The notes under the pieces: model-generated
Seen by the model: the letters and a program-made list of their open reading frames with translations, nothing else
Databases searched by the model: none
What the model was told of the DNA's origin: nothing
In this document: one piece after another, positions 1 to 64,000 of the stretch
Numbering within the stretch: the first letter of the stretch is position 1
Layout of the letters: every line of letters starts with the position of its first letter
Made by a program: the position numbers and the translations under genes
From: a virus
Lineage: Duplodnaviria; Heunggongvirae; Uroviricota; Caudoviricetes
Direction: 5' to 3' (one strand)
DNA length: 64,000 nucleotides
IMG/VR virus record: IMGVR_UViG_3300045988_157791

Positions 1-1
1 A

Positions 2-625
2 TCCATCGTTGAAGCTGCTTCCATTGTATCCGATGAACTGCGCGAAAAAGCAGATCTGGCAACTCAAACATATAACGAACATTATAAAAATGGTACGCAC
101 ACTAAAGCAGACAAAGCAAATATGCAAGCTGCGACCACTAAACTTGCTTACTTCATCAACAACGTTGTAAACGCTGTAGAAGAAGAAAAATTATGCTCTG
201 TTTTCTACTATGCGATCAAAGCAAGTAAACAAGCGCCAGAAGCATTTTTCCGTGATGCAATGGCTAACAGTTATTCTCTGGAAAAACTGGTTTATCTGGT
301 CAAATCAATTAAATCTGGTAAATGCGTTTATTCCGTCGCTGATATGTCAGGATCTCGTGTATTCGCTTTAATCGATATGATTAACGACGAGATCGACACG
401 TTCACCAATGGCGCTGTTTTCGATTTAATGAATGAAGCAAAAAAAGCGTGCGAAATTAAATTGGACGCTGGCTATACTCAAGCCAACCAGTTGATCAATC
501 TTTGCGAACGTCTCGGACTTGTTGAAAAAGTCAAAGGAGCTGGGAGCGCGAAAGCTGGTACTCAGCAATATCGCTTCATTAAAAATGATTTCTATAACTA
601 TCTGGCTGATGCTTTTAAAGCGTAA
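2..625 (+). CDS. hypothetical protein, 5' end outside window
   Basis: Frame is open from position 2 to the stop at 623-625; the ATG at 122 has no convincing SD; followed by a hairpin terminator. Confidence 0.45.
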   Translation, partial: SIVEAASIVSDELREKADLATQTYNEHYKNGTHTKADKANMQAATTKLAYFINNVVNAVEEEKLCSVFYYAIKASKQAPEAFFRDAMANSYSLEKLVYLVKSIKSGKCVYSVADMSGSRVFALIDMINDEIDTFTNGAVFDLMNEAKKACEIKLDAGYTQANQLINLCERLGLVEKVKGAGSAKAGTQQYRFIKNDFYNYLADAFKA

Positions 626-637
626 TTAATGGAATCT

Positions 638-660
638 GGCGCCCACTATGGGCGCTTTTA
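638..660 (+). terminator. rho-independent terminator
   Basis: Hairpin GGCGCCCA-cta-TGGGCGC followed by a T-run. Confidence 0.7.
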
Positions 661-673
661 AGGAGTTTTAATC

Positions 674-904
674 ATGTATGTTCTTATCGCTGGCGTTAAC
701 GTGCGCAATGAATATTTTGTTAATCGCATCGCTGGGATCGCTGGCTACGCTGGGCGCTCAGTCGAGTTTATCGATGAAACAACGCGTAAAATTGACTTAT
801 TGAACGACCAGGAGCGAAAAAAAGCTGAGGTGAACGACGCTGATATATTTTTAATGTTAAAAGCGTTTGTAGAAATGGGATTTGAAATCAGTTTACATAA
901 ATAA
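674..904 (+). CDS. hypothetical protein (76 aa)
   Basis: ATG preceded by AAGGAG SD; followed by terminator. Confidence 0.55.
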   Translation: MYVLIAGVNVRNEYFVNRIAGIAGYAGRSVEFIDETTRKIDLLNDQERKKAEVNDADIFLMLKAFVEMGFEISLHK

Positions 905-909
905 AATCG

Positions 910-935
910 AGCGCCCACTATGGGCGCTTTTTTCG
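910..935 (+). terminator. rho-independent terminator (same stem as 638-660)
   Basis: Hairpin GCGCCCActaTGGGCGC plus T6. Confidence 0.7.
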
Positions 936-954
936 TTTCCAATACTTCCACAAT

Positions 955-980
955 AACGCGCCATTGATGGCGCGTTTTTT
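955..980 (+). terminator. rho-independent terminator
   Basis: Hairpin CGCGCCAttgaTGGCGCG plus T6. Confidence 0.65.
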
Positions 981-1399
981 ATTGTCTTTGACTCACTCCA
1001 ACAACATAAAAATAAGCGCCAAAATAACGCCATAAACGCGCTTTTATATCCTTGCCAGTACATACCCATTACTTAACACATTAACGCGCTTAAAATGCGT
1101 TATATTGCGCTATAACGTATGGCTAATCATTGGCTTTTAGTCTTGCTATGTGATCCGCGTTTATTTGTCGGCGCGGATCGGCATTTTGTGTTGTTTTGTA
1201 TCCGCTCGCATATGATTGCCACGTTGGGCAACGTGTACGCGCTTACAGTGATTTACCCACGGATTCACATAATCACATAGCGAAAGCTATCTGGATGGCC
1301 CAGGGGCTGAAACCCCCACCAGCGATACCCCAGCGCCGCTACGCAATTTCTGGCGCGATTCCGGGTTTCTCCCGCTCAGTTTTCTACATAAAGGCGAAT

Positions 1400-1480
1400 G
1401 CAGCCGTTTCCCGAAAAAATCCTGGCCGTTTCCCGTCGGCTCATGAATGCGTTCCTCGCCGTTTCTGAAAATTTCCCTGC
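1400..1480. repeat. iteron-like direct repeats (GCCGTTTCCCG-like, 3 copies)
   Basis: Copies at about 1403, 1425 and 1457; same unit as the 5000-5140 array. Confidence 0.5.
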
Positions 1481-1528
1481 GGCAGCTGGTGGCTATAGAG
1501 AAAGGGCCGTTTCTGGCCCTCTTCTCAG

Positions 1529-2011
1529 TTACACGCCATCAAGGATGTGGATGCGGTTGCTTGCGTATACATTCAGCATAAAGTTAGCGCAAAACAGTTT
1601 CCATGTGTCAACGCCAGCGGTATACGTAATGTTTTTGCATTTAATTGCATTGTTGGCGATCCGCATCCCCTGCGATACTGCTTCATCGTCGGAAAATTTG
1701 AACGACGATTGAGTTTTAATCCAGACAGAAATCTGCGTAGCGAACTCAATCAGCTTGGACTGGCAGAATCGCCCGGAGCGCACCGGAAAGACGAACGTTC
1801 CGAATCCAGAATTTACCACATATGCTTTCTCAAATACCCGCGAGTAACGACGATTGCCAATGATGTTGCGTACAATAATGCATTTTTCTTGTTCTGACAG
1901 TTCTACCGTCTCATTGTGACGCCAGGCACCAAGTACTCGTTTTTCAATGTCAGAGAACGTTACAGCGATATTGCCATGTGCGGGTGCGTTTACAGTAGCG
2001 ATAAAATTCAT
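1529..2011 (-). CDS. hypothetical protein (160 aa)
   Basis: ORF with AAGGAA SD; conserved promoter/leader motif immediately upstream. Confidence 0.55.
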   Translation of the reverse strand: MNFIATVNAPAHGNIAVTFSDIEKRVLGAWRHNETVELSEQEKCIIVRNIIGNRRYSRVFEKAYVVNSGFGTFVFPVRSGRFCQSKLIEFATQISVWIKTQSSFKFSDDEAVSQGMRIANNAIKCKNITYTAGVDTWKLFCANFMLNVYASNRIHILDGV

Positions 2012-2022
2012 GATTAATTCCT

Positions 2023-2076
2023 TATCGTAAATAACAAATTGTTTTCTTGTTGGCGTTAATTATCGTTGTACGAATA
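2023..2076 (-). promoter_or_regulatory. conserved early-type promoter/leader motif (copy a)
   Basis: Minus-strand reading TTGACG-N15/17-GATAAT followed by a near-palindromic AACAAnTTGTT core just 5' of the RBS. Confidence 0.55.
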
Positions 2077-2215
2077 AGGCGTCAAAGTGGAAAGTTGCGG
2101 TAGCCGGACGGGAACAGGTGGGTTTGTCGGTTGCCTGGAGGTAAGAGGTTGGTGTTTTTAGCCTGAGGGAAACAGGATGGTCATTTAAGGCCACCAGCAT
2201 TGGTGGCCTTAGTCT

Positions 2216-2497
2216 TTAGTGGAGCAGACCGATGTCGATGGTATCCCCTGAATCACCCACACGGATCATCAGCATGGCGAAGGCGTTTAGTGGATAACTG
2301 GCGTGCCATTCAGGGAAGCGGTCATCTCGCATGAAGTCGGCAATGTCGTAAACGCAGCCCTCAAAGTGGAAGAATCGCGTGCTTACCTGCTCGTCATATT
2401 CCACATGATCCATTTCTTGCTGTTCTGTTTCCGGCAAGTCCAGCCATGATTCAAGGAATACATTTTGTGCTTTAGGGGTAATGGTGAAATCAGTCAT
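2216..2497 (-). CDS. hypothetical protein (93 aa)
   Basis: Start re-placed to the ATG with GAGGA SD (MTDFTITPK...), because the motif at 2515-2572 lies inside the longer track ORF. Confidence 0.5.
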   Translation of the reverse strand: MTDFTITPKAQNVFLESWLDLPETEQQEMDHVEYDEQVSTRFFHFEGCVYDIADFMRDDRFPEWHASYPLNAFAMLMIRVGDSGDTIDIGLLH

Positions 2498-2514
2498 GAG
2501 CATATCCTCACTGC

Positions 2515-2572
2515 GTAAACATGTTGTTTTCTTGTTGGTGTAATTATCGCAGTGTAGATAAGGCATAAAAGA
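2515..2572 (-). promoter_or_regulatory. conserved promoter/leader motif (copy b)
   Basis: AAACATGTTGTTTTCTTGTTGGTGTAATTATCGC, same architecture as the other copies. Confidence 0.55.
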
Positions 2573-2832
2573 AGTTAATACAGGCTGAATACACAAGAAA
2601 GGTTCTGGAAGTTGATAACCAGGTTTCAAACTAACCTTCGGTTATTAAAAGTCATTTAAGGCCACCAATGCTGGTGGCCTTAATAATTATCGCCCGATTA
2701 CGCTAAGGATCTTTTCCTCAACTGATTTGTTGTTGCGACTAAACTGCCTTGCGTATCTGATGACAGAAGAGGCGTTTTGCTTTCTGACCATCTCGGCTCT
2801 TTCCTTCAGGCGTTTCTTGAAATCGCCCATAT

Positions 2833-3207
2833 TTACCACCAGGCACGGAACGTCAGTCTATTATTGTGAAAGTCGTGGTTCTTAATCAGATCTTCCACAA
2901 GCTCTTTCAACTCCCCCACATCATGCCAGTAACCTTCATCGTACTCCTGACTGCCGAAGAAAAAACCTTCCCGGGTAGGCAAGTACTCTTCGCAATTACT
3001 TTCGTTTATGTGCATCAAATGAGCCTTCAGAAAACAAATGTCATTCATCGTTAATTCTAAAAGCTCACAATTTTCGACTTCACCTACGTTGCGCTCCATC
3101 CACCCAACGAGCGCATTGAACTTACGGAAGTAAGCAACCTGCTTTCTGGATGCCTCGTTATTCAGATCGTTTTTAGGCTGCGTCTCGATATAGATATCAA
3201 GTCCCAT
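2833..3207 (-). CDS. hypothetical protein (124 aa)
   Basis: ATG with AAGGAAA SD (MGLDIYIE...). Confidence 0.5.
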   Translation of the reverse strand: MGLDIYIETQPKNDLNNEASRKQVAYFRKFNALVGWMERNVGEVENCELLELTMNDICFLKAHLMHINESNCEEYLPTREGFFFGSQEYDEGYWHDVGELKELVEDLIKNHDFHNNRLTFRAWW

Positions 3208-3324
3208 GATGGTTTCCTTATTAAGTTGCTTCAGTGAAATCATTTTCACAAATCAGATAAGGCAGAAAACAGATTGTTATCGGGCATAAGAAAATGGCGC
3301 GGTTTACGCGCCATTCAAAGAGGA

Positions 3325-3720
3325 TTAAGCGAATACGCTTTCAGGGATTAAGGTGTCAGCAGGAATGCCGGAGGTAATGCGCAGGCCGTACTGACCAATC
3401 CAGGTAGTGTTGGTATTCAGGCTGGAGGCGAATACGGTGTTAACCATATTCATCATGGTTTCAAACACCTCTTCATCAACCTGGCGGAAGTAGTTCTCGA
3501 TTTTCAGCAGCAGCGGGTCAGTTGCATCGAAAATAGACTGGTATTGAGTCGCGTACTCGCCGCCGGAGGCATCACCTTTACGCACGATCGTACTGGCCTG
3601 GACTTCGGCACCAGTTTCGGTGTTGTACGTAACAACGGTGATTTTTGCCACATTCTTACCTTCGGCGGTTTCAGAGGCATAGTAAACATCAACTGTCAGT
3701 TTTTCGCGTTTAACGGTCAT
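3325..3720 (-). CDS. hypothetical protein (131 aa)
   Basis: ATG with GGAGAG SD (MTVKREKL...). Confidence 0.5.
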   Translation of the reverse strand: MTVKREKLTVDVYYASETAEGKNVAKITVVTYNTETGAEVQASTIVRKGDASGGEYATQYQSIFDATDPLLLKIENYFRQVDEEVFETMMNMVNTVFASSLNTNTTWIGQYGLRITSGIPADTLIPESVFA

Positions 3721-3782
3721 TTCACTCTCCGTAGTGTATTGGTTATTTTTATATTCTATGATCGTAAGTATGTACTTACAAT

Positions 3783-3812
3783 ACAAAAAAGCCCCGTAAG
3801 GATGGCGGGGCT
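3783..3812 (-). terminator. rho-independent terminator
   Basis: Hairpin GCCCCGtaaggatggCGGGGC followed by a U-run on the minus strand. Confidence 0.6.
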
Positions 3813-3846
3813 GTCGTACGGTCGACTAATTACCACTTGCACATTA

Positions 3847-4158
3847 TCAGGCTATTGCCATCACTGATGCTCTCTGAATCTCTTGCTGGGCCACGCGGTT
3901 AACTTCCATCAAAGCCAGTTCGAGCTGATGTTCCGGCCACATTCTTTGAAATGCCACCCAGCCTTTTCCACGCTGGCGACGAACATTCATTACATAACGA
4001 GTAAAGGTGTTTTTATCGAAAGACACCGCTGTTTCACGGAATAGACGAATAGAGGTTCCATTGGCAACGATATCCAGCAAAGTTAATTGAGCAACCAGTG
4101 CAGGCTTCTCTTTTCTCTTCTGGTCTTTGTCCAGACCAAGAACCAATGATTTTTTCAT
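3847..4158 (-). CDS. hypothetical protein (103 aa)
   Basis: Track ORF begins at a TTG; ATG with GGAG SD chosen (MKKSLVLG...). Confidence 0.45.
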   Translation of the reverse strand: MKKSLVLGLDKDQKRKEKPALVAQLTLLDIVANGTSIRLFRETAVSFDKNTFTRYVMNVRRQRGKGWVAFQRMWPEHQLELALMEVNRVAQQEIQRASVMAIA

Positions 4159-4165
4159 CACAACT

Positions 4166-4215
4166 CCGTAAACAACTTGTTTTCTCAATGGCGTAAATAA
4201 TACCAGTAAGAAAAC
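4166..4215 (-). promoter_or_regulatory. conserved promoter/leader motif (copy c, variant)
   Basis: AAACAACTTGTTTTCTCAATGG. Confidence 0.45.
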
Positions 4216-4311
4216 GGCTACAAAGCATATTGATCAGGTGCATGAGCGATATGCAGGTTCTTCCCTGCGGCTATAGAGAAATTAAGCCAGCAAAGCTGGC
4301 TTTGGTTGGGG

Positions 4312-4641
4312 TTACTCGAATACTTCAAGAAACTCCTGAACGTCCCAATGCTGGACGAGGTGAAGATAGACCTTAGAAATCACGTCATTTTCGCTATCGC
4401 ATGTGAAGTAGTACTTCTGGCTGCGGTTGTATGTGTCCACACAAAATTCGCTCATATCCATAAAGTCAGCATCTTCACCCATGTCGCAAATCATCAAAGC
4501 AGGTGCGTCATCACGAGTCATCAGCTCAAGCACCCACCGCGAATTGATCAGAGTGGAAGACCAACCTTCTAACTCATAAAACTGATCAAACTCTTTTTGA
4601 GTTAATTTCTTGATTTGGTTGATGTCGATATTTGCAAACAT
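4312..4641 (-). CDS. hypothetical protein (109 aa)
   Basis: ATG start (MFANIDINQ...) directly downstream of motif copy d. Confidence 0.5.
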   Translation of the reverse strand: MFANIDINQIKKLTQKEFDQFYELEGWSSTLINSRWVLELMTRDDAPALMICDMGEDADFMDMSEFCVDTYNRSQKYYFTCDSENDVISKVYLHLVQHWDVQEFLEVFE

Positions 4642-4651
4642 AAAGCAACCC

Positions 4652-4708
4652 TTAAACAACATGTTTTCTTATTGGTGTTATTATCGCAATAACGCATAGG
4701 CGAAAAAG
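4652..4708 (-). promoter_or_regulatory. conserved promoter/leader motif (copy d)
   Basis: AAACAACATGTTTTCTTATTGGTGTTATTATCGC...GGCGAAAAAGG. Confidence 0.55.
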
Positions 4709-4999
4709 GATTTTATTCCGGTGAATGTGGTTTTGGCAGTGAGTTTTCAGGTTCAGTACCGAGTACACTTTTTACATTATTCTGATTTAGTAGCCGAAGG
4801 TGGCTGGTGGGCAGAATAATCATCTCCCCGAAAACCTACTGAAATCGATTGTGACCCGTTGGCTGTCTGGCACAATTACGCTGTAGCTGGGCATTCAGAG
4901 GGAATCCAGCGGTAAGTAAGTTCGCCTGCACGTGAGCGCCTCTCTTCTTCCCGCACATTACAGGTGGGTAGCCGCAACTCTCCCTCTCGCTATACCGGT

Positions 5000-5140
5000 A
5001 CGCCGCCGTTCCTGAACCGGCATCGAGCCTTTTCCCGAAATCCACACAGGCAACTCGACCGTTTCCCTGAAAACCTCCAGCCGTTCCCCGAAGGCAACCC
5101 AGCCGTTTCTGTAGCGGGATGCAGCCTTTTCCCTGTATGG
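5000..5140. repeat. iteron-like array, six GCCGTT(T)CCC-GAA units at about 22-bp spacing
   Basis: Units at about 5004, 5027, 5059, 5080, 5102 and 5124; no credible ORF. Confidence 0.55.
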
Positions 5141-5289
5141 ACCGAAGGCTGACCGTAGGGGTGTTACGGGGGATAAAATCAGGAGTTGAATAAATACGAA
5201 AAAGGAGGCGACACCCCTCCTTCCCTCCCAACTTATACATACCTGTCTTGTTCGCTATACATGTTGTGTTTTCTTCGTGTTTTATCTGT

Positions 5290-6110
5290 TTCAACCTCTC
5301 TATAGGCGTTAATGCTCACTCCTTCCAGAACGTTCTATACGGCGACTATTTCTGTTGGTGAATTGGGTGTGTTGTTTTCCCTGTCGGTGTATGTGGTTTC
5401 GTTCGTTTTGCGATGGTTCTTCTATGGGGTGTTCTCGTCGTTTTGGTGATTGTTCTTCTCCGTGTATGGAGTAATGGCAGGTGGGCGATTCCTTTCGTTA
5501 TTGTGTTTGAGTTGTTTGTCTGGAGTGCGTGAAGGGCTTTTGTAGTTATTCGTGTATTGGGTAATGGCGTTTCCCGTGATTGTTATGTTTCGTGTCTTTT
5601 GGGATTGAGAGAAACCTTGCGGTTACAGGCTTCGTTGGGGTTTCAGTGATTCTGATGTTTCTTCGCTGTTTGGGTAATGGCGTGTCGTGGGTATCGCGCG
5701 TATGAATGTTTTCGGATTGCCTGTGAAAGTTAGGTTGGTTGTCCGGTAGCCTGGGAAGAAGAGGTGGGTCTTTTCGGTAGCCTGCCATAAAGAGGTTGGT
5801 TGTTTTTGGTAATGGCATATGTGTTATTTAGTTGTTTTGTTATACCTGAAAATAAGTTGTTTATATGGTTATGTAACGCAACGGGAGCGATTTTGAGCGT
5901 GTGTTTTTGTTGGTAGTGTGTTGGGTCGTCTGTGGTGAAAATTGGACGCTGTGGCGCTGTCTGCTGCGTAGAGTTACGGGTATAAGAAGTGATGTGTGAA
6001 AACGTCAATTTTTTAGACCAAATCGGGTGAAAGCGTTGACGTTTCGTTGATCTGTTATTTAGTTGTTTTCTTATTTGTATAAACAACCATAACCTATTGA
6101 TATTTAATGA
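5290..6110. repeat. strongly GT-skewed non-coding region with degenerate ~100-bp repeats (GGGTAATGGCG cores)
   Basis: Top strand depleted in A and C; GGGTAATGGCG-like cores near 5476, 5562, 5668 and 5805; track ORFs here are low-complexity. Confidence 0.5.
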
Positions 6111-6205
6111 TGTGATTGCTGGTATGGGAGGGGAGTAGTGGCGATCAACGGATTCTTATAGAAAAGAATCAAATTGTGACCGCCATTATCAATGAGTTGC
6201 AACCG

Positions 6206-6775
6206 TTAGTTGTTCAGATAAACATTTGGAACACGGACGTAGAAGTTCCTGTCGCCGGTAAGTTCCAGAGTAATGTTAATGTCATTACCATTGTCTAGTG
6301 TAGCCGTTGCTCTATAGAACTTATCCGTCACCTTGTCCTCTATTGTCACCTTCATACATTTTGGTGCAGTCGAACCGTTATTCTCTTTCAGAATAGTTGT
6401 CACGAGAGGGCAGGCTGCTTCTTCAAGAGCAACCTCGTCCTTGTGTGGGATGCCGATGAAGATAACCCAAGCCAGCGACGCAACGATTATGATAAATGGC
6501 ACTCTGCTGCCTTTTGTAATAGTCGCGCGCTTCCAGAGATAGACAGGCAGGAGGAATACCCCCCATAGAATTGAAGGTGGTTCACAGCCAGACTCCGATA
6601 GAGCCATTCTGTCAGCTACTAACAAACCGATGGTAGTTACACCCCCAATTATAATAGCGTAATTGGTATACTCTTCCGGCGATACTCCAAAGAAGAAAGG
6701 CATGAACGCTAGAATCCACGCATAAATGTTATTCAGAGGTTTTGTTTGTTGGTTCTGGGTTTCCATCACATCCAT
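6206..6775 (-). CDS. membrane protein, about four predicted N-terminal TM helices (189 aa)
   Basis: Long hydrophobic N-terminal segments followed by a soluble C-terminal domain. Confidence 0.5.
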   Translation of the reverse strand: MDVMETQNQQTKPLNNIYAWILAFMPFFFGVSPEEYTNYAIIIGGVTTIGLLVADRMALSESGCEPPSILWGVFLLPVYLWKRATITKGSRVPFIIIVASLAWVIFIGIPHKDEVALEEAACPLVTTILKENNGSTAPKCMKVTIEDKVTDKFYRATATLDNGNDINITLELTGDRNFYVRVPNVYLNN

Positions 6776-6927
6776 TCCATCACATAAAAATCGCGTTTAT
6801 ATATTATCAATTTTCTCACTTGTATAACCTAAATACGCATCCGTTTATCAATCCACCTTCCACAAACATCAGCTTTAGCTATGAAAAATAACAATCTCAA
6901 AGTGAAAACCATTATCATAGGAAACGA

Positions 6928-7113
6928 TTAGATGAGATGGTCTAATTCATCATCTATCATTGCTTTAACACTTGAGTCATTAACCCCGTATTGATTTATG
7001 AACCGTTTCAGCTCCGGTGAAAACTGAAGGTAGATATCGTGAGCGTTTTTCACTGTAGGTTCAACGCCACGCATTTCAAGCGCCTTTAGTAGATATGAGT
7101 CTTCTTTAAGCAT
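6928..7113 (-). CDS. hypothetical protein (61 aa)
   Basis: ORF only. Confidence 0.3.
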   Translation of the reverse strand: MLKEDSYLLKALEMRGVEPTVKNAHDIYLQFSPELKRFINQYGVNDSSVKAMIDDELDHLI

Positions 7114-7149
7114 AAATTCTCCGTTGTCTAGTATGAAGCGATTGCCGGA

Positions 7150-7449
7150 TTACCATTGCCAGCACTCTAGCCCTTCAACGACCGGTGCACCACAATCAAA
7201 ATGTACAGAGTCAAAGCCTACATCAAGTACTTTCTGAATGTTCGCAATCGCGCCCTCGGATATACCATATCGACGCAACTCATCTTTCCAGTCATCGTCC
7301 TGTAACCCGGCGTGGACAATGCAACCGTACTCAATTTGTGAAACCCAATCCAGCTCATTGCTTGCGATCATGAATCGGCGAGCATCTTCCTCTGATGTAT
7401 GAGATGAGCTGATCAATGCCACCTGGTAGGCTTGGGTAATGTTCAACAT
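7150..7449 (-). CDS. hypothetical protein (99 aa)
   Basis: ATG with GGAG SD; motif copy e upstream. Confidence 0.45.
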   Translation of the reverse strand: MLNITQAYQVALISSSHTSEEDARRFMIASNELDWVSQIEYGCIVHAGLQDDDWKDELRRYGISEGAIANIQKVLDVGFDSVHFDCGAPVVEGLECWQW

Positions 7450-7460
7450 TTCAACCACTC

Positions 7461-7525
7461 CAAAACAAGTTGTTTTCTTATGTGGTTTATTATCTCCATC
7501 AACAAAAGGCAGAAAACAAATTGTT
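7461..7525 (-). promoter_or_regulatory. conserved promoter/leader motif (copy e, with a second partial core)
   Basis: AAACAAGTTGTTTTCTTATGTGG plus downstream AAAACAAATTGTTTT. Confidence 0.5.
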
Positions 7526-7565
7526 TTAGGTACTGTGTAAATCAGAAGGGATTGTGTCTATATGA

Positions 7566-7592
7566 AAATGCCCGGCGTGTTGCCGGGCATTG
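7566..7592 (-). terminator. metG rho-independent terminator
   Basis: Hairpin GCCCGGCgtgttGCCGGGC with a U-run on the minus strand, just 3' of the metG stop. Confidence 0.7.
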
Positions 7593-7610
7593 CGAAGAGA
7601 GGTTGTTTAA

Positions 7611-9644
7611 TTACTTAACCTGGTGGCCAGGTTTAGCACCAGCATCCGGGCTTAACAGGAAGATATCTTTCCCGCCGGGGCCAGCAGCCATCACCATGCC
7701 TTCAGAGATACCGAAGCGCATTTTACGTGGTGCCAGGTTAGCCACCATAATGGTGTGACGACCAATCAGTGCCTGCGGATCCGGGTAGGCAGAACGAATA
7801 CCGGAGAAGACATTGCGTTTTTCACCGCCGAGATCCAGTGTCAGGCGCAGCAGTTTGTCAGAACCTTCAACAAACTCTGCGTTTTCGATCAGCGCTACGC
7901 GCAGGTCAACTTTGGCGAAGTCGTCAAAGGTGATGGTTTCCTGAATCGGATCATCTGCCAGTGGGCCAGTAACTGGCGCGGCAGCTGCTTTCACTTCTTC
8001 TTTAGACGCTTCCACCAGTGCTTCAACCTGCTTCATATCGATGCGGTTATACAGTGCCTTGAACGGATTTACTTTATGGCCCAGCAGCGGTTGCTGGATA
8101 CCATCCCAGGTCAGTTCTGTATTCAGGAATGCTTCTGCACGTTCAGTCAGTTTCGGCAGTACCGGCTTCAGGTACGTCATCAGCACGCGGAACAGGTTAA
8201 TGCCCATAGAGCAAATCGCCTGCAGATCGGCATCGCGTCCTTCCTGCTTCGCCACCACCCACGGAGCCTGTTCATCGACATAGCGGTTAGCCAGGTCAGC
8301 CAGTGCCATGATTTCACGGATAGCTTTACCAAATTCGCGGCTTTCCCACGCTTCACCAATCACTTCAGCGGCATCAGTGAAGGTTTTGTACAACTGCGGG
8401 TCAGCCAGCTCGCTTGCCAGCACACCGTCAAAACGCTTATTGATAAAGCCAGCGTTACGGGACGCCAGGTTAACCACTTTGTTCACGATATCGGCATTCA
8501 CACGCTGAACGAAATCCTCCAGGTTGAGATCGATATCATCAATGCGCGAAGAGAGTTTCGCAGTGTAGTAGTAACGCAGGCTGTCAGCGTCAAAATGATT
8601 CAGCCAGGTGCTGGCTTTAATAAAGGTGCCGCGAGACTTGGACATCTTCGCGCCGTTCACCGTCACATAGCCATGAACAAACAGGTTGGTCGGCTTGCGG
8701 AAGTTGCTGCCTTCCAGCATGGCAGGCCAGAACAGGCTGTGGAAGTAAACGATATCTTTACCGATGAAGTGGTACAGCTCGGCGGTGGAGTCTTTCTTCC
8801 AGTATTCATCGAAGCTTACGCTGTCGCCGCGCTTGTCGCACAGATTCTTGAAAGAACCCATGTAGCCAATCGGTGCGTCCAGCCAGACGTAGAAATATTT
8901 GCCCGGCGCGTTCGGAATTTCAAAACCGAAGTAAGGGGCGTCGCGGGAGATATCCCACTGTTGCAGGCCAGATTCAAACCACTCCTGCATTTTATTTGCC
9001 ACCTGCTCCTGCAACGCACCGCTGCGGGTCCATGCCTGCAACATTTCGCTGAAAGAGGGCAGATCAAAGAAGAAGTGTTCAGAATCACGCATTACCGGCG
9101 TAGCACCAGAAACCACCGATTTCGGTTCAATCAGTTCAGTCGGGCTGTAGGTCGCGCCGCAGACTTCACAGTTATCGCCGTATTGATCTGGCGCTTTACA
9201 TTTCGGGCAGGTGCCTTTCACAAAACGGTCCGGCAGGAACATGCCTTTTTCCGGATCGTACAGCTGAGAGATGGTGCGGTTTTTAATAAAACCGTTTTCT
9301 TTCAGGCGAGAGTAGATAAGTTCTGACAACTGGCGGTTCTCTTCGCTGTGCGTCGAGTGATAGTTGTCATAGCTGATGTTAAAGCCTGCGAAATCAGTCT
9401 GATGTTCCTGACTCATTTCGCCAATCATCTGCTCCGGTGTGATACCAAGCTGCTGAGCTTTAAGCATGATCGGCGTGCCGTGGGCATCGTCGGCGCAGAT
9501 GAAGTTGACCTCGTGGCCGCGCATTCGCTGGTAACGGACCCAGACATCAGCCTGGATGTGCTCCAGCATATGGCCGAGGTGGATTGAGCCGTTAGCGTAC
9601 GGCAGCGCGCACGTCACCAGAATTTTCTTCGCGACTTGGGTCAT
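7611..9644 (-). CDS. metG: methionine--tRNA ligase (677 aa)
   Basis: Start at [26 protein letters not shown] (HIGH-type motif), KMSKS present, zinc knuckles CPKC/CEVC, C-terminal tRNA-binding domain; I recognise it as enterobacterial MetG. Confidence 0.95.
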
Positions 9645-9801
9645 AGTAGGCATTACTTCTTTGTAGTGAAAAGGGGCTTGATAGTAACAAAATGGCCTTA
9701 TGTCTGCCATGTGATAACAGCATTTCTCATAAATGATTAAATGTCGTAGCTGGAGTACACTACAAGGCGACAATTGCGCAAATTAAAATAAAGGAGACGG
9801 G
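9645..9801. promoter_or_regulatory. divergent metG / apbC promoter region
   Basis: 157-bp AT-rich interval between divergent starts. Confidence 0.5.
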
Positions 9802-10902
9802 ATGAGCGAGTCCAAATCGCCGGATGCCCTGAGAGCAATGGTAGCCGGTACGCTGGCTAATTTTCAGCACCCAACCCTGAAACACAACCTGACTACGCTT
9901 AAAGCGTTACACCATGTTGCGTTGATGGATGACACACTGCATGTCGAACTAATCATGCCTTTCGTGTGGAATAAGCCTTTTGAAGACCTGAAAGAGCAAT
10001 GTAGTGGTGATCTGCTCCGTATCACTGGCGCAAAGGCTATTGACTGGAAGCTGTCGTACAACATTGCCACGCTTAAGCGCGTCAAAAACCAACCAGGCAT
10101 TAATGGCGTTAAGAACATTATCGCCGTCAGCTCAGGCAAGGGCGGCGTAGGTAAATCCTCCACGGCGGTAAATCTGGCACTGGCGTTGGCTGCTGAAGGT
10201 GCGAAAGTTGGTATTTTGGATGCCGATATCTATGGTCCATCAATTCCAACCATGCTGGGCGCGGAAAACCAACGTCCAACCTCACCGGACGGTACTCACA
10301 TGGCACCTATCATGTCTCATGGCCTGGCAACCAACTCTATTGGTTATCTGGTCACCGACGACAATGCAATGGTGTGGCGTGGACCGATGGCCAGCAAGGC
10401 GCTGATGCAGATGTTGCAGGAAACTCTATGGCCTGATCTGGACTATCTCGTTCTCGATATGCCGCCGGGCACTGGTGATATTCAGTTGACGCTGGCGCAG
10501 AACATTCCTGTAACTGGTGCGGTTGTGGTAACTACGCCGCAAGACATCGCGCTGATCGATGCGAAGAAAGGCATTGTGATGTTCGAAAAAGTCGAAGTGC
10601 CGGTACTGGGTATCGTCGAAAACATGAGTGTGCATATTTGCAGTAACTGCGGTCATCACGAGCCAATTTTTGGCACCGGTGGCGCACAGAAACTGGCCGA
10701 GAAATACAACACGCAGTTGTTAGGCCAAATGCCACTTCATATCTCTCTTCGTGAAGATCTGGATAACGGAACACCAACCGTTATTAGTCGTCCAGATAGC
10801 GAATTTACGGCTATTTATCGTGACCTCGCAGATCGCGTTGCTGCCCAAATGTATTGGCAAGGTGAAGTAATACCTGGCGAAATCGCATTCCGCGCAGTGT
10901 GA
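9802..10902 (+). CDS. apbC: Fe-S cluster carrier ATPase Mrp/ApbC (366 aa)
   Basis: P-loop SSGKGGVGKSS and CSNCGHH motif; Mrp/NBP35 family; divergent from metG as I recall for enterobacterial chromosomes. Confidence 0.9.
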   Translation: MSESKSPDALRAMVAGTLANFQHPTLKHNLTTLKALHHVALMDDTLHVELIMPFVWNKPFEDLKEQCSGDLLRITGAKAIDWKLSYNIATLKRVKNQPGINGVKNIIAVSSGKGGVGKSSTAVNLALALAAEGAKVGILDADIYGPSIPTMLGAENQRPTSPDGTHMAPIMSHGLATNSIGYLVTDDNAMVWRGPMASKALMQMLQETLWPDLDYLVLDMPPGTGDIQLTLAQNIPVTGAVVVTTPQDIALIDAKKGIVMFEKVEVPVLGIVENMSVHICSNCGHHEPIFGTGGAQKLAEKYNTQLLGQMPLHISLREDLDNGTPTVISRPDSEFTAIYRDLADRVAAQMYWQGEVIPGEIAFRAV

Positions 10903-10905
10903 TAA

Positions 10906-10930
10906 AAAGGCGGTGCAATGCACCGCCTAA
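10906..10930. terminator. hairpin terminator after apbC
   Basis: AAAAAGGCGGTGCAatgCACCGCCtaatc. Confidence 0.6.
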
Positions 10931-10939
10931 TCAGTTCTC

Positions 10940-11329
10940 CTACATCACGGGACAATCATCAAACTCGCCACTTCTTGCGTCGTTGATAATGTGAGTGATC
11001 ACACCAAACACGGCATTGCTGCCCGTGCATCCATCGTCATCCTTTGGCAATGCTTCCTTCTTACCGGTTCTTAAATCCTCCAGATGCTGACGTGGGTACT
11101 TCCGGTATCTTTTTACGCGATATTCCCCATCCAGAGCGCATACAAGCAGAGAACCATCAACTGGGGTAAGTGAGGAATCAACCACCAGCAATGCACCCTG
11201 TAATATTCCCTCACGATGATGACTATCAGCTGCCCGCATGAAGTAGGTCGCTGAAGGATGTCTGATTAGTTGCTGATCAAGAGAAATACGGCTCTCTGCA
11301 TAATCCGCCGCAGGAGAAGGGAAGCCCAT
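10940..11329 (-). CDS. UmuD-prime-like S24 peptidase-domain protein, natively truncated (129 aa)
   Basis: Begins M-GFPSPAADY, the residues just after the UmuD Cys24-Gly25 self-cleavage site; Ser (ADSH) and Lys (RVKR) dyad positions retained; stop upstream in frame; no umuC nearby. Confidence 0.75.
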   Translation of the reverse strand: MGFPSPAADYAESRISLDQQLIRHPSATYFMRAADSHHREGILQGALLVVDSSLTPVDGSLLVCALDGEYRVKRYRKYPRQHLEDLRTGKKEALPKDDDGCTGSNAVFGVITHIINDARSGEFDDCPVM

Positions 11330-11428
11330 AGCGTTTTACCTCAATGATACTGTTTATTCATACAGTATACATTGAAAAGGCATAGTTTGTGAAAGCGGGG
11401 TTTGCAGGCGCGCCACGCTGGGGGCTAA

Positions 11429-11821
11429 TCACATTGGTGGCGTGAACTTGCCATTCATATATTGCAAAATGCTTGACTCAATTTTTTCATTAAAATCAGA
11501 ATGATGCTCCTCAAGGACAAAGCGCGCCTTATTGTTGCGCACAATAACCTCCGCCAACGGACTAACCAGAGATGTGGAGTTAGAGATTTTCTCGGCGCGC
11601 TCTACATCGCTTTTAAACGTTACGATGAAGTGCTGGTGGCCTGGTGACCGGCGACACAACATGCGTCGCACTTCCACGGTATCTTCACGGCCTTGAGTAT
11701 GTACAGGAAAGCTATCGACCACCGCTGTATTGGTGCGGATTGTCTGCATAGAACGCGTGTTGTCGTGATAGTTAAGCATGTTTAATGTCTTCCCCATCTT
11801 GCCGTTATTTTCTTGGTGCAT
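11429..11821 (-). CDS. hypothetical protein (start ambiguous)
   Basis: ORF; three candidate ATGs, the third has the best SD. Confidence 0.4.
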
Positions 11822-12056
11822 CCTCGTTCTGATACACCGGATGGCTTCCTTTTGGCAACTGGAGGCTTAACTGCCGGTAGTGCCGTAACCGTTCCATGAA
11901 ATAGGTGCGCAGGTTCTCTGGTTGCTCGCGGGCTACCTGTTCAGCTATGACAGGTATGTTCAATCGCTCTTTGTACGCCACACCGCTGGCAGCCAGATCA
12001 ACGTTAACCTTATCCCGTTCTTCCTGACTTTTAGCTGCAATATTCCAGTCGCTCAT
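11805..12056 (-). CDS. hypothetical protein (83 aa)
   Basis: ORF overlapping the downstream gene by 17 nt (possible translational coupling). Confidence 0.4.
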
Positions 12057-12058
12057 AT

Positions 12059-12331
12059 TTAAGGCTCACATTTCCAGATGGTATTCTGAACACCCGAACC
12101 GGGCGCAAGATTAGGGTTAGCGTTCGCGCTATGCTGATATACTGCTTTAGACTTCCCATATTGCTGACAGGCTTTATCTGCGGTTTTTTGCAGGCTATCC
12201 AGGCCATACCAACCATCTGACTGTATGCTTACCTTTTCACCGTCGTTGTATTGCACCATTGCACACCCAGATATAGCCAGTATCGCGCCGACAATAACGC
12301 TTTTCCATAAAACTCTATGCAACATATACAA
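12059..12331 (-). CDS. putative lipoprotein (90 aa)
   Basis: Signal peptide with lipobox LAISGC. Confidence 0.45.
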
Positions 12332-12370
12332 AAATCCCCTCTGTGAATTGAGGGGATTTTAGCATGGTGA

Positions 12371-13129
12371 TCAGATATCGGCCTTATTCGGAATTTTATC
12401 AGCCACCAGCGGCAATAAAGCCTTCGCCATTTCATGAACCAACATGGCATCAATGACGCCTAGCGTATGGACCGGCTTAATCTTTAATGCGGCCTCAAGA
12501 TAGCCTCTTTCCAGAGTGGTTTTTACGCTTTTCTTGGGCGATTGTTGGGAACTATCCGGAAAATCCGGATGGTTGCCAGCCAGTCTACGCAAAACGGCCT
12601 TAACAGCCTCAATACGGTCATCATCAACTTTTTCTACAATATTGGAATTTAAATACTTCGAAGCCTTGCTATGCCAATCGCTGGTTTTAGGGTCTTGTCC
12701 ATCCATCAAACGCCAAGCTTCAGCGATTAACTCATAGCCAGTAACAGTGGCTTCCTGCGCATCACCAATCAGTTGTGTGATCTCTCTTTCAAGCATGCTT
12801 AGAGCGTTAGGCATTGGTTTTTCTTCCGGTACTACTGGCACTGGAGGGGCGGCGTATACTTCAATTGTCCCATTATCAATAGGCCATTCTCCATCCTTGA
12901 GGTAGTCACTTGTGCCGTCAACTTGCTGTTCTGCAATGTGGAATGCACCTATTGGTTTTGCCTCAAGCGAGGCCAGTGCAATTCGTGCCAGTTTTAGATC
13001 TCGTGCAACCATCTCAATAACAACTTTGCAGTCCGCACCTTCTTTACTAACACGTCCTTTCAAGTCTTCCAGATAACTAACGCTTTCGCGTGCATGGGAG
13101 ATTAACTGTTCTTTGGTTAAGGTGGTCAT
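12371..13129 (-). CDS. hypothetical protein (252 aa)
   Basis: ORF with coding-like composition. Confidence 0.5.
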   Translation of the reverse strand: MTTLTKEQLISHARESVSYLEDLKGRVSKEGADCKVVIEMVARDLKLARIALASLEAKPIGAFHIAEQQVDGTSDYLKDGEWPIDNGTIEVYAAPPVPVVPEEKPMPNALSMLEREITQLIGDAQEATVTGYELIAEAWRLMDGQDPKTSDWHSKASKYLNSNIVEKVDDDRIEAVKAVLRRLAGNHPDFPDSSQQSPKKSVKTTLERGYLEAALKIKPVHTLGVIDAMLVHEMAKALLPLVADKIPNKADI

Positions 13130-13314
13130 TAGGCAGCTCTCTCAACAACAAGCAATTCGTCGTAGTCATAATCCGTTTCGGAACCATCCGTACCGAACAG
13201 AGTCACTTTGTCACCTTCCATCCAGAAAGATTTAACCGCACATCGTTTGCCTTTAGATGTTATGACCACATCACCTTGGGTTACATCTTCAGCGCGAACT
13301 TCTACTGTTCTCAT
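13129..13314 (-). CDS. hypothetical protein (61 aa)
   Basis: ATG with AAGAGGG SD. Confidence 0.35.
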   Translation of the reverse strand: MRTVEVRAEDVTQGDVVITSKGKRCAVKSFWMEGDKVTLFGTDGSETDYDYDELLVVERAA

Positions 13315-13855
13315 AATGCTGACCCTCTTTGGTGAAAACGCCTGATGCAATACTGTTTATGATGCTGTCAGTACAGGGAGTAGAAAGCTGGGCATCTCCA
13401 GCTATTTTCATGACTTCGACATTCGCATATCGAATACCGAGGTGTATCAGACCTGCTATACCTGACTTAAGTCGAACATTTTCCATAAACAGATCCTTTT
13501 CCCGCTGTTTAACGGTCTCCAGCTCAACACGCAGTTTCTCAAGCGTTAGGGCCATCTCTACGTTCTCCTGCTCAAGACGTCGGATGTGTTGCTGTCTTTT
13601 ATCCAGTTCGTCCAGCAGTGCAATCACATCGGGATCACTATCATCAACTACTGTTACGCGTGATTTTTCATAATGTTCATCTGCAAAAGTACGCCCTATC
13701 TTAAAATATCCGTCATCACTCTCACCGGAACAGGCATAAACAACATGTGCTCCAGATATGCGCTGTATTGACATTTCCTCGCCACAAACAGAGCATTTAG
13801 GCGCTGGTTTTGGTGAATAACGTTCACGTAACGTCAGGTAGTAAATCTCATTCAC
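13289..13855 (-). CDS. hypothetical coiled-coil protein with N-terminal CxxC (188 aa)
   Basis: Heptad-rich central region (LLDELDKRQQHIRRLEQENVEMALTLEKL). Confidence 0.45.
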   Translation of the reverse strand: MNEIYYLTLRERYSPKPAPKCSVCGEEMSIQRISGAHVVYACSGESDDGYFKIGRTFADEHYEKSRVTVVDDSDPDVIALLDELDKRQQHIRRLEQENVEMALTLEKLRVELETVKQREKDLFMENVRLKSGIAGLIHLGIRYANVEVMKIAGDAQLSTPCTDSIINSIASGVFTKEGQHYENSRSSR

Positions 13856-14307
13856 TGTTTATTTCCTGTACGAAGCTCAGCGGCAAAAGCTACTGCGTGA
13901 TCATGATGTTCAAGTGTGTATGCGCACTCAGCAAACATCTCCACGCCCTGCGCACGTACTTCAGCCAGAAAAGCATCGGTGGCTGGAGTCTCCGTTAATT
14001 CGCTAACCCAATTATCTCCGTGTTCCTCGGCACACATCGCATCGAATGCTCGCTCAGATTCTTTCAGGGCTGCATTCTCCGCCGCTAATGCGTCTCTCTG
14101 CGCCCGCAACTTCTCAATTTCAGCAGCCATGTAGTAACCAACCATAGCGAAGACGGCAAAAGAGTTGTCTGCCTCATCAGGCGACACTGAGGCCATTAGC
14201 AGGCCATCGTAAAAATCGTGACTCCCATTGGTGATCGCCACCGCATAGGAGTCGTGGTTCTCGCGCTTGTGAATGAGAACTACGGGATTTTCGATTTTGT
14301 TACTCAT
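13852..14307 (-). CDS. possible Ead/Ea22-like lambdoid early protein (151 aa)
   Basis: Coiled-coil plus C-terminal FLAEVRAQGVEMFAECAY-type segment, recalled from Ead/Ea22-like proteins; conserved GGAAAAACAC-ATG initiation context. Confidence 0.4.
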   Translation of the reverse strand: MSNKIENPVVLIHKRENHDSYAVAITNGSHDFYDGLLMASVSPDEADNSFAVFAMVGYYMAAEIEKLRAQRDALAAENAALKESERAFDAMCAEEHGDNWVSELTETPATDAFLAEVRAQGVEMFAECAYTLEHHDHAVAFAAELRTGNKQ

Positions 14308-14445
14308 GTGTTTTTCTCTTCTTTGCTGTTACATAAGCACTACCAAGTGCTGGTTTATTTTCACAAATAAGAAAATGTAGAAAACAATTTATTTAAGGCC
14401 ATAAGTCATGGCCTTTATTTATTCATGCAGAAGGATTTGTAGCGC

Positions 14446-14826
14446 CTAATTGCCGTATAAAATGGGTTGAGGCGCTTGCCAGTAAGCTCCACCGTCCCAT
14501 GTGAACCCCATGCGAATAAGAGTGTTTATTGCGGCTTTGGTAGACTCTGATTCGACGCTGACTTTTCGAAACTCTTGAACCTCTTTCGCCAACTTGTATG
14601 TAATTGTGCAGGGGACGATTGCAGCCCAGCCTTTCTCATGACTGTTAATGACCATCTGGATGTGACCATCCAGAATAGGTTGATCAGGCATGTTATTGAA
14701 AACGTCTGCCTGTTTTTGAATGTGAAGAAAAAGCCTTGCCAGCTCCATTTGCTCACTACGAGACAAGGGATTATCAAGAGGGCTTTTTGCAAAAGCGGCT
14801 ATACGCTGTGCGTCAATGCCAAACAT
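14446..14826 (-). CDS. hypothetical protein (126 aa)
   Basis: ORF. Confidence 0.45.
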   Translation of the reverse strand: MFGIDAQRIAAFAKSPLDNPLSRSEQMELARLFLHIQKQADVFNNMPDQPILDGHIQMVINSHEKGWAAIVPCTITYKLAKEVQEFRKVSVESESTKAAINTLIRMGFTWDGGAYWQAPQPILYGN

Positions 14827-15530
14827 CAGCGCACCTCACCATCTTTATGGCTGGAGTTAACTTCCGTCATTAAATGTCTGACGTAATCGACAAGAGAGCC
14901 GCCTGGTGGAATCTGGCATTCCTCAACTAACTGGAAGTAGATATCCGCTGCATTACGTGTATTGCTACCCGCGCATATTCTTTCTTCCCGAAGTGCATGA
15001 AGCTCGTTGATCAAACGGTCACACTCTCCGTTACGCTGATCCACAACAGCCTCAAGTTCTGCGACGCGTTCACCTGGCGTCTTACCTTCTTTGCGTTGGA
15101 TGGTAACGACGAAATCGCCAATTGCAGGGACGTTGTAATCCAGCTCAAGGTAGTTTTTGGCACCGCTGCGGACGAACTCACCCGCGAACATGGTGGCGAA
15201 CATCGCAGAGGCCACTTCGCCGTTGAAAAGTGACTCCAGATCTAACGGAGTCCCGGCATCAAGAGCCTCTTTTGCTGTATCCATTGCATCCATGAACCGA
15301 TCAAACTCATTGGCGCGCTTTTCCAAGTTTTTCCATTGCTCGCTCCAACGTTTGGCAACGAAGTCTATGAATGTTTTCGCGGATTCATCAAAATCCCCCT
15401 CAAACTTAACGATGCCTTTATCAATAATGATCTGGCCTACCGCATCCTCTGCATAACCTTTCAATGTAAACTTGAAAGGAAAATCAGAATGGCCTGTGAC
15501 GTTAAAATGCTCTAACTGGAGGTTGTTCAT
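14826..15530 (-). CDS. hypothetical protein (234 aa)
   Basis: ORF with conserved initiation context CATGTGTTTTTCTC. Confidence 0.5.
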   Translation of the reverse strand: MNNLQLEHFNVTGHSDFPFKFTLKGYAEDAVGQIIIDKGIVKFEGDFDESAKTFIDFVAKRWSEQWKNLEKRANEFDRFMDAMDTAKEALDAGTPLDLESLFNGEVASAMFATMFAGEFVRSGAKNYLELDYNVPAIGDFVVTIQRKEGKTPGERVAELEAVVDQRNGECDRLINELHALREERICAGSNTRNAADIYFQLVEECQIPPGGSLVDYVRHLMTEVNSSHKDGEVR

Positions 15531-15591
15531 GTGTTTTTCTCTTATCGTTTAGTAACTACATTCTTACACAAATTAGGTAAGTATTTACCTA

Positions 15592-17277
15592 TCATTTAAC
15601 GCGTTTGAAAACGTATACGCTGACTGTGATCCCTGTGTCTTCAAACTCGTTGGTAAACGACTTCCCTCTGGCATAAACGTAATTATCCATCGTCATCCAG
15701 TCCAGTATTGGCGCAGTGCCCGGCAATACTGCTACAAGACGCCCGCCGACTTTCAGATGCCCCAGCGCAGCCAGCGTGTGCTCTCTATGACGACCAAGCG
15801 AGTACGGCGGGTTCATAACGATTTTGTCGAACTGATAACCTACGTTGTCCTCAGACCACTTTATGAAGTCGCAGCAAATCGTGTTCGTATACCCTTTTCC
15901 GCGCAGGATATCAGCGAAGAGAGGTGCGATTTCTATGCAGGTAACATCTTCCAGATCGGCGTTGATATAGGCCAGAAGATCCCCACGTCCGGCTTGAGGC
16001 TCCAGCAGCTTCTCACCAGACTTCAATTCAGTGGCTCTGGCAACGTACTCAGCAATCAAGCGTGGGGTAGGGTAGAACTGGTGTGATTTTGTATCCGGTA
16101 TTAATCCGGTAGCCACAATCGTATTTAGCGTATGGCCGATCTCATACGGGAACTGCCAGTGCTTTTTCTCCTGCACGCCGCCAATGAAGCTCAGTGTGCG
16201 CTCAAGCTCTTCCACCTGCGACTTCTGGAGAGCTGAATCAGAGAAGTACCATACGCCTTTGTCTTTGCTTAATCGCCCGTCACGAAGCGCAGTGCGAACC
16301 GGCACGGAGATCGTCTTCTGGATTAACCCGAACTGCTTTGGTGCCCGTGTTTTTGGCGCGGTGCGACATGGCGCGGGGATTGCAGCAGGCATACTGTAAG
16401 CCAGCACCTCATTCAACTTCCAGGCCACGTCAGGATGTATTTCAAAGTGAACGTTGCCGTTCTTGAACATCTTCACGCGCATTAGATTTCCATCGACGTT
16501 CATCCAGTCACCGGTCTGGCAGTCGTTTGCCCGATACGCAGCTGATAGCACCTCAGCAGTGCGGTTGATGGTAATAAATTCTTTGTGCGCGAAGAAATGA
16601 AGCAAGACACGCAGATCGTCGATATAGTCCTCTTTGCGATAGTTCACACTAACGCTGTCCCGCCAGAAATCAGAAATGCAGTCAGCGATTATCAGACGTT
16701 CGCTGAAACCGTTTGTCTTATTTGTCTTGTGCGCAGGACTCAGCGCCTTAAACAAGCCATACACGCGCTCAGAGAGATATTTGTGCCTGTCATTCAGCAA
16801 ATTAAGCATCGTGGGTATGACCGTTTCTGCTTTGAACTCCGGTACACCAACGAACTCTTTAACCTTCATCTGGTAGCCGGTTCTGTCAGTTTTGATGACT
16901 TCCTGTTTGCCCTCTATAAACTGCTCGCGCCACTCATCTCGACGGGAAGCTGGCATGATCAGCAAAACGTTAGTCATGTCCGTGACCTTCCTCCAGTACT
17001 CGGCCCAAATATTCTGTTTCACCCATTCCAGATCGACTTTATCCAACCAACCTCGATTTAAACGCGAGCGATCTTCATCTGGTCGATGGTTTAGTCTCAG
17101 CAGGCGATTAATCATGTTGTGGCGTTCGTCGCCATAAACGAAGTCGTGTACCTGATACATGAAGGCGATCTCTTTCTCGCACTCGGCCACAATTTCGTGG
17201 ATGACGTTCATTTCCTGCCGATAGTCGATAGCAGTGTTTGAGTTGGCATCGTCGATGATGGAAAGGGCTGTATTCAT
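15592..17277 (-). CDS. fusion protein: uncharacterised N-terminal domain plus C-terminal N6-adenine DNA methyltransferase (561 aa)
   Basis: C-terminal FYPTP...EPQAGRGDLL (SAM-binding-like) and NPPY catalytic motif; roughly 380-aa N-terminal region without recognisable motifs. Confidence 0.7.
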   Translation of the reverse strand: MNTALSIIDDANSNTAIDYRQEMNVIHEIVAECEKEIAFMYQVHDFVYGDERHNMINRLLRLNHRPDEDRSRLNRGWLDKVDLEWVKQNIWAEYWRKVTDMTNVLLIMPASRRDEWREQFIEGKQEVIKTDRTGYQMKVKEFVGVPEFKAETVIPTMLNLLNDRHKYLSERVYGLFKALSPAHKTNKTNGFSERLIIADCISDFWRDSVSVNYRKEDYIDDLRVLLHFFAHKEFITINRTAEVLSAAYRANDCQTGDWMNVDGNLMRVKMFKNGNVHFEIHPDVAWKLNEVLAYSMPAAIPAPCRTAPKTRAPKQFGLIQKTISVPVRTALRDGRLSKDKGVWYFSDSALQKSQVEELERTLSFIGGVQEKKHWQFPYEIGHTLNTIVATGLIPDTKSHQFYPTPRLIAEYVARATELKSGEKLLEPQAGRGDLLAYINADLEDVTCIEIAPLFADILRGKGYTNTICCDFIKWSEDNVGYQFDKIVMNPPYSLGRHREHTLAALGHLKVGGRLVAVLPGTAPILDWMTMDNYVYARGKSFTNEFEDTGITVSVYVFKRVK

Positions 17278-17380
17278 AATTGCACCATTAAGAAGTGATT
17301 TGTTTAATGGTGCAATTATTTCAAAAATGAAAAGGTACTAAATAGAAATAAACAGGCAATCCTTCAAATAAAGGCATTGG

Positions 17381-18279
17381 CTAATCATACTTGGAGGTAT
17401 TTATCACCAGAATTTTGTTTGTATAAATCTTCTTAATATCCCATGTGACATTACCGGAATACCATTGACCGTTATATACTTGGTTTCCAGTTGCACCTGT
17501 CATTGTTACATAGACAGGTCTGTCGTAATCGGTTCGTCTATAGTTATATACCCCAACCATAGCAGGCATTACCGCACATGGATACCCCATATCTATTGTA
17601 AATTGAGGGTCAGAAATAGTGATAAGTTTCGCATCAAGGGGCATCATCTCACCGTGATACACCATTGCGCCTGCGCTGTTATACATGGCAATGCCATAGC
17701 CAGAATGTGGTAACACCATATCAGAAAAAGCATAAACTGTTATTGTTCCGGGGCTACCATTTACCTGATGCAATCTGAGAGCATTGTATCCGTTACTATG
17801 CTCATGAATAAACATCATGTTCGCCTTATTACTGCTTTTTATGAAGAAAAAGCATGATTTGTTTGATGGGATTGATGTTTGAAAAACAGAACCTTTAGAT
17901 GTAGACATTGTCCCTTTATTAATCAGATTTTGCGGAGTAAATTCTGGACTCATCCACAAACTTCCATCTGATTGAGTAATTGACATCCCGAACATAATTA
18001 TCCCCAGTATGTGTATATGTAAGAACCAAGCCCCGTATATAAATTTGACCAACTAACCGTATTTCCATTAATAGTAACTGTTGGAACAGGTAAATTAATG
18101 TAGTTGTCGTTGTTAAGAGGCATCAATGACCACACGGCATGTAGCGATTTACCCGGTGGCGGATTGGAGTACGTCTTAGAGCCTGATGACGCAGTAAATC
18201 GATCAAGAAAAAAAATAGGAGTAAGGAAGCCAGTAACGTTAATTCCTTTATTGTTGTAAATCCCTGTACCGTATGCCAT
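17381..18279 (-). pseudogene. frameshifted gene for a Tyr/Asn/Gly/Thr-rich protein (two overlapping ORFs of 93 and 223 aa)
   Basis: ORFs 17998-18279 and 17381-18052 overlap in different frames with similar unusual composition; AT-rich. Confidence 0.4.
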
Positions 18280-18334
18280 TTTTCATCCTTGTTTTTTATC
18301 AACACAATATGGCCGATCATGCGGCCATATCAGA

Positions 18335-18904
18335 TCAATTAGAGCTTTGAAAGGCTTTGTGTGGCTGTGTTGCGAGGTTATGTCGATGGCTTAACTCACG
18401 CATCATGTCTTCAAGCCGACTCTTTGTGTCGTCGAGTTGGTCGGCCATTGCTCCCAAAAGCTGACGAACGGCCATCGGATCATCGCTGTTTAGTGATGGC
18501 ATTTTATAACCCGCCTGAGAAGACATAAGATTGAACGCAGACATCAACATCGTTAGAGAGGATTTAAGCCCAGCAATTTCACGATCTTTGCTGGCAATAA
18601 TCGCCTCACTCTTGTTAGTGTCATCAGTTCGTTGAGTCTCGCTCACCATATCCAAAGTCGCCTGCAACTTATCAGCGCGCTCTTTTTCAGCAAGATAATG
18701 AACACCGAAATGATGTGCTAAAGCTACAACCTGAGTTGGCTCTTCAAAGGTGGACTCAAAATTAAGTGCTGTAACCACTCTCTCAAATATGGAAACGTCT
18801 TCTATTCCTCGAAGAATGGCTAACATTTTGACCAGTTCATTAGCATCCATTTCTTCGAATAAGGCGTTTTGTTCATCAGCTATCGCTTTGCATTTCTTGC
18901 ACAT
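18335..18904 (-). CDS. hypothetical protein (189 aa)
   Basis: ORF with conserved initiation context; motif copy f upstream. Confidence 0.5.
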   Translation of the reverse strand: MCKKCKAIADEQNALFEEMDANELVKMLAILRGIEDVSIFERVVTALNFESTFEEPTQVVALAHHFGVHYLAEKERADKLQATLDMVSETQRTDDTNKSEAIIASKDREIAGLKSSLTMLMSAFNLMSSQAGYKMPSLNSDDPMAVRQLLGAMADQLDDTKSRLEDMMRELSHRHNLATQPHKAFQSSN

Positions 18905-18918
18905 GTGTTTTTCCTAAT

Positions 18919-18970
18919 GCTTAAACAAGTTGTTTTCTTATTGGCTTTATTGTGATGTGGCATAAAAGGG
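18919..18970 (-). promoter_or_regulatory. conserved promoter/leader motif (copy f)
   Basis: TTAAACAAGTTGTTTTCTTATTGG...GGCATAAAAGG. Confidence 0.55.
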
Positions 18971-19201
18971 GAGCAAGCTAAACGTAAAGGTGCAAACTCT
19001 CTATTTCGGTCAACGAAACACAAGGGCCATTTGGCCCTTGTCATTAACACGTTGCTTTACGGACTAGCGGATAAGCGAAGTAGATCGCCAGACCAATGAG
19101 GACGCCATCAGAAATGACAGACATCATCTTTCCCGTAAAATCCACCAACACCGCCATCACCAGAAGAGCAATGACGGTCACAAGCCGGAATCTCTCAAGC
19201 A

Positions 19202-19627
19202 TTAGAGATAAGCATCCAGTGACAACTGAAGCGCCTGTGCGATCTTTTTCAGGGCCAGCTCTTCTTGTTCGCCAATACCGTCTTGGTCGGCAATATCAAG
19301 GCACAGACACAGTACATCTACTGCATCATTAGTCCCGGCCACATCAGCCAGCTCACGTAAAGCCTGGGCATTAGCGCGGCGCGGTGAGGCTTCGTATTGA
19401 GCACGGATATTGGCGCTCATTTGGGCAATCTCACCAGCAAACGGAGAAAACGCAGGCAGAGCTGCAATTGTTTTCTCAAGAATGGAAATTTCCTTTGCGT
19501 CGCATGTGCCATCGGCATAGGAGATCATGTACGCGCCCCACACGGTGGCTTCAACCGCATCTCGGTTCTCCATTTTTTTGACCTCGATAACAGCTTTACG
19601 AGTTTTCTTTTTGAATAAACCTAACAT
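19202..19627 (-). CDS. TerB-like domain protein (141 aa)
   Basis: All-alpha protein with acidic DxxDG/EQEE pattern typical of the TerB fold (by recollection). Confidence 0.5.
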   Translation of the reverse strand: MLGLFKKKTRKAVIEVKKMENRDAVEATVWGAYMISYADGTCDAKEISILEKTIAALPAFSPFAGEIAQMSANIRAQYEASPRRANAQALRELADVAGTNDAVDVLCLCLDIADQDGIGEQEELALKKIAQALQLSLDAYL

Positions 19628-19647
19628 GTGCTTTCCTTTTGTTATTT

Positions 19648-19700
19648 GTTAAAACAAGTTGTTTTCTAGTTACATGAATTGCTTACGAAAAGACGGTCAA
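19648..19700 (-). promoter_or_regulatory. conserved promoter/leader motif (copy g)
   Basis: TTAAAACAAGTTGTTTTCTAG. Confidence 0.5.
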
Positions 19701-19720
19701 TGCATATGCACTAACAACCG

Positions 19721-19918
19721 TCAGAAATAACCAAGTACCGAACCGACTGGAAAAACAAAAATCCCAACAACACGAGCCAAGGTCATACCAGCCTGAAACT
19801 GGAGATCACCAGAGCAAACGAGTTTTACAATGTTCGATACCCAACCGGCGGCCATGAGAGCTATGAAAGCCAGAATCGCCAGCCAAGTTTTTCCAAAGTG
19901 ATTTGAAAACCAGTTCAT
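19721..19918 (-). CDS. small membrane protein, two predicted TM helices (65 aa)
   Basis: Two hydrophobic helices. Confidence 0.4.
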   Translation of the reverse strand: MNWFSNHFGKTWLAILAFIALMAAGWVSNIVKLVCSGDLQFQAGMTLARVVGIFVFPVGSVLGYF

Positions 19919-20133
19919 ACAACCGCCTTAGTCACAGCATGATCCTGAGTAACTGGATGAACTTGAGGTATCGCATCCACCGTCATCCCATCCAGAGTGA
20001 CAGGACGCTCTACTGGAGTGGTGGTAATTGTCGTCGACGGAGGTGTGGTGATGGATGAACCCGGCATCAAAAGGCTCTGGCCGGCTGGAACGGCTATCGT
20101 CGCCAGTGAAACTATAATGAGAACGTAGGCCAT
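19915..20133 (-). CDS. small exported/signal-anchored Thr/Pro-rich protein (72 aa)
   Basis: ATG with AGAGG SD; N-terminal hydrophobic segment MAYVLIIVSLATIAVPAG. Confidence 0.35.
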   Translation of the reverse strand: MAYVLIIVSLATIAVPAGQSLLMPGSSITTPPSTTITTTPVERPVTLDGMTVDAIPQVHPVTQDHAVTKAVV

Positions 20134-20422
20134 TGGTTTCAGCCTCTTTCTTTGAAAATTTTCCATTCGAACTGTCCTTGTTGTTTTTCTCCTTCACTAA
20201 AGGCCGTGTACTTTTCGCTTCGCGTGAAGAACCAGAGGTAACAATCGCCCCCACGTTCGCAACAACTGACGCTTGCTTATCTAAACGTTCATTCAGCAAC
20301 CGAACGGCAGTCTCTAGTTCATCAAGACGTGACAGAACACGACCGCTAAATAATTCGGCCAAAATTTGACGTAGTGAACGAGGACGTTTAGTTGCAGAAG
20401 TGAAATAGGTTTGACGTGCCAT
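19928..20422 (-). CDS. hypothetical protein; C-terminal half overlaps the previous gene in another frame
   Basis: N-terminal about 90 aa looks protein-like; C-terminal Ser/Cys/His-rich part may be out-of-frame read-through. Confidence 0.3.
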   Translation of the reverse strand: MARQTYFTSATKRPRSLRQILAELFSGRVLSRLDELETAVRLLNERLDKQASVVANVGAIVTSGSSREAKSTRPLVKEKNNKDSSNGKFSKKEAETNGLRSHYSFTGDDSRSSRPEPFDAGFIHHHTSVDDNYHHSSRASCHSGWDDGGCDTSSSSSYSGSCCD

Positions 20423-20567
20423 GTGGACTCCATCCAGTGTCAGAAAGAGTTGCGGCTGGCGATTGCCAGCCGCCTTTCTCGTTCCATCCTGGAACTGTGT
20501 CTTACCGACACATTGTCATCCTGACGCCGATAAGATACATGATTTAAAATGATAGGTAAACACTTAC

Positions 20568-21161
20568 TTACTGTTTGTTGTAAACAAAACCAATATCTTT
20601 CTTGTGAGGCATATCTGCTGCGGAAAAAGCTGCGATCTTCGCGAGTCGATCACATATTTCATTTTCACGATGCCCGGCGTGACCTTTAACCCACTTCCAG
20701 CGAACATTATGTCGACTTGCAGCCTCATCCAGACGCTTCCACAGATCAACATTCTTTACCGGTTTTTTGTCAGAAGTCACCCATCCATTGCGTTTCCACC
20801 ATTTCATCCACTGTGTCATGCCGTTTTTCAGATACTGGCTATCAGAGTGCAAAATAACGTTGCATGGATATTTCAAACGCTCCAGCCCGATAAGTGCCCC
20901 CATCATCTCCATGCGGTTATTGGTGGTGCTATGAAAACCATCTGAGAACTCGCGTTCCTCACCACGATACTGGAGAACTATACCGTAACCGCCCGGGCCA
21001 CCCGGATTTTTAAGGCAAGAGCCATCACTGAAGATTTTCACGGTTTTAAGCTGGGGATTGAACTCTACGACAGGCGTTGTGGAATTGGTGCGGGGAGAAT
21101 TTTTGTTTTTGGCTTTTTTGCGAGTTTTTTCTTGCGATCGGGCTGGTGTCTTCGTCGTCAT
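20568..21161 (-). CDS. ribonuclease H (RnhA-like) with basic N-terminal extension
   Basis: Aligns with E. coli RNase HI as I recall it ([37 protein letters not shown]); ATG with AGGAG SD. Confidence 0.8.
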
Positions 21162-21164
21162 ATA

Positions 21165-21745
21165 AACTCCTGAATCAAGCGCCGCGCCGATTTTTTTCCT
21201 CGCGCGTGCGCACACGCGTGCGTGTTAATAATTATTAAAATAAACAAATTACTTCCCAGAACAGGTTTTTATAAACCTGAACTGAACGAACGAAGTGAGT
21301 GAAGTTCACCTCGAACGAAGTGAGAGGTTGTCTTTTCAGGTAATACTCTCCCAGGGAGGTGAGTATAAAAATCCCTCACCAACCTGGTCGTTTCATAACC
21401 TGAAAAGTTATGGCCTAAGTCTACTGCCAGCTTAGACTTGGGAAGTTATGGATGACAGCACCCCAGAACCGAGATCTTCCCACACTTTATGAAGGGGAGT
21501 ACTGGATTCAACCTCTCGAAACACCCCAGACTCGACAATCATAAAGTGACCCTTGTCTCCGCTCACTTTGGTTCCCCCTTCCCCGACACCTAAACGGCAC
21601 CGGTTCTACGCTGGTAGTGAGCTTTTTTAAACCTGACGCCAGTGACGCTTACCCCCACCCATCAGGTCGAGTCTCCAGTCTACGACTGGAAACTATCAGA
21701 TCTTAGCACTTACAATTCACTTTATGAATAGTTTGTACTTATCTA
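21165..21745. other. 0.58-kb ORF-free region dense in hairpins and short direct repeats (candidate structured RNA or cis-acting site)
   Basis: No ORF of 60 aa or more; palindromes CACGCGTG, CAGGTTTtataAAACCTG, GTGAAGTTCAC, CTCCCAGGGAG, GGTGAG..CTCACC, CCAGTCtacGACTGG; GAACGAAGTGAG x2. Confidence 0.4.
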
Positions 21746-21976
21746 TCATTTCGATTGATTATTTTCTCGACCATGTAGTTGAACATTCAAGGCAAACACC
21801 TCGTTAATCAACTCACCTAAAAGCTGTTCAACAAGTTCGCGATGCTCCCCAAGATGCAAGCACTTAATTGCCCATTCGTACAAGTTGAAAGCCTGCTCGC
21901 GATCTTTCATCATTTCACGGGCCTGGGCCAGAAAATCGCTCTCTACGAGCGCAACGACATTAGTCGGGTATGACAT
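21746..21976 (-). CDS. hypothetical protein (76 aa)
   Basis: ATG with AAGGAAA SD. Confidence 0.4.
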   Translation of the reverse strand: MSYPTNVVALVESDFLAQAREMMKDREQAFNLYEWAIKCLHLGEHRELVEQLLGELINEVFALNVQLHGRENNQSK

Positions 21977-22161
21977 GTTAGTTTCCTTAAAGTGATTCAT
22001 AAAATCGATTTTAAAGCGTCTGGGAAGGGGTTCTAGTGGATTCTGTAGTGATGTTCAGGTCTGGAGTCTCTGATACAAAACAGCCTGCTTCCGTATATTA
22101 ATAATTAATATGTAGTTATTTATATATACAGAAGCAGGCTAATTACAGACGCCAGAACAAA

Positions 22162-22755
22162 CTAAGCAGCCTTCTTTGATGGTCTTTTTTTCCTGATCAC
22201 ATTCGCAGGATCATACCCTCCCAGACTTTTCATGACGTCCAAAGGGATCTTGCTTATAGAGTGCCCAGCGTCCTGACAGAATCCTCGAAAAACAACGAGC
22301 ATACTGCCACCTGGGTTGATGTTTACTTCTACCTGACCCAGATTGACGTCAGGCTCGACAAACGCTACGCGGCCACCAGACAGAATAATCGTCTCATTCG
22401 CACACTCTGTTGCACGCTCATACCACTTTGTATCTAGGGATTGAGGAATTAGCATCACTGTTGTAACTCCGCGAGCCTGCTCACGTATAGCCGCATCAAT
22501 CCAGGGGGAGATTTTGGAGTAGGGTGGATTGAGGAAGGCAATTGTACCTGGCTGTCCCCATTCAGATTTCAAAGCATCACGCTCAACGCCTATGAAATTA
22601 GGCAGCTTTGCATTGTCCTTGTTGCAGGCAACGTCAACATCAAATGTCACTCCAAGATAACGTTGAATGGCAGAAAACAGCCAGTCAGGTGTTCTCCAGA
22701 GGTCACGAAGAGAGTTGTCGCGCTTTCGCTGTTTGATTTTTTCGGCTGCAATCAT
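22162..22755 (-). CDS. phage-type DNA N6-adenine methyltransferase (Dam-like, 197 aa)
   Basis: NPPY catalytic motif (IAFLNPPYSK) in a small phage Dam-family architecture. Confidence 0.7.
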   Translation of the reverse strand: MIAAEKIKQRKRDNSLRDLWRTPDWLFSAIQRYLGVTFDVDVACNKDNAKLPNFIGVERDALKSEWGQPGTIAFLNPPYSKISPWIDAAIREQARGVTTVMLIPQSLDTKWYERATECANETIILSGGRVAFVEPDVNLGQVEVNINPGGSMLVVFRGFCQDAGHSISKIPLDVMKSLGGYDPANVIRKKRPSKKAA

Positions 22756-22831
22756 CTTCTTTCTCGATAGGTAAGTAAATACCTATTTTTGCATTTGATT
22801 TTATGTCTGGCAATCAAATAAAACGCGCCAG

Positions 22832-22900
22832 AAATGCAAACGAGAAGCTCTCTGGCGCGTTTTTGTGGTGCTGGGTATGTGATTGGCTTACCCAGCACTA
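22832..22900 (-). terminator. tandem hairpins, the distal one a rho-independent terminator
   Basis: CGCGCCAGAG...TCTGGCGCG followed by a U-run on the minus strand; second hairpin GTGCTGGGTA...TACCCAGCAC. Confidence 0.6.
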
Positions 22901-22938
22901 TAAAGCTCTCTATGGGCTTTATTTTCAGTAGGGGAACG

Positions 22939-23748
22939 TCATCCAATAGTGTACTCCGCGACAAACTTCTTAACGATCGGTGATTCTTCGTTCAATGTTA
23001 GATTTCCACCGCCTCTAACGGCAATTCCTGTCGCTGGAAATACAGCCATCATTTGCCCAGCCTGAGTTGACGCAGTGTTAAGCGGATACGGTTTTTCTGG
23101 ATTGCTCATTAAAGCAATCTTAATACTATTACTTGTAGCCTTCTTTTCTGTGAGAAGGTGTCTCATGGAAATTACCGTGTAAACACTAATATCTGGACCT
23201 CCGCTAAACCAATTAAGAAGGTTTAATATCTTATCCTTTGCTTTGACAGGCGCGTTATCGTAAGCGTCTAAGAAAATATCTTTTTCTAAGCCCGCTTTAT
23301 TGAAAAACGAATCATCTTTATCACTTAAAGTAAAACGAGGACCTCTTGCAGTACGAGCTTTTTTATTTGTATTGCTATCATTTGACTGTTGAACTTTTAA
23401 TTCATCATTAACCTCAACACACTCTTCAACCTCAATAAATCCCAATTGTTCTGGCTCGTTTTCGGCAGCTTCAACACTTTCAGCGTTAATTACGTTTATA
23501 GGCTCATGCGCTAACTCCAACTCATTTAAAGCAGAGCTGAAATCACCTGCTTTTTCTTCATTGAACAGTTCTTCGGCAACATCATCAGAACTCATGGCTA
23601 CGCCAGCATCTAGGCCGAGCAGCAGATCGTCAATATCATCAGTATTTTCAACCTGTGCAGCTTTTTTTACTGGTTCATCAAGTGATTGCAACATGGCTGT
23701 CAGCTCGTCCAGATCATCATTTGTCATTACATTTTCAACCGAACTCAT
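22939..23748 (-). CDS. acidic hypothetical protein (269 aa)
   Basis: ORF; Asp/Glu-rich N-terminal half. Confidence 0.5.
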   Translation of the reverse strand: MSSVENVMTNDDLDELTAMLQSLDEPVKKAAQVENTDDIDDLLLGLDAGVAMSSDDVAEELFNEEKAGDFSSALNELELAHEPINVINAESVEAAENEPEQLGFIEVEECVEVNDELKVQQSNDSNTNKKARTARGPRFTLSDKDDSFFNKAGLEKDIFLDAYDNAPVKAKDKILNLLNWFSGGPDISVYTVISMRHLLTEKKATSNSIKIALMSNPEKPYPLNTASTQAGQMMAVFPATGIAVRGGGNLTLNEESPIVKKFVAEYTIG

Positions 23749-23906
23749 GTAAGTCTCCTTCTGTTTGGTTACATTTGCGTTTCGATGGCTACATTTTGAC
23801 TAAACCTATCAGGCGGAAAAGTATTAAATACAGGCAGGAAATGATTGAAAGGCGACTGTTCTTTAAAAGAAAGCCTACTTTAAACTTTTTAAAGTAGGCT
23901 TTTGTT

Positions 23907-24464
23907 TTACACAATTTCAGAGGGTAATTTAAAAAATCCGTACTTATTACGTGCCTTAAAGAAGCATTGCATCATTAAGTTTGTGTCATATAAGGCACTA
24001 TGTGCTTTGGCATGATCGTATATAAAGCCAAGAGAGAAGGCCAACTCTTCAAGGCGGGGACGTTTACCGTCTTCTGTGGCCCACAATCCCGATAACATAG
24101 TATCTATAACAGGAACTTCTGGCAGTCTTACTCCATACCCTGAAAACTCGTGTCGAATAAATGGTATATCAAATGCTTCGCCGTTATGAGCAACCCACAC
24201 ACTACATGCCCCCATATAAGCGCCAATTTCGCTGGCATGATTTGACAACAAAGGTTCAGCTGCGAGCTGTTCCAATGAAATGCCATGAACGGCTTGAGCT
24301 TTCGGATCTATGTTTCTGCGAGGGTTAAAACGCATCTCCAGACTATCAATATGTCTCTGTGTCTCCAGTTCATAGCGGGTAATTGCGATTTCAATAATTT
24401 TATGACCAGCAAGGAAATCCAGTCCCGTAGACTCGATATCGATGCCTGCAACAATCGTTGTCAT
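23907..24464 (-). CDS. DnaQ-like 3'-5' exonuclease (DEDDh)
   Basis: Exo motifs DIESTG, HNGEAFD, HSALYD. Confidence 0.7.
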   Translation of the reverse strand: MTTIVAGIDIESTGLDFLAGHKIIEIAITRYELETQRHIDSLEMRFNPRRNIDPKAQAVHGISLEQLAAEPLLSNHASEIGAYMGACSVWVAHNGEAFDIPFIRHEFSGYGVRLPEVPVIDTMLSGLWATEDGKRPRLEELAFSLGFIYDHAKAHSALYDTNLMMQCFFKARNKYGFFKLPSEIV

Positions 24465-24473
24465 CAGAACTCC

Positions 24474-24893
24474 TTACAACTTCTTAGCGCCCTTAAGTAG
24501 TGCGCTACGTACAAATTGAGCCGCTTTTTTCAAAGTTTCTTCACTGGTTTCACAGACAATCGGATCTTTCCACTTACCTGACACAGTGTTGAGAATATTG
24601 ATTTGGTTGCTATCCAGACAAACAGAGATATAAAGCACCGAGCCACCAGCCAGCATCAAATGCATAGGAAACAGAGGCTTTTTACTGCCTTCACTGAACT
24701 GAGACATGGCGATGTTAATGGCTTCACCCACTTGTGTACCAACAAGCCCCTGCGCAGTTTCGAATATGGCACGAATAGCCAGACGAGCCTCTCGATCGCT
24801 CATAAGCGACCGGGAATGTTCGTCCGCTACACGAATCAAAGCCTCTGTTGTTTTCCGATCCAGTTCATCTTCAAGCAACATTTCACTAAACAT
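24474..24893 (-). CDS. hypothetical protein (139 aa)
   Basis: ORF. Confidence 0.45.
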   Translation of the reverse strand: MFSEMLLEDELDRKTTEALIRVADEHSRSLMSDREARLAIRAIFETAQGLVGTQVGEAINIAMSQFSEGSKKPLFPMHLMLAGGSVLYISVCLDSNQINILNTVSGKWKDPIVCETSEETLKKAAQFVRSALLKGAKKL

Positions 24894-24954
24894 TTTTTAT
24901 CCTTAACCCATTTTGAGAGTTTTATTGTCGCAATGTCGAAGAGGCGAACAATTT

Positions 24955-25599
24955 CTAATGAACGGTCACTCGGCCACAGAACCGGTTTTCTATCTTTTCT
25001 ACAGCGTTATCTAGCATTCTCATCACTGATCTGGCTCTTGCTTCAACCGTGCGATATCGGTTGGAAACGACGAAGGTTTGCAGATCTCCCCTTTGCGGAT
25101 GCAGGTGAATTTTTGTCAGTTCCCCGCACATCAACGCATCAATACGAGCGACATACAGACGGTCTAATGATGCTCGTTGTGATCGCAAGTAATCTCGCTC
25201 TGAGAGAGCGACTCCCGGGCGTAAGCCAGCAATGGCGTTAAAGTTTGAAATAGCAGTTTTGTGGCAAAACTTTTCGATATCGAGGGCTAACTCAATACAC
25301 CGATCTTCATTTGTATGGCCGACCAAATCCAACGTGTAGGCCATAACATCAGCAGGTGTGCGATCGATAACAAAGCCTTCAACACCACGCGTAAGTAGCT
25401 CTATATGCTTTGCTATTTCCATTTGAATCTGAAGCCGCTCATATAGAGGCATAGAATCACCTACTCGAACACCGAGGCGGCTCATCAAACTTCCGACACC
25501 AGCATCCACGTAAGGGATTCCGTAATGTTTGTCGATATATTTAGCCAGGGTTGTTTTCCCACTGCCCTGAGCACCAGTGATCCCAATCCGGTAATCCAT
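24955..25599 (-). CDS. P-loop NTPase, putative nucleoside/nucleotide kinase
   Basis: Walker A GITGAQGSGKTT at the N-terminus; located in the nucleotide-metabolism block. Confidence 0.5.
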   Translation of the reverse strand: MDYRIGITGAQGSGKTTLAKYIDKHYGIPYVDAGVGSLMSRLGVRVGDSMPLYERLQIQMEIAKHIELLTRGVEGFVIDRTPADVMAYTLDLVGHTNEDRCIELALDIEKFCHKTAISNFNAIAGLRPGVALSERDYLRSQRASLDRLYVARIDALMCGELTKIHLHPQRGDLQTFVVSNRYRTVEARARSVMRMLDNAVEKIENRFCGRVTVH

Positions 25600-26075
25600 T
25601 ACGACCTTCTGTATACGATCTGCGAAAAGCCAGGCTCTTCCTCGCTGGCTCGTTGGGTATAAGCTGTTTCAACAGGCACAAAGCCTAAATTACGCATCAT
25701 GCTTGCCGGGAAGAATGCATCGGCGTTTGGCACATCAACGCCGATGTGGGAGAGCCAAATCTCTTCAACATGCGGCATGAATAGCGAGTAAATTTGTTCC
25801 CCGCCAATCACCCACACAGGCTCTGGTAATCGCAACACATCATCCACACCAGCAGGGTAGAATCCATTTGGTACAAAGCCATGAGAGCGCGTCAAAACGA
25901 GGTTATGACGCTCTGGAAGAGGGCGTTTGAGACTTTCCATCGTTTTACGCCCCATAACGACAGTGGCGTTTTTGGTGAGTCTCTTAAATAGCTTCAGATC
26001 GGTAGAACAACGCCAGGGGAGTTCATTCGCTATGCCGATCTCATAGTTACGGCCAACAGCAGCGATCATCTTCAT
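25599..26075 (-). CDS. dihydrofolate reductase
   Basis: MIAAVGRNYEIGIANELPW, VMGRKTMESL, VIGGEQIY align to E. coli FolA as I recall it. Confidence 0.8.
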   Translation of the reverse strand: MKMIAAVGRNYEIGIANELPWRCSTDLKLFKRLTKNATVVMGRKTMESLKRPLPERHNLVLTRSHGFVPNGFYPAGVDDVLRLPEPVWVIGGEQIYSLFMPHVEEIWLSHIGVDVPNADAFFPASMMRNLGFVPVETAYTQRASEEEPGFSQIVYRRS

Positions 26076-26485
26076 TTGCTCACCTCATAGATGACCGGTC
26101 GATGGTGAGAGTCGGCTAAAGCGGCACGGAGTCGAGGATCGTGCACCAGCGCAGCGATAAGCAGATCGCCTTTATGCTCCGCTAATGTGCGCTTAATATG
26201 CTTCTCATAACTGGTGCCATTCGGTACGAGATGAAGCCAGTCATAATCAACGCCAAAATCTTTCAGCCATCGTTTAGTTGGCGCTTCAAGAGTTTCAGAG
26301 CGGCTACTGATAAGCACCACTTCAGCCCCTGAGCGAGCAAAACCACGCAACATACGGCTGGTGGGGAAAATGAGTTCATCACCGGCAATGAGCTGGCCTG
26401 CATCCGCGTCAGATACTGATTTACGATGGCTGGCATTTGCCAGCACACCTTCAATTTCGCATAAGACATACATACCTCTTGCCAT
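26072..26485 (-). CDS. hypothetical protein, weak HAD-like pattern
   Basis: Start placed at MARGMYVL; a DxDG-like position reads EIEG, so catalytic competence is doubtful. Confidence 0.3.
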   Translation of the reverse strand: MARGMYVLCEIEGVLANASHRKSVSDADAGQLIAGDELIFPTSRMLRGFARSGAEVVLISSRSETLEAPTKRWLKDFGVDYDWLHLVPNGTSYEKHIKRTLAEHKGDLLIAALVHDPRLRAALADSHHRPVIYEVSK

Positions 26486-26486
26486 A

Positions 26487-27590
26487 TCACACCGCCACTG
26501 GAACCTTGATCCACGATAGAGGGTCATAGCCAAGAATTAAAACCTCGTCCCATTTGAAATCATCCAACTCTGACCATTCATGAGGGAAAATAACGACCGG
26601 ATCTGAATGCTCTGGAGCCTGTCGTTTCATTAGCTCACACACACCTTCCATGTGGTTGTTGTACAAATGCACGTCAAAGCCAAAATGCACAAATGCACCG
26701 GCCATGTGACCCGTAATCTTCGCGAGAAAATGAGTGAGAATGCCATAGCCAGCAATATTGAATGGCATACCAACAAAAGTGTCTACGCTACGCTGTACGA
26801 GGCAGGAGTTGAGGATGCGTTTGGGGATTCCAAGTTCATCCAGTTCAGCTTCAGTAACACTGCCGTCCATCTCCAGATCGTATAGCATCTTGGTGTAGAT
26901 AGACTCGTAACCGAGGCGACTGTGTTGAAGACCAATGTCAGTTGCCATCGTTAAACGGGTTTCAAAATCCAGCTCACGACTCCACAAAGAGAAGACAAAG
27001 TGGCAAGGTGGCAGTTTCATATCCTCAAGCTCGCCTACGTTCCATGCGTTAAGCATGATGCGACGATCGGTAGGGTTCGTGCGCAGTGTATCGACAATAC
27101 GCTGTAGCTGATCGATTTCACGGGACAGCACTACGCGATCTTCACTGATACCCAGGTATCCCTCGACTTTGTACCCGCGTTCACGGAAAGTAGCGATCTT
27201 GCTCAGATATTCACTATGGCTCACGATGCGGGTATCTTCCCATCGACGCCACTGCTTACCGTAAACCGGCCCCAAATCGCCATTCTCATCGGCCCATGCA
27301 TCCCAAATCTTAACGCCGTTATCCTTGAGAAATTGGATGTTGCCCGTGCCTTTCAGATACCACTCAAGTTCGACAAGCAGTGGCTTAAGATTTACCGCCT
27401 TTCCAGAAATAAGCGGCACAGTCCCACCAGTAAGCATGTAGTAAGAGGGAACGTAGCAGGTGCTTAAAGTACCAGTGCCTGTGCGATCATCAGCCTGCAC
27501 GCCGCTTTTAAGCACCGTCTCAATAACTTTTGCATACGATGCGTTTGTTACCTGACCGTTCGTATGCTCACGATTCAAAAGGAGTGACAC
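26487..27590 (-). CDS. thymidylate synthase family enzyme with two large insertions (start uncertain, probably GTG)
   Basis: DRTGTGT, WADENGDLGPVYGKQWR, AWNVGELEDMKLPPCHF (catalytic Cys), QRSVDTFVGMPFNIAGY, GYDP..IK.PVAV; about 100 residues more than E. coli ThyA. Confidence 0.8.
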   Translation of the reverse strand: MSLLLNREHTNGQVTNASYAKVIETVLKSGVQADDRTGTGTLSTCYVPSYYMLTGGTVPLISGKAVNLKPLLVELEWYLKGTGNIQFLKDNGVKIWDAWADENGDLGPVYGKQWRRWEDTRIVSHSEYLSKIATFRERGYKVEGYLGISEDRVVLSREIDQLQRIVDTLRTNPTDRRIMLNAWNVGELEDMKLPPCHFVFSLWSRELDFETRLTMATDIGLQHSRLGYESIYTKMLYDLEMDGSVTEAELDELGIPKRILNSCLVQRSVDTFVGMPFNIAGYGILTHFLAKITGHMAGAFVHFGFDVHLYNNHMEGVCELMKRQAPEHSDPVVIFPHEWSELDDFKWDEVLILGYDPLSWIKVPVAV

Positions 27591-27761
27591 AAAAACCTCA
27601 CAAAGATAAGTAACCACTTATTCATTGCGTGAGTTTACATTTATTGAGAGAACAAGACCAGATAGATAAAAAAATGGTGGCCATAGGCCACCAAAAACGA
27701 ATAGTTGTTTCAGAAATTTAACGCGCCAACGCAATATACACAGATAGATAACTACCTACAA

Positions 27762-28631
27762 TTATTTTTTGATCATTCCGTACATTGCTGAGGCTTTAGC
27801 TTGCTCAACAAAGGAGGATAAATCGACATCACTATAGGTTGGAGACTTCAGAATCTTTCCATCGGAAATTCGAAAACCGATCATCTTATCGGTGCCATCA
27901 GCATGGCGGAATCCCAGATCTGAAGAGTCGTATTTGCAGTTGGCCACAGCCTGGCGACGTTCCTCAACATCAGCAGGCCATAATTTTGTCATGTTAGACC
28001 GATGAATTTCGCCAACCAGCTCGACTACATTGATACCGAGGAAATCAGCCAGTCGATAGGTCATCATGCACGCCACATAGATTTTGTTCATGACACGGCG
28101 CAGTTCCTGAATCAGCTCAGAATCCTTAACAGTCTTGTTCTCAAGTTTATCTGCCAGCTCTTCGAGCATACATGACGCCTCACGAGCTTCCTGAAATGGC
28201 ATTGCCATATCATCGAAAACAGTGTTACCGGGCACAAAAATTGTCTGCATAAAGCGATCAATGCTCTGTTCCTGCGTGTAATAGGTCATGCCGGTAGAAA
28301 TACCACCTTTGATGGCGACCATCGTACCAACACCAACGTATAAAAAGTCGGCCATTGCATCCAGCAGTTGCTCAATATCCCCATTCATTGCGGCTGGAAT
28401 ACCTTCCACTACAGCTTCTTCATGAATCAGGCTTGCACGGAGACGAAGCAGCTCTGGTGTCGGCATAACGCGTCTCGGATGCTGGAAGAGTTCATGAAAC
28501 TGATCGACCATCTTGTAAATACTTTCAGTAGCTACACCATGACCTTCATGCAACTCATATGGTTCTGGCTTAAATCCAATGAGTCGATCGGTGGCAAGTT
28601 TCAGGTGGTCAGTCAGTTTGGTAAAGTTCAT
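27762..28631 (-). CDS. hypothetical protein (289 aa)
   Basis: ORF in the nucleotide-metabolism block. Confidence 0.45.
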   Translation of the reverse strand: MNFTKLTDHLKLATDRLIGFKPEPYELHEGHGVATESIYKMVDQFHELFQHPRRVMPTPELLRLRASLIHEEAVVEGIPAAMNGDIEQLLDAMADFLYVGVGTMVAIKGGISTGMTYYTQEQSIDRFMQTIFVPGNTVFDDMAMPFQEAREASCMLEELADKLENKTVKDSELIQELRRVMNKIYVACMMTYRLADFLGINVVELVGEIHRSNMTKLWPADVEERRQAVANCKYDSSDLGFRHADGTDKMIGFRISDGKILKSPTYSDVDLSSFVEQAKASAMYGMIKK

Positions 28632-28708
28632 GCTAGTTTTGTTCCTTCTTAATTCTTGTGATCCATTGTGGCCCAGCGTTGCCAGGCCACATAATGCTTT
28701 GTATCGGT

Positions 28709-29851
28709 TTACAGGTCAGCAAACTGGCTTAGAGAAGCCTTATCCACGGTAGAATCGATCTGACCTACCAGATATGTGCTTTGCTCTGCCTCTTGTGGTG
28801 CAATTTGCAGTGTGTCGGTTAACAACCACTTGTTCATCCAGACCAGCGGATCGGTGGTAACCTCTGGAAATAAAGCCTTCAGGCCAAGACGATTCATAGC
28901 CAGATTGGTGCGGTATTTTACATAGGTTTTGAGAATATCCGCGTTTAAACCAATCATCGAACCGTCTTTGAAGAGATAGTCTGCCCAGTTCATTTCTTGT
29001 TCGGCGACTGATTTCATGGTGTCGTAAATGACGTTTTCTTCATCAGCAGCAATCTCTTTCCACAATAAACCTTCGCGACCGGTACGCATGAAGCGGATCA
29101 TGCGTTCAGTTCCTTCGCAATGCAGAGCTTCATCACGGGCAATAAAGCGCATAATTTTGGTGTTACCCTCAAGCAACTTCCGTTCGCCAAAGGCAAACGT
29201 ACATGCAAAACTTACATAGAAACGGATCGCCTCAAGCGCATTAATGGACACCAACGTGCGGAAAAGCTGACGGTGCAAAGGGTATGGCTCCCAGCCATAT
29301 TCATTTACGTACAGACGTTCAAACTCCTTCTCACCTAACGACTGGCGCTCGCAGGTCATCCCATAAAGCCTGTCATATTCAGCAGAGATACTGATCGCTC
29401 GGTTGATGATTTCTTCATCCGTAACAATACCGTCAAAAACAATGCTCGGATCGTCCACCATGCCACGAATAATGTGGGTGTAGCTGCGGCTATGGATAGT
29501 CTCAGAGAAAGACCATGTTTCAACCCACGTTTCCAGTTCAGGAATAGAGATAAGCGGCAGCAGCGTTGCATTTGGGCTACGTCCCTGAACTGAATCGAGT
29601 AACGTTTGATAACGGAGATTGCTCAGAAAAATGTGACGTTCGTGGTCCCGCAGCTTCGTGTTGAAGTCGATACGATCGCTCGAAATATCAACTTCTTCCG
29701 GCCGCCAGAAGAAAGACAATTGACGTTCAATCAACTTTTCAAAATCACGGTATTTTTGCTGATCGTAACGTGCCACGTTGACAGATTGTCCGAGGAACAT
29801 AGGCTCTTTGGTTGCATCATTAGCACCCAAACGGAACGTTGAATATGACAT
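28709..29851 (-). CDS. nrdB: ribonucleotide reductase class Ia beta subunit
   Basis: Near-collinear with E. coli NrdB as I recall it ([66 protein letters not shown]). Confidence 0.9.
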
Positions 29852-29878
29852 GTGTTTTTCCTTTTTCTTTTTTGGTGC

Positions 29879-29925
29879 GTTTAAACAAGTTGTTATCTTA
29901 TGTGTTTAAACAAGGCTTACAAATC
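29879..29925 (-). promoter_or_regulatory. conserved promoter/leader motif (copy h)
   Basis: TTTAAACAAGTTGTTATCTTATGTG. Confidence 0.5.
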
Positions 29926-29957
29926 AAAGAGAAGGTGGGGATATCCCCCACCATATG

Positions 29958-32273
29958 TCAGATTTTGCAGGCTCCGTCGCACTCATCTTCTGGCTCGACG
30001 GCTACAGCTTGCGTCAGTGGATTCTGCGGTTCGTCGTCATCACGCTTTCCTGCCCCATCTCTGGTGTTGTGGTAGTAAAGCGTTTTAACTCCCATCTTGT
30101 AGGCGAGAAGCAAATCTGACAGTAGCGTCATCATTGGGACTTTATCGCCTTCAAAGCGAGAAGGGTCATAGTTGGTATTGGCTGAAATAGCCTGGTCAAA
30201 GAACTTCTGGATGATCGCCACCTTTGTCAGATAGCCGCGGTTGTCCGGCATATCCCACAGGTATTCATACTGTTCCTTCAGTTTTTCAAACTCAGGCACG
30301 ACCATCTTAACGATGCCGTCCTTAGAAGATTTCACCGACACCGGTCCACGAGGCGGTTCGATGCCGTTGGTGGAATTAGTGATCTGGCTGGAAGTCTCGC
30401 ATGGCATTTGTGCCGTCAGTGTGGAGTTGCGAAGTCCGTATTTTGCAATACGTTCACGCAGTTCTTCCCACGGCATCTTTAACTCAAAGTTGGTTTCGCC
30501 ACTTTCGTCTAATGAAGAACGGTAATGGTCGATCGGCAACTGACCAATTGCGTACTTGGTCTGCTCAAACCAGTCACACTCACCTTTTGCTTCAGCAAGT
30601 CGGCAGCTGGCATCAAGAAGGTAATACTGGATAGCTTCGAACGTTTCATGCACCAGTTTATTGCCAGCGGTATCAGAATAACGAACGCCATTCTTTGCCA
30701 GGTAATAAGCAAAGTTGGTTACACCAATTCCCAAGCTACGACGAGCTTTGGCAGGCACTTCGGCTGCCTCCATCGGATAGTCTTGATAATCCAGTAACGA
30801 ATCCAGTGCAGCAACGGCATAGAACGCCACCTCTTTAAGAGACTCCAGTGAACGGATGGCTCCGAGGTTAAAAGCGGATAAAGTGCATAGCGCGATCTCA
30901 CCGTTCGGGTCGTCGGTAAATGCCAGTGGACGAGTGGGTAGAGTGATCTCCATGCACAGGTTTGACTGGCGAACAGGTGCAAGAGCAGGAATGAAAGCGC
31001 CATGCTCGTTAATATGATCGACGTTCGCAATATAAATTCGGCCCGTGGACGCTCGTTCCTGCATCAGAGATGAGAACAGCTCAATGGCAGGTACTGACTT
31101 CTTGCGAATTGAATCATCGGCTTCGTATTTATGGTACAGCTTTTCAAACAGCTCCTGGTCTGTGAAGAAGGCTTCGTACATATCAGGCACATCATGCGGG
31201 CTGAACAGAGTGATGTTCTCGCTTCTGACGAGTCGACGGTACATTAGACGGTTACTCATGACGCCGTAATCAAGATGGCGAACGCGGTTTTCATCAATAC
31301 CACGGTTATTTTTCACCACCAGCAGACTTTCAACTTCAAGATGCCAGATCGGGTAAAACGCTGTTGCTGCGCCACCACGAACACCACCTTGCGAACAAGA
31401 TTTAACAGCCGTCTGGAAATGCTTCAGGAATGGAATAACTCCAGTATGGGTGGCTTCACCATTGCGGATCTCGCTGCCCAGCGCACGGATACGGCCAAAA
31501 CCAATACCAATTCCAGCACGACGTGAAACGTAGTCGATAATTGCGGCTGAAGCTGCACTAATCCCTTTCAGACTATCGCCAGACTCAATCAGCACACAAC
31601 TGGAGAACTGACGGGTTGGAGTACGGACGCCGGCCATGATTGGTGTGGGCAGAGACAGTTTGAACGTACTTGTAACGTCATAGAAACCTTTGACCATCTC
31701 CATACGTGTTTTGCCAGCGCAGTCGTCTTCCCAATTCTGGAACAGACACATGCCTACCAGCATATAGATATGTTGCGGCCCCTCATGAATCTCACCAGTA
31801 ACACGGTTTTGAACGAGGTATTTGCTTTGCAACTGCACCGTAGCTGCATAGCCAAAAAGATCGTCACGTTTCGGCTTAATGTAATTGCCGAGTTCTTCGA
31901 TCTCTTCAAACGAATAATGTGTCAGCAAATCCTTGTCATAAACGCCCTTGTTAACGTTCTTGACAATGTGTTGGTAGAAGTTCGGATAGTCGTAACGACC
32001 GAAGGCATCTTTGCGGATTTTAAAAATGTTCAGGCGGGCAGCCACCTGTGAGTAATTTGGTGCTTCTGGTGAGATCAAATCAGCGGCAGATTTAACCAAA
32101 GCCTCATGCAACTGGCTGGTGGTAATCCCATCAAAAATGCTGGCCGCAGCTCCCATTGCTACAGCGGATGCGCTTACACCACGAATGCCTTCTACGCCAT
32201 ACATTACGACGCGGTTGTATTTTTCTTCGGATAACGGCTCTGTTTGGCCGTTACGTTTTACGATGCTTATCAT
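29958..32273 (-). CDS. nrdA: ribonucleotide reductase class Ia alpha subunit
   Basis: Collinear with E. coli NrdA as I recall it (QNRVTGEI, PTPIM.GVRTPTRQFSSCVLIE, NLC.EI.LPT, C-terminal CxxC tail). Confidence 0.92.
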   Translation of the reverse strand: MISIVKRNGQTEPLSEEKYNRVVMYGVEGIRGVSASAVAMGAAASIFDGITTSQLHEALVKSAADLISPEAPNYSQVAARLNIFKIRKDAFGRYDYPNFYQHIVKNVNKGVYDKDLLTHYSFEEIEELGNYIKPKRDDLFGYAATVQLQSKYLVQNRVTGEIHEGPQHIYMLVGMCLFQNWEDDCAGKTRMEMVKGFYDVTSTFKLSLPTPIMAGVRTPTRQFSSCVLIESGDSLKGISAASAAIIDYVSRRAGIGIGFGRIRALGSEIRNGEATHTGVIPFLKHFQTAVKSCSQGGVRGGAATAFYPIWHLEVESLLVVKNNRGIDENRVRHLDYGVMSNRLMYRRLVRSENITLFSPHDVPDMYEAFFTDQELFEKLYHKYEADDSIRKKSVPAIELFSSLMQERASTGRIYIANVDHINEHGAFIPALAPVRQSNLCMEITLPTRPLAFTDDPNGEIALCTLSAFNLGAIRSLESLKEVAFYAVAALDSLLDYQDYPMEAAEVPAKARRSLGIGVTNFAYYLAKNGVRYSDTAGNKLVHETFEAIQYYLLDASCRLAEAKGECDWFEQTKYAIGQLPIDHYRSSLDESGETNFELKMPWEELRERIAKYGLRNSTLTAQMPCETSSQITNSTNGIEPPRGPVSVKSSKDGIVKMVVPEFEKLKEQYEYLWDMPDNRGYLTKVAIIQKFFDQAISANTNYDPSRFEGDKVPMMTLLSDLLLAYKMGVKTLYYHNTRDGAGKRDDDEPQNPLTQAVAVEPEDECDGACKI

Positions 32274-32346
32274 GTATCACCAAATAAAGAGGGCCACTAA
32301 ATATAGTGGCCCATGTTAATAGATAAGCACTTACCTATCAATGAAA

Positions 32347-32916
32347 TCAAATGAGAGACTTAAGAACATCGCGCACCTGGCGGAACTGATCTGTTTGCAT
32401 ACCGGTATGGATGGCAGCCACCGCATCAGCCAAATGTTCGTTTTTGTTCACGAGAACATCCTGTCCAGATTGCTTACGACGCAGCCACGGTGCTTTAGGG
32501 TGTTTTTTCGTAGCCCACTGGATAATCTCTTCTTTCGATGTAGTAAGTTTATTGCCGACAAAATGCTTGATTTCGTTTGGAGTAACCTGGATCAATGGCT
32601 TATCCACACACGCAAGTACACCGATACAAATACCGTAAGACGTCTGCGAACGAGAGTTTTGGCTCCCAACCGGTAGCTCACAAAAAACCATATTTGCCTT
32701 ATCAATGATTGGCTTCGCAACACGCCATATTTCACTGGCGCGGCGCAGATCGTCACTGTTCACACGAACGGTCTTTTTGTTACTCCCCGCTTTAGTCTCA
32801 ACAAGAGTAAGGCCGTGAATCTCAAGTTCGTCCGTCTCAAGGTCTAAAGTGCCCACAGCAAGCCCAAAGTTGCTCATTGAGGGATCAACACCAACTACGC
32901 TGATTTTTTTACTCAT
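32347..32916 (-). CDS. putative RuvC-like Holliday junction resolvase
   Basis: N-terminal VVGVDPSMSNFG resembles the RuvC-fold first catalytic Asp region. Confidence 0.4.
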   Translation of the reverse strand: MSKKISVVGVDPSMSNFGLAVGTLDLETDELEIHGLTLVETKAGSNKKTVRVNSDDLRRASEIWRVAKPIIDKANMVFCELPVGSQNSRSQTSYGICIGVLACVDKPLIQVTPNEIKHFVGNKLTTSKEEIIQWATKKHPKAPWLRRKQSGQDVLVNKNEHLADAVAAIHTGMQTDQFRQVRDVLKSLI

Positions 32917-32925
32917 ATAGTCTCC

Positions 32926-33669
32926 TTACCATGTTCCCCATATAGGGTTTTCCAATAATCTCGCCTCCAACGAATTGGCTACTATTGCCGTTTGCAACGT
33001 TGGTTGGGGATAGTTTGCAAAGTCTGAATACTCATTTTCCTGCGTGACACGTTTATCTGCGGCATGTTTAACACCACTTGCTATGAAATGACGCATGATG
33101 CCCAATAGCCTCCGACTGTCTGCACTATCGTTTGCTAAAACATGAGGGAGCTGAAGTTCGATTTCTACCATTTCTCCATACTTACCAACAAACTGTAGTT
33201 TGTCCGCACTGTACTTTTTATCCCTCCTTTGGATAAGGAAACCAGTAAAAGCATCACCTGGCGATGCCAAACTATCCACCCGCTTATTGGCAAGTCGAAT
33301 AAGGTTCGTGAAAGCCATACAGTGATGCGCACCCATTCCCCCAAAGAACCCTTCGCTATTAATGTTAAGATCTTCAGTTTCATGGGATGCAATAAACCCA
33401 GGCCCGACGTTGGGAAGATATCCCCCCTCAACAAAAGGATTAATCAGGATCGGCGCAATACATCCAGGTGGTAGTGATTTCAAACTTTGCATCAATGGCG
33501 TCTCGGATATTAGACCAAGCAACGCGGCGAATTGTACTCCGTCAATATTGTTGCTGCCCCACAGAATACGTGGAGCCGCACCATTGGAAGTATGCCCATT
33601 GATCAGTTTTATCGACTGCATCACTGCAAATACCTGCAAAAACTGCGAGCGGCTTAATTTAAACGACAT
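32926..33669 (-). CDS. hypothetical protein (247 aa)
   Basis: ORF. Confidence 0.45.
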   Translation of the reverse strand: MSFKLSRSQFLQVFAVMQSIKLINGHTSNGAAPRILWGSNNIDGVQFAALLGLISETPLMQSLKSLPPGCIAPILINPFVEGGYLPNVGPGFIASHETEDLNINSEGFFGGMGAHHCMAFTNLIRLANKRVDSLASPGDAFTGFLIQRRDKKYSADKLQFVGKYGEMVEIELQLPHVLANDSADSRRLLGIMRHFIASGVKHAADKRVTQENEYSDFANYPQPTLQTAIVANSLEARLLENPIWGTW

Positions 33670-35575
33670 AGCTGCGCCCCTCTTTAACTTCCAGCGTAAT
33701 AGTTTCCCGGAACCATGACTTCATCTCTTTATGGGAGATAATCAGCACAGTACCTCGCTCGCGAGCTTTGGACTCCAGAATACCCATGAGGCGTTCAAGA
33801 CCGGCTGTATCGAGTGCATCGTCAATTTCGTCGCCGATAAACAAATCGATGTTTTTACTCGCCCGGTTACTAACCAGATCCTGCAATGCCAAAGAACACG
33901 CAATGCGAACCTTCCGCTTCTCACCACCAGAGAGGGTCTGGAACGACTTACTTGAACCTTTCTTCTGCACACTAATGTTGAATTTGTCGCGATACTCACC
34001 TTTTTTAGTGACATCCATCGTCGACCACTCAGCAGTAATATTCCCGTCAGACAACGTATTGAGATACTCGGCAGTGCGTGTATTCAGGAAAGGCGTAACA
34101 GACGTCAAAATATGAGAACGCACCCCGGCAGGAGAGTAGACCTGACGAGCTTTTTCCAATAGCAACGTTTGTTCCTGAATAGCCTTCAACTCATCTTTTA
34201 AGGACTTGAAGGTAGACTTACTGGATACCAGGTTATCTTCGTGTCTGGCGATAAGAGCAATAAACGGATTAATCTCTTTTGATATACGATCGACCTCAGT
34301 ACGAGCACGAGTCACAAGAGACTCAATAGCAACAACCTCCTTCTCACGATGACGCAAAGATGAGAGTTGTTTCGTAAGCTCTTCAATCCGGGCAATGATA
34401 GCCGTTACATCAGGTGTCGTTTTAACAAGGGCAGACTCAATGCTTAACGCTTTCTCAAGATTCGTTTTGTGTTTAGCCATTGCCTCTGCAAGTGTCTTCG
34501 CCTGACCAATTTCATGACGTGCTTGTTCAATGAAACTCTCCTTCACCGTTGATAGATCTTCTTCGCAGTAGGCTTTGCCACAAGTAGGGCATGGTGATCC
34601 CACTTTAGTACCAACCTCTTCTGCTTTGGTCTTAAAATTACGCGCGCGGTTCATTGCATCAGCCTGACTATTTTCTGTAGCTTTGATGCTTGCCCGAATA
34701 TCAGTTATCGCACCACGAACTTTGAGCAACTTGGCGTCATGTTCTTCTTTTGAGGCTAACTTTTTGCGCTCACTTTCGATTGCCTTCTCGGTATCACGTA
34801 TCTGTTCGGGAAGAGTGCGGATCTCAAGTTCAACTTCCGTTAACTCAACTTCGGCACTGGCCAGCCCAGCCAGGGCATCGTCATAACGTTTAGAACGCTC
34901 TTGCTCCCATGATTCAGAGGAGGCTTTCGCTGACTCAATTTCTGACTGTGTTGCCTCAATGGTCGAGATTGTCGACTCCAATTTGGTTTTAACCACATCC
35001 ATACGTGCGGCAGCTGCATTAGCTCGCTCACGAGCAATAGCGTAGGCGCGTGTCAGTCTGTCAACGCCAGCGGCTTCTTCTACGATGGTTTTGAGGTTTT
35101 TGTCGGACATTCCAGGTAAATCTGGCATAGCTTCTTGGCTCGCATAGATGGAAGCCATGAAAACCTCTTTAGATGCACCGATCAGACGCTCGACGAACTC
35201 CTGCGTCAGCGCATCTTTGCCTTTCGTCATATCGCCATCTTCACCACGAACGATAAGACGATTTTTGAACTCTTTGTGTTTACGGTGACGAATGATTGCG
35301 TATCTCTTGCCTTCATCCTCGATGGTTACTGCAACACGACAGTTCTTTTCATGGTCGGTAGACAACACATCGTCACCCTTCACACCATGAGCTGTTTCGC
35401 CATAAAGACACCACATCAGGCTATTCATTAGAGTTGACTTTCCAGAGCCATTACTTGATGCGGAACTATCATCACTATTAACACCCTGAATAAGCACTAA
35501 ACCACGCTGATCTAACTCGACCTCCGCGCTGGCGATAGCCATAAAATTCTCAACCTGGAGCTTTAAAAACTTCAT
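33659..35575 (-). CDS. SbcC/Rad50-like ATPase (gp46-like)
   Basis: N-terminal Walker A GVNSDDSSASSNGSGKST, long coiled-coil centre, C-terminal signature/Walker B (LSGGE...LFIGDE). Confidence 0.7.
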   Translation of the reverse strand: MKFLKLQVENFMAIASAEVELDQRGLVLIQGVNSDDSSASSNGSGKSTLMNSLMWCLYGETAHGVKGDDVLSTDHEKNCRVAVTIEDEGKRYAIIRHRKHKEFKNRLIVRGEDGDMTKGKDALTQEFVERLIGASKEVFMASIYASQEAMPDLPGMSDKNLKTIVEEAAGVDRLTRAYAIARERANAAAARMDVVKTKLESTISTIEATQSEIESAKASSESWEQERSKRYDDALAGLASAEVELTEVELEIRTLPEQIRDTEKAIESERKKLASKEEHDAKLLKVRGAITDIRASIKATENSQADAMNRARNFKTKAEEVGTKVGSPCPTCGKAYCEEDLSTVKESFIEQARHEIGQAKTLAEAMAKHKTNLEKALSIESALVKTTPDVTAIIARIEELTKQLSSLRHREKEVVAIESLVTRARTEVDRISKEINPFIALIARHEDNLVSSKSTFKSLKDELKAIQEQTLLLEKARQVYSPAGVRSHILTSVTPFLNTRTAEYLNTLSDGNITAEWSTMDVTKKGEYRDKFNISVQKKGSSKSFQTLSGGEKRKVRIACSLALQDLVSNRASKNIDLFIGDEIDDALDTAGLERLMGILESKARERGTVLIISHKEMKSWFRETITLEVKEGRSYVV

Positions 35576-35804
35576 ATAACACCTCTGATACCGTGTGTTA
35601 GCTTTTGGCCTTCTTTCAATCTGAACTCCGTATGCGCCGGGAAGGATCTGCGCCTCAATACGCCTTTTCTTGTTAACCTTCCAAGATAAAACGCTACGGG
35701 ATTTCCTTGTGGCGGGTAGGGCTTGTGAAACATCACCGTCTGGCCTCGTTCAAGTCTTTTCATCGTGATGGCAAAGTCTCGAAAGCTCCCATAACGACTT
35801 TGCT

Positions 35805-36890
35805 TCACACAGCCTCCGAACTCTCCGCTTCGGTGAGGATTTCCTGACACAAAATATCCAATTTGCTCAGATCAAATCCGCCGTCAGTATCGTGGACAAT
35901 CTTGCAATAAGCAGATACCGACTCTCCCAGGCTATCGATTTTGCTGGTTTCAGTTGTGCTGGCTGTACCTTCCATCATTGATGACTTACGGATGAAGTTG
36001 CACACGACACCTTTTGCACCCATTGTTTTGAGGATGTTCTGGTACTTAATGCCTTCTTCATCGTTCTCAATTACGGCGCGGAAACGCACGTAGTTGCCGC
36101 GAATTTGGTCATCAGCAACATCATCTTCCAGGTTAATGAATTTAGGCGCACTGGTTTCGTAGTGACTGAAACTGCCGTCCGGGTTTACGATCATGTAGCC
36201 AGCCAGAGATCCAACATCTCCCCAATTTTGATGAGTCAGTGCACCGACACTGATAACTCCAGGAATGACCTCTTTGTGGTTGTGGTAATGCCCACTAAGC
36301 ACGAGACGAAAGCCGATATCCTTTAACTCCTGCGCATCGATACCGACGTCAGGCATTGTTGGAATGGCTTTGTTAATGGATGTATGGATAACAACGTCAT
36401 GATTATCACCTTCTACGCTCTTACGTAATGCTTTCAGATCGCTGATAAGCTCCGCATGATTGTTACGCCAGCTAATCAGGTGGACAGTCACATCACCAAT
36501 TTTTATTGAGTGTGGGCGCTTGCCACATACGATTACCACGCCGATAGAACTCAGCGATGCTGCTGCGTTGGCGCTATATACTGAATCGTTGGTTTCAAGA
36601 TCGTGATTACCGGCCAGCATTACTACTGTCAGATCAAGCTCGTTGATAATCCACTTGTACGTTTCAGTTACGTAATGCAAAACAGAAGGGGACACAGTTC
36701 CTCGGACGTGAAATGTATCACCGGCAACCAACATGTACTTACAACCGGCCTTCTTCATGGCGATGGCTGCTTCTTTCGTTGCTTCCAACTGTATTTCAAG
36801 TCTGGAGTTAAGCCCCTCAGCGTTCGTCGTGGAGAACGCATCCCATTTGTGGTAGTGGCAGTCAGAAATGACGCCGTATGGCAAAGTCAT
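35805..36890 (-). CDS. SbcD/Mre11-like nuclease (calcineurin-like phosphoesterase)
   Basis: Metallophosphatase motifs DCHYH, GDTFH, GNHD, GHYH. Confidence 0.75.
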   Translation of the reverse strand: MTLPYGVISDCHYHKWDAFSTTNAEGLNSRLEIQLEATKEAAIAMKKAGCKYMLVAGDTFHVRGTVSPSVLHYVTETYKWIINELDLTVVMLAGNHDLETNDSVYSANAAASLSSIGVVIVCGKRPHSIKIGDVTVHLISWRNNHAELISDLKALRKSVEGDNHDVVIHTSINKAIPTMPDVGIDAQELKDIGFRLVLSGHYHNHKEVIPGVISVGALTHQNWGDVGSLAGYMIVNPDGSFSHYETSAPKFINLEDDVADDQIRGNYVRFRAVIENDEEGIKYQNILKTMGAKGVVCNFIRKSSMMEGTASTTETSKIDSLGESVSAYCKIVHDTDGGFDLSKLDILCQEILTEAESSEAV

Positions 36891-37144
36891 GTGTTTTTCC
36901 TTTGTGGTTATTTTGATACAAATTCTAAGAGCAATGAGGAGGTAAACAACTATGCATAACGGTATGTTAGGAATGAAACGAGCGCCTTAATATACAAAAT
37001 TTATAAGTAAGTATATACCTATTTATCGTGGCGCAACTTTGCTTGTCTGTATGACTAAAAATAAGACAGGATCACTGTAGAACGCTATGAGAGCTATTTT
37101 GAGGGGGCGTAGATTCTATCTACGCCAATATACGATCTGGAGGG

Positions 37145-37789
37145 TTACAGCGCGTCAGTGGGCTTTTTACGCGCTGCATTTATGCTTATGACGCCAGCTT
37201 TAGGACGTGGATCGACAAGGTTCAGTTCTTCTTCGCTATGGTATTCAAGGTCGAACTCACGTTTTACATGTCTGATGTAGATTGCAGTGAGCAGGCTATC
37301 TTTGGTCAGGAAGTGTCCGTAGGATTTGCGGATCACTTCTTCAACCTTCTCGATTTTCTCACCACCCATGCAGAGGTGATTAAACCGGCTGTGTTTCCGC
37401 AACATCTCGTCAACTGGGCCTGAGTAAACCTTGTCTACTTTCCCAAAACGAATGATTTTTCCTGTATCTGCGGATACAAGGCAAATCAGTTTGTCTGGTG
37501 ATAAACGATCTCGCCACGTTACTCCTGAACGGAGTGTGTTGAAGTAGGGCGCATCCAATCCGATGATCGGTTTACGAAATGCGAGCAATGGAACGTACCT
37601 GATACAACTATTCAAATGAAAGTTCACACCAGCCTTATCAAGTTTAATTCTGGTTTCGTAGATCGGGCACTTCGCCGCTATACCGCAGATATCACAAAGT
37701 AACTTCTGCTTATTCAGGTTGGAATTTGATTCGATAGTGTAGGAGCCGTCCTCAAGACGACGAACCCAGCGCGTGCGTTTTAGATCCAT
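37145..37789 (-). CDS. hypothetical protein (214 aa)
   Basis: ORF. Confidence 0.45.
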   Translation of the reverse strand: MDLKRTRWVRRLEDGSYTIESNSNLNKQKLLCDICGIAAKCPIYETRIKLDKAGVNFHLNSCIRYVPLLAFRKPIIGLDAPYFNTLRSGVTWRDRLSPDKLICLVSADTGKIIRFGKVDKVYSGPVDEMLRKHSRFNHLCMGGEKIEKVEEVIRKSYGHFLTKDSLLTAIYIRHVKREFDLEYHSEEELNLVDPRPKAGVISINAARKKPTDAL

Positions 37790-37864
37790 AATCGTTTTTT
37801 CAGTAGTTATTGGCCGATGCTACGATAACTCATTAGGCATACCTTAATCTGCATTTGCCTGTTT

Positions 37865-38505
37865 TACTTATCCCAGTTATCCACTGGATAGATCCAAATA
37901 AGAGATCCCAAGTAAGATCAAATAGAAGATCCAAAGAGATCCCCGATCGCCTCTAGCCGTTGCGGTTACTGGTCTGAAAGGGTGTTGCCATCCACTATGG
38001 AGAGCAAAGAAACCTCTGTAGAGAGCTGAATAACCGCTATGAAGAGTAAAACAACCACTCTGGAGAGCTGTATATATCCACTGTAGAGAGTAGAGCACAT
38101 TGTCTTTTATGGATAACTTAATGACTTAATTCTTCATTAACATACTGATATACATAGATATATTTTAAACTCTACTCTTAGTCATGATTCTTATGTCCTT
38201 AAATATCCACAGAAGAGTAGAGTTACCTGTTCTTGAAATCCTCTGATTTTTATCCACAGGCCCGATCCAGTAATTCAGATCACAAAGAGAACCAAAGAGA
38301 CCCATAAAGACCCAATAAGATCCCCGCCCACCTCAAACCGTTGTGCCATCTGCCTTCAGACATGATCGATATCCACTATAGAGAGCGAATAATCCACTAT
38401 AGGGAGCAAAGCAACCACTATAGAGAGGAGAAAAACCACTATAGACGGTAGGATAACCGCTGTGATGAGTGCTACTATCCACTGTAATCAGCAAAGGCCA
38501 CCAAA
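37865..38505. repeat. plasmid-type replication origin: DnaA boxes, GATC cluster, AT-rich tract and about 11 iterons upstream of repA
   Basis: TTATCCACA at 38250-38262 and a near-copy at 37876; GATC clusters at 37900-37950 and 38277-38330; iterons (A/T)(T/A)CCACT(A/G)TAGAGAG at 37990-38090 and 38374-38490. Confidence 0.8.
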
Positions 38506-38532
38506 GCCGTCGAATAACAAGAGACATTTGGA

Positions 38533-39588
38533 ATGAGCGAAAACGGCAATAAAAACATAGCGATCGTTGAAGCATTTTCAGAAACAGATAAAAAGACAGG
38601 CGAAGTTGTTACGTTGGTTCCTAACACTAATAACACTGTTCAGCCTGTTGCTTTGATGCGTCTGGGCCTCTTCGTTCCGACGCTGAAATCGACATCCAGA
38701 GGAAGAAAGGGGCAAATGGTCTCTATGGATGCCTCTGCTGAACTCAAACAGCTGTCTCTGGCAAAAGCCGAAGGGTACGAAGACATAAGGATCTCTGGCC
38801 TTCGGCTTGATATGGATAACGACTTTAAAACGTGGGTGGGAATAATCCACGCGTTTGCCAAACACAAGGTCGTTGGCGATACTGTCACGTTGCCGTTCGT
38901 TGAGTTTGTAAGGCTGTGTGGCATTCCGACCGCCAGGTCATCAGCGAAGTTACGCAAACGCCTGGACAGTTCGCTAAGCCGTATTGCCACAAATACCATC
39001 TCGTTCCGTAGCAAAGGCTCTGATGAGTTTTACGTAACGCATCTTGTGCAAACGGCAAAATATAGTGTCAAGCACGATACGGTCGAACTGAAAGCAGATC
39101 CCAAGATTTTCGAACTCTACCAGTTCGACAAAAAGGTTCTTCTGCAACTCCGGGCTATAAACGAACTCTCAAGAAAAGAATCCGCTCAGGCGCTTTATAC
39201 TTTTATTGAAAGTTTGCCGCCTGATCCGGCACCAATATCACTAGCCCGTTTACGCGCCAGACTTAATCTGACAAGTCGCACTATTACTCAGAATGCGACG
39301 GTAAGAAAGGCTATGGAACAGCTGCGAGAGATAGGATATCTCGATTACACGGAAGTTAAGCGCGGAAACTCGGTCTACTTCGTCATCCACTATAGGCGGC
39401 CAAAGTTACGCCAGGCACAAATATCAACAAAAATCGATAATGATGAGACGGAATATAGCCTCCCAGATGAGAATCAAGATGACATTATCGACGTTGTGCC
39501 TGACGAAAAAGAAGGCAAAATGGTCATGTTGAGTAAAGAAGAACTGGCGCTTCTCGAAGAGTTGCGCAAGGCAAAGACTCGCAAATAG
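38533..39588 (+). CDS. repA: RepFIB-type replication initiator RepA
   Basis: Matches RepFIB RepA as I recall it ([60 protein letters not shown]...[43 protein letters not shown]); iterons on both sides. Confidence 0.85.
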
Positions 39589-39589
39589 C

Positions 39590-40075
39590 CCAACCACTGT
39601 AGTTAGTAGTAAGGCTCACTATCCACTGTAGTGAGCCTTACTTATATCTGTAATTCGCTATCCACTATAGTGAGTATCGTTATCTGTTGATAACCACTGT
39701 AGGCAGTAGAATGCAAATACTGAATTAAATGTTAGTGATCACTAACACTGATGAAACAAGGGCTGCGAGGTTAGTGGTCACTGGGTATCTTGGAAAATTT
39801 ACTGTCTATAGTGGTTGTTGTCGCCCTCATCTTTGAGCGTATCCACTGTGGCGAGTGGATATCCACTGAAAACAGCAAAGGCTTACTCACCATAGTGGAT
39901 ACCCGCTGGACATCTCACTCCAATACTCACCATAGTGGTTGTTTGATGCGAATGAAAGGCTGTCTACTCGCTACAGTGGTTAGCAGATATGTAGGAAGGT
40001 TTTGTTACTGACTACAGTGGATAATGAGCTGGATACGAATGCGGTGAGTAGTCTGCTCACCGCAGTGGTTGGTGC
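39590..40075. repeat. downstream iteron array in both orientations
   Basis: At least 12 copies of (T)ATCCACTGTAG / CTACAGTGGTT-like units. Confidence 0.8.
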
Positions 40076-40077
40076 TA

Positions 40078-40290
40078 TTAGTGTATTTTCTTCAACAGAC
40101 CCCAAAGTGTTCCGGCTTTTGTAGTCAGTTTTCCTGTTTCTGGATCGTACATACGCCATTCACGCCGCTGGTGGACGATATACCCATCTTCACGTTCCAG
40201 ACGCTCAAGAATGCCAGGCTGCTTGAAACCCTTAGCACGCCAGTAGCCGCTTGTTTTCTCGATTTCCAGACCTGCCAGTGTTAATGCCAT
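40078..40290 (-). CDS. hypothetical protein (70 aa)
   Basis: ORF. Confidence 0.4.
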   Translation of the reverse strand: MALTLAGLEIEKTSGYWRAKGFKQPGILERLEREDGYIVHQRREWRMYDPETGKLTTKAGTLWGLLKKIH

Positions 40291-40625
40291 TATCCAACCT
40301 CCTTGCAGTCATCGAAAAGGTAGCTTTGCTGAGAAGCGTGAACGCCATAGAAGCCCTTGTATTTGTTGTATACGAAGTGGTCTTCTCCGACGCCGGTTAA
40401 TTTGCCATTACGATTTGTGAGATATGGGGATGACAACACTCGATCGTCACGCACAACATAGAACTGGTCGCCGCTGTCTACGACCATCGCTCCATATGGT
40501 GCTTTTATGACGTCGGTAAGAGCGCCATTCTTAACGTCGGCTACAGACATTTCACACTGATAAACAGTGGTGTCGGCCACAACGATCGAAGAAAGGAACA
40601 ACAGCGCGAATAGGATGGCCTTCAT
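40290..40625 (-). CDS. secreted hypothetical protein (signal peptide, 111 aa)
   Basis: N-terminal MKAILFALLFLSSIVVA signal-like segment. Confidence 0.45.
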   Translation of the reverse strand: MKAILFALLFLSSIVVADTTVYQCEMSVADVKNGALTDVIKAPYGAMVVDSGDQFYVVRDDRVLSSPYLTNRNGKLTGVGEDHFVYNKYKGFYGVHASQQSYLFDDCKEVG

Positions 40626-40800
40626 GCTGCCACCTCTTTGATTACATCAAATGCTGAATTAAATACGAGCACGATAGCCAAAGCGTTTATGACTACGTCG
40701 TGCACCGGGGAAAAGACTTTACGAATGACACCAGTGAAAATGCAGTCGATGACAAAAGCTATTGAAACGATGAGTAACAAGTATTCAATAAAAATCTTCA
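40622..40800 (-). CDS. small membrane protein (58 aa, not in the ORF track)
   Basis: ATG at 40798-40800, two hydrophobic helices, stop overlaps the next gene's ATG. Confidence 0.35.
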
Positions 40801-40840
40801 TGATAGGTAGATACTAACTTATATAAATTTTACTGTAAAC

Positions 40841-41116
40841 TCACTCAAAAGTGCTGATGCTTAAAATACGCTCAAGATGTTCGGCATCTTCATCACTGAT
40901 TTGTTGAGTCTCTTCTACGTACCAACAGTTGCCGTTATGCCAACAAACACCATCATCATCAACCATCACTGAATCAGCGTCATGACCTGTATATTCAACG
41001 AGAATACGCTGGATCAGCGCGTCAGTTTCTTCGTCGTTAAGGCCATCGGCTTTGACCATAAAAAGCGGAAACACGTCATAGACAGTGCTGGTAACGATTC
41101 GAACTAAAACTCTCAT
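40841..41116 (-). CDS. hypothetical protein (91 aa)
   Basis: ORF with conserved initiation context. Confidence 0.4.
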   Translation of the reverse strand: MRVLVRIVTSTVYDVFPLFMVKADGLNDEETDALIQRILVEYTGHDADSVMVDDDGVCWHNGNCWYVEETQQISDEDAEHLERILSISTFE

Positions 41117-41171
41117 GTGTTTTTCCTTTTGTGGTTAGTGTTTACTTATTTTGTTAGTTATGAATAGGCGA

Positions 41172-41597
41172 TCAATCTTCTTGTTTAGGGAAAAACTGTT
41201 CAATAACTCTGTCAACGGCTGTGTCTATATGGAGTAGATGCCACACAACCATATCTTTGCTTCCCATGCCTTGTGTGAATATCACGTCATACTTACGCCA
41301 TGCGCAGTGGAACCAATATGCTGAGTCATCAATTGGTAAATCCTCTCCCGCCTCTTTGAAGTATTTCAGCAGCATTGCCTGCTCTGCCGTTGGCGTTGGA
41401 CCTATTTCCTGAGCGTACATACGGATGAATCGCTGCCAGTCTGTCTCGTCGGGGGTTGGATCTGGTGGGGTCATTTCTGCGATAGCGTTTCGTAGCTGAT
41501 GCGCCCAATCAGGTTCAGGAAAGCCTTTTGCTACTTCATCATCAATAACATCCAGAGCCACGTTTGCGGCATCGTAGAGTTTCTTAATAGCTGTCAT
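41172..41597 (-). CDS. hypothetical protein (141 aa)
   Basis: ORF; motif copy i upstream. Confidence 0.45.
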   Translation of the reverse strand: MTAIKKLYDAANVALDVIDDEVAKGFPEPDWAHQLRNAIAEMTPPDPTPDETDWQRFIRMYAQEIGPTPTAEQAMLLKYFKEAGEDLPIDDSAYWFHCAWRKYDVIFTQGMGSKDMVVWHLLHIDTAVDRVIEQFFPKQED

Positions 41598-41612
41598 GTT
41601 TTCTTATCCTTT

Positions 41613-41650
41613 TAAACAAATTGTTTTCTTAATAAGATAATTGCGATAAA
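41613..41650 (-). promoter_or_regulatory. conserved promoter/leader motif (copy i)
   Basis: TTTTAAACAAATTGTTTTCTTAATAAGATAATTGCGATAA. Confidence 0.5.
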
Positions 41651-41651
41651 A

Positions 41652-41672
41652 AAGGCGTCCAACTGGACGCCT
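41652..41672 (-). terminator. rho-independent terminator (GGCGTCC...GGACGCC family)
   Basis: Hairpin followed by a U-run on the minus strand, 3' of the SPFH gene. Confidence 0.6.
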
Positions 41673-41688
41673 GAACTTTTTAGGGGAG

Positions 41689-42519
41689 TTATTTCACTGT
41701 AATGAAAGGAGTGTTAGCCCCTTGAGTCATGTACTGCGGTAACTGGCCATTCCATTTATTGATGGCTTCCAGTTCCATAACGTTCGGGTTTTGACGCAGA
41801 GCTTCACCGCGCAGACGAATGGCGTCTGCTTCTGCTTGCGCACGAGCACGGATAGCATCAGCTTCACCATTAGCCTGTTCACGTAGCATATTCGCCTCAG
41901 CTTTACGTTGTTCAACTTCCTGCTGACGTTGCAGAGTACGCTGGTTAGCCGTTACTTTGGCGTTAATAGATTCAATGACAGTTTTTGGGTAATCAGGCTT
42001 TCCAACCCATGACAGGCTCAGTACCTCAATACCAACCGGAGACATCTCTTTCTGAATATCTTTCAGTGCGTTGTCCAGCAATTGTGCCTTACCACCGTCG
42101 ATAAATGAGTCAGTGGTCATACGGCTGGCCAAACGGTTTAGAGAGTCGGCAATTTTCTGACGCAGATCTGATTCGGTGATATCGTCTACGCCTTTGCGAT
42201 AGGTCTGGAACACCGTCGTTACCTTGTCACGATTAACCAGATACGCAACGCCAATTTTGTGACCAATAGCAGTACCGTCACTCATCTGGAATGTGAACGG
42301 CTCGTCGTAGGTCTTCATTTGTTTGAAGGTCGGGAATACGTAAAGTTCGGTGTTAAGACCTGTCCATTGGCGACCAACGCCAACCACTTCACCAATCCCT
42401 TTGTCTTCACCTAATTTGTTTACTTTGATGCCAACGTATCCAGGCTCCACGCGATCACAGCCAGTAAGACCCATTGTGCAAATAGCCGCCAGAGCAACTG
42501 CAAGTAAACCTTTCTTCAT
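41689..42519 (-). CDS. SPFH/band-7 (prohibitin/HflC-like) lipoprotein
   Basis: Lipobox LTGC; SPFH-like core followed by an Ala/Glu/Arg/Gln-rich coiled coil. Confidence 0.6.
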   Translation of the reverse strand: MKKGLLAVALAAICTMGLTGCDRVEPGYVGIKVNKLGEDKGIGEVVGVGRQWTGLNTELYVFPTFKQMKTYDEPFTFQMSDGTAIGHKIGVAYLVNRDKVTTVFQTYRKGVDDITESDLRQKIADSLNRLASRMTTDSFIDGGKAQLLDNALKDIQKEMSPVGIEVLSLSWVGKPDYPKTVIESINAKVTANQRTLQRQQEVEQRKAEANMLREQANGEADAIRARAQAEADAIRLRGEALRQNPNVMELEAINKWNGQLPQYMTQGANTPFITVK

Positions 42520-42522
42520 TAC

Positions 42523-42723
42523 TTATTTCCCCTTTGCTTTGATTAATGAGTTGATAAACTTACGACCAGCAATAAGACCGATTACAGGAGCACCAAAACC
42601 AACGATAACTCCAAACATGACGGCTAAATCACTCTTGGTAGAAATCAGCGACGGAACCAGTAAACCGTAGATGAGAGCCACTGAAAGGCCTGTGGCTACT
42701 GCCAATAGATAGATTTTGATCAT
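42523..42723 (-). CDS. small membrane protein (66 aa), likely co-transcribed with the SPFH gene
   Basis: Two hydrophobic helices; 3-nt gap to the downstream gene. Confidence 0.45.
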   Translation of the reverse strand: MIKIYLLAVATGLSVALIYGLLVPSLISTKSDLAVMFGVIVGFGAPVIGLIAGRKFINSLIKAKGK

Positions 42724-42789
42724 GTGTTTTCCTATGTGGTTGTTATGCGAAAATAATAAGTAAGTACTTATATATTTTCAAGAGATAAA

Positions 42790-42814
42790 CAAGGCGTCCT
42801 GTGGACGCCTTGTG
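42790..42814 (-). terminator. rho-independent terminator (GGCGTCC...GGACGCC family)
   Basis: CAAGGCGTCCtgtGGACGCCTTG followed by a U-rich tract on the minus strand. Confidence 0.6.
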
Positions 42815-42815
42815 T

Positions 42816-43889
42816 TTACTCTTCTACTGACTCGGTGGGGTTGTCTTTTGCTCTTCGGTCGTCGATTGCCTGCAAAGCCGCAATGATTTCAGCCAGTGGC
42901 TTCTCCCGATACATCTCAACGATCTGCGATTTGGTGTATTTCTTGTCACCAATTTCAACTCGCCCGCTGGCGTTCTTTGGCAGGTATCCTTCTTCCAGCA
43001 TGTACTCGACGAGCGATTCGATAACGTCGAGGCCACGAGTAGGATCGAAGTAGAATTTCCAGGTGCATTTGCCATACGGTGGTGCAACTTTGTTTTTGAT
43101 GCATTCTGCGCCTACGTCCTGGCCGATCTTCTCTTTACCATCCTTCATCACCGATGCACCAAGACGGATACGTACAGAAGCGTAGAACTTCGGTGAATCT
43201 CCACCTGGCGACGTAGTAGGGTCGCCAAACATTACACCGATTTTTGTGCGAACCTGATTCAAGAAGATGATGCAGGCGTTGTATTTGCGTGCCCACAAAG
43301 CCAGAGTAGGGAAGTTCGCACTCGTCGCACGAGCCAGTGCCGTATTGTCGTTCATGTTTAGCTGATCTTTGTCTTTGGCAGTGCCTTCAGCCATCTTTTC
43401 GAACTTCTCGGCTTTGGAGTTCGGAACCATAGACGCAAGAGAGTCAGCCACGATACAGATAGGTGCTGATTCGGGGATAAGCTCTTCATCACGAACCAAT
43501 TTAAGTATTGTGCCGATCAACTCTACAGAGTCTTCGAAGGTATCTGGCTGCTTGTATACCCACTGACCGTCATCCTCATCTGCGTTCAGGCCATTGGCTA
43601 CAGCCAGGCCAACGTCAAAACTGTTTTCATGATCGAGGAATACCGCCAGACCATCTTGTTTTTGAGCGGAGATCATCGCTGCTGTTGCAAGGAACGTTTT
43701 CCCTGCACTTGGAGGACCGAATACTTCGACGATACGACCACATGGGAAGCCGCCATCGTAACGACCAGAAATAGCTTTGTTTAACGGTGGAAAGCCTGTA
43801 TCAATCCAATGAGTTACTTTCTGAATTTCGTCGTTGCTACCGATTTTCTTTTTCAGAGCAAGTGCCAGTGCGGATTTTCCTTTTGCCAT
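42816..43889 (-). CDS. RecA/UvsX-like recombinase
   Basis: Walker A GRIVEVFGPPSAGKTFLA in a RecA-like N-terminal context. Confidence 0.7.
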   Translation of the reverse strand: MAKGKSALALALKKKIGSNDEIQKVTHWIDTGFPPLNKAISGRYDGGFPCGRIVEVFGPPSAGKTFLATAAMISAQKQDGLAVFLDHENSFDVGLAVANGLNADEDDGQWVYKQPDTFEDSVELIGTILKLVRDEELIPESAPICIVADSLASMVPNSKAEKFEKMAEGTAKDKDQLNMNDNTALARATSANFPTLALWARKYNACIIFLNQVRTKIGVMFGDPTTSPGGDSPKFYASVRIRLGASVMKDGKEKIGQDVGAECIKNKVAPPYGKCTWKFYFDPTRGLDVIESLVEYMLEEGYLPKNASGRVEIGDKKYTKSQIVEMYREKPLAEIIAALQAIDDRRAKDNPTESVEE

Positions 43890-43891
43890 GA

Positions 43892-44164
43892 TCAGGCTCC
43901 TTTTGTTTCGTTGATTCGTTTTAAAGCGGCGGATTCATCGAATACAATCGCATCGTGGTTAAGGAGTCTGGATACACGAGCGAGGATTTTTACGACCTGC
44001 TCGCTGACTAATCCAAACTCGCGATCTGTCGCTTTCATTCCGGCAGCGCCTAGAATTGACGGCAGTGCGATGACAGCGTACTCACCGTGATAAAAGACAA
44101 TCTCTTTTGCCAGTTGGGCAGGGGTGGTTGTAGCGCCATTGATAATCGATTTAAGCATTAGCAA
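43892..44164 (-). CDS. hypothetical protein (90 aa)
   Basis: ORF between the FEN and RecA-like genes. Confidence 0.4.
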   Translation of the reverse strand: MLMLKSIINGATTTPAQLAKEIVFYHGEYAVIALPSILGAAGMKATDREFGLVSEQVVKILARVSRLLNHDAIVFDESAALKRINETKGA

Positions 44165-45102
44165 TACCTTTCGAATGGAAGAACAAACACTTCAAGGTCT
44201 TCAAGGAACGAACGGAAATTCAGCTCGTAGCACAGTTGCTCGAATGCTTTCACGTCACGATTGCCTTTGATTGTTTCGATTTCGGTAGGCGGAAACTTCG
44301 TCTCAATCAGGTTCATTAGCGTGATGTTTCTCTTGAACGCTTCGAGCATTCGACAGCCTGTTTTCTCGTTGAAGGCATTCTTCGCTAGTTTGTTGAAGGC
44401 GGTCTTATGACGCCCTTTATTAACCACGATTGAGCCGTCGTTGATGCCGCGTACCATCGTTGCGACACTTCCCCATTCATGCAGCAGCTCTTTCGCACCG
44501 CCAGCACCAATGCCACCAACACCGCTAATGTTGTCCGAGTTATCGCCTTGTAATGCTTTTGCTTCCAAAAATGCGCGAGGCGTGGCGAATCCTGTCAGCT
44601 CCGCAAATTGCTCAAAATTAACCTGCTTGTTTTTGGCGTCTTCACGCAGGCTTACCCAGCTTACGTTTTCACGAACTAACTGAAGCCAGTCGCTATCGCC
44701 TGTTAACAGATAGATGTGTTCAACGGTTGGCTGCGGTGCCATGCGGGATACCAGCAGCCCGGCCAGATCATCCGCTTCTGCATCTTTTGCAATGAGTTGG
44801 GTAACTCCAAGCGCGGTCATCATTTTGAGGATGTATGGCTTCTGGATAGCAAAGCCTTCCTTCATCTTTTTCATATCAGGATCGTCGTCGCGATTTGCTT
44901 TGTAGTCCGGGTAAAAGTCGCGACGCTTGTCACTAAATCCATCCCAAAGAATCATAGGTCGGGCATGGAGGATGGAGGCATAACGACGGACGTTCTTAAC
45001 AAAGCCGAAAGCAGCCTGTACTTCCATTTCGCCGTTGTGCAATTTGTCAGATTGTTGGTGGTAATAACCCAGGCTATTGCCATCTACGAAGAGATAATTC
45101 AC
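44158..45102 (-). CDS. 5'-3' exonuclease / flap endonuclease (start re-placed to a GTG)
   Basis: FEN motifs FVDGNSLGY, EADD, GDSDWLQL, helix-hairpin-helix GVGGIG; the longer track ORF would run through the upstream terminator. Confidence 0.75.
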   Translation of the reverse strand: MNYLFVDGNSLGYYHQQSDKLHNGEMEVQAAFGFVKNVRRYASILHARPMILWDGFSDKRRDFYPDYKANRDDDPDMKKMKEGFAIQKPYILKMMTALGVTQLIAKDAEADDLAGLLVSRMAPQPTVEHIYLLTGDSDWLQLVRENVSWVSLREDAKNKQVNFEQFAELTGFATPRAFLEAKALQGDNSDNISGVGGIGAGGAKELLHEWGSVATMVRGINDGSIVVNKGRHKTAFNKLAKNAFNEKTGCRMLEAFKRNITLMNLIETKFPPTEIETIKGNRDVKAFEQLCYELNFRSFLEDLEVFVLPFERYC

Positions 45103-45126
45103 CGGTACATTCCTTCCAAAAAGTAA

Positions 45127-45150
45127 GGCGTCCGTAGACGCCTTACTGGT
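45127..45150 (-). terminator. rho-independent terminator (GGCGTCC...GGACGCC family)
   Basis: TAAGGCGTCcgtaGACGCCTTA followed by a U-run on the minus strand. Confidence 0.6.
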
Positions 45151-45162
45151 CACGTAATGGGA

Positions 45163-46191
45163 TTACAGAGAGTCCAGCTCTCTCAGTAGGTCATCCAGAC
45201 CTTCGTCTTCCGTCGCAGATGCGGCTGCTACAGATGTCGCTGCGACTGCTTCAGACTCTTTGACTGATACGGCAACGGCAGCGGAACTTGCTTCTGGTTT
45301 AAATTCAGTTTCAACGGCACGGAGGATTTCTTCATCAACCAGACTGGTTGGTTCAGAAGCTGGGGTGTGAGCGGTTGCTACAGCAGTCGCACCCTCCGTA
45401 TGACCAGTGACAGAGCCAAATCCAGGTAGTGCCGCAGCCGATGTTTTCGCGGTTGAGGAAATTGCTGGTGCAGATGCTGCGGCAGTTGGTGCAGCGATGC
45501 CAATCAGACGACCCATAGTGCGAACTGTCGACAGAAGACGAGTTTCATCAGCCTGATTTGCGTATGCGATCAGATCATGCTGGGTGTTCCAGAATTTATC
45601 TTCGATATCGCCTTTGTAGACTTTACGCTTAGGCGAGACGTCATATTTGGTATCGCGACCAGAGCCAGTACGTTTAATCAGGAATGCGTAGCCTTCCTCT
45701 TTGCTCAGTGGATTGCCGATATCATCAGCGATGTCTTCGGTGATTGCTTTGCAGATATCATCGAATACAGTAGACGGCAGCTCGATTAACTGGCATTTCT
45801 CAGCATCTGCGAAATCCTCACGAGCAGAAAGAATGCCGTTGACCAGGTAGCGAGGAGTGGCACGCATTTGACCGATGCGTTCTTCCATTGCTTTGTTACC
45901 CTTGTGACGAGCGCGACCTTCCATAACCATTTCGCATAGCTGACAAGCGCGACCGTGAGTATGTTGCTCACAAATATAAGCGTTGGTTGCTTCTTTACCT
46001 TCCTCGTTCTGATACTTAACGTAGTGCATACCGAAAGTCTGGAAGAACTTACCGTTTGGGTCGTCTTTATTCGGGAAGATGCGGATATAGTTGACGCCGT
46101 CTTTTAAGCGAGTCAGATCAACGTTGTTGCCACGTTTGGCGGCAATGTCTTCACGAGTTTTGTTAAGCAAATCAAGTAATGTCTTAGACAT
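45163..46191 (-). CDS. putative ssDNA-binding protein (gp32-like)
   Basis: Cys/His cluster CEQHTHGRACQLCE, Ala/Ser/Thr-rich linker, acidic C-terminal tail. Confidence 0.5.
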   Translation of the reverse strand: MSKTLLDLLNKTREDIAAKRGNNVDLTRLKDGVNYIRIFPNKDDPNGKFFQTFGMHYVKYQNEEGKEATNAYICEQHTHGRACQLCEMVMEGRARHKGNKAMEERIGQMRATPRYLVNGILSAREDFADAEKCQLIELPSTVFDDICKAITEDIADDIGNPLSKEEGYAFLIKRTGSGRDTKYDVSPKRKVYKGDIEDKFWNTQHDLIAYANQADETRLLSTVRTMGRLIGIAAPTAAASAPAISSTAKTSAAALPGFGSVTGHTEGATAVATAHTPASEPTSLVDEEILRAVETEFKPEASSAAVAVSVKESEAVAATSVAAASATEDEGLDDLLRELDSL

Positions 46192-46308
46192 GTGTTTCTC
46201 CTTGTTGTGATTTGGCCGATGGCGCTATGCGCGTTGGGCTTTCGTTCATTCGTGGCTCTTTCGAGCTGTTAAATGATAGATCAGTACTTACTTATTATCT
46301 ATCAAAAA

Positions 46309-46740
46309 TCAACGGGGAGTAATAAAGCGTTCAGAGCCTAATCGCTCTAATTCAACGATGGCCATCTTTGACGCCTGAACGATCATGTCTCGGCGATGCG
46401 AAAAGGCGGCGACAGCATGTTTGTATATGTCTGCGATGTGCCGTGCTTCATCCAACTTCTGCCGTTTAGACAGATACTGTGGGTTTGTTTTAACCTTAGC
46501 GTCCAGTACAGACTCGTTGAACTTAATGCCGTTCATACTCAAGTTCTTACGCTCTGTGTCGTATAGCTTTGCTTCAACAGCTTCAAGGTTAAGTTTTGCC
46601 TCTGCGACATCTCGATCTGCCTGCGCTAGTTTTGACCCATACTCCATTAAAAGCCGTGGCTGTTTACGCCATACTTCCTCAAGGTTGTCGCGGTCGAACT
46701 CCAGATCGGCCATGATTTTAGAAAAAATATCAGTGTTCAC
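46309..46740 (-). CDS. hypothetical protein (143 aa)
   Basis: ORF. Confidence 0.45.
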   Translation of the reverse strand: MNTDIFSKIMADLEFDRDNLEEVWRKQPRLLMEYGSKLAQADRDVAEAKLNLEAVEAKLYDTERKNLSMNGIKFNESVLDAKVKTNPQYLSKRQKLDEARHIADIYKHAVAAFSHRRDMIVQASKMAIVELERLGSERFITPR

Positions 46741-46994
46741 TCTAATAGGTTCCTACTTATAAAATCTGTATCAATTATATCAAACAGAGAACGGGTTTAT
46801 GGCGTCATGTCAACTTTGTTCAGGGGAAAATATTGAGATCACCGAAGATAATTAGTTGTCTTATTTTGGTAAGCTGTGCTGACCATCTTTAGGTCACATA
46901 CATGAGATGGATGGGGGTGTGGCATGAACGGATGAAATTCAGTCGCCGTTGACAGATGTCAACACTGTGAATAGAATACTATTATCGGAGGCGA

Positions 46995-47219
46995 ATGAAG
47001 CAACATCCGAATAAGCATATTCAAGCAGCCATTGACTATGCATTAAGTAAAGGCTGGATCTGGGTAGCAGCTGGTGGTGCTGCACATTGTTTTTGCAGAC
47101 TGCGATGCGGTAATCCAGAAGGTGAACACAAAACTCACCAAATGAGCGTATGGTCGACTCCGGGTAATCCCGAAAACCATGCCAAACAGATCAAACGAAT
47201 GGTTGATCGTTGTAAATGA
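46995..47219 (+). CDS. hypothetical small protein (74 aa)
   Basis: ORF followed by a hairpin terminator; a weak HicA-like resemblance was not accepted. Confidence 0.4.
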   Translation: MKQHPNKHIQAAIDYALSKGWIWVAAGGAAHCFCRLRCGNPEGEHKTHQMSVWSTPGNPENHAKQIKRMVDRCK

Positions 47220-47223
47220 TTTC

Positions 47224-47250
47224 AAGGCGGCATTAGCCGCCTTTTGCAGA
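47224..47250 (+). terminator. rho-independent terminator
   Basis: GGCGGCattaGCCGCC plus TTTT. Confidence 0.55.
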
Positions 47251-47279
47251 AACTGTCCAACTATCTTCAAAGGAAAACT

Positions 47280-47843
47280 ATGGCGCTTTATAACTTCACT
47301 CTGACGCTCTCAGGCGTATCGTATGAGACGGAAGGACTGGAAGACGCGCTGTACCAAAACGGCTGTGACGATGCGCTAATTTGCGCATATGGAAACTCCG
47401 TCTATGTAGAATTTGACCGCGAAGCACAATCACTTGATGCAGCTATCGCATCTGCGGTCGACAATATTGAATCAGCCGGTATCGGTGCAATTGTTGAATC
47501 CGTCGACTCGGCTCTTGTGGGCTTAAGCGATATCGCGGAACTGACAGACCTGTCTCGCCAGGCAGTGGCGTTGCTCAAAGACGGTAAGCGCGGAAGCGGC
47601 GACTTCCCTTGCCCTGTACAACGCATAAAAGGCCAGTCTCCTCTCTGGGATTGGGCTGATGTGGCTGAATGGCTCATGAATAACGGACGACTTAAAGAGG
47701 GCGATCAAATTGTCCAAAATGCCCGAACTTTGAGTAAATGGAATCTGGCGCTTCGAAACAGCGTCTCGAAAGATTTCAACGAAATAGAGCAAATTGCGGA
47801 GAAACTGATTAAACGCCGCAAAGATATTGCGAAATGCGCATAA
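47280..47843 (+). CDS. hypothetical protein (187 aa)
   Basis: ATG with AAGGAAA SD; terminator hairpin 47846-47872 downstream. Confidence 0.45.
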   Translation: MALYNFTLTLSGVSYETEGLEDALYQNGCDDALICAYGNSVYVEFDREAQSLDAAIASAVDNIESAGIGAIVESVDSALVGLSDIAELTDLSRQAVALLKDGKRGSGDFPCPVQRIKGQSPLWDWADVAEWLMNNGRLKEGDQIVQNARTLSKWNLALRNSVSKDFNEIEQIAEKLIKRRKDIAKCA

Positions 47844-48172
47844 TGATGCCCGCCAATTGGCGGGCATCTGTTCTCTGTAAAGGTGTCTGGCATCGTCTGG
47901 TTCGTTAACGTTTACTAAACCAATGGTGACAAAAATTAGTTATCTTTGAAAAATAAAGGTTGCATGAAAAGAAGGGGTATGCGTTAATAGCATCGTTGGT
48001 TTGCAAGACAGACCTTATGTAAGCAGTTTTAGTAAAGCAGTCTCAGTTCAGTGTTATCTTCTGATTTCCCTTCTTCGTGAGTCTCCTCCTTAAGTGCCTA
48101 AGTAAGTCCCAATCTATACAGATCAAATTCTCGCCGCACTATGTGGCTCACAAAATTAAGAAGGTAATATCT

Positions 48173-48388
48173 ATGTCTAATAAAATGACTGGTTTAGTAA
48201 AATGGTTTAACTCTGATAAAGGCTTTGGCTTTATTTCTCCTGCTGATGGCAGTAAAGATGTTTTTGTACATTTTTCGGCAATTCAGAGTAATAATTTCCG
48301 CACTTTGGAAGAAGGCCAGCAGGTCGAATTCTCTATCGAGAATGGGGCTAAAGGCCCAGCAGCAGCAAATGTCGTTGCTCTAAGCTGA
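48173..48388 (+). CDS. cold-shock protein (CspA family)
   Basis: [19 protein letters not shown]...[13 protein letters not shown]1/RNP2-like motifs, 71 aa. Confidence 0.85.
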
Positions 48389-48666
48389 TTCAACGCTGAT
48401 GATCCTCATTTCTACAATAACGAAGACGGTGTAAGCCTGAGTGGATAGATTTGCAGGATTGTACAAGTTGAATAAATTAGCATGGTAAGGCCATGCTAAT
48501 TAAATCGACACAACGGCCAGTTTATTCCATAAAAGTGAATTGCCCATTGTGGCGAAATGCGGGGTTGCCGCATGAATAGTCAAAGGCAGAAGCTAACTGC
48601 CGGCATGGCAAAACAAAGTGCGTAAGAGGAGTGACTTCCTCAACAAGCGCCATAATTCTTTATAAA

Positions 48667-48690
48667 CCCGCCAACAGGCGGGTTTTCTTT
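48667..48690 (+). terminator. rho-independent terminator
   Basis: CCCGCCaacaGGCGGG plus TTTTCTTT. Confidence 0.55.
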
Positions 48691-48691
48691 A

Positions 48692-51600
48692 TTACTTATT
48701 TATTGTCTCCGCGATATCAGCCAGAATGGCCTCCAGTCGCTCTCCTTCTTCCGGTCGGAAGTACAGGATATTCGGGTTAAATCCGTAGAAGACGGTTGCA
48801 TCAAGCTCTGGGAAGTACTCCTTACGACCAATCAGATCTGATGGTTTACTCTTATTGTTAAATAGTGCGGTTGAACGACTACCACACGTCAAAATGTAGG
48901 TTGGTCGTACAAGATTAATTTCTTCCCGCATAAAGTCTGTGAACTGGCCTATCTCGTCTTTGGTATAGTCTTTCTCTTTGTCCTTAACCTTCTTACAAAC
49001 ACCCGTGACATAAAGATCGCCCATGCGCAGATCTCCAACTGTCAGTAGTTTTGCCTTAAAGTCGTCGTATCCGTTCTCCATGAAGTAGCCGGTACGAGCG
49101 TCATTGCCGTTCGCATTGTCCAGAATGATCATGATTTTGGGTTTAATACCAATAGTCGGGCGTATCAACTCCTCACCCAAGCCCATTTCAGCCGCCATAC
49201 GTGTCATGAGTACGTTGATTTCGGCAGAACGCTTAGGATTCATTTCGAACGGACGTGATGCTTTAACAGCGTCAATGATGAGATTGCCCATCAGCTCAGC
49301 CTGGTCGCGCAGTCGTTCAGGATCAGTTGCTGGCAGACTGCCTGGCTCAATTGACGCAAAAGCCCCTACTTTATGAAGCGACTCGCGTACACGACTGTTA
49401 CATGCACGCTTCTCGACCGCTTCATCGAATTGTGCCACTGACTCGAATTTGCCACCAACTTTCTCACGCGCACGCATAATTGCCTGACAACCATTTTCAG
49501 AACAGCCTTTCACAGCAGAGAATGGCGCATACAGTGCCTGACTGCCGTCTTCGAGTGTGCGGATCTCAATTCGGTTAGATGACACATTAACGTCTGGTGG
49601 CAATACGCGAATGCCATAGGTCAGCGCATCCTTCACCAGCCCCTGATGCTTATCCTCGCCCAGAATGGTGAGCGCAGCTGCGAAGAACTCAGCAGGGTAG
49701 TGCGTCTTTAGCCACATAGACTGATAACTGATTAAAGAATAAGCAACGGAGTGTGATTTATTGAACTGATAGGCTCCGTTTTTCTCAAATGCGGTCCAGA
49801 TCTCCTTCGCTTTCATCTCTGATAGCCCTGGATGTGACGCTGTAACGCGTACTGCGTTTATAGGTAGTTTTGCGCCGTGCTCAAGTGCCTCTTCGACAGT
49901 TTTCAGAGTTCCGTCTTCGCATTTAAAATGTTCCGCACGGTGAATGCGCTGTGTAGTGCCATCTTCCAGCTCAACGTCTATCCAGCCAGCTTGAGCCTGA
50001 ACGATGAACTTCTCGCCCATGCTCTTCATTTTTTCCATGTTCTTCTTACCGATTGCGGAACGCACAGCGTCAGCTTCAGCCATTGTGAAGCCGGCAAGCA
50101 ATCGAGTCGCGTTCATCGTCTGTTCCTGATAGAGAATCACGCCATTTGTTTCCGCGGTAAGTTCATCAAGAACGGGGTGTAATGATTCCGGCGTCATAAA
50201 GCCTTTGGCGACAGAAACATAGTCATCCAACATGCCTGATTGAATTGGCCCCGGCCGGAAGAGCGCAGTTGTAGCGACGACCGTTTTAAAGCTCATTGGC
50301 TCAATTCCACCACCTAAATCTTTAAGCAGCTTGCGCATTGGGCCTGATTCAAGCTGGAAAACACCTTGAGTGTACCCAGCAGCAAAACCATCCAGCACCT
50401 TGCGATCTTCAAGAGAAATGGCATCAAGATTGATATCTTCACCTGTGTTCTCTTTTATGTAGCGTTTTGCACTATCGAGCAAATCGAGAGTTGCCAGGCC
50501 AAGCACGTCCAGCTTAATTAGGCCCATAGCCTCGCAGTAACGCTTGTCAAATGCGATACAACGCGCGTCACCACGGCGCTCAACCGGTGTACGTTCTGTC
50601 AGAGGAACACCTGCTACGATCATCCCTGCCGCATGTCTACCAAAGCCACGCATAAGGCTTTGTAACTTGCAGGCTGCATTGAATGCATCAGGATATTTTG
50701 TTGCGTATTTGTCGAGACTTGCCAGTTGTTCGCGCAGTTCTTCCAATGGAAGGCTATCATCCTCAGCGTTCTTCAGTTCTTTTGATACCGCCATATCTGC
50801 GGACTCCACACCATAAATACGAGCGGTGTCACGTAGTGCAGAGGCTGCGCCCAGGTAGGTGAAGTTCGGAATGCCTGCAACGTAATCTTCGCCGTAGCGT
50901 TCATTCAGATACTCGATCACCTCATGGCGACGTGCCTGGCTGAAGTCCAAATCCGCATCTGGCAAGTCGAGACGCTCAGGGTTGATGAAACGCTCAAACA
51001 GAAGACCGTGACGGATTGGGTCGACGTTGGTTATGCCTATGCACCACGCCACCAGAGAACCGGCAGAGGAACCACGACCAGGCCCAACGGGAATGCCAGT
51101 TTCACGACTATGATTCATCAGATCGCGCACCATCAGGAAGTAACCACAGAATCCCAGGCGAGTCAGCGTGTCCATTTCGTACTTTAGCCGCTCAACATAA
51201 ACCCTGTTCTCAGAAGCAGGTGGTGTGTATCCAAACTCTTTTGTGGTAAGACGTTTACGCAGCCCTGCAACAGCCAGTTTCATAAGCGTTGCAGGCTCGT
51301 CGTCTGCCATCTTTGGCAGTGCTGGCGGCAATTCATGCCAGCGCCATGTGCAGGCATCGATAATGGTATCCTGCGTTGTTGAGGCCATTGCAGCTGTTAC
51401 CGGCACATCCATGCGAACGGAGAAGGCTTTAAGCGCCTCAAGGAGATGGCGGCGACCATTGACGGCGTTATCTCGCTGGTGGGGGATACGCAGACGATGC
51501 GGCTGGTCGATTTTGATGTTGTTCGTAACCATGTGCGCAATGTCTTTAATGTCTGCATCGTCGATCGATTCGTAATAAGCGGGATAGAACGCCACTGGCT

Positions 51601-52210
51601 CTATTTTCAATGCGCTGGCGACTTTCATCGCCCGGACGTTAATCTGGTCGTAGAATGGGGTAGGGTGCGGATAAACCACACTATAGAAGTTGTCTTTTCC
51701 ACCCGCTGTAATCAGTGTGCTTATGATTTTTGCAAAATCGTTGCGTTGGAACACGCTACCGATGTCGGAAGTAAGCAGGATGATGTTGCCTTTGGCATAT
51801 GTAGAAACCAACTGTTCGAGCGAGAGACGCGGTACAAAGTAGAACTGTTCTCGTGTGTTGGCCGCCGTCATTAGTTCGCAGATGTCGCGATATCCTTGCT
51901 CATTTTTAATTAGAGCGGTAAACGAGTAGTTACGTCCCCGCTCTAATGATTCCATACATCTCATAGATTCTTTAGCAAGTTTAGCCCGGTGCTCGTATGT
52001 GGGATCATCAACAATGTTTAGTTTCACACCACAAATAACCGCCATGTCGTCACCAGCGGCACGTTGTAGTGGAATAACGCTCGCAATATTCATGCTATCT
52101 GCTGAAATTACAGCGGTGTAGCCAGCTTCTCTGGCAATCTTCACCGCGTTTTCTGCTTTTAGAGCCGACTCCCCAAGTGAGAAGTCAGTTCGAACCATCA
52201 GTGCCTTCAT
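48692..52210 (-). CDS. DNA polymerase III alpha subunit (DnaE-type, 1172 aa)
   Basis: N-terminal PHP domain; motif GYFLMVRDLMNHSRETGIPVGPGRGSSAGSLVAWCIGITNVDPI typical of DnaE. Confidence 0.85.
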   Translation of the reverse strand: MKALMVRTDFSLGESALKAENAVKIAREAGYTAVISADSMNIASVIPLQRAAGDDMAVICGVKLNIVDDPTYEHRAKLAKESMRCMESLERGRNYSFTALIKNEQGYRDICELMTAANTREQFYFVPRLSLEQLVSTYAKGNIILLTSDIGSVFQRNDFAKIISTLITAGGKDNFYSVVYPHPTPFYDQINVRAMKVASALKIEPVAFYPAYYESIDDADIKDIAHMVTNNIKIDQPHRLRIPHQRDNAVNGRRHLLEALKAFSVRMDVPVTAAMASTTQDTIIDACTWRWHELPPALPKMADDEPATLMKLAVAGLRKRLTTKEFGYTPPASENRVYVERLKYEMDTLTRLGFCGYFLMVRDLMNHSRETGIPVGPGRGSSAGSLVAWCIGITNVDPIRHGLLFERFINPERLDLPDADLDFSQARRHEVIEYLNERYGEDYVAGIPNFTYLGAASALRDTARIYGVESADMAVSKELKNAEDDSLPLEELREQLASLDKYATKYPDAFNAACKLQSLMRGFGRHAAGMIVAGVPLTERTPVERRGDARCIAFDKRYCEAMGLIKLDVLGLATLDLLDSAKRYIKENTGEDINLDAISLEDRKVLDGFAAGYTQGVFQLESGPMRKLLKDLGGGIEPMSFKTVVATTALFRPGPIQSGMLDDYVSVAKGFMTPESLHPVLDELTAETNGVILYQEQTMNATRLLAGFTMAEADAVRSAIGKKNMEKMKSMGEKFIVQAQAGWIDVELEDGTTQRIHRAEHFKCEDGTLKTVEEALEHGAKLPINAVRVTASHPGLSEMKAKEIWTAFEKNGAYQFNKSHSVAYSLISYQSMWLKTHYPAEFFAAALTILGEDKHQGLVKDALTYGIRVLPPDVNVSSNRIEIRTLEDGSQALYAPFSAVKGCSENGCQAIMRAREKVGGKFESVAQFDEAVEKRACNSRVRESLHKVGAFASIEPGSLPATDPERLRDQAELMGNLIIDAVKASRPFEMNPKRSAEINVLMTRMAAEMGLGEELIRPTIGIKPKIMIILDNANGNDARTGYFMENGYDDFKAKLLTVGDLRMGDLYVTGVCKKVKDKEKDYTKDEIGQFTDFMREEINLVRPTYILTCGSRSTALFNNKSKPSDLIGRKEYFPELDATVFYGFNPNILYFRPEEGERLEAILADIAETINK

Positions 52211-52388
52211 GTGTTTTTACCTTTCTGGTTTTTTTGATTTTGTCATTGGGGAAGCCTACGAACTTCCCATGCATCGAAATCGCAACTTCTTTTGCTGATT
52301 GGTGACAATCGGGCTTGTCTGGACACACCAGACAAGCCTTACCAGTTTCAGAAGCAGCGATAAGAGAGCCGAAACATCCTTTACGCAC
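52185..52388 (-). CDS. small Cys-rich protein (67 aa), uncertain
   Basis: CxxC-containing ORF overlapping the dnaE start by 26 nt. Confidence 0.3.
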   Translation of the reverse strand: MRKGCFGSLIAASETGKACLVCPDKPDCHQSAKEVAISMHGKFVGFPNDKIKKTRKVKTHEGTDGSN

Positions 52389-52390
52389 GA

Positions 52391-53626
52391 TTAACCAAAT
52401 ATTTTTTGAACAACTTCACGAGCCGCTTGCGCAGAAGCTGAAGGGAGTTTGTTAATGAAAGAACGCTCAATACCTGTCACAAAGTCGCCTCGCATCATTC
52501 CAATCTTGGCCGACAACAAAAGTTCACGAGGGCCAATTGGCTGACTGATAAGGTGTTCTTCGTATCCATCGCGAACGATACCGGCAAACTTAACCATCTT
52601 TTCTGCGTATTCATCCACGATACCGGCATTTATCAACATGTTGATCTCTGCCTCTTTGCTCATGTATTTCACATTCGAAACGATGCCAAAACGCGAAAAG
52701 TTCGCGGCGTTCTGGATGTTTGTACCCTGGTACAAGCCGGTTTCATCACCAGATCCGTTCGTGTTGCCAGTGCCAATGAAAGCAAACCGTTCATGCGGAG
52801 TAATGCGACGCCATTCTGGAGTCGCCTCTTTGATGACCAACGCTTCACCTTCCAGCACTGGCTGATACACGCCAAGAATCTGTGGAAACGCAAAGTCGTA
52901 TTCATCCGCGAGGTAAACCCAGCCATGCTTCATTGCGAGCGCAAGCAAGCCAGGCTCGAAATACGTAGAGCCATCACGCGCCAGAATTTGCCCCGTAACA
53001 TGTGCCTCTTCCATTGATGCTGTATGTTGGGCACGGATCAACGGACGATTGAGCAAAGCACATAGCTGTGTAGGCAATGACGATTTGCCTGTTCCTGCAT
53101 GACCCCACAAATAGCCAGGTATGCCAAGTTCAAGCATCATGAAAATATCTTTGATCAGTTCGAAGTCGCCATATACGTAGCCCTTCTTCACTTCTGGAAC
53201 GAACTCTGGATACGGCGTATTGACGTTGACGCTAACCATGAGCGGCGTCCCACGTTTTGTTCCGAGTTCTTCCACCGTTACGTTTAGCAGTTCGTGAGCT
53301 GCGACCAGATCTGTCTTGTACTCAACTGTGCCTGTGTAGCCTGGGCTACTGGTCAAGCCAGAAGATTTCGCCATTTCGCTTTTTTGCTCGGCACGTTTAG
53401 CTTGAATTGCATCAAGTGCCTTTTTCGATAGCGTTGGTTCATCTGGAAACTGCGTTGTGTACATTTTCAGTACGGTGTCAGGATCGGCATCTTTTACTGA
53501 CTCAGGAATGCCCTCGCAATTACCATTGGCTACATGGGACTTAAAATAGTGAAATGATTTGCCGCACCACTTGCAAACAAGGTAATCAGAAGGATTTTTA
53601 TCATTTTGCAGTGCAGTAGTAGTCAT
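52391..53626 (-). CDS. CobS-like AAA+ ATPase (MoxR family)
   Basis: Walker A GHAGTGKSSL in an AAA_5-like context; adjacent to a vWA protein as in phage CobS/CobT pairs. Confidence 0.6.
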   Translation of the reverse strand: MTTTALQNDKNPSDYLVCKWCGKSFHYFKSHVANGNCEGIPESVKDADPDTVLKMYTTQFPDEPTLSKKALDAIQAKRAEQKSEMAKSSGLTSSPGYTGTVEYKTDLVAAHELLNVTVEELGTKRGTPLMVSVNVNTPYPEFVPEVKKGYVYGDFELIKDIFMMLELGIPGYLWGHAGTGKSSLPTQLCALLNRPLIRAQHTASMEEAHVTGQILARDGSTYFEPGLLALAMKHGWVYLADEYDFAFPQILGVYQPVLEGEALVIKEATPEWRRITPHERFAFIGTGNTNGSGDETGLYQGTNIQNAANFSRFGIVSNVKYMSKEAEINMLINAGIVDEYAEKMVKFAGIVRDGYEEHLISQPIGPRELLLSAKIGMMRGDFVTGIERSFINKLPSASAQAAREVVQKIFG

Positions 53627-53721
53627 GCGCTTTTCCTTTGTTCTCTAATGAGCGTTCAAGTTCTTATATAAATATACCATTAACTATGGTAAGTAGTTAC
53701 TTATCATTAAGGCTGTTTTAA

Positions 53722-55830
53722 TTACTTCAAAATGATACGAGATAGTTCAGTAACTACAGATGAACCAAGACTATCAACACTAGTTACCAGGGCATGATTT
53801 GCGTAAAATCTCTCCGGTGCATCAGTCATGATGCCAATTGCCATCAAATCAATGTCAGTCTGCGTTTCAATTTGCTTCGTAACCGAACGCAAATGGGCGT
53901 CAAAACCTCTCCCAACAGCCCACGGCGCGCCATCGCTCAGAACAAGCATGATCTTCCTGTCCTCCAAGCGACCGGAAAATAACGATGCAAGGCTGGCTAT
54001 GCTTTCACCATCCACGTTATTAAGAAGTGGGAATGTGTAGCCTACGCACCCCATACGTGAGCGAACTTCGCGAGAATTTGCTTTTTCATTCCAATTTTTG
54101 ATGATAGGTAGCATTAAAGATTCAAAGCGAGAGAACTCATATTTGATAGCCTTAAGTTCTCCTGCTGCCATATGACTGCCAAATGTAGTGAAGCCGGTGA
54201 TAATGTTGGGAACATTTATTCGATCAAGTGCATCGGCGATGGTATATGCACTTGCAAGAGCTAGTTTTATCGTTTCGCCACTCATTGAACCCGATAAATC
54301 AATCACTTGTTGAACACAGGCGTTAACGGCTTTAGATTCTTCTTTTTTACGAAACACGCGATCATCATTCATTGTTAATCTGTAGATACTTGAACCATGA
54401 ATGCGCCCCCGACGCTGGCCAGGTATAAACTGAACTCTGTTTCTGCTTGCTATTGCACGTTCCAGGTCTTTTGCCAGCGTCGACGAAACACCTGACGAAA
54501 GGTGCTTTTCAATATATTTGTCGAAGAGTTGGTTGCCTTCAGGAACGATGCGATAACGGCTGATTGGATATCCACCTAAATCAATATCGGAGAATGTTTT
54601 AATAAGCCGTTTGATATGGGCTTCTGCCTGATCAATCGAGCCGATGAAGTCGTATGAGCGATTGTATGGCCTGTATTCGCTTTTCGAGCTTTCTGTTAAC
54701 TCGCTTTTAATCGTTTCGGATAGCGCATCTTCTGTCATGCCTCCGACTTCATCTTCCATGCTATCCAACTCCTCTAAAGCCTCTTCCAGACTCATTTTTG
54801 ACGGAGTTGGAATGTCTGAAGAGCCGTCTTCTGTCGTTTTTCTTTTTTCGTGGTCAGCGGTTAATGATTCTGACGCCGCGTTATCAGAAGCATCAGAATC
54901 TGATACCGCTTTATCATTTTCTGTATCATCGAATATTGTTTCTGATGATTCAGGATTATCTGAATCATCACTGTCGTTATTATCATGTTTGTGCTTACTA
55001 TGTGACTCTGATTTAATAGATTTGTGATTATCTAACGATGAGGGTGTCTCATGATCTTCGTTGTCTTCATTGTTTTCTCCAGAGGCATCCGTCTGGTCAG
55101 CGTCTGAAGGATCGGAAGTTTTTCCCGGAGCTGACTCCTTACCTTTGCTTTCACTTTCAGTGTCTTTGAGGATCTTAGCTATGGTCGCAGCCACCTTTAC
55201 ACAATCCTCGGTGCAAGACATGTTACGCACGGCCACATCGATACCATGTTCTTTTAATAATGAAATTGGTTTCTCAATGACAGGCCAATATTCATCCATG
55301 AAATCTACGAACGGTGCTTGGCCATCCCAGGCTCTTACAACCGGACAGAGAAAGAAGTTTAGAAAAAGCGCGCGCTGATCTTTGCCACAATAAGCAATAG
55401 CCTCTGAAGCCTTTGGTTTAAAGACTTTTTCGATTATAAGGCGCTGAGTTGCCATCAGATTACGTCTTGTTCCGTTAAAGACCTGACCCATTTTTCGCTC
55501 GATGAACACGTCTTCTAAGGCATTCCATAGCGACCAGGAAGGAACGCGTCCTTTTTCTCTCATTTTGTTGGACACACGAATATCGGTAAACAAAATGTGA
55601 GCAACCTCATGATCGAGAAATCCGCGCACAGCATTCATCAATGCCGGTGTTGCGTTATCCGGGATTGATGGGATGTTTACGAGAATTGGCTCTCCATCAT
55701 CGTTATAGCGTACATAAGCGTCGTCCCCTCGTTCTGCAACAGGGATGTTTTTACCTGAAAGGAGAGCGACTACTCGTTTTACACTGTCACGGAAGTCCTG
55801 AACCTCTTTGATGGAACGTTTTTTAGACAT
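53722..55830 (-). CDS. CobT-like protein with C-terminal von Willebrand A domain and acidic central region
   Basis: MIDAS motif DLSGSMSG; long Asp/Glu/Ser-rich low-complexity region. Confidence 0.55.
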   Translation of the reverse strand: MSKKRSIKEVQDFRDSVKRVVALLSGKNIPVAERGDDAYVRYNDDGEPILVNIPSIPDNATPALMNAVRGFLDHEVAHILFTDIRVSNKMREKGRVPSWSLWNALEDVFIERKMGQVFNGTRRNLMATQRLIIEKVFKPKASEAIAYCGKDQRALFLNFFLCPVVRAWDGQAPFVDFMDEYWPVIEKPISLLKEHGIDVAVRNMSCTEDCVKVAATIAKILKDTESESKGKESAPGKTSDPSDADQTDASGENNEDNEDHETPSSLDNHKSIKSESHSKHKHDNNDSDDSDNPESSETIFDDTENDKAVSDSDASDNAASESLTADHEKRKTTEDGSSDIPTPSKMSLEEALEELDSMEDEVGGMTEDALSETIKSELTESSKSEYRPYNRSYDFIGSIDQAEAHIKRLIKTFSDIDLGGYPISRYRIVPEGNQLFDKYIEKHLSSGVSSTLAKDLERAIASRNRVQFIPGQRRGRIHGSSIYRLTMNDDRVFRKKEESKAVNACVQQVIDLSGSMSGETIKLALASAYTIADALDRINVPNIITGFTTFGSHMAAGELKAIKYEFSRFESLMLPIIKNWNEKANSREVRSRMGCVGYTFPLLNNVDGESIASLASLFSGRLEDRKIMLVLSDGAPWAVGRGFDAHLRSVTKQIETQTDIDLMAIGIMTDAPERFYANHALVTSVDSLGSSVVTELSRIILK

Positions 55831-55928
55831 GGCTAATCCTTTGTTATGAAAACAAATTATTTACTAGTGTGTTTAATGTAGCACTGCGCGAACAGGGAAC
55901 TAAGCCATTCGCGCAGGGAGAAGAGGGG

Positions 55929-56141
55929 TTAACAGATTCTGACAGCTAAAGACCCGGAGCCGGTATTGAGAAGCGTGAAGCGTTTGTTGTTAAGTTCGAA
56001 TATAAATCCAGTTGTGTCATTCACACCAACCTGAATCTGCTCATTCGGTAGATCGGTGAGGATGTCAGCTACACACTCATCAGCTAATTTCTGTACGTGT
56101 CCGATCTCAAGAGCGATTAGGCTGGAAATAGTGGTGTTCAT
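55929..56141 (-). CDS. hypothetical protein (70 aa)
   Basis: ORF. Confidence 0.35.
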   Translation of the reverse strand: MNTTISSLIALEIGHVQKLADECVADILTDLPNEQIQVGVNDTTGFIFELNNKRFTLLNTGSGSLAVRIC

Positions 56142-56392
56142 TCAATCAATCCATTCTAACTTATACTATGGTAAGGAATACTACTAAAATTTGTATCAAT
56201 ACTGAATACATTCATATCATATGCAAGTTGATTTTCTTACCTGTTTTGGGCTAATTTTTCTCCGTGCAATGGCCTTTAACCGGTCTTTTAAGTGCCTATC
56301 GAAAAAAATGATAATAGCTTTACAACCCTAACCTTTGATGTAATATCGGTAAGCACTTACCAGAGAGAATTGAACGCGCAAAGGTTGTAACC

Positions 56393-56779
56393 ATGTCTGA
56401 TAACAAGATTGAATTTATAGAAAGTCGCTACGCTGCTTTTATCGCAGGGTTGATTGAATCCTCACCTATGAGCCAGGCCCAGATAGCCAAAACAATTGGG
56501 TATAAAAACGCCAACAACCTTTCTTTAATTAAAAGCGGCAAAATTCCTTTGCCTATCGATAAGGTTCGTCCGCTGGCGCTGGCACTGGGCATTGAGCCAA
56601 GTCGTCTTATGATGATGGTGCTGGAAGAACGCCAACCCGAACTCGCAGCATTTTTATACAAAGAAGGCACTGCTCCTCTTAACGAGGACGAAAAACAGGT
56701 TCTTGCTGCATATAACGAGCGATTCGGTAAAGAGAAAGGCGCATCACAAAAGGTTGTTGAGGCCATAAAGTCTCTATGA
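56393..56779 (+). CDS. XRE-family helix-turn-helix regulator
   Basis: HTH-like segment MSQAQIAKTIGYKNANNLSLIKSG. Confidence 0.55.
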   Translation: MSDNKIEFIESRYAAFIAGLIESSPMSQAQIAKTIGYKNANNLSLIKSGKIPLPIDKVRPLALALGIEPSRLMMMVLEERQPELAAFLYKEGTAPLNEDEKQVLAAYNERFGKEKGASQKVVEAIKSL

Positions 56780-57877
56780 AAAATTTACACGAATAAGCTC
56801 TGTTGATAGACGATCTCCCTTAAATTTGTGGTCAATTTCGTCTAAATCCGGTTGCTCTACGATTGATGCGATGTACGTCGAGAAACTTTCTAAGGCGTCT
56901 CGCATCTCGTCCATATAATCGTGCCGGTCGTAGACCCGATCTATCCCCTCAAGACTGTGGTTCATGATTTTACGTGATACCTCCTGGCTTATGCCTAATG
57001 CTGGGAAGTAACTACGCGCAGTACGGCGCAAATCTCGGGGTGTAAATGGCTCAAGCTCCATCAGTTCTGGTCGTTCCAGAATACGACGTAATGCCTGGGC
57101 TATTGCCACTTTAGACATAGGAAGGTCTTTCCCGATTTTTTTATTCGAAGGCACGAGCCACTGGCTGTCTTTACCATATTCGAACAACTCTTCAATACAA
57201 GTGCGCATTAATGAGCTTAAAGGCAGAGAATGCTCACGGGCAGATTTGTTCCTCTTGCCTTGATTCCAAACCCCACGCTTAAGATTGAACTCACTTTTTT
57301 TAGCCCGCAGTACTTCGTCAGGTCGTCTTGCGGATACAAGACATAGCCTGGCCGCCCATTTTGTACCAGCGCACACATTGAAGTAGTCCCATATATTCCA
57401 GAACACCCATACCTCTGCGTCGGTCAGCTTCCGCTCGCGAGGTGTGGGCTTTGCGCCACCGGCAACTTTGTTAAGTGACATATCGTTTAACGGTGACACG
57501 TCTATCATCCCCTGGAAGGCGCACCAGCTAAGGAACTGCTTCATCAGAGAGAAAACGCGGCGGCCCATAACAATTTTGCCATCCAGTATTAGTGGGTTGA
57601 CCAGTTGGTTCACCATGAACCTATTAATGTCACTTACTTTTACATCGGCAATGTGCGGCAAAACATGTATCAAAATACAATGAACAGCGATCTCTGGCCG
57701 ACGTCTGGTTATCAGCAGAGATAAGCGAGTGAATAACATGAATGCGTCCGAGAATCTCATGTCATTGCTGACCTGGGAGATCATAACGGCCTGCATTTGA
57801 GATGCTCTTTCGAGATACTCTATCGCCTCTTTTGAGGTGTTCTCCGCAGCGCGTGCTCTGTCAAAGCTATTTTTCAT
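56774..57877 (-). CDS. tyrosine recombinase / integrase
   Basis: C-terminal catalytic pattern TPRDLRRTA ... HSLEGIDRVYDRHDY (R, H-x-x-R, Y). Confidence 0.75.
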   Translation of the reverse strand: MKNSFDRARAAENTSKEAIEYLERASQMQAVMISQVSNDMRFSDAFMLFTRLSLLITRRRPEIAVHCILIHVLPHIADVKVSDINRFMVNQLVNPLILDGKIVMGRRVFSLMKQFLSWCAFQGMIDVSPLNDMSLNKVAGGAKPTPRERKLTDAEVWVFWNIWDYFNVCAGTKWAARLCLVSARRPDEVLRAKKSEFNLKRGVWNQGKRNKSAREHSLPLSSLMRTCIEELFEYGKDSQWLVPSNKKIGKDLPMSKVAIAQALRRILERPELMELEPFTPRDLRRTARSYFPALGISQEVSRKIMNHSLEGIDRVYDRHDYMDEMRDALESFSTYIASIVEQPDLDEIDHKFKGDRLSTELIRVNFS

Positions 57878-58050
57878 ATGACAATCACCGAGTTACGCCG
57901 ATGCACTGTATAAGTAAACAGTATATTAGGCATAGATTCTTATAGGATCAAGAGTAAAAGTAACTCATTTTCAGCAATGATTCCATACATAGTAGGTATG
58001 GAATCATTTAAGGGAGGAATTTAAATTCTGAGGCGTTATTAATATGATTG

Positions 58051-58461
58051 TTAAGGGTTAGTGAGAGCTTGAAATGCGGCCGCGTAGGTAGCGATATCGA
58101 CCATAATTTTTGGATCTTTCGCGTGCTGATGTGCGTTGTTAGGGAAGATTGCCAATAGGCTATACACATCTTGGAAATGTGCATGTTGACTGTAAACGAG
58201 TGCACGGTCGCTTGTGCAATTGAATCTGCTGCGGCTGCTGGTTCGTTCTTGCTTCGTGAACAAGAGATGAACGTGATAGACGCGGGAGGACACGATAGCA
58301 CCAGGAGCCGTATACGGGCCATCTTTGCCGAATATGGCTGGGTACATGCCTTGTTTAAACGACTTGAAATCGTTGAGTAACGTAATCTCTAAGTCAGGCT
58401 TTATATCGAAGGTCGGCTTTAAAAATTGGGCGTAACTATCACTGTTCCATGTGATCTTCAT
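58051..58461 (-). CDS. YafO-family toxin-like protein
   Basis: Aligns with E. coli YafO as I recall it (DF.S.K, FG.D, H.HL, LVY, LLAI..P..H, AEAF spacing). Confidence 0.55.
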   Translation of the reverse strand: MKITWNSDSYAQFLKPTFDIKPDLEITLLNDFKSFKQGMYPAIFGKDGPYTAPGAIVSSRVYHVHLLFTKQERTSSRSRFNCTSDRALVYSQHAHFQDVYSLLAIFPNNAHQHAKDPKIMVDIATYAAAFQALTNP

Positions 58462-58470
58462 CGTTCAACC

Positions 58471-59079
58471 TCAATGGAATGAGAAGTTGGCGAAGACGTC
58501 CTCATCAATGAGGCCAGTCTGCGATTCGATGACGTCTACGTCGTTAAAACACTGATTTAAAATCAATAGCAGATCAGAGATAGCTAAACGATACTCAGTT
58601 ACAGAATCGCTCAAGCGTTTCAAATATGGATGAGGTTGCTCAGAGTCGCGAATCAACTTGTTAACGAATCCCTCCAAACCACGAATGGTCAGGTCAACGT
58701 TCTTCAGTTCTTCGTAACGACTTTCACCGAAGTTGCTGCGAATCTTTTCCGCTTTCCATCCAGAGATGGCATGGGCTAAGCGAACGTGTTTCGCCGTCAA
58801 TTCTGCGAGCTTGCTTTCAATCTTTGCCAGCTGTGCCGCATCGCGGTTTTCTTGAACAGGAATAGCCGCAGTGCTCACATAGGTTTGTGTTTTGAATCCT
58901 GTGAATTTCGCAGAGGGCTTCATCGTGCCACGGAAGCGTCGATATCCACGCGGTTCAATAAAATCACGCCCAGATTTAGCTGTAGGCTTTGCGTTTGAAA
59001 AGCGTGAAGCGTTAGAGGTCACAGTAGCAAGGGCATTGCTAATGACACTCATATCTTCTAGGCAATTTTCTAAACGCAT
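58471..59079 (-). CDS. hypothetical protein, candidate non-canonical partner of the YafO-like toxin (202 aa)
   Basis: Ends 10 nt before the YafO-like start; no YefM/Phd-like features. Confidence 0.45.
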   Translation of the reverse strand: MRLENCLEDMSVISNALATVTSNASRFSNAKPTAKSGRDFIEPRGYRRFRGTMKPSAKFTGFKTQTYVSTAAIPVQENRDAAQLAKIESKLAELTAKHVRLAHAISGWKAEKIRSNFGESRYEELKNVDLTIRGLEGFVNKLIRDSEQPHPYLKRLSDSVTEYRLAISDLLLILNQCFNDVDVIESQTGLIDEDVFANFSFH

Positions 59080-59174
59080 AAAACCTCTTAACTACTCAAT
59101 GGCTCGTAACTAAGTGTACGCTGTGCTGATGAAAGCTACAAATAATAAATGGCCCCAAAAGGAGCCGTATTGTA

Positions 59175-59420
59175 TTACAGAGTGCTCGCAAAAGCAGCAA
59201 ATTCTGTGTATCCGCCAATCGGCTGGCCATCGATCAGCACTTGGGGGATAGTCTCTACCGGTTTACCAACAATTTCACTAAGTTTTTCCTTGTCGATACC
59301 GGCAGTGGTGATGTCGATGTACTCATAATCACTGTAGCCATGTCCCTTTAGTTGCTTCGCCAGCTCGACCGCACGTTTGCAGTATGAGCAGTTATCTCGT
59401 CCGTAGATAGTGATCGTCAT
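59175..59420 (-). CDS. glutaredoxin-like protein
   Basis: Thioredoxin-fold redox motif CSYC near the N-terminus, 81 aa. Confidence 0.7.
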   Translation of the reverse strand: MTITIYGRDNCSYCKRAVELAKQLKGHGYSDYEYIDITTAGIDKEKLSEIVGKPVETIPQVLIDGQPIGGYTEFAAFASTL

Positions 59421-59593
59421 AACTTAACAAATACCTTTATAAATATTGATTCGAACATATCAGACTATACTACAAACAGATTTTTTTGATAAGTATGTAG
59501 TAACTTATTGGTTAACTAGTAAACAATTGAAGTGATTACGACAATAGATTACAGTAAGGATTGCCTTGAAATGTACATTTTATAGAGGTTTTA

Positions 59594-60502
59594 ATGATTG
59601 GTAAGTTGTCTGATTCTTTGATTGAAAATAAATACAACGAATTTAGAGAAGAAATATCTTTACTTTTTGACTATTTAAATCAGATAAATGATACAACAAA
59701 GAAAAATATAAAACGTCTTCTTAAAGAAGTGGAGTATGCACAGAATCCAGATACTATTATTAATATTAATGAAACTATTAAGATTAAGTGTGGCACAACA
59801 TTAGCTCGCCATTTATGTTCAAACCCATATACAGGTTCAACATTAGAGATAGGTAACAGCGCCATTGATTTAGAAGAAAAGATAAGATTGTGTAATACTT
59901 TGAAAAATAAACAATATCAGTGGGTTATTACTGAAGCCTATGAGTTACTGGAAGACTATATTGAGGCAATATATGTCTATACTGTATGTGTTCGAAATGA
60001 TTTATGGTCCTCAAGTGATTTTGGTAAGGTTGAAGATGATGAAATTGGGAAAAGGGAAGTTTATTACAGATTATTAAAAGCAAAAAGTAACCCATCGAAA
60101 AAAATAACTAAAATTTTCAGAAATAAAATACCTGGCTTCAAAGAGATAGAAACAAACAACAAGATTGGCAAAAACTATCGCTTTAACATCAAGCTAATTG
60201 AACTACTAAGACATACAATAGTACATAATGGTGGACGATTCAACAACACAGAAAAATTTATAACTAAGGTCTTGGATGAATCTGAAATAAGCGGAAAAAA
60301 AAGAGTTATTGGAGAAAGAGTTGTTAGAAACTACATTGCTAAAGTACAAGAAGATGATATTGTAATGCTATTAGAAAGACCATCAGAAATTTTAGGTTCT
60401 TTTGGTTGGCATTTCAATAGAGCAAAATATTTACTAAGTGATATTTTAGAATACTCACTAATCATTAAAGAAGAACTAATATCATATCTAGATAATTATT
60501 AA
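59594..60502 (+). CDS. AT-rich hypothetical protein with an R-x4-H (HEPN-like) motif; possible abortive-infection protein
   Basis: About 30% GC gene in a 48-50% GC backbone; motif ELLRHTIVHNGG. Confidence 0.4.
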   Translation: MIGKLSDSLIENKYNEFREEISLLFDYLNQINDTTKKNIKRLLKEVEYAQNPDTIININETIKIKCGTTLARHLCSNPYTGSTLEIGNSAIDLEEKIRLCNTLKNKQYQWVITEAYELLEDYIEAIYVYTVCVRNDLWSSSDFGKVEDDEIGKREVYYRLLKAKSNPSKKITKIFRNKIPGFKEIETNNKIGKNYRFNIKLIELLRHTIVHNGGRFNNTEKFITKVLDESEISGKKRVIGERVVRNYIAKVQEDDIVMLLERPSEILGSFGWHFNRAKYLLSDILEYSLIIKEELISYLDNY

Positions 60503-60921
60503 TTAAAAGGGCAGAAGCTCCTTTGGTTATTGCGTTGGAAACTATATCATTACAATAATAAACGATGTTTTCAACGCATAAAACATCAGTGAATAAATTG
60601 ATGCTTGCTGTAACGATGGTACGCTACGTAATATCCGAGATTTATGAGGCTGATTACAGATAAGGACTTACATAGCACACAAAAACGTTGCGACTTATAA
60701 GAATATCTGCTGATATCAGACGCAACGTATGTTTTATATCAAATTATTACTTTATAGTAATAAACAATATTAAGTTGAAAAGCCATCATCAGCGGCAACC
60801 TTATTATGAACTTCAGCTAAATACTCAGCTGCCGCTATTTGTTGCTCTGCAAAAGAAGCGCCATGAGCTTCCATTGAACCAGCATAAAGCATTAGAGAAT
60901 GATGTAAATCTTTATTAAGCA

Positions 60922-61611
60922 TTATACGAGATAACACAATACTGGCACACCATTGCGTTCGGCTAATTTATTAACGCTGTAAAGAAACTCAACGACTTTG
61001 TCCTTATTCCCTGCCCACGATGGCAGCCGACCATTTCCAGAGGCGACATCCTTCGCTGAATGAATCTTATTCGCATGATGCATTCTGGTTTTAGCCTTAA
61101 TGTATCCCTGAAAGAACAGAAAGGCGATATACGCAATAATTGATATGCCTTTTGTTGGCCACGCAAAAAACAAAGCAGGAAAAAAGAGAAGAGTAGTTAT
61201 CATACCAATTTTTAGTGAAAGTTGAGCAATAATAAAAAGTATAAGCGCAATCCCGAGAGTCCACATAGTGAAAGGTACACCTTCAGTCTCTCCATTCAAG
61301 ATATACACACTATCGTCCATAGCTGCAAGGTGAACATATAAGAACACAACAGGGGTGATAAATGTTCGCACCTCTTTAAATCGTGTAATCATCTTGGCAA
61401 TCCAGTAAGCTAAAAGAACACTGGCAAATGACTCTGCAAGGATTTCGGCAACTATCGTGGATGTAACTTCAATAAAAATAAACGACAAGAGAAGATACAG
61501 GGTAATACAGTATCCAAAGTATATTGATTTATTGAATAGAATTTTCTTCACAAAAATTCCTGGTGAAAGAATCATTAATCGAAAATTATATAACAATCTA
61601 ATAACCTCCAA
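60922..61611 (-). CDS. multi-pass membrane protein (AT-rich)
   Basis: Several hydrophobic helices; low GC. Confidence 0.5.
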   Translation of the reverse strand: MEVIRLLYNFRLMILSPGIFVKKILFNKSIYFGYCITLYLLLSFIFIEVTSTIVAEILAESFASVLLAYWIAKMITRFKEVRTFITPVVFLYVHLAAMDDSVYILNGETEGVPFTMWTLGIALILFIIAQLSLKIGMITTLLFFPALFFAWPTKGISIIAYIAFLFFQGYIKAKTRMHHANKIHSAKDVASGNGRLPSWAGNKDKVVEFLYSVNKLAERNGVPVLCYLV

Positions 61612-61833
61612 ATTGTATCAACACAGTACGCTTCACCTCGCTGCTAGGCTGCAACTAGGAATAATCTCATTGTAAATCAAATGTAAAAATCCTTAAAGAT
61701 TCTTTTTAATTTGATTAAAATATGTCCTTGATAAACGGAAATTTCCTATACCTAAATGGAACACACTATATGCACGGATTAGTAATTGTAAGAAAATAAA
61801 CAATAATCAATGATGTTTTCATAAGGAAAGAAT

Positions 61834-62733
61834 ATGAACAAGGCCAGAAACCACCATTACCTTTCTCAATGCTATTTAAGAGGATTTACGAAAAATGGAG
61901 GGGTTAAATCAAATATAATAGCTTTTGATTTGAAGAAAAAAACAACTTTTGAGGCAAAGCCTCGAAATGTTGGCGGTATAAGAGATTTTAACAGAATAGA
62001 TATTGAGGGAGTCGATCAAAATATCCTTGAAAGTACATTGGCAAATTTCGAGGGTAATGTTGCAACTGAACTTAAAAACTTAAAACAGGGTATGCCTTTC
62101 TCTGGTCAAACTAAGGATATAATCCTTTCTTTCATTTCGTTACTGGCCGTCAGAACACCAGCTATGCGTGATCACATGGAATCACAAATAGTTAAAATGG
62201 TAGATATGGTCGCGAAAATGACAGCTTCAGATGAAGACAGATACAACGATACTATTCGAGAAGCTGCTTTTACTGTTGATGTATCATTTGAAAAGATAAA
62301 AAACTTTATTGGAGGCAGTCAATACTCTATTTCTGTCAAGCGTGAGTTTCTTATCGCTGCTGAAATGAAAATATCTCGAGCCATTGACAATGCACTTCAT
62401 TGTCGCGACTGGCGTCTCTTCCGTTCTACAGAAGAATCAGGAACTTTCATAACTTCAGATAATCCAGTAGGTCTGATGTGGACAGATGAAAGTGACGGAT
62501 CACCTGGTTTTTTGGTTGAAAATACATGTGTTCTTTTCCCTATATCCAAAGATATTATTTTGTTTGGAGACTACGGTGGTAGAACTGGTGAACATTATGC
62601 GAACAAAAATATAGCTTCACATTTTAATGCATGTGTCATTTCTAATGCAGTAGAAAGAGTATTTTCTGCAGATCGAACATTTAATTACATTAACGTAGAT
62701 GGTGTAATTAAGCAGGGAAATAACCTCGTGTAA
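61834..62733 (+). CDS. DUF4238-like protein (candidate single-gene antiphage protein)
   Basis: N-terminal HHYLSQCYLRGF resembles the HHY..Q.YL+.F signature I recall for DUF4238; low GC. Confidence 0.5.
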   Translation: MNKARNHHYLSQCYLRGFTKNGGVKSNIIAFDLKKKTTFEAKPRNVGGIRDFNRIDIEGVDQNILESTLANFEGNVATELKNLKQGMPFSGQTKDIILSFISLLAVRTPAMRDHMESQIVKMVDMVAKMTASDEDRYNDTIREAAFTVDVSFEKIKNFIGGSQYSISVKREFLIAAEMKISRAIDNALHCRDWRLFRSTEESGTFITSDNPVGLMWTDESDGSPGFLVENTCVLFPISKDIILFGDYGGRTGEHYANKNIASHFNACVISNAVERVFSADRTFNYINVDGVIKQGNNLV

Positions 62734-62764
62734 AAGTTTGATAGGGGCATATACGCCCCTATCA

Positions 62765-63319
62765 TTATTTTATTTTATCTTCTTCTAAACGAGAAAATTT
62801 AAATTGTTTATCGGTGATGGTGAGTAGTGTTACACCTTCCTTTTCGTGTAAAAAACCGGCACCGTTTGACACCATAATCAATCTATCCTTCCCTCGAAAG
62901 ATTTCATAATATTTACCACCTCCACAAGTTTTAGTTTCAATACAGTCCATGCCAGATACTGCTTCTCTGTTAAAAATACGATCTTTTGTAGCAACGGGTT
63001 TTCCGTACTCCTTTGTCAGCATTTCACTTATCTGGATGAATGTATACTTACCAACATTACTGGTTAATGACATTTCGACTTTTCCGTCGATCAGATTGCC
63101 ATTCGTATGCGGTTCTTTTTCAGTCGGGGTATTTTTATCTTGAAGAACAAACACTTCAACATTTTGTGTTAGCTTCTTGAATTGGGCTTTATAATTTTGT
63201 TCAAGTTCACTTTTATCTTTGCCTATTAACGTTAATTCATCTATTTCAGATTCGTTACACCCTGTTAGCGTTAACGCAATTATTAGAGATGCGAAAATAT
63301 TGAGATGGCACTTCTTCAT
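62765..63319 (-). CDS. lipoprotein (AT-rich, 184 aa)
   Basis: Signal peptide with lipobox LTGC. Confidence 0.5.
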   Translation of the reverse strand: MKKCHLNIFASLIIALTLTGCNESEIDELTLIGKDKSELEQNYKAQFKKLTQNVEVFVLQDKNTPTEKEPHTNGNLIDGKVEMSLTSNVGKYTFIQISEMLTKEYGKPVATKDRIFNREAVSGMDCIETKTCGGGKYYEIFRGKDRLIMVSNGAGFLHEKEGVTLLTITDKQFKFSRLEEDKIK

Positions 63320-63437
63320 TAATTTGTCTCCATGTTTAACTGCTGCGATCTAATCAGGAACATGAAGGCAGTCTAACGCTGCCTCTGATCAAAGCGATAA
63401 AACGATACGTGAATATAACTAAGTGTCAACAAAACAA

Positions 63438-63462
63438 AAAAGGGGCCGAAGCCCCTTTGAAT
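63438..63462. terminator. bidirectional hairpin terminator
   Basis: AGGGGCcgaaGCCCCT flanked by A-run and T-run. Confidence 0.6.
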
Positions 63463-63532
63463 TTTGCGCTGAAAAAAGTGTTGCTAGGATGTTAGCAAGC
63501 TATGGTTAAGAACGTCTGCCGTAATTGTCTAT

Positions 63533-63610
63533 CACAGCGTTGAGCGGTCTGGTTTATGTTAGCGGAGTCTTAATCTGGTTGATTAAAAGGCCAAACCGCT
63601 CAACGCTGTG
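63533..63610. other. perfect 16-bp inverted repeat enclosing a 46-nt loop, abutting the 3' end of tRNA-Ser
   Basis: CACAGCGTTGAGCGGT ... ACCGCTCAACGCTGTG. Confidence 0.5.
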
Positions 63611-63612
63611 TC

Positions 63613-63699
63613 TGGCGGAGAGTAATGGAATCGAACCATCATCGCTTGCGCAATGGGACGGTTTTCAAGACCGCTTGAGCACCATGCTCCCTACTCTCC
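63613..63699 (-). tRNA. tRNA-Ser (anticodon UGA), class II with long variable arm
   Basis: Folded by hand: 7-bp acceptor GGAGAGT/ACTCTCC, anticodon loop CUUGAAA, variable arm CATTGC-GCAA-GCGATG, T-loop GGTTCGATTCC, 3' GCCA; D-arm atypical. Confidence 0.6.
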
Positions 63700-63923
63700 G
63701 GCCGTTGTGGTGGCCGGTACTGAATCTCCGGCATACGGTGCAGCCAATTAGGACTACGGACGATCACCGCTCGCGAAAGGGAAGATTTGCGGCCGCATTT
63801 CCCTAACATCCAAGAAAGCTATCGCATCAGTCTGCGAATCCACCACAACGGTAAGATCACTACCTTTCGACCAGTCATTGTGCACATGAACGACGATTAA
63901 CCGTAATGATCTTATCGTTGTAT

Positions 63924-63999
63924 TGGTGCCGGTTAGCGGACTCGAACCGCTGACATCCTGCTTACAAGGCAGGCGCTCTACCAACTGAGCTAAACCGGC
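63924..63999 (-). tRNA. tRNA-Thr (anticodon UGU)
   Basis: Folded by hand: acceptor GCCGGTT/AACCGGC, D-arm GCTCAGTTGGTAGAGC, anticodon loop CUUGUAA, T-arm AGCGGTTCGAGTCCGCT, discriminator A plus CCA. Confidence 0.7.
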
Positions 64000-64000
64000 A

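Follow-up and report, generated by a model that had tools for sequence, protein, structure and literature searches.

The DUF4942-methyltransferase gene and its domains

The DNA analysed here (64,000 nt, referred to as the window) is from an E. coli SSU5/pHCM2-like phage-plasmid, and the record closest to it carries blaCTX-M-64. The gene under study encodes a protein of 561 aa in which an N-terminal DUF4942 module is fused to a C-terminal methyltransferase core. The relevant features of the window, all on the minus strand, are:

15592–17277 (-), DUF4942-methyltransferase fusion CDS, complete, with ATG start, 561 aa plus stop (ORF list)
17276–17319 (-), hairpin with a 16-bp stem, perfect inverted repeat AATTGCACCATTAA/TTAATGGTGCAATT (sequence, RNA fold)
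16912–17277 (-), N-terminal helical region, aa 1–122 (AlphaFold secondary structure, conservation profile)
16849–16911 (-), beta-hairpin insertion, aa 123–143 (strands 124–130 and 136–142 in models)
16363–16848 (-), DUF4942 core, aa 144–305 (Pfam PF13708, conservation profile)
16093–16362 (-), linker and small alpha/beta domain, aa 306–395 (models)
15595–16092 (-), class I SAM methyltransferase core, aa 396–561 (gamma order: motifs X, I, IV)
22162–22755 (-), small phage Dam-family N6-adenine methyltransferase, 197 aa (Pfam PF05869, TIGR01712, PHROG 111)

The gene is a genuine, conserved coding sequence. Its product is 99% identical to cluster P0001 (1,384 members) of a 90%-identity database, which holds 360 homologues, and PHROG 6263 ('DNA methyltransferase') covers it end to end (E 7e-300). 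A profile search with the N-terminal part retrieved 1,538 clusters at 50% identity, and the NCBI label of a 99%-identical protein is 'DUF4942 domain-containing protein'. The methyltransferase family is already catalogued but unstudied: literature searches on DUF4942, PF13708, SSU5/pHCM2 methylases and phage-plasmid orphan methylases returned incidental mentions only, and no methylation data or biochemical study of the DUF4942-methylase family was found in the searchable literature.

The original prediction described a fusion of an unknown domain, some 380 residues without recognisable motif, to an N6-adenine methylase. The fusion stands, but the domain is neither unknown nor devoid of motifs: besides the full-length PHROG match, the catalogued Pfam family DUF4942 (PF13708) matches aa 140–295 (nt 16393–16860) along profile positions 35–187 of 190 at E 1.7e-20, and its score of 74 bits exceeds the curated gathering threshold of 25. 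Two hallmark motifs are present, LSxxHxTN (aa 179–186, nt 16720–16743) and GxxHxxxHPD (aa 274–283, nt 16429–16458), and residues L179, S180, T185, N186, G274, H277 and N289 are invariant even when stand-alone DUF4942 proteins are included. Among 145 representatives sharing 29–44% identity, the DUF4942 core is one of the best-conserved parts of the protein, and in the alignment of representatives its conservation equals that of the catalytic site. The preceding helices (aa 1–122) are mildly acidic (pI 5.1) and variable except for W95, T102, M108-P109 and W116, and the beta-hairpin insertion is found in about one-fifth of family representatives (gap fraction 0.78 in a 146-row alignment).

The small alpha/beta domain (aa 306–395) is basic (pI 9.6), has a conserved GG at aa 366–367, and in part accompanies the methylase core when this occurs in other proteins of phages. 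The match to PHROG 9133 covers aa 328–560, tblastn matches in phages Dolphis, MR13 and others begin at about aa 345–357, and the profile alignment to EcoR124 HsdM begins at position 353.

It had also been proposed that the N-terminal domain might serve in target recognition. The evidence does not support this: DUF4942 is highly conserved, occurs without a methylase on thousands of conjugative plasmids (described below), and resembles no known recognition domain, and a check for a standard target-recognition domain of any known family in the N-terminus came out negative. Fold comparisons with solved structures revealed no counterpart of the N-terminal module (about 400 aa). Homology between DUF4942 and DUF3560, which is encoded beside a related methylase core on IncF plasmids, was rejected (hhalign probability 0.4%), and an acidic DNA mimic is not supported by the pI values of either the solo DUF4942 proteins (6.0–9.0) or the N-terminal helices.

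The inverted repeat at the start of the gene folds, as RNA, with a dG of -20.6 kcal/mol (z -5.4), and a GGUG Shine-Dalgarno-like element and the start-codon bases AU lie in its 3' arm. A part in translation control or as an operator is possible, and from the predicted fold, occlusion of the start-codon region may mean that expression is low or conditional in this lineage. The hairpin is degenerate in SSU5 and missing in Klebsiella pJN2-26, no further copy occurs in the window, and a promoter scan around the gene found no sigma-70-like site.

The catalytic core and a second adenine methylase

The catalytic motifs noted originally are all present: FYPTP as motif X (aa 401–405, nt 16063–16077), the SAM-binding-like segment as motif I, LEPQAGRGD (aa 425–433, nt 15979–16005), and NPPY as motif IV (aa 489–492, nt 15802–15813). 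They occur in the order X (FxTP), I (ExxAGxG), IV (NPPY/F) and are conserved across the family, and the C-terminal core has the class I SAM-dependent Rossmann fold. A sequence-profile search of the PDB gave the DNA adenine methylases M.TaqI and EcoR124 HsdM as top matches. With 13.7 bits the core falls below the gathering threshold of Pfam N6_Mtase (PF02384; cut-off 20.4), and its assignment to the gamma class is based solely on fold and profile evidence. The final strand of the catalytic fold (aa 551–559) closes the protein, and no C-terminal recognition domain follows. No nuclease domain was detected by Pfam inside the 561 aa, and no gene for an hsdS-like specificity subunit lies near the methylase in the window. 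The last 166 aa thus make up a bare N6-adenine methyltransferase core of the TaqI/EcoKI type.

The NPPY motif is also found in RNA and protein N-methylases, and weak NCBIfam matches to KsgA and Erm could be read as signs of an enzyme that modifies host machinery, either rRNA/tRNA (m6A) or protein glutamine. Such a substrate is very unlikely, given that the DNA methylases M.TaqI and HsdM rank first in sequence profiles and that members of the N6_Mtase DNA family typically have, as here, an FYPTP motif X directly ahead of motif I. The PADLOC and PHROG relatives are likewise DNA methylases, including giant phage proteins (1,259–3,925 aa) whose PHROGs are matched by the core, and genes of the family occur in clusters with those for other DNA methylases.

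The second, smaller Dam-like methylase that had been predicted is confirmed by matches to Pfam Dam (PF05869; E 2.5e-38, 131.8 bits, threshold 28.1) and to the phage N-6-adenine methyltransferase family TIGR01712 (5e-33, 113.9 bits, threshold 97.05), and has NPPY at aa 76, so that the element encodes two adenine methylases. Palindromes of 6 bp are strongly avoided in the window, which is consistent with selection by restriction.

Genomic context and probable function

In the window the methylase gene belongs to a co-directional replication and nucleotide-metabolism block (dnaE, nrdAB, thyA, RNase H, exonuclease). Its neighbours are genes for hypothetical proteins, Ead/Ea22, TerB, RNase H, Dam, the exonuclease and nucleotide metabolism, with no nuclease partner among them. 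A first scan of viral contigs returned nearly only near-identical phage-plasmids and was redone with distant homologues to obtain diverse contexts, giving 139 neighbouring proteins, with the methylase gene identified at about 55 of 72 loci. The 25 commonest Pfam families among these proteins include NinG, NinB, DnaT, IstB/DnaC-like proteins, integrase, antiterminator Q, and C5 and N4/N6 methylases, and none is a restriction enzyme. Prophage homologues, found in phage early or nin regions, directly adjoin other orphan methylases, and an IncHI2 plasmid homologue has a Dam gene close by. Hundreds of sequence clusters, drawn from temperate phages, SSU5-like phage-plasmids and IncHI2 plasmids, show the fusion as a fixed architecture; of 149 representatives newly retrieved with the N-terminal profile alone (median length 536 aa), 137 have NPP[F/Y/W].

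Across the window, plasmids, prophages and sampled viral loci, no recognisable restriction-enzyme family was found near homologues, and no nuclease, helicase or other system partner adjoins the gene. A type II or IIG restriction-modification system was rejected, there being no recognisable cognate endonuclease, adjacent or fused, at these loci. The suggested defence function fares no better. Some database records do label homologues 'restriction methylase' or 'RE endonuclease', and PADLOC profiles for type II and IIG methylases and for mad2 (5e-15) match the protein, but these matches are weak and confined to the catalytic core. With the partner genes missing as well, a modification subunit of an element-borne restriction-modification or methylation-associated defence system is extremely improbable. 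The gene probably encodes an orphan N6-adenine DNA methyltransferase with which the phage-plasmid shields its DNA from host restriction. The genomic contexts fit this anti-restriction role, which had been one of the functions proposed: no recognisable restriction enzyme was found nearby, the neighbours include orphan methylases, and both halves of the protein have relatives in plasmid leading regions.

The methylase fusion, or one half of it, is present on thousands of mobile elements. The plasmids matched by an N-terminal query number 4,381, including 3,032 conjugative ones. Solo DUF4942 proteins (267–282 aa, about 20% identical) have no methylase and keep the LSxx[HY]xTN and GxxH motifs. In the IncI1 plasmids pHUSEC41-1 and pESBL the solo gene is the second from oriT, in the leading region of a Serratia MOBP plasmid it is found in the portion nearer to oriT, and in leading regions it is oriented as psiB, psiA and ardA. 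DUF4942 has also been reported in CP4-like islands, adjoining cbtA/cbeA, radC, klcA and DUF932 (PMC6980539, PMC10587187). The methylase core likewise occurs alone, as a 187-aa protein of the IncF leading region whose gene is flanked by a DUF3560 gene and ssb.

This distribution, in which solo DUF4942 genes lie at the entry end of IncI1 and Serratia MOBP leading regions or close to it, raises the possibility of a two-function, 'mini-polyvalent' protein, in which an autonomous establishment or anti-defence DUF4942 is fused to a methylase without recognition domain. DUF4942 might then attach to a host factor or to DNA that is entering or being replicated, or might counter a host defence, and the fusion would either deliver the methylase there or let it act alongside. 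The retention of the core motifs in solo forms, conservation on a par with the catalytic site, and the independent existence of the methylase core all point this way, as does the homologue P0044, in which the sequence switches between E. coli type and Klebsiella type inside the DUF4942 core at about aa 275. The fold searches, however, gave no clue for DUF4942, and the charge of the solo proteins fits neither an acidic DNA mimic nor a strongly basic protein. By TnSeq with a permissive recipient, the solo protein of IncI1 pESBL (Hp22) is dispensable for maintenance and for transfer in laboratory matings (PMC4288162). Within the fused family the parts almost never separate, which also fits simple structural dependence. 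We regard this two-function reading as possible but doubtful.

As an orphan methylase shielding the element, the enzyme would presumably be made during replication of the element or on entry into a new host, and would methylate adenines of the element's own DNA. Together with the small Dam-type methylase and palindrome avoidance, this would allow escape from the restriction enzymes of the host. As the catalytic core itself comes without a recognition domain, DNA engagement or targeting would have to come from the basic small domain (aa 306–395) and the DUF4942 module. Since DUF4942 is highly conserved, it would have one conserved task, such as binding generic DNA, single strands or replication forks, or a host factor, rather than acting as a variable sequence reader. 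That such a strategy exists is shown by experiments on M.EcoGIX, a leading-region methylase of no relation, which guards a plasmid against restriction as it enters (PMC7736820). Against the favoured reading stand the negative promoter scan, the predicted hairpin over the start-codon region and, as regards DUF4942, the dispensability of solo Hp22.

The position of the gene within the replication and nucleotide-metabolism block, and its retention in SSU5-like elements of six genera (Escherichia, Salmonella, Klebsiella, Cronobacter, Xenorhabdus and Providencia), would also suit epigenetic housekeeping, in which methylation regulates replication, packaging or the lysis-lysogeny switch of the element instead of protecting it from restriction. 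Dam methylation acts in P1 packaging, and a highly conserved DUF4942 core would suit a single conserved target. Yet the same architecture is carried by unrelated lambdoid prophages and by IncHI2 plasmids, which have different replication and packaging systems, and relatives of both modules reside in plasmid leading regions, known for anti-defence and establishment genes. A regulatory role of this kind is accordingly unlikely.

It is also conceivable, if rather speculative, that DUF4942 is an autonomous establishment module, with a fold unseen among solved structures. Alone, it would act at the entry end of conjugative plasmids or close to it; in the fusion, it would steer a promiscuous core without recognition domain to the element's DNA just after entry or during replication, with single-stranded DNA, a replication intermediate or a host replisome protein as conceivable binding targets. 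This would be similar to M.EcoGIX, which is reported to depend on polymerase I. The fusion would then be a self-targeting device that methylates only the element's own DNA, and not a sequence-specific orphan methylase.

Among the main carriers of resistance genes in Enterobacteriaceae are SSU5/pHCM2-like phage-plasmids and plasmids of the IncHI2 and IncI1 groups. If, as favoured here, the enzyme shields its element from restriction, it would be one of the factors behind the host range of such vectors. If DUF4942 is an independent establishment or anti-defence module, the oriT-adjacent gene at the entry end of IncI1 plasmids would gain a function, and the anti-defence repertoire a new fold. The small adenine methylase core without recognition domain may also be of interest for non-specific m6A chromatin or footprinting tools.

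Comparison with known systems

M.TaqI, M.BseCI, CamA and type I HsdM (N6_Mtase clan) have a C-terminal recognition domain or a separate HsdS subunit. The present protein differs from these gamma-class enzymes in ending after the core and in adding a 400-aa N-terminal module, and the sequence similarity of its core to theirs is marginal (E about 3e-4). The phage Dam-family orphans (PF05869, TIGR01712), such as the product of 22162–22755, are temperate-phage adenine methylases of presumed anti-restriction function; they differ in catalytic family and size and have no accessory domain.

In P1, the DarB-type dyad has LPD36 N-terminal and an SF2/SNF2 helicase C-terminal of a TaqI/EcoKI-like methylase, a core that phages and plasmids use against restriction (PMC5512222). 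A core of this type behind a family-specific N-terminal domain is common to both, but membership of the present protein in this group was rejected, as Pfam detects neither an SF2 helicase nor LPD36 and the protein stops after the core. P1 is absent from the tblastn matches at E 1e-3. Unlike DarB, the present protein is a 561-aa, cytoplasmic-type product of a replication-block gene, with no sign of being a virion protein.

M.EcoGIX and M.BceJIII are single-strand-specific orphan m6A methylases of leading regions that guard incoming DNA (PMC7736820). They are beta-class enzymes of 227 aa (DPPY, Pfam N6_N4_Mtase), whereas the present protein is gamma-class with NPPY, and membership in their family was rejected, since there is no PF01555 match and NPPY stands in gamma order. 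As a working analogy they may nevertheless serve as a functional model for a promiscuous establishment methylase. The 'DNA methylase' of M.EcoGIX type in IncF and IncI1 plasmids is a separate gene.

The IncF 187-aa methylase (WP_001298559), for which no characterisation was found, is the closest recognisable relative of the catalytic core outside the family (BLASTP 2e-16, 33% identity over 121 aa) and shares with the core the extended motif NPP[FY]SxGxxxxH. It is likewise encoded among establishment and anti-defence genes, as a bare core without DUF4942 and with DUF3560 as neighbour. The other half has its counterparts in the solo DUF4942 proteins of IncI1 pESBL (Hp22/'YgfB'), Serratia MOBP plasmids, and SRL and CP4-like islands, mobile elements like the present one.

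Gene, start region and phage-plasmid setting

The ORF at nt 15592–17277 (minus strand) is intact, starts with ATG and has 561 codons. The 6 kb around it are 99.7% identical to the E. coli plasmid pM-64-197 (IncFIB, non-mobilizable, 111 kb) and 94–98% identical to Escherichia phages Cyrano, CMS-2020a and PhiR41_1, while the gene itself shares 88% identity with its counterpart in Salmonella phage SSU5. These similarities place the window within an SSU5/pHCM2-like phage-plasmid. The gene belongs to a long co-directional block that also holds an Ead/Ea22-like gene, TerB, RNase H, a 3'-5' exonuclease, DHFR, thymidylate synthase and nrdAB, with dnaE further on. The block also includes the second adenine methyltransferase of the original prediction (nt 22162–22755, minus strand), which is a phage Dam-family enzyme.

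Two host-like genes lie inside the phage-plasmid, in a segment of higher G+C content (0.50 vs 0.45), and are named from the annotation of a near-identical plasmid:
7611–9773, minus strand, methionine–tRNA ligase (metG)
9802–10902, plus strand, iron-sulfur carrier ApbC
In the record of pM-64-197, the nearest complete relative, ISEcp1-blaCTX-M-64 is inserted in the phage-plasmid backbone (nt 8238–10628 of the retrieved locus, L012).

A perfect hairpin with a 16-bp stem (nt 17276–17319, minus strand; dG -20.6 kcal/mol, z -5.4) is situated immediately upstream of the methylase start codon and extends into it, taking in its first two bases together with a GGUG ribosome-binding element. There is no second copy within the window. 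As SSU5 has a degenerate version of the hairpin and one Klebsiella relative lacks it, any regulatory role is putative and would be lineage-specific.

Domain architecture and catalytic core

The original prediction described about 380 N-terminal residues without recognisable motif, forming an unknown domain. This was incorrect, as the catalogued Pfam domain DUF4942 is found at aa 140–295 (74 bits, threshold 25). PHROG 6263 ('DNA methyltransferase') covers the entire protein, and the 99%-identical database cluster, with 1,384 members, is named 'DUF4942 domain-containing protein'; some database homologues are called 'DNA modification methylase' or 'YdiA'. Five parts emerge from the alignments combined with an AlphaFold model based on 25 homologues (mean pLDDT 82) and a second model of aa 1–397 only (pLDDT 82):
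aa 1–122, helical region, variable and mildly acidic
aa 123–143, beta-hairpin, found in only about one-fifth of relatives
aa 144–305, DUF4942 alpha/beta core with motifs LSxxHxTN and GxxHxxxHPD
aa 306–395, basic linker and small alpha/beta domain with a conserved GG
aa 396–561, methyltransferase core, then the protein end

The core contains the predicted motifs FYPTP (aa 401–405), LEPQAGRGD (aa 425–433) and NPPY (aa 489–492). When the family profile was compared with PDB sequences, the top ranks went to M.TaqI (2.9e-4) and EcoR124 HsdM (3.8e-4), both DNA adenine methylases, with rRNA methylases below them, and we infer that DNA is the substrate. PADLOC models match the core only (mad2, 5e-15; type II methylases, 2.8e-10). 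PHROGs of phage proteins of 1,259–3,925 aa also match it, in agreement with the TaqI/EcoKI-like methylase of polyvalent proteins (PMC5512222); the protein studied here, however, has no helicase and gave no match to LPD36. It appears to work like a gamma-class DNA adenine methylase, but is not filed as a standard member because it falls short of the Pfam N6_Mtase threshold and, unlike M.TaqI-type enzymes, has no C-terminal recognition domain. With no such domain on the core, DNA engagement or targeting would have to be provided by the basic small domain and DUF4942.

A profile of aa 1–397 retrieved 1,538 clusters (50% identity level), 420 of them at E <= 1e-30. Among 149 newly retrieved representatives (median length 536 aa), 137 carry NPP[F/Y/W], so the DUF4942-methylase fusion is evidently an old, fixed architecture. 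Recognition domains that set different specificities are variable. In an alignment of 145 representatives, with 29–44% identity to the protein of the window, conservation instead peaks in the DUF4942 core (about 2.9–3.1 bits per column vs 2.7–2.9 around motifs I and IV), and the suggestion that it is a target-recognition module is not supported. One database homologue, P0044 of alignment A1, is of E. coli type until about aa 275 and of Klebsiella type thereafter, which would reflect either recombination within the DUF4942 core or an assembly chimera.

Separate modules in plasmid leading regions

Among plasmids, 4,381 match the N-terminal query, and 3,032 of these are conjugative. The IncI1 plasmids pHUSEC41-1 and pESBL-EA11 encode a DUF4942-only protein of 282 aa, whose gene comes second after oriT; a single small gene in opposite orientation lies between the two, and the DUF4942 gene is co-oriented with ardA, psiA and psiB. 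In a TnSeq study the pESBL copy, named 'Hp22' there, was dispensable for maintenance and transfer in laboratory matings (PMC4288162). Another solo copy is found in the oriT-proximal leading region of a Serratia MOBP plasmid, where a solo LPD29 protein is encoded nearby. Solo genes (276–282 aa) at or near the oriT end, where transfer begins, all oriented as psiB, psiA and ardA, are located in three plasmid loci:
L007, 8824–9672
L178, 2948–3796
L011, 5740–6570
Solo forms retain L179, S180, T185, N186, G274, H277 and N289. Published descriptions of the SRL island and of one from Erwinia place DUF4942 genes beside cbtA/cbeA, radC, klcA and DUF932 (PMC6980539, PMC10587187). Since DUF4942 is both strongly conserved and found alone, a plausible reading is that it is an establishment module in its own right, which has been joined to a methylase.

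The catalytic core likewise has a solo homologue (E 2e-16), a 187-aa methylase of the IncF leading region, which additionally carries an EcoGIX-type methylase and an antirestriction protein. The 187-aa gene is flanked by ssb and a DUF3560 gene:
L016, 7506–9477, DUF3560 gene (453 aa) followed directly by the 187-aa bare methylase core
This may be an analogous two-gene pair of accessory protein and recognition-domain-less methylase. Kinship of DUF3560 and DUF4942 was considered and rejected; they are unrelated. The searchable literature yielded no characterisation of either IncF protein and no functional study of the fusion. The fusion protein is already in databases, and the joining of two modules that are separate in plasmid leading regions was not found in that literature.

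Genomic contexts and proposed function

In Variovorax and one enterobacterial chromosome, distant homologues are carried by lambdoid prophages and map between repressor/replication and late genes, adjoined by N4/N6 and C5 methylases. The gene was identified in about 55 of 72 diverse viral contigs, and the 25 commonest Pfam families of 139 flanking proteins include NinG, NinB, DnaT, IstB/DnaC-like, integrase, antiterminator Q, C5 and N4/N6 methylases and R67-type DHFR. Restriction enzyme families are not among these 25, and no partner nuclease was recognisable across the contexts covered. R67-type DHFR (Pfam DHFR_2) accounts for six sampled neighbour proteins, at most two genes from the methylase, in diverse temperate-phage contigs (L097–L160). 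A 563-aa copy occurs in IncHI2 megaplasmids near a Dam gene. Copies in Pseudomonas phages Dolphis (L005, 1936–3624) and MR13 (L006, 1969–3600) are labelled 'RE endonuclease' and 'restriction alleviation protein, Lar family', names that look wrong because Pfam finds DUF4942 and the methyltransferase core in both.

Six-base palindromes are strongly depleted across the window (nt 1–64000; median observed/expected 0.62). CCATGG, GAGCTC, GGTACC, GGGCCC, CCTAGG and GCTAGC are absent, and GAATTC, TCTAGA and GGATCC occur once each, where base composition predicts 9–18 copies; GATC and TCGA show no depletion in the window. The depletion suggests restriction-site avoidance alongside the two methylases.

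The best-supported reading is that of an orphan DNA adenine methylase marking the element's own DNA. It would modify adenines so that this DNA evades restriction, jointly with the Dam-type enzyme and the pronounced palindrome avoidance. Fold, motifs, contexts, fixed architecture and lack of a partner nuclease are shown; the timing of expression and the protective effect, like the DNA substrate, are what we infer. The genomic context favours the anti-restriction role first proposed, and a defence role is not supported. A comparison, by analogy only as it belongs to another family, is M.EcoGIX, a promiscuous leading-region methylase shown by experiment to be able to protect entering DNA (PMC7736820).

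Follow-up and report, generated by a model that had tools for sequence, protein, structure and literature searches.

The two overlapping minus-strand open reading frames at positions 17381-18279 of the window (the whole 64,000-nucleotide stretch of DNA analysed here) are, with near certainty, two independent genes with no frameshift between them. Hereinafter designated ORF A and ORF B, they probably form a conserved split receptor-binding module made of two intact, coupled genes. A preliminary description had treated them as a single gene of roughly 300 codons broken by a frameshift; that reading gives way to two intact genes, although its underlying intuition has a basis in that the two products align, in order, to single-chain proteins of about 315 residues.

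Two reading frames and their junction

Two minus-strand ORFs of 93 and 223 aa are indeed present in different frames, with ORF B in the -1/+2 frame relative to ORF A. The Tyr/Asn/Gly/Thr-rich composition first noticed in both is borne out by the counts: these four residues make up 41.9% of ORF A (z = 6.8) and 30.4% of ORF B (z = 3.3), the corresponding figure for 30 long window ORFs being 19.7 ± 3.3%. The AT-rich patch is equally real, with a GC content of 0.389 across 17381-18279 versus a window mean of 0.453 (7th percentile among 899-nt windows), and the beta-rich character attributed to the pair agrees with structure prediction, which gives ORF B an all-beta fold.

Table 1. Features of the A/B pair in window coordinates
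Feature	Position	Strand	Description
ORF A	17998..18279	minus	93 aa, ATG start; small subunit, phrog_557 match
ORF B	17381..17995	minus	204 aa from the ATG at 17995; predicted all-beta subunit, phrog_425 match
ORF B as listed by ORF calling	17381..18052	minus	223 aa from a TTG at 18052
A/B coupling junction	17993..18005	minus	GGGGA, TAA, 2 nt, ATG; sequence read directly
AAATTTA heptamer	18040..18046	minus	A_AAT_TTA in frame A; slippery-looking

ORF A ends in ...TAC TGG GGA TAA, its stop codon lying at 18000-17998, and ORF B opens with ATG TTC GGG ATG TCA, its start codon (17995-17993) following 2 nt past that stop. A Shine-Dalgarno-like GGGGA (18005-18001), contributed by the Trp-Gly codons of ORF A, sits at the usual distance 5' of the ORF B ATG. 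Such a tight stop-start arrangement, with the Shine-Dalgarno element drawn from the end of the upstream gene, is predicted to be a case of ordinary translational coupling: the ribosome would terminate ORF A at TAA and initiate ORF B 2 nt further on, after GGGGA, with no recoding. The 55-nt overlap and the 223-aa length arise because ORF calling mechanically takes the first in-frame TTG, and the pattern of conservation places the start of ORF B at the ATG rather than at this TTG.

Each ORF aligns end to end with its own PHROG family, ORF A with phrog_557 ('outer membrane protein'; residues 1-93 on profile positions 1-92 of 100, E 4.7e-29) and ORF B with phrog_425 ('membrane associated protein'; residues 1-204 on positions 3-224 of 224, E 2.2e-72). 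Neither sequence contains a signal peptide, a lipobox or a transmembrane segment, which leaves both family labels unsupported; the maximum 19-residue Kyte-Doolittle value of ORF A is 0.94. PADLOC and NCBIfam returned no match for ORF A or ORF B. In annotated relatives the region is always called as two genes, one of 282 nt and one of 606-615 nt. A survey of homologue lengths across 5.8 billion clustered proteins gave ORF A relatives of 93-94 aa; at identities as low as 49%, ORF B relatives measured 203-206 aa, the exceptions being fragments and a single 216-aa protein. No fused form of about 300 aa turned up in this survey among close relatives of either. That A relatives of about 93 aa and B relatives of about 204 aa are separate genes is an outcome which the preliminary description itself had named as contrary to a disrupted gene. 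The two-gene arrangement is kept down to 29-49% identity.

The junction was compared across 15 loci. A and B are adjacent in all 15, and in all 15 the ORF A stop and the ORF B ATG fall at one and the same boundary, marked by a TGGGG[AG]/TGGAGA motif in every locus except SSU5. An N-terminal M-[FY]-G follows the ATG of ORF B in every lineage. The spacer between stop and start measures 2 nt in the window, Cyrano, JenP1, tunus and locus L006, 5 nt in PhiR41_1 and the Stx phages, -1 nt in SSU5 (ATAATG), and 3 nt in loci L005 and L009-L011, where B lies in frame 0 of A behind a stop codon (TGG AGA TGA ATT ATG). The relative frame of B is 0 in these two lineages and +2 elsewhere, and this variation in spacing and frame is incompatible with a conserved -1 frameshift. 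As a separate observation on annotation, the start of SSU5_024 seems to have been placed 41 nt too far downstream (SSU5 record 26610-26652); the ATG that overlaps the SSU5_023 stop codon restores the M-Y-G N-terminus of the family.

Recoding, decay and sequence error as alternatives

Both genes evolve under purifying selection, with pN/pS of 0.12-0.28. When substitutions in the overlap were counted among the window, PhiR41_1 and JenP1, 23 of 25 were synonymous in frame A (the last 18 codons of ORF A), while 21 of 23 codon changes in frame B were non-synonymous. This pattern indicates that the overlap is read in frame A only and that both genes are selectively maintained.

A programmed -1 ribosomal frameshift at A_AAT_TTA, yielding an A-B fusion of about 300 aa either alone or beside free A, is highly improbable. 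The search for slippery sequences called for in the preliminary description returned this heptamer as the only slippery-looking site in the A/B overlap. It has the X_XXY_YYZ form when read in frame A, frame B stays open back to 18052, B occupies the -1/+2 frame in most lineages, and single-chain homologues of about 315 aa are known. The heptamer is nevertheless poorly kept: the window, Cyrano and PhiR41_1 have it, JenP1 carries G_AAC_TTA (TCG AAC TTA) in its place through synonymous changes, and the Stx-phage, tunus, L005 and L006 junctions lack it. No stimulatory RNA structure is predicted 3' of it (minimum free energy -8.7 kcal/mol, z +1.9, with 199 of 200 shuffles folding at least as well). 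Frame B upstream of the ATG is unconserved as protein, as the overlap counts indicate, whereas the C-terminus of ORF A beyond the heptamer, YTGLGSYIYTYWG, which a shift would drop, varies little or not at all among close relatives. The frame-0 position of B behind a stop codon in L005 and L009-L011, and the retention of the ORF B ATG and M-[FY]-G in every lineage, likewise speak against recoding. Judged by these comparisons, the heptamer appears to be a chance site and not a conserved recoding signal. The pair resembles the lambda G/GT type of -1 frameshift as a tail-related pair in the -1 relation with an X_XXY_YYZ heptamer, but differs from it in that neither slip site nor frame is conserved, the overlap lacks a coding signal in the second frame, and ORF B owns a conserved start codon.

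Still more remote is the idea that one gene of about 300 codons was recently inactivated by a frameshift (a pseudogene) or was split by an assembly or sequencing error. Adjacent ORFs that are alike in composition yet lie in different frames would look this way, and frameshifted ORF A variants (P0030 and P0038) do occur among public assemblies. Against this, the identical sequence is found in dozens of independently assembled plasmids and phages, with at least 99% identity in 54 plasmid records, and the junction holds no homopolymer of the kind suspected at first. The persistence of the two-gene layout to 29-49% identity, the purifying selection on both halves and the end-to-end match of each ORF to its own family do not fit decay, and the 5.8 billion clustered proteins include no close relative (>80% identity) with an uninterrupted ORF of about 300 aa. 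The two variants are of interest in themselves: P0030 switches frame in mid-protein and P0038 (116 aa) enters a third frame after WSNLE, and these internal frameshifts, which probably reflect errors of assembly or true pseudogenes, illustrate how a copy with a real frameshift looks.

Split and fused forms and their relation to known receptor-binding proteins

A profile search with the ORF B family recovered 114 relatives, most of them stand-alone proteins of 205-230 aa and about ten of them 307-325 aa long, with the B-like part starting near residue 100. Aligning both halves to a single homologue, a check proposed in the preliminary description, succeeded with these distant phage proteins of about 315 aa: in hhalign comparisons, residues 12-80 of the A family align with residues 14-80 of the fused family (probability 95.4%, E 1.7e-8), and the B family aligns with fused residues 101-310 (probability 99.5%, E 3e-22). 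Two fused proteins scanned against PHROGs contain phrog_557 in the N-terminal part and phrog_425 in the C-terminal part. The two fused-form genes examined start on the stop codon of a GpJ-like gene, and these GpJ-like genes carry FNIII-A_GpJ, Ig_J and Phage_Tail_Tip domains. On this alignment evidence A and B together are the split counterpart of the single-chain protein, separated by an old fission or joined by an old fusion, with ORF A corresponding to the N-terminal domain of the single-chain relatives; many phage lineages have kept the split state. From the fused homologues and the adjacency of the two genes in all 15 loci we infer that A and B form a heterodimer.

The same two families, in the same order and with the same tight stop and start as in the window, occur in FritzSarasin/Bas04 (bas04_0025-0024-0023) and in tunus (gp02-gp04). 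The tunus proteins are identical to those of the window at 49% (A) and 40.5% (B, residues 1-204 of 204 against gp04) over their full length, and bas04_0023 is 98.5% identical to tunus gp04. Tunus, L006 and FritzSarasin (BASEL) share the layout [89-102-aa lipoprotein]-[A]-[B], convergent with a J-like gene, and the small lipoprotein ORF upstream of A in tunus and L006 matches the Cor superinfection-exclusion family. In small siphophages, a 'bona fide RBP locus downstream of gpJ' tracks terminal-receptor specificity (Maffei et al. 2021, PMC8594841), a layout also given in a 2026 preprint (10.64898/2026.04.02.716166), and the terminal receptor of FritzSarasin was experimentally determined to be BtuB (S5 Table). 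The T1-like RBP loci adjoin gpJ and have a Cor-like lipoprotein upstream, whereas the window pair is without either; T1-like phages are lytic 50-kb siphophages, whereas the window pair belongs to a 110-kb temperate phage-plasmid. In passing, 11 records named 'Campylobacter phage' carry B-like genes, among them A139 (49.9 kb) with a protein 64% identical to that of tunus; these are more readily taken for T1-like coliphages that were mislabelled or came in as contaminants than for genuine Campylobacter phages.

The closest relatives from another lineage are gp22-gp21 of JenP1, JenP2 and BRET (Nonagvirus), at 76% identity for A and 83% for B; their annotations read 'outer membrane protein' and 'membrane associated protein'. 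JenP1 has the same 2-nt junction as the window, but there the pair comes immediately downstream of J, the central tail fibre gene, in convergent orientation, and lacks AAATTTA. SSU5_023, SSU5_024 and Cor share with the window the phage-plasmid backbone and the two PHROG families (E 7.6e-22 and 7.5e-44), yet this cassette is 27-30% identical to the window pair and sits between the tail-fibre adhesin and Cor/holin, in the order tail fibre, adhesin, A, B, Cor, holin. 933W-like Stx phages have the pair flanked by a Phage_Tail_Tip protein and lom, and the copies carried by short-tailed Stx phages are 61% identical.

A further setting was observed in three E. coli integrase/AlpA (P4-like) islands (L009-L011, at about 3708-4924), where tandem A-like paralogues of 93 and 94 aa are followed by a B-like gene of 211 aa, shortened to 147 aa in L009. 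A protein of about 730 aa comes after the B-like gene, with a TMP_3 match in one locus. These loci may represent a satellite or island with its own receptor-binding module.

The predicted fold is similar to that of the solved receptor-binding protein of phage Oekolampad (RBP-Oeko; PDB 9RPT; PMC12685063), a likeness found by fold comparison alone. Rtp44 and RBP-Oeko are single-chain proteins of about 310 aa with LptD as receptor, whereas the window encodes two chains; with structure-based sequence identity of about 10%, they and the window pair are separate families by a 30% identity criterion. ORF B weakly matches phrog_1265 (E 2.6e-6), partially, with residues 40-156 on profile positions 158-287 of 332, a profile that Rtp44 matches at E 9e-99. 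PDB sequence searches with the B-family and fused-family profiles returned nothing relevant, an hhalign comparison between the fused family and the Rtp44 sequence alone gave no signal (probability 0.1%), and a BFVD fold search with ORF B matched uncharacterised phage proteins only. One assignment was tried and set aside. The match of ORF B to Pfam DUF6453 (PF20051; 15.4 bits, E 0.012), the sole Pfam match of the pair, falls below the 25-bit gathering threshold; it had hinted at a single family of 291 aa, but neither an artificial A-B fusion nor natural fused homologues matched it. The resemblance to receptor-binding proteins suspected in the preliminary description is backed by the predicted fold and by the RBP-locus context in relatives, and on these comparisons the pair probably has a receptor-binding function.

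The pair in an SSU5-like phage-plasmid

The 1.3-kb stretch that carries the pair recurs at 100% identity in many 'IncFIB plasmids' of E. coli and E. albertii, about 107-112 kb in size, and 119 plasmid records match at least 80% of its length. Escherichia phages Cyrano and CMS-2020a share it at 98.7-99.5% identity, and in Salmonella phage SSU5 the match is limited to the flanking methylase gene. These plasmid and phage matches place the window in an SSU5-like phage-plasmid. The pair lies about 55 kb from the tail-fibre genes: in the 98.7%-identical Cyrano, J is at 17.7-22.4 kb and the A-B pair at 81.9-82.8 kb. Its neighbours in the window are accessory or early-type genes, namely a DUF4942 methylase and Ead/Ea22-like and TciA/TerB-like genes, and the J, tail-fibre or Cor homologue that marks an RBP locus is missing from its vicinity. 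Queries with the SSU5 and tunus Cor-like proteins (tblastn of the window) found no Cor-like lipoprotein, and no N-terminal signal sequence or lipobox is apparent in the translations of the ORFs on either side. The Cyrano tail locus runs from J through a tail fibre to a holin and does not contain the A-B-Cor cassette. Cyrano has one ORF B-like match and the window has one A-B pair. The C-terminus of the Cyrano J protein is 89% identical to that of SSU5 and 37.5% to that of JenP1, the J tips examined being 25-40% related to each other; with its SSU5-like sequence, the J tip apparently did not co-transfer with the A-B allele of the window. The low GC content and the 76-83% identity to the JenP1 proteins point to horizontal acquisition of the pair.

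Several other features of this neighbourhood were recorded. Directly upstream of ORF A, a 189-aa ORF (18335-18904, minus strand) matches phrog_5508 (function unknown) end to end with E 1.2e-111; Pfam, PADLOC and NCBIfam give it no assignment above threshold, and it does not accompany the A-B module in the loci of other phage lineages. Between ORF B and the DUF4942/N6-methyltransferase gene lies a perfect 16-bp hairpin (17276-17319, minus strand), composed of AUAAUUGCACCAUUAA, a 12-nt loop and UUAAUGGUGCAAUUAU, the 3' arm of which reaches the ATG (17277) of the methylase gene. Its minimum free energy is -28.3 kcal/mol (z = -5.8, with 0 of 200 shuffles folding as well), and it could occlude the methylase start or ribosome-binding site, or serve as an operator or terminator. 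A scan of 17000-19300 for promoters and terminators gave nothing above shuffle expectation. At the window edge (63613-63999, minus strand), genes for tRNA-Ser(tga) and tRNA-Thr(tgt) have their counterpart in the annotated tRNA cluster of Cyrano. Cyrano also carries annotated cobalamin-pathway enzymes (43137-46576; dimethylbenzimidazole phosphoribosyltransferase and cobalamin synthetase), a region equated with window 52391-55830 by matching ORF lengths rather than by alignment. The presence of cobalamin genes in Cyrano alongside an RBP type tied in T1-like phages to the cobalamin transporter BtuB may be a coincidence.

The accessory surroundings raise the alternative that the pair has no structural role and is an accessory ('moron') module, which the plasmid prophage might express for superinfection exclusion, defence or host modulation. 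This is unlikely, though far less so than a frameshift of either kind. In its favour are the phrog_425 category ('moron, auxiliary metabolic gene and host takeover'), the location among accessory genes far from the tail genes, the lack of a Cor-like exclusion lipoprotein partner in the window, the occurrence of the module in the P4-like integrase islands, and the low GC content. The PHROG category, however, is an annotation label rather than a test, and PADLOC finds no match. Having neither signal peptide, lipobox nor transmembrane segment, A and B could not reach the envelope, unlike Cor, Llp and Rtp45; the predicted fold equals that of a solved receptor-binding protein; and in lytic phages, which have no lysogenic conversion, it is this pair that holds the RBP locus.

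As a receptor-binding module, A and B would work as a two-chain RBP of the small-siphophage kind, docked non-covalently on the C-terminal tip of a GpJ-like central tail fibre. The 93-aa A would be equivalent to the N-terminal domain of the single-chain relatives and is probably an adaptor or assembly part, and the 204-aa B would provide a beta-sandwich body that touches a host outer-membrane protein. Being the only such module in the window and the only B-like match in Cyrano, the pair is most likely the terminal RBP of the virion, and probably replaces a lost SSU5-type A-B-Cor cassette. By analogy BtuB is a possible but rather doubtful receptor of the window allele, the experimental link to BtuB belonging to alleles that are 40% identical only. 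Among the Stx phages, phi24B has BamA as its reported receptor; together with the 61%-identical copies in such phages, this makes receptor assignment by homology weak. Among the papers returned by a literature search on the receptor of SSU5-like phage-plasmids, none deals with this allele, judging from titles and abstracts.

Much of this material is already known: the genes are widely deposited and found together in hundreds of phages, and both the RBP-locus concept and the BtuB link are published. Mildly new are the assignment of the pair in the SSU5-like phage-plasmids of E. coli, where its locus is non-canonical, the relation between split and fused forms, and the fold common to 'BtuB-type' and 'LptD-type' RBPs. 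As a frameshift candidate the region has no significance, there being no frameshift. Its interest lies in the annotation of hundreds of E. coli 'IncFIB plasmids' (SSU5-like phage-plasmids) and Stx phages, in which these genes are labelled 'hypothetical' or membrane proteins. Phage-plasmids are reported to spread resistance genes, and reading the pair as a tail-tip receptor-binding module bears on the prediction of phage-plasmid host range. The split/fused link, taken with the predicted fold shared with the LptD-binding protein, suggests a common origin for RBP families that have been treated as unrelated.

A more far-reaching proposal, which we put forward tentatively and regard as somewhat less likely to be right than wrong, is that the pair is a true two-chain RBP in which A supplies in trans the J-docking N-terminal domain that single-chain RBPs have in cis. 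Were this so, B would be an exchangeable cartridge, functional from any genomic position, which would explain the presence of the module in lytic T1-like and 9g-like siphophages, in short-tailed Stx phages, in SSU5-like phage-plasmids away from the tail genes, and in P4-like islands. It would also explain how E. coli phage-plasmids could lose the SSU5 cassette and switch to the window allele, and why 'BtuB-type' and 'LptD-type' RBPs, described as unrelated, have one fold and probably one ancestor. In the P4-like islands, the two A paralogues could then allow a satellite to retarget the tails of its helper, and the small A protein is a candidate docking adaptor with relevance for engineering receptor specificity.

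Follow-up and report, generated by a model that had tools for sequence, protein, structure and literature searches.

A conserved +1 frame embedded in gene A of SSU5/pHCM2-type phage-plasmids probably makes a dual-coding pair with it

The Rz/Rz1 genes of phage lambda represent the embedded class of two-component spanin architecture (PMC6139136). Gene pairs produced by overprinting, such as phiX174 D/E and that of the MS2 lysis gene, are also known from small viruses and phages (PMC8227390, PMC3494269). The gene pair described here, designated A and B, lies with a third gene, C, in a 64,000-nt stretch of viral DNA (the window), at a locus carried by an SSU5/pHCM2-type phage-plasmid of E. coli.

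Like Rz/Rz1, A/B has a small, Pro/Thr-rich and presumably exported protein encoded towards the 3' end of a larger gene, on the same strand, in the +1 frame and from its own internal start, and this layout is family-wide. On the other hand, the two pairs share no sequence similarity, and A/B lies outside the lysis cassette, in a phage family that has its own Rz and Rz1. A is unanchored and B has no lipoprotein signal. The B stop codon lies 13 nt past the A stop codon, so that B is almost, not strictly, embedded. An earlier note on this DNA had likened the arrangement to embedded architectures such as spanins. The embedded architecture in the +1 frame proved to be real, but spanin membership did not follow, as A lacks a transmembrane segment, B lacks a lipobox and the lysis cassette is separate. 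The A/B pair is probably another case of the known class of embedded phage gene pairs.

The resemblance to the overprinted pairs is that two unrelated proteins would be read from different frames of one stretch, one partner is disordered with biased composition, and both frames show reduced synonymous variation. Unlike the small viruses, the present element is a dsDNA phage-plasmid of about 110 kb, for which pressure to stay small is not obvious. A/B is a putative pair, recognised by sequence comparison.

The genes of the locus are all on the minus strand, in the transcription order rnhA, A (with B embedded), C, a TerB/TciA homologue and a DUF3927/TciB homologue. The features, by position in the window, are as follows.

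20452..20473, no strand assigned: hairpin of 9 bp, rich in G+C, within the 145 nt that separate rnhA from A; a possible upstream boundary of the cassette
19928..20422, minus strand: gene A, 164 aa (ORF list)
20175..20179, minus strand: Shine-Dalgarno-like AAGGA in A codons 82-83, 8 nt 5' of the B ATG (from the sequence)
19915..20166, minus strand: gene B, 83 aa, in the +1 frame within A (ORF list and relatives)
19931..20166, minus strand: putative dual-coding overlap of 236 nt, A codons 86-164 and B codons 1-79
19923..19930, minus strand: TAAGGCGG, the Shine-Dalgarno region of C, containing the A stop TAA (19930-19928)
19915..19918, minus strand: ATGA, in which the B stop (TGA) overlaps the C start (ATG)
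19721..19918, minus strand: gene C, 65 aa, two-helix membrane protein (ORF list)
19202..19627, minus strand: TerB-family gene, homologue of phage P1 TciA (Pfam, PHROGs, identity)
19044..19202, minus strand: DUF3927 small membrane protein, homologue of P1 TciB (Pfam, PHROGs, P1 layout)
19020..19041, minus strand: terminator-like hairpin directly after the TciB-like gene, which may be the downstream boundary of the cassette

Four of these open reading frames had been reported in the earlier note, namely the TerB-like, 65-aa and 164-aa ORFs and the embedded ORF ending at 19915, and all four were present in the ORF list. So was the reported overlap of the 3' half of the 164-aa ORF in another frame, with B covering A codons 86-164. 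The small ORFs had been placed downstream of TerB. Their minus-strand orientation reverses this, and A, B and C precede TerB in transcription. A fifth small membrane gene, the TciB-like gene at 19044-19202, follows TerB and was absent from that note. The locus is placed among DNA-metabolism genes. Scans of 18.9-22.2 kb with Rfam and for tRNA gave nothing above threshold.

The two genes downstream of C were assigned by profile. The TerB gene matched Pfam TerB (PF05099) with 29.3 bits (cut-off 24.4) and phrog_632 with E = 2.8e-62, and its product is 85% identical to P1 TciA across 123 aa. The 19044..19202 gene matched Pfam DUF3927 (PF13064) with 47.4 bits (cut-off 25) and phrog_1470, 'TciB-like'. 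One base is shared by its start codon and the TerB stop codon, and phage P1 has the same tciA-tciB order and the same stop/start overlap. The likeness to P1 is limited to these two genes and excludes the overlapping pair: homologues of A, B and C are absent beside tciA in P1, and an equivalent of P1 tciC was not identified at the present locus. The Tci proteins are non-essential in P1 (PMC10695390).

In pHCM2 and SSU5, a Rha/antirepressor gene replaces TerB and the A/B/C unit is retained. This showed that A/B/C is independent of TerB, and that the two units, A/B/C and TciA/TciB, are modules that can be separated.

The product of gene A has a basic N-terminus, a long helix at residues 17-70 and a disordered tail. 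In the AlphaFold2 models A and B each consist of one helix plus disorder; for A the helix scored a pLDDT of 70-89 and residues 67-164 scored below 50. The A tail is acidic and rich in Ser, His, Asp, Gly and Cys, with CCD as the final residues. It is of low complexity, and its His runs are encoded by the same nucleotides as the Thr runs of B, (ACC)n repeats being read as Thr in the B frame and as His in the A frame. No hydrophobic segment was detected in A of the window (Kyte-Doolittle maximum 0.88 over 17 residues) or in any of the 8 lineages tested (maximum 0.68-1.25 over 17 residues). A matches phrog_10411, a PHROG with no assigned function.

The B product starts with a positively charged N-terminus (MENFQRKRLKP), followed by a hydrophobic helix at about residues 9-34 and a Thr/Pro-rich tail, in agreement with the earlier description of a small protein with these two parts. 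It carries a conserved motif, TLDGMxVDxIP, and it matches phrog_15659, a 72-aa profile. Among the relatives compared, substitutions within the hydrophobic helix were conservative only.

Two in-frame ATG codons may start B. The first, at 20166 (83 aa), falls inside A codon 86, and the second is at 20133 (72 aa). The 72-aa form given in the earlier note therefore exists as the second-ATG form, but the frame is open from 20166. The first start codon was ATG in all 55 distinct sequences, and each of them had an AGGA-, GGAG- or GGGA-type Shine-Dalgarno-like motif 5-16 nt upstream. On the other hand, the second ATG was ATT in one lineage and lacked a Shine-Dalgarno-like motif in 32 of 52. The B start is most likely the first ATG. 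In the remote relatives the B start was GTG with AGGA upstream (L091) or ATG (L095).

The 65-aa product of C is a two-helix membrane protein, as had been proposed. It carries the conserved motif GDL...G.TLARVVG.F..P.G..LG.F., evolved with a dN/dS of 0.22 and matches phrog_6006. Small two-helix proteins of Vibrio and Aeromonas phages in the same PHROG are 43-50% identical to the C-terminal 40 residues of C. Upstream of their C homologue these phages lack an A/B pair, and in Vibrio phage 1.177.O the homologue is a lone gene, oppositely oriented among head and neck genes, where it looks moron-like.

The junctions between the genes were regular. In 84 of 84 intact loci the A stop codon ended exactly 13 nt before the end of the B stop codon, and in most lineages its context was TAAGG or TGAGG. 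The B/C junction was ATGA or GTGA in every locus with gene C, which is missing from lineages L067, L091 and L095. A stop/start ATGA overlap is the usual arrangement for translational coupling.

For comparison of the two frames, 86 related loci including the window were collected, representing 55 distinct DNAs and about seven deep lineages, together with two remote lineages. Amino-acid identity of A among the deep lineages was 40-65%. Both frames were open in 84 of the 86 loci, the exceptions being two frameshifted records, and they were also open in the two remote syntenic relatives (L091 and L095). The third frame contained 3-7 stops within the overlap. Between the window and the remotest relative, identity was 22% for the N-terminal part of A, 49% for the A tail and 47% for B.

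Alternative-frame ORFs of the length of B are common inside genes of the window (ORF list). It is the conservation of B, not the existence of the ORF, that exceeds chance.

The locus matched 681 plasmid records. An exhaustive HMM search of 1.84 billion representatives returned only 20 family members, and only close relatives came from word-based searches with each of B, A and C. Recombination within the pair was seen as mosaic proteins. A and B have the same phylogenetic distribution, which favours neither frame as the older. Codon-usage scores do not separate the A tail from B and favour neither. The scores were coding-like in both frames, at 0.70-0.76 against 0.78 +/- 0.05 for in-frame and 0.63-0.66 for off-frame readings.

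Outside the overlap, substitutions in A followed a periodicity normal for A (0.32/0.23/0.50 at codon positions 1/2/3). Inside the overlap the periodicity followed B (0.355/0.287/0.251 in the A phase), with A third positions the slowest class. The A-synonymous distance in the overlap was 0.37 and the B-synonymous distance 0.52, against a flanking dS of 1.07-1.74 measured in rnhA, non-overlapping A and C, where synonymous sites are near saturation. In either frame, synonymous sites of the overlap were thus 2-4 times slower than those of the flanking genes. Sites altering both proteins (dNN 0.24-0.30) evolved at rates close to the flanking dN (0.29-0.37). The pS of B was 0.39 versus 0.58 for non-overlapping A, with a bootstrap fraction at or below zero of at most 2e-4. 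When selection on B only was simulated over six deep lineages, A stayed open with P = 1e-3 to 7e-5; the simulation took the tree to be a star and used simple models of mutation.

No conserved RNA structure was found in the overlap by RNAalifold (-5 kcal/mol over 298 columns, with a covariation penalty), and structure in the RNA was rejected as an explanation for the slow synonymous change. An OLGenie-like dNN/dNS ratio was dropped as stand-alone evidence for B, since control genes without a +1 gene gave 0.64-0.97; it was replaced by the comparison of site classes with the flanking genes and by frame-matched controls.

We interpreted these patterns to mean that A and B are a dual-coding pair, with both frames probably kept by selection, and assign this reading a probability of about 0.72. 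The earlier note had named conservation of each frame as the test, and conservation of one frame only was not the outcome. Its question of which frame is translated is answered, to the extent that comparison allows, by the maintenance of both. Judged by the substitution pattern, B is under stronger constraint than the A tail, which is weakly constrained.

The strength of selection on the A tail is where the main alternative enters. The functional parts may be B and the first 85 or so codons of A, and the tail a run-on whose peptide is itself unselected. It would be translated without a function of its own, or it would stay open so that ribosomes reach the B stop and C start, for coupling or for unfolding of the mRNA. 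That the overlap evolves in the rhythm of B would be expected from such a tail. The dNN/dSN of the A tail was 0.74-0.91, its confidence interval spanning 1, and a disordered tail of low complexity could be tolerated. The A stop, moreover, lies exactly in the ribosome-binding site of C.

On the other hand, B-synonymous sites were 2-3 times slower than those of the flanking genes, which avoidance of stops alone would not produce. The A-frame selection ratio given B was 0.74, below the 1.15-1.31 of three control genes (bootstrap P of about 0.03). The C-terminal A pattern C.SGW[DN]..G.D.SSS....CD* is recognisable in remote homologues, and the tail has coding-like codon usage. Where gene C is missing, A is nevertheless open to the same end point. 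We regard a run-on tail as unlikely, though as a serious contender.

The converse would be that A is the sole gene, and B a chance open frame that persists through the composition of A. All RefSeq, SSU5 and Cyrano records examined annotate A, and none annotates B; PGAP and most submitters likewise annotate A alone. The abundance of alternative-frame ORFs in the window is also compatible with this, and so is a control +1 ORF inside rnhA that persists in several lineages. However, the control ORF is broken by stops in several lineages and carries no B-like signals. With A as the sole gene, the A-synonymous sites of the overlap would not be expected to be 3-4 times slower than those of the flank, nor the dN/dS of A to rise from 0.28 in its non-overlapping part to 0.92 where B begins. 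The start codon and Shine-Dalgarno-like motif kept in every distinct sequence, the ATGA junction with C and the conservative changes in the hydrophobic helix would likewise lack a cause. In the remotest relative B is more conserved than the A N-terminus. Simulation of selection on A only, over six deep lineages and with the same tree and models, kept B open with its start at P = 1e-3 to 1e-4. Chance persistence of B is very improbable.

Programmed ribosomal frameshifting that fuses the N-terminal part of A to the C-terminal part of B was suggested by fusion proteins in the databases (P0028, P0030, P0031 and P0034, with a common joint between PEP and LMPG) and by loci L062 and L083, which encode A/B fusions with joints elsewhere. 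The fusions were traced to 1-nt DNA indels at no fewer than three positions (at least 3) and are rare (2/86 loci), and neither a conserved slippery heptamer nor a stimulatory structure was found in A/B. The fusion product would skip the hydrophobic helix of B, and it would not need the conserved start codon and Shine-Dalgarno motif of B. Such a mechanism is hardly to be expected.

That A/B is a further spanin-like pair, or controls lysis together with C as holin or antiholin, is scarcely credible: the +1 embedded layout and the Pro/Thr-rich tail of B, similar to the periplasmic part of an o-spanin, recall lambda, and C matches Phage_holin_4_1 weakly (E = 0.036), but this match has 14.6 bits under a Pfam cut-off of 22.2, A lacks the transmembrane segment of an i-spanin, a lipobox Cys occurs in 0 of 43 distinct B sequences (33 of which have no Cys at all), and the locus sits among DNA-metabolism genes, with A of Cyrano at 79.8 kb, about 52 kb from holin-endolysin-Rz-Rz1 at 26.7-28.2 kb.

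Under the dual-coding reading, B would be read in the +1 frame from the mRNA of A, from its own Shine-Dalgarno sequence and the ATG at 20166, and both proteins would be made. A would be a cytoplasmic protein of one long helix and a disordered tail. The N-terminal helix of B would serve as a signal or an anchor, with the Thr/Pro-rich tail expected in the periplasm. The ATGA overlap suggests that B and C are probably made together by translational coupling; A ends 10 nt upstream of the C ATG, within the ribosome-binding site of C. B and C would be located in the inner membrane.

A, B and C, usually with the downstream TciA and TciB, may form an accessory module directed at the envelope, which would serve to modify the host membrane or in exclusion, outside stable lysogeny, and not in lysis. 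This reading is tentative, and we hold it to be doubtful. A membrane stress or exclusion module had been suggested in the earlier note, and may apply. For A, B and C, nothing informative came from Pfam, NCBIfam, PHROGs or PADLOC, and no PADLOC-DB 2.0 model matched these three, TerB or DUF3927 with an E of 0.1 or less.

Published RNA-seq of the LF82/Cyrano lysogen gave 5-8.3 normalised reads for A, C, TciA and TciB, and 117 for a neighbouring gene (PMC9928086). Expression of the four genes in the lysogen was thus at background, unlike that of a moron expressed in lysogeny, and all four are missing from the authors' list of morons (PMC9928086). In one LF82 condition, A, C, TciA and TciB rose together and rnhA did not (PMC9928086 S1 Table), which fits a cassette boundary between rnhA and A.

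A more specific and quite improbable proposal is that A, B and C are an unrecognised three-part envelope system of SSU5-type phage-plasmids, acting in a novel form of host-membrane takeover or superinfection exclusion. The overlap would then tie the synthesis of A, with its His/Cys-rich tail of metal-binding type, to that of the exported B. B would be coupled to its two-helix partner C, and TciA and TciB would possibly cooperate. If true, such a system would give a testable context for the long-unexplained TciA/TciB pair.

The A/B pair offers a clean and deeply conserved case of putative same-strand dual coding, 236 nt long, which belongs to a large dsDNA phage and is not part of a lysis cassette. 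It would be useful as a test case for methods of overlapping-gene detection, and for studying how two proteins share a sequence when genome size is not limiting. It also suits frame-selective genetics, as the start of B can be removed with A unchanged: ATG to ACG at 20165 is silent in A (AAT to AAC, Asn86). Conversely, four single-base changes in the window sequence would introduce a stop into the A tail and be silent in B. Clinical E. coli, Klebsiella, Salmonella and Enterobacter commonly carry phage-plasmids of the SSU5/pHCM2 type. Since standard annotation omits B throughout, catalogues of these elements lack a conserved protein that is predicted to be exported.

All relevant ORFs of the cassette lie on the minus strand. 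Within the 164-aa outer gene (A) is a shifted-frame ORF of 83 aa (B), and a 65-aa ORF (C) and homologues of phage P1 TciA (TerB family) and TciB (DUF3927) follow:

rnhA, 21215..20568, minus strand, first in transcription order
Gap between rnhA and A, 145 nt, with a G+C-rich hairpin at 20473-20452
A, 20422..19928, minus strand, 164 aa
B, 20166..19915, minus strand, 83 aa, +1 frame relative to A, beginning at A codon 86
Alternative start of B, second ATG at 20133, minus strand, giving a 72-aa form
C, 19918..19721, minus strand, 65 aa
TerB-family gene, 19627..19202, minus strand
DUF3927 gene, 19202..19044, minus strand
Terminator-like hairpin, 19041-19020, after the DUF3927 gene

The stop of B overlaps the start of C (ATGA), and the TAA stop of A sits in TAAGGCGG, the ribosome-binding region of C. 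The small ORFs of the earlier note were thus real, but it had placed them downstream of the TerB-like gene, which in fact follows them, and it had missed a fifth small gene (DUF3927). The five-gene cassette A/B-C-TciA-TciB is flanked by two strong hairpins (20452-20473 and 19020-19041), the upstream one being palindromic with a terminator-like score on both strands.

AAGGA at 20179-20175 precedes the ATG of B at 20166, and a Shine-Dalgarno-like motif was found before this first ATG in all 55 distinct sequences. The second ATG, the start of the 72-aa form reported in the earlier note, reads ATT in lineage L067-L070, and 32 of 52 sequences have no Shine-Dalgarno motif in front of it. This makes the 83-aa form the conserved product of B; the 72-aa form may be an extra start in the window's own lineage.

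The comparison covered 86 loci: the window, 14 from plasmids or phages and 71 from IMG/VR. In 84 of these, A was open over 158-179 aa and B over 82-92 aa; they represent 55 distinct DNAs and about seven deep lineages (identity in A, 40-65%). The stop codon of A ended exactly 13 nt before the end of that of B in 84/84 intact loci, and the B/C overlap was present wherever C exists. The third frame contained 3-7 stops inside the overlap. This showed A and B to be an overlapping same-strand gene pair with deep conservation.

Of 1.84 billion proteins searched exhaustively with a profile, only 20 came up as relatives. The remote P0050 and P0057 kept the synteny (Dam, RNase H, A, TerB, DUF3927); their loci lack C, and B is still in the +1 frame. 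B starts with ATG in one remote locus (L095) and GTG in another (L091), each preceded by a Shine-Dalgarno motif. Between the remotest relative and the window, identity was 22% in the unique N-terminal part of A, 49% in its tail and 47% in B; the shared stretch is the slowest-evolving part. Three mosaic A proteins (P0024, P0025 and P0029) join a pHCM2-like N-terminal part to the tail of the window's lineage, with crossovers at three separate points, which shows recombination within the overlapping pair.

Nucleotide diversity by A codon position was normal outside the overlap (0.32/0.23/0.50). Inside, it was 0.355/0.287/0.251, a periodicity that follows B because the third position of B is the first position of A. 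Nei-Gojobori pS was 0.67 in rnhA, 0.58 in non-overlapping A and 0.62 in C, versus 0.39 in B and 0.315 in overlapping A. The deficit of B relative to non-overlapping A held under bootstrap (fraction <=0, 2e-4 or less), and dN/dS of A rose from 0.28 to 0.92 where B starts.

Sites were then classed by their effect in both frames, with three control genes as reference. Sites synonymous in A and nonsynonymous in B gave d = 0.37, and the reverse class 0.52, against 1.07-1.74 at control synonymous sites. Sites nonsynonymous in both frames (0.24-0.30) matched the flank dN (0.29-0.37); therefore the region overall is neither slow nor young. The constraint is specific to the silent sites of each frame, a dual-coding signature. 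In control genes an OLGenie-like ratio for the +1 frame already lay below 1 (0.64-0.97); given this bias, the value of 0.59 for B is no evidence by itself. Codon-usage scores of the A and B frames (0.70-0.76) were near the in-frame value (0.78 +/- 0.05) and exceeded the off-frame values (0.63-0.66) and the third frame. RNAalifold found no conserved RNA structure in the overlap, and an Rfam scan of 18.9-22.2 kb gave nothing above threshold. A 62-aa ORF within the 3' end of rnhA, in its +1 frame (20564-20752, minus strand), served as a negative control. It is present in the window's lineage and broken by stops in several others, and it gave no indication of selection (ratio 1.96).

Of the two genes, B is under the stronger constraint, and the tail of A is kept open under weak constraint. 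The main rival takes this tail as a functionless run-on, its frame open for translational reasons; we regard this as unlikely. The A frame given B had a ratio of 0.74, compared with 1.15-1.31 in matched controls (bootstrap P ~0.03), showing weak but real constraint on the tail. When selection on B only was simulated over six deep lineages, A stayed open with a probability of 0.13-0.36 per branch, or 1e-3 to 7e-5 as the product over branches. That only A is real is very improbable: the reciprocal A-only simulation gave 1e-3 to 1e-4 for B. Both simulations are approximate and assume a star tree.

The two loci without both frames open (L062 and L083) each carry a single-base frameshift, and similar fused proteins occur in databases. 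These alleles join the N-terminal part of A to the C-terminal part of B. A T4-to-T3 change in the run at about 20068-20071, in CCTTTTGATG, was found in four protein clusters (P0028, P0030, P0031 and P0034) of different sequence backgrounds; indels elsewhere were seen in two loci. Such alleles could reflect sequencing errors, a hotspot of mutation or loss of function; programmed frameshifting joining the two frames is hardly credible.

AlphaFold2 predicted one long helix in A (residues 17-70, pLDDT 70-89), then about 95 disordered residues. No hydrophobic segment was found in A. Ser, Asp, Gly, His and Cys are abundant in its tail, whose last residues are CCD in 46 of 55 distinct sequences; a C.SGW[DN]..G.D.SSS...CD pattern is still recognisable in remote homologues. 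The N-terminus of B is basic. The protein also has a hydrophobic helix (~residues 9-34) that may be cleaved near VPA|GQ or serve as an anchor, a variable Thr/Pro-rich stretch and a conserved TLDGMxVDxIP motif. C has two hydrophobic helices; it also has stand-alone homologues in Vibrio and Aeromonas phages, one of which is inserted among head genes in the opposite orientation.

That A/B act as spanins or in lysis is very improbable. The family's annotated holin-endolysin-Rz-Rz1 cassette is about 52 kb off (Cyrano 26.7-28.2 kb, versus A at 79.8 kb), A is without a membrane anchor, and a lipobox was found in 0/43 distinct B sequences. The match of C to holins was below threshold, and a PADLOC defence-system search gave no hits. 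Embedded phage gene pairs are already known as a kind; A/B has no sequence relation to them and lies outside the lysis cassette.

The TerB-like protein passed the Pfam threshold (29.3 versus 24.4 bits) and is 85% identical to P1 TciA; the DUF3927 protein matched the P1 TciB family. P1 and the window share the tciA-tciB stop/start overlap. P1 tciABC are named by homology only and are non-essential (PMC10695390; PMC9603915). A, B and C matched the uncharacterised PHROG families phrog_10411, phrog_15659 (a 72-aa profile) and phrog_6006. The profile for B indicates that some phage submitters have already called it; the RefSeq/PGAP, SSU5 and Cyrano records examined annotate A and C, with B absent. 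Literature searches found no published analysis of the pair.

The cassette is modular. The A/B/C unit is kept where a Rha/antirepressor gene replaces TciA/TciB (pHCM2, SSU5), and A/B is kept where C is lost; therefore the overlapping pair is the core unit. It always adjoins rnhA. C is cut to 35-45 aa or absent, with A and B intact, in L005, L048, L053 and L063 (Klebsiella), L067-L070 and L091-L096.

In RNA-seq of E. coli LF82 carrying Cyrano, grown in LB, A, C, TciA and TciB were at prophage background (5-8.3 normalised reads, versus 117 for a neighbouring small gene) and absent from the authors' moron list (PMC9928086). This background level argues against a lysogeny-expressed moron. In condition B1 the four rose together from log2 2.3-3.3 to 4.5-6.0, with rnhA nearly flat (PMC9928086), which weakly supports a separate transcription unit beginning after the hairpin.

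Two other regions were observed. A 44-aa ORF at 21432-21566 (minus strand), starting MSGDKGHFMIVESGVFREVESS, is the CYRAN_81 equivalent and is conserved in all lineages. In LF82 lysogens it was expressed ~15-fold over its neighbours (117 versus 5-10 normalised reads; PMC9928086 S1 Table). It matched no tRNA or Rfam family, and may be either a small protein expressed in lysogeny or a non-coding RNA. Positions ~5000-6100 (GC skew +0.22, AT skew -0.33, plus strand) had no ORF >152 aa and no tandem repeat, and are probably non-coding.

We suggest that one mRNA would yield both A and B, with B initiating internally and coupled to C; B and C would be membrane proteins and A cytoplasmic. The His/Cys/Asp-rich tail of A could be a metal binder. 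Only tentatively, the module may act on the envelope or on ion balance while the phage develops, perhaps with TciA/TciB.

Region 19000-20600 shared 99.9% identity with ~110 kb non-mobilizable IncFIB plasmids of E. coli and 95% with the phages PhiR41_1, CMS-2020a and Cyrano; the window is therefore an SSU5/pHCM2-type phage-plasmid. When searched more sensitively, the 751 bases holding the small ORFs had matches in 681 plasmid records, mostly at 67-69% nucleotide identity; the records came from Klebsiella, Escherichia, Enterobacter, Salmonella, Citrobacter and Cronobacter. The finding of B amends the annotation of an element that is widespread in the clinic, and the A/B pair provides a clean dual-coding model.

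Follow-up and report, generated by a model that had tools for sequence, protein, structure and literature searches.

The window (the whole stretch of 64,000 nucleotides that was analysed) belongs to a phage-plasmid of the SSU5/pHCM2 type, the group matched both by the element described here and by its flanks. The genes around the element all lie on the minus strand, in the order DnaQ-like exonuclease, 269-aa protein, Dam-type methylase, 76-aa ORF, a non-coding stretch and RNase HI, and the same block also carries genes for DHFR, thymidylate synthase and NrdAB. The non-coding stretch is framed by these features:

22162-22755, minus strand: Dam-type methylase gene
21746-21976, minus strand: orf76, a 76-aa ORF for a predicted three-helix protein, always found with the RNA
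21163-21239, minus strand: junction on the rnhA side, outside the conserved core, with a variable AT-rich spacer, a (CG/CA)n tract, the RBS GGAG and the ATG of rnhA
20568-21161, minus strand: rnhA, encoding RNase HI (Pfam RNase_H, E = 1.6e-44), the usual but dispensable downstream neighbour

Identity drops to 76% across the junction (21163-21239), whose alternating (CG/CA)n tract (~21195-21225) is a hairpin with an A7 loop.

The original prediction, made from the letters of the window, described a hairpin-dense, non-coding region between an RNase H gene and a small ORF. The two genes do flank the region (20568-21161 and 21746-21976, both minus strand), and 21163-21745 holds no ORF of 60 aa or more, the longest being 46 aa on the plus strand and 44 aa on the minus strand. 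Every palindrome that it listed occurs on the plus strand at the position given for it:

21213, plus strand: palindrome CACGCGTG
21262, plus strand: palindrome CAGGTTTTTATAAACCTG
21299, plus strand: palindrome GTGAAGTTCAC
21348, plus strand: palindrome CTCCCAGGGAG
21358 and 21375, plus strand: GGTGAG with CTCACC
21675, plus strand: palindrome CCAGTCTACGACTGG

The duplicated GAACGAAGTGAG that had been pointed out is present at 21288 and 21313; the full repeat unit is a 13-mer, CGAACGAAGTGAG, at 21287 and 21312 (25 nt apart). The density of hairpins is likewise real, since folding beats chance: the minus strand has an MFE of -212.9 kcal/mol (z = -6.5; none of 100 shuffles folds as well) and the plus strand a z of -5.7, while control pieces of the same length from the rnhA and methylase genes have z values of +0.62 and +0.19.

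How widespread is the element? A 583-bp query matched 687 plasmid and 12 phage records. The plasmid hosts are Klebsiella, Escherichia, Enterobacter, Salmonella, Citrobacter and Cronobacter, with pHCM2 (S. Typhi CT18) and pKPHS2 (Klebsiella) among the named carriers. At the element, phages PhiR41_1, CMS-2020a and Cyrano are 97.6-98.8% identical (Cyrano 97.6%) and Salmonella phage SSU5 is 92% identical, and by BLAST each genome has a single copy.

For comparative analysis, 79 related loci were gathered via the RNase H protein and then aligned. The core (21262-21662) is 90-95% identical to that of eight other lineages and contains several invariant blocks of 20-40 nt, compared with 70-81% identity for the coding DNA that flanks it and 77-84% for the RNase H proteins. 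Conservation falls off at both ends, in the 75 nt beside orf76 and in the AT-rich spacer and (CG/CA)n tract before rnhA. Purifying selection is thus stronger on the element than on any gene beside it. Divergent loci were obtained by searching for homologues of the orf76 protein and taking the contigs of the most distant ones, whose copies of the element have identities of 82% (L323) and 68% (L319-L321). Alignment A1 consists of 20 sequences, and A2 is A1 with the 82% and 68% lineages added. The architecture is common to the three deep lineages, and wider homologue scans (GTDB genomes, metagenomes and an exonuclease-anchored plasmid survey) returned no lineage beyond these same three of Enterobacteriaceae. 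Phage-plasmids of Acinetobacter have an exonuclease that is 47% identical, but lack the RNA, orf76 and the Dam gene.

The comparative alignment that had been suggested as a check speaks for an RNA. In A2, compensatory double changes occur in 30 of 98 predicted pairs, compared with a mean of 17.0 +/- 2.5 after shuffling and 2-4 when the partners were slid as a control, many of the covarying cells tracing to a handful of evolutionary events because the deep branches are few (about three). The RNAalifold structure of A1 contains 136 pairs, 12 of them with double changes, and its covariation score was reached by none of 500 shuffles. The fractions of paired cells, 99.2% in A1 and 98.9% in A2, were scored on the alignments used to derive the structures, and the meaningful figures are the double-change counts and the slid controls. 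G-U wobbles account for ~12% of paired cells, and many one-sided substitutions are switches from G-U to A-U or G-C. Read as the minus strand, 99.2% of pairs in A1 are canonical, versus 87.7% for the plus strand, and from this wobble asymmetry it follows that the RNA is read from the minus strand. That the element is a structured RNA of at least 12 helices, encoded on the minus strand, is strongly supported.

The original prediction had offered either a structured ncRNA or a cis-acting DNA site. The first is upheld by covariation, strand, promoter and RNA-seq data; for the second, as cos/pac or an origin, we found no support. If the palindromes were protein-binding sites, the element could be a cos/pac site, a parS, an operator cluster or a recombination site, an idea that would accommodate the many perfect palindromes, the 13-bp direct repeat with its 25-bp separation, the recombination junction at the 3′ edge and the Klebsiella phage record PQ492289, which begins ~300 bp from the element. 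However, the helices survive via G-U wobbles, which are C-A mismatches on the other strand and unexpected for duplex DNA, and covarying pairs lie as much as 210 nt apart. The element is also transcribed, and the genes that such sites might serve are far off: IncFIB RepA is ~18.6 kb from the element, the terminase genes are tens of kb away and ParB is distant. We regard a site acting at the DNA level as very improbable.

Could the product instead be a small protein? A 44-codon GTG CDS, CYRAN_81, is annotated in Cyrano (OV696614) wholly inside the core and on the same strand, and the locus is expressed. However, indels of 1-2 nt break this frame in the L056, L068 and L319 lineages, and because of such indels no ORF is conserved across lineages. 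Moreover, substitutions track base pairing rather than codon positions. We consider the CDS spurious and give a protein product scarcely any credence.

The RNA and its predicted parts are laid out below, from the 5′ end:

21700-21728, minus strand: sigma-70 promoter, with -35 TTCATA (21723-21728), a 17-nt spacer and an extended -10, TGCTAAGAT (21700-21708)
21245-21695, minus strand: whole ncRNA, ~440-450 nt, its 5′ end placed from the promoter and its 3′ end from the limit of conservation and the U-rich tract
21672-21692, minus strand: P1, the 5′-terminal hairpin directly after the predicted start, with double changes in 5 of 8 pairs
21631-21667, minus strand: P2, a long hairpin whose 5′ strand, GAUGGGUGGGGG, is G-rich and in which several G-U pairs are conserved (13 pairs, 5 compensatory, 100% paired)
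21562-21621, minus strand: P3 domain, a closing helix with an inner hairpin, P3a (21583-21603), and compensatory change in 3 of 6 P3 pairs
21338-21553, minus strand: central domain closed by P4 (21551-21553 with 21338-21340), in which 2 of 3 pairs covary
21483-21548, minus strand: P5, 2 covarying pairs
21439-21482, minus strand: P6, 3 covarying pairs
21413-21437, minus strand: P7, 6 covarying pairs
21394-21412, minus strand: P8, 1 covarying pair
21351-21387, minus strand: P9, 2 covarying pairs
21309-21327, minus strand: P10, a hairpin with the 11-nt loop UCACUUCGUUC
21278-21308, minus strand: P11, a hairpin with the same 11-nt loop, UCACUUCGUUC, and with covariation at 3 of 6 stem pairs in the L319 lineage
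21240-21279, minus strand: P12 hairpin CAGGUUUAUAAAAACCUG (21262-21279), an invariant UUCUGGG and then a U-rich tract

The promoter, for which support is strong, lies just past the stop codon of orf76. Its hexamers (-35 TTtAcn and -10 TAnnAT, with 17-nt spacing) hold their position in 9 lineages despite diverging surroundings; the TGn extension of the -10 box is found in most lineages and is imperfect in L056. A simple consensus promoter scan did not flag the site. The sequence of P1 varies in almost every lineage, with pairing always kept. Within the P3 domain, two single strands are invariant, ACCAGCG..GAAC and GGGGAAGGGGGAACC. P4 is a long-range helix of three pairs, two of them covarying, whose strands are 210 nt apart and which encloses a domain of five hairpins. 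The stretch that forms P10 and P11 (21278-21327) is 100% conserved in the main lineage, and the two loops correspond to the duplicated GAACGAAGTGAG noticed in the original prediction. P12 covaries among close lineages (pair 462/472 changes from UA to GC in 9 of 20 sequences), and the U-rich tract starts 5-12 nt past CUGGG in all lineages. P12 and the U-rich tract are the probable 3′ end or stabiliser of the RNA; a terminator scan of the minus strand of the region found none, and this end lacks the form of a canonical intrinsic terminator. As an aside on a CsrB-like decoy, GGA motifs, counted by eye, number about 8 per 440 nt, which is near chance expectation.

Published transcriptomes bear on whether the RNA is made. 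In a study of E. coli LF82 whose RNA-seq libraries resolve strands, CYRAN_81 of the phage-plasmid Cyrano is listed as a 'moron' expressed 12-fold above background (PMC9928086, Misson et al.). Its normalised expression in lysogeny is 117 (the strand-awareness of the gene counts is unstated), alongside 96 for CYRAN_45, the putative repressor, 9.5 for CYRAN_80, the orf76 homologue, and 8.4 for CYRAN_82, the RNase H (PMC9928086, S1 table). In macrophages at 6 h, CYRAN_81 reaches a log2 value of 10.3 versus about 5 for both neighbours (PMC9928086). These values strongly support the conclusion that the RNA accumulates in lysogeny as a discrete transcript, to approximately the level of the repressor, 12-14 times above the flanking genes, and they place it among the best-expressed loci of the dormant element. 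Lack of transcription, lack of covariation and free variation among close relatives had been named in advance as grounds for doubting a functional element; none of the three applies, for there is both transcription and covariation, and no other stretch of the locus is as well conserved. As the 3′ end is not a canonical terminator, the drop in reads before rnhA need not mark a separate gene and could arise if a longer transcript were processed or if its parts differed in stability.

The two neighbours of the RNA differ in how tightly they are linked to it. Among loci with enough flank, orf76 is directly upstream in 184 of 185, the single exception being a shortened recombination scar in a Buttiauxella chromosome, and homologues of orf76 were found only in this SSU5/pHCM2-type group. 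The AlphaFold2 model of the protein (pLDDT 78.6) has three helices; it matched no PDB fold at E<=0.001, including any Rop-like or known RNA-binding fold, and searches of Pfam and PHROGs assigned no function. On the other side, 154 of 174 loci have an intact rnhA next to the RNA. In the other 20 (~11%) that gene is replaced or truncated while the RNA is kept, and the RNA is therefore independent of the phage RNase H. In L151, RNase H is replaced by an 822-aa TIR/TPR protein. In the L319/L379 lineage, its place is taken by a 200-aa gene of no known kind followed by a Tad2-like gene, and in L379 a separate promoter past the RNA (TTGACT-17-TAAATT) serves these genes. The replacement breakpoint lies just past GAGGAAAAAAATCG in L151, L297 and L313. 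The 3′ edge of the RNA is thus a cargo-exchange junction, with RNase H, a TIR-domain gene and an anti-Thoeris-like gene among the cargo that is swapped. The earlier argument that placement in a block of replication genes favours a functional element is accordingly a weak one, since the RNase H neighbour is replaceable.

The RNA is co-oriented with this cargo and no canonical terminator stands between them; might it be a long cis-acting leader or attenuator? Such a leader would silence the downstream operon (rnhA and accessory genes, among them, in SSU5, the Ant anti-repressor 1.6 kb downstream) during lysogeny by premature termination or processing and would free it on induction, a concept like that of the P1 c4-icd-ant and N15 anti-immunity operons. 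The 14-fold fall in reads from the RNA to rnhA would fit, as would the swapping of cargo just 3′ of the RNA, and the C-rich, G-poor loops of P10 and P11 could conceivably serve as a Rho entry site. However, the cargo varies by lineage while the RNA stays 90-95% identical, which is odd for the leader of one gene, and in the L319/L379 lineage a good promoter of its own sets the next gene apart from the RNA. Further, a 440-nt fold of 12 helices with invariant loops far exceeds the needs of known attenuators, and the Rfam C4 family has no match in the element. A leader function is in our view unlikely, though worth keeping in mind.

Another possibility is that the RNA serves a lytic origin as a pre-primer or R-loop RNA, in the manner of ColE1 RNA II or the T4 oriF transcript. 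It would remain hybridised to its template and be cut by RNase HI, and would then prime leading-strand synthesis by the phage DnaE replicase. In size and in its 5′ stem-loops it resembles RNA II. The transcript strand is G-rich (GC skew of the plus strand is -0.22 to -0.31 over 21400-21700), RNase HI is directly downstream in most loci, and the phage has genes for DnaE, a DnaB-like helicase, ligase and a FEN exonuclease. Read on the template strand, the loops of P10 and P11 are ACGAAGT, a GAA mini-hairpin like those at the initiation sites of G4 and RSF1010 (PMC13037366). Against this, ~11% of loci, and one whole divergent lineage, keep the RNA after losing or exchanging RNase H, although the host's RNase HI could stand in for it. 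Cumulative GC skew passes monotonically through the element and has its turning point near 17.8 kb of the plasmid, coding-strand bias dominating the skew, and gene orientation is unchanged across the element. The covarying helices account for the conserved G runs. An RNA I-type antisense (RF00106) is absent by Rfam search, and the sole promoter site on the plus strand points outward and is not conserved. Finally, the RNA is abundant in lysogeny, when maintenance of the plasmid should fall to the IncFIB RepA replicon at a distance of 18.6 kb. A Rop-like partner was also considered and set aside: the orf76 model has no match among PDB folds, which leaves the analogy with RNA II, RNase H and Rop without positive support. 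We consider a primer role quite improbable.

The explanation that we favour, and think probable although its functional part is inferred, is that the element is a gene for a stable structured ncRNA of ~440-450 nt that acts as a free, partner-binding RNA. Transcription would start ~7 nt past the -10 box, so that the RNA opens with a protective 5′ hairpin, and the RNA would end, or be trimmed or stabilised, at the P10-P12 hairpins and the U-rich tract. The free RNA might then bind a partner, as a scaffold, a decoy or part of an RNA-protein particle that serves the dormant phage-plasmid. The two identical 11-nt loops of P10 and P11 and the invariant single strands may be its contact sites, and the first candidate for the partner would be the always-linked 76-aa protein. 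A search for complementary sites or a second copy in the remaining 108 kb of plasmid NZ_CP020118 returned only 11-14-mers at chance level. Separately, we note that the DnaB-like gene contains one sequence nearly complementary to the loop motif (chance expectation ~0.2).

A more ambitious version of this idea, which we put forward tentatively, is that the RNA founds a new class of large RNA: the core of an RNP with the 76-aa protein, or a ribozyme or self-assembling RNA, that manipulates the host or rivals, for example as an anti-defence decoy. If this is true, such a class would be widespread in clinical plasmids of Klebsiella, E. coli and S. Typhi yet never annotated, and would sit at the edge of a hotspot for defence and anti-defence genes.

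The loop motif itself, UCRCUUCGYUC, has a wider distribution than the RNA. Many phage contigs of IMG/VR also carry it, on covarying stems that are unrelated, and these hairpins often precede a T run, as in intrinsic terminators. In two T4-like groups, pairs of hairpins with the motif form inverted repeats around an AT-rich centre of 100-150 bp. The first group comprises the Pseudotevenvirus genomes RB43, RB16, Miller and EC-W2, with 2-4 copies each, one of which is just upstream of the uvsY promoter; the second consists of marine T4-like contigs. Within the complement of the motif, GARCGAAGYGA, lies the GAA-triloop mini-hairpin d(GCGAAGC)/d(ACGAAGT); the R and Y positions of the motif covary. 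The GAA mini-hairpin is extremely stable and is found at the single-strand initiation sites of G4 and RSF1010 (PMC13037366). In the SSU5 family, the loop motif is only the 3′ module of a much larger RNA, probably serving as a stabiliser, terminator or docking module.

Does the RNA belong to a described family? The covariance-model scan that had been proposed as a check assigned it to none: the 4227 models of Rfam 15 (which include GOLLD, ROOL, HEARO, OLE, RNAI, C4, tmRNA, RNase P, 6S and CsrB and also cover group I and II introns and self-cleaving ribozymes) gave no match in the element at the gathering threshold. At E<=10, the best hits inside the element were to miRNA and HCV models, at chance level and far below threshold, and the divergent homologues L319 and L323 gave nothing inside the element. 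Across the whole window, the gathering scan detected only a cspA thermoregulator and one tRNA, both outside the element, and a tRNA/tmRNA scan of the region found none. Several specific identities were also considered and rejected. For the RNA of a type III toxin-antitoxin system (ToxIN-like), one would want tandem repeats of ~36 nt ahead of a gene for an endoribonuclease toxin; there is only a 13-nt motif, present twice in different hairpins, and the downstream gene varies. For a type I system (hok/sok-like), there is no lineage-wide ORF, and the ORFs present are not hydrophobic. An immunity RNA such as P1 C4, N15 CA or P4 CI finds no C4 match and no target sites above chance in the window or the rest of NZ_CP020118.

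In the searchable literature we found no description of the RNA, its sole trace being a mistaken entry as a hypothetical protein, which is found in at least one genome and was there counted as a "moron" gene. The carriers are phage-plasmids of ~110 kb that are common in clinical Enterobacteriaceae, and the RNA is a testable handle on how they are maintained, or interact with their hosts, while they exist as plasmids. The cargo hotspot described above has its fixed boundary at this RNA. To our knowledge, bacterial ncRNAs of more than ~400 nt with so many covarying helices are rare, and those with a known role are mostly ribozymes or the cores of RNPs.

How does the element compare with known systems? 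Like the PeSL cassettes of T4-like phages, it is located at a gene-shuffling junction, and identity with PeSL was rejected since PeSL stems are of the form GGGG...CCCC and their stem-loop consensus differs (PMC2839356). With the C4 RNA of P1 and P7, the CI RNA of P4 and the CA RNA of N15, it shares expression in the prophage state, a constitutive promoter, a position upstream of genes that are kept silent and temperate plasmid-prophages as carriers. However, those RNAs have lengths of ~70-200 nt, arise by the processing of leaders and act on nearby sites through pairing, whereas the element is ~440 nt and no target repeats were found. RNA II of ColE1 and pMB1 is also a structured plasmid RNA of ~0.5 kb with its own promoter, RNase H nearby and an adjacent gene for a small helical protein; in contrast to RNA II, the element has no RNA I, a dispensable RNase H, no Rop-like hit and no sign of an origin in skew or orientation. 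Members of the GOLLD, ROOL, HEARO and OLE class are, like the element, several hundred nt long and noncoding, with many covarying helices, invariant unpaired stretches and a mobile carrier. Their models do not match, and the element is found in Enterobacteriaceae phage-plasmids and is expressed in lysogeny, whereas GOLLD is reportedly expressed in the lytic phase. The copy in the window shows the full set of features that we propose for a new family, namely the promoter leading into the 5′ hairpin, P2, the P3 domain, the five-hairpin domain closed by P4, two loops of the UCRCUUCGYUC type and orf76 upstream, and we file the RNA as a new family within a known kind, the large structured ncRNAs of mobile elements.

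Cargo is exchanged at a hotspot directly 3′ of the RNA. In place of RNase H, the related locus L151 carries a defence-like 822-aa TIR+TPR protein, and the divergent L319 lineage has an unknown 200-aa gene with a Tad2-like (anti-Thoeris) gene after it. In other loci RNase H is truncated; L313 and L153 are further loci of the hotspot. Breakpoints of the cargo replacements fall immediately past an alternating purine-pyrimidine (CG/CA)n tract of 25–30 nt. An A7 run comes after this tract, which almost all lineages share. The tract may have Z-DNA potential or, alternatively, may form an RNA hairpin adjoining the rnhA ribosome-binding site. The coordinates are:

L151:6033-8501, TIR+TPR replacement
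L319:3829-4916, two-gene replacement
window 21195-21225, (CG/CA)n tract, shortly before rnhA

Upstream of the RNA, the gap from the Dam methylase stop codon to the 76-aa ORF holds a long AT-rich palindrome, which has a counterpart in L323, a related locus:

window 22055-22161, palindrome, AGCCTGCTTC.GTATAT ... ATATAC.GAAGCAGGCT
L323:2836-2955, counterpart

Since UUUUG comes next on the minus strand, the palindrome probably serves as an intrinsic terminator, insulating the module of orf76 and the RNA. Its Rfam matches are weak and miRNA-like only.

The 3′ two-thirds of the RNA gene is also present on a Buttiauxella gaviniae chromosome contig (L297:4782-5163). It is joined there to the end of a lambdoid-prophage metallophosphoesterase gene, and chromosomal LysR and MFS genes come next. 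This fusion looks like a recombination scar, showing SSU5-type elements exchanging with other prophages.

Other RNA features in the window are:

47995-48413, plus strand, full-length cspA thermoregulator 5′ UTR (Rfam, 185.7 bits), upstream of the plasmid cold-shock gene (cspG in the NZ_CP020118 annotation)
63613-63699, minus strand, tRNA-Ser(UGA), at the window end
63924-63999, minus strand, tRNA-Thr(UGU), at the window end

CYRAN_43, a 555-nt “hypothetical protein” gene between the glutaredoxin and integrase genes of phage Cyrano (OV696614 40268-40822), may be another RNA annotated in error as a protein, or else a moron with high expression; it was located in Cyrano, not in the window. In LF82 RNA-seq, its expression (~7000 units, 723-fold over prophage background) far exceeds that of every other phage-plasmid locus (PMC9928086).

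The UCRCUUCGYUC / GARCGAAGYGA loop motif of the RNA also occurs within inverted-repeat elements of T4-like phages, in which two hairpin pairs with these loops flank a 100–150-bp AT-rich centre:

L173:2370-2545, Enterobacter phage EC-W2
L174:2350-2530, Yersinia phage JC221
L093:9026-9251
L146:1886-2115

These elements may serve as paired single-strand initiation sites, as bidirectional terminators or as insulators. Genomes of the RB43/RB16 group carry 2–4 copies, one of them immediately 5′ of the uvsY promoter, the place occupied by oriF in T4.
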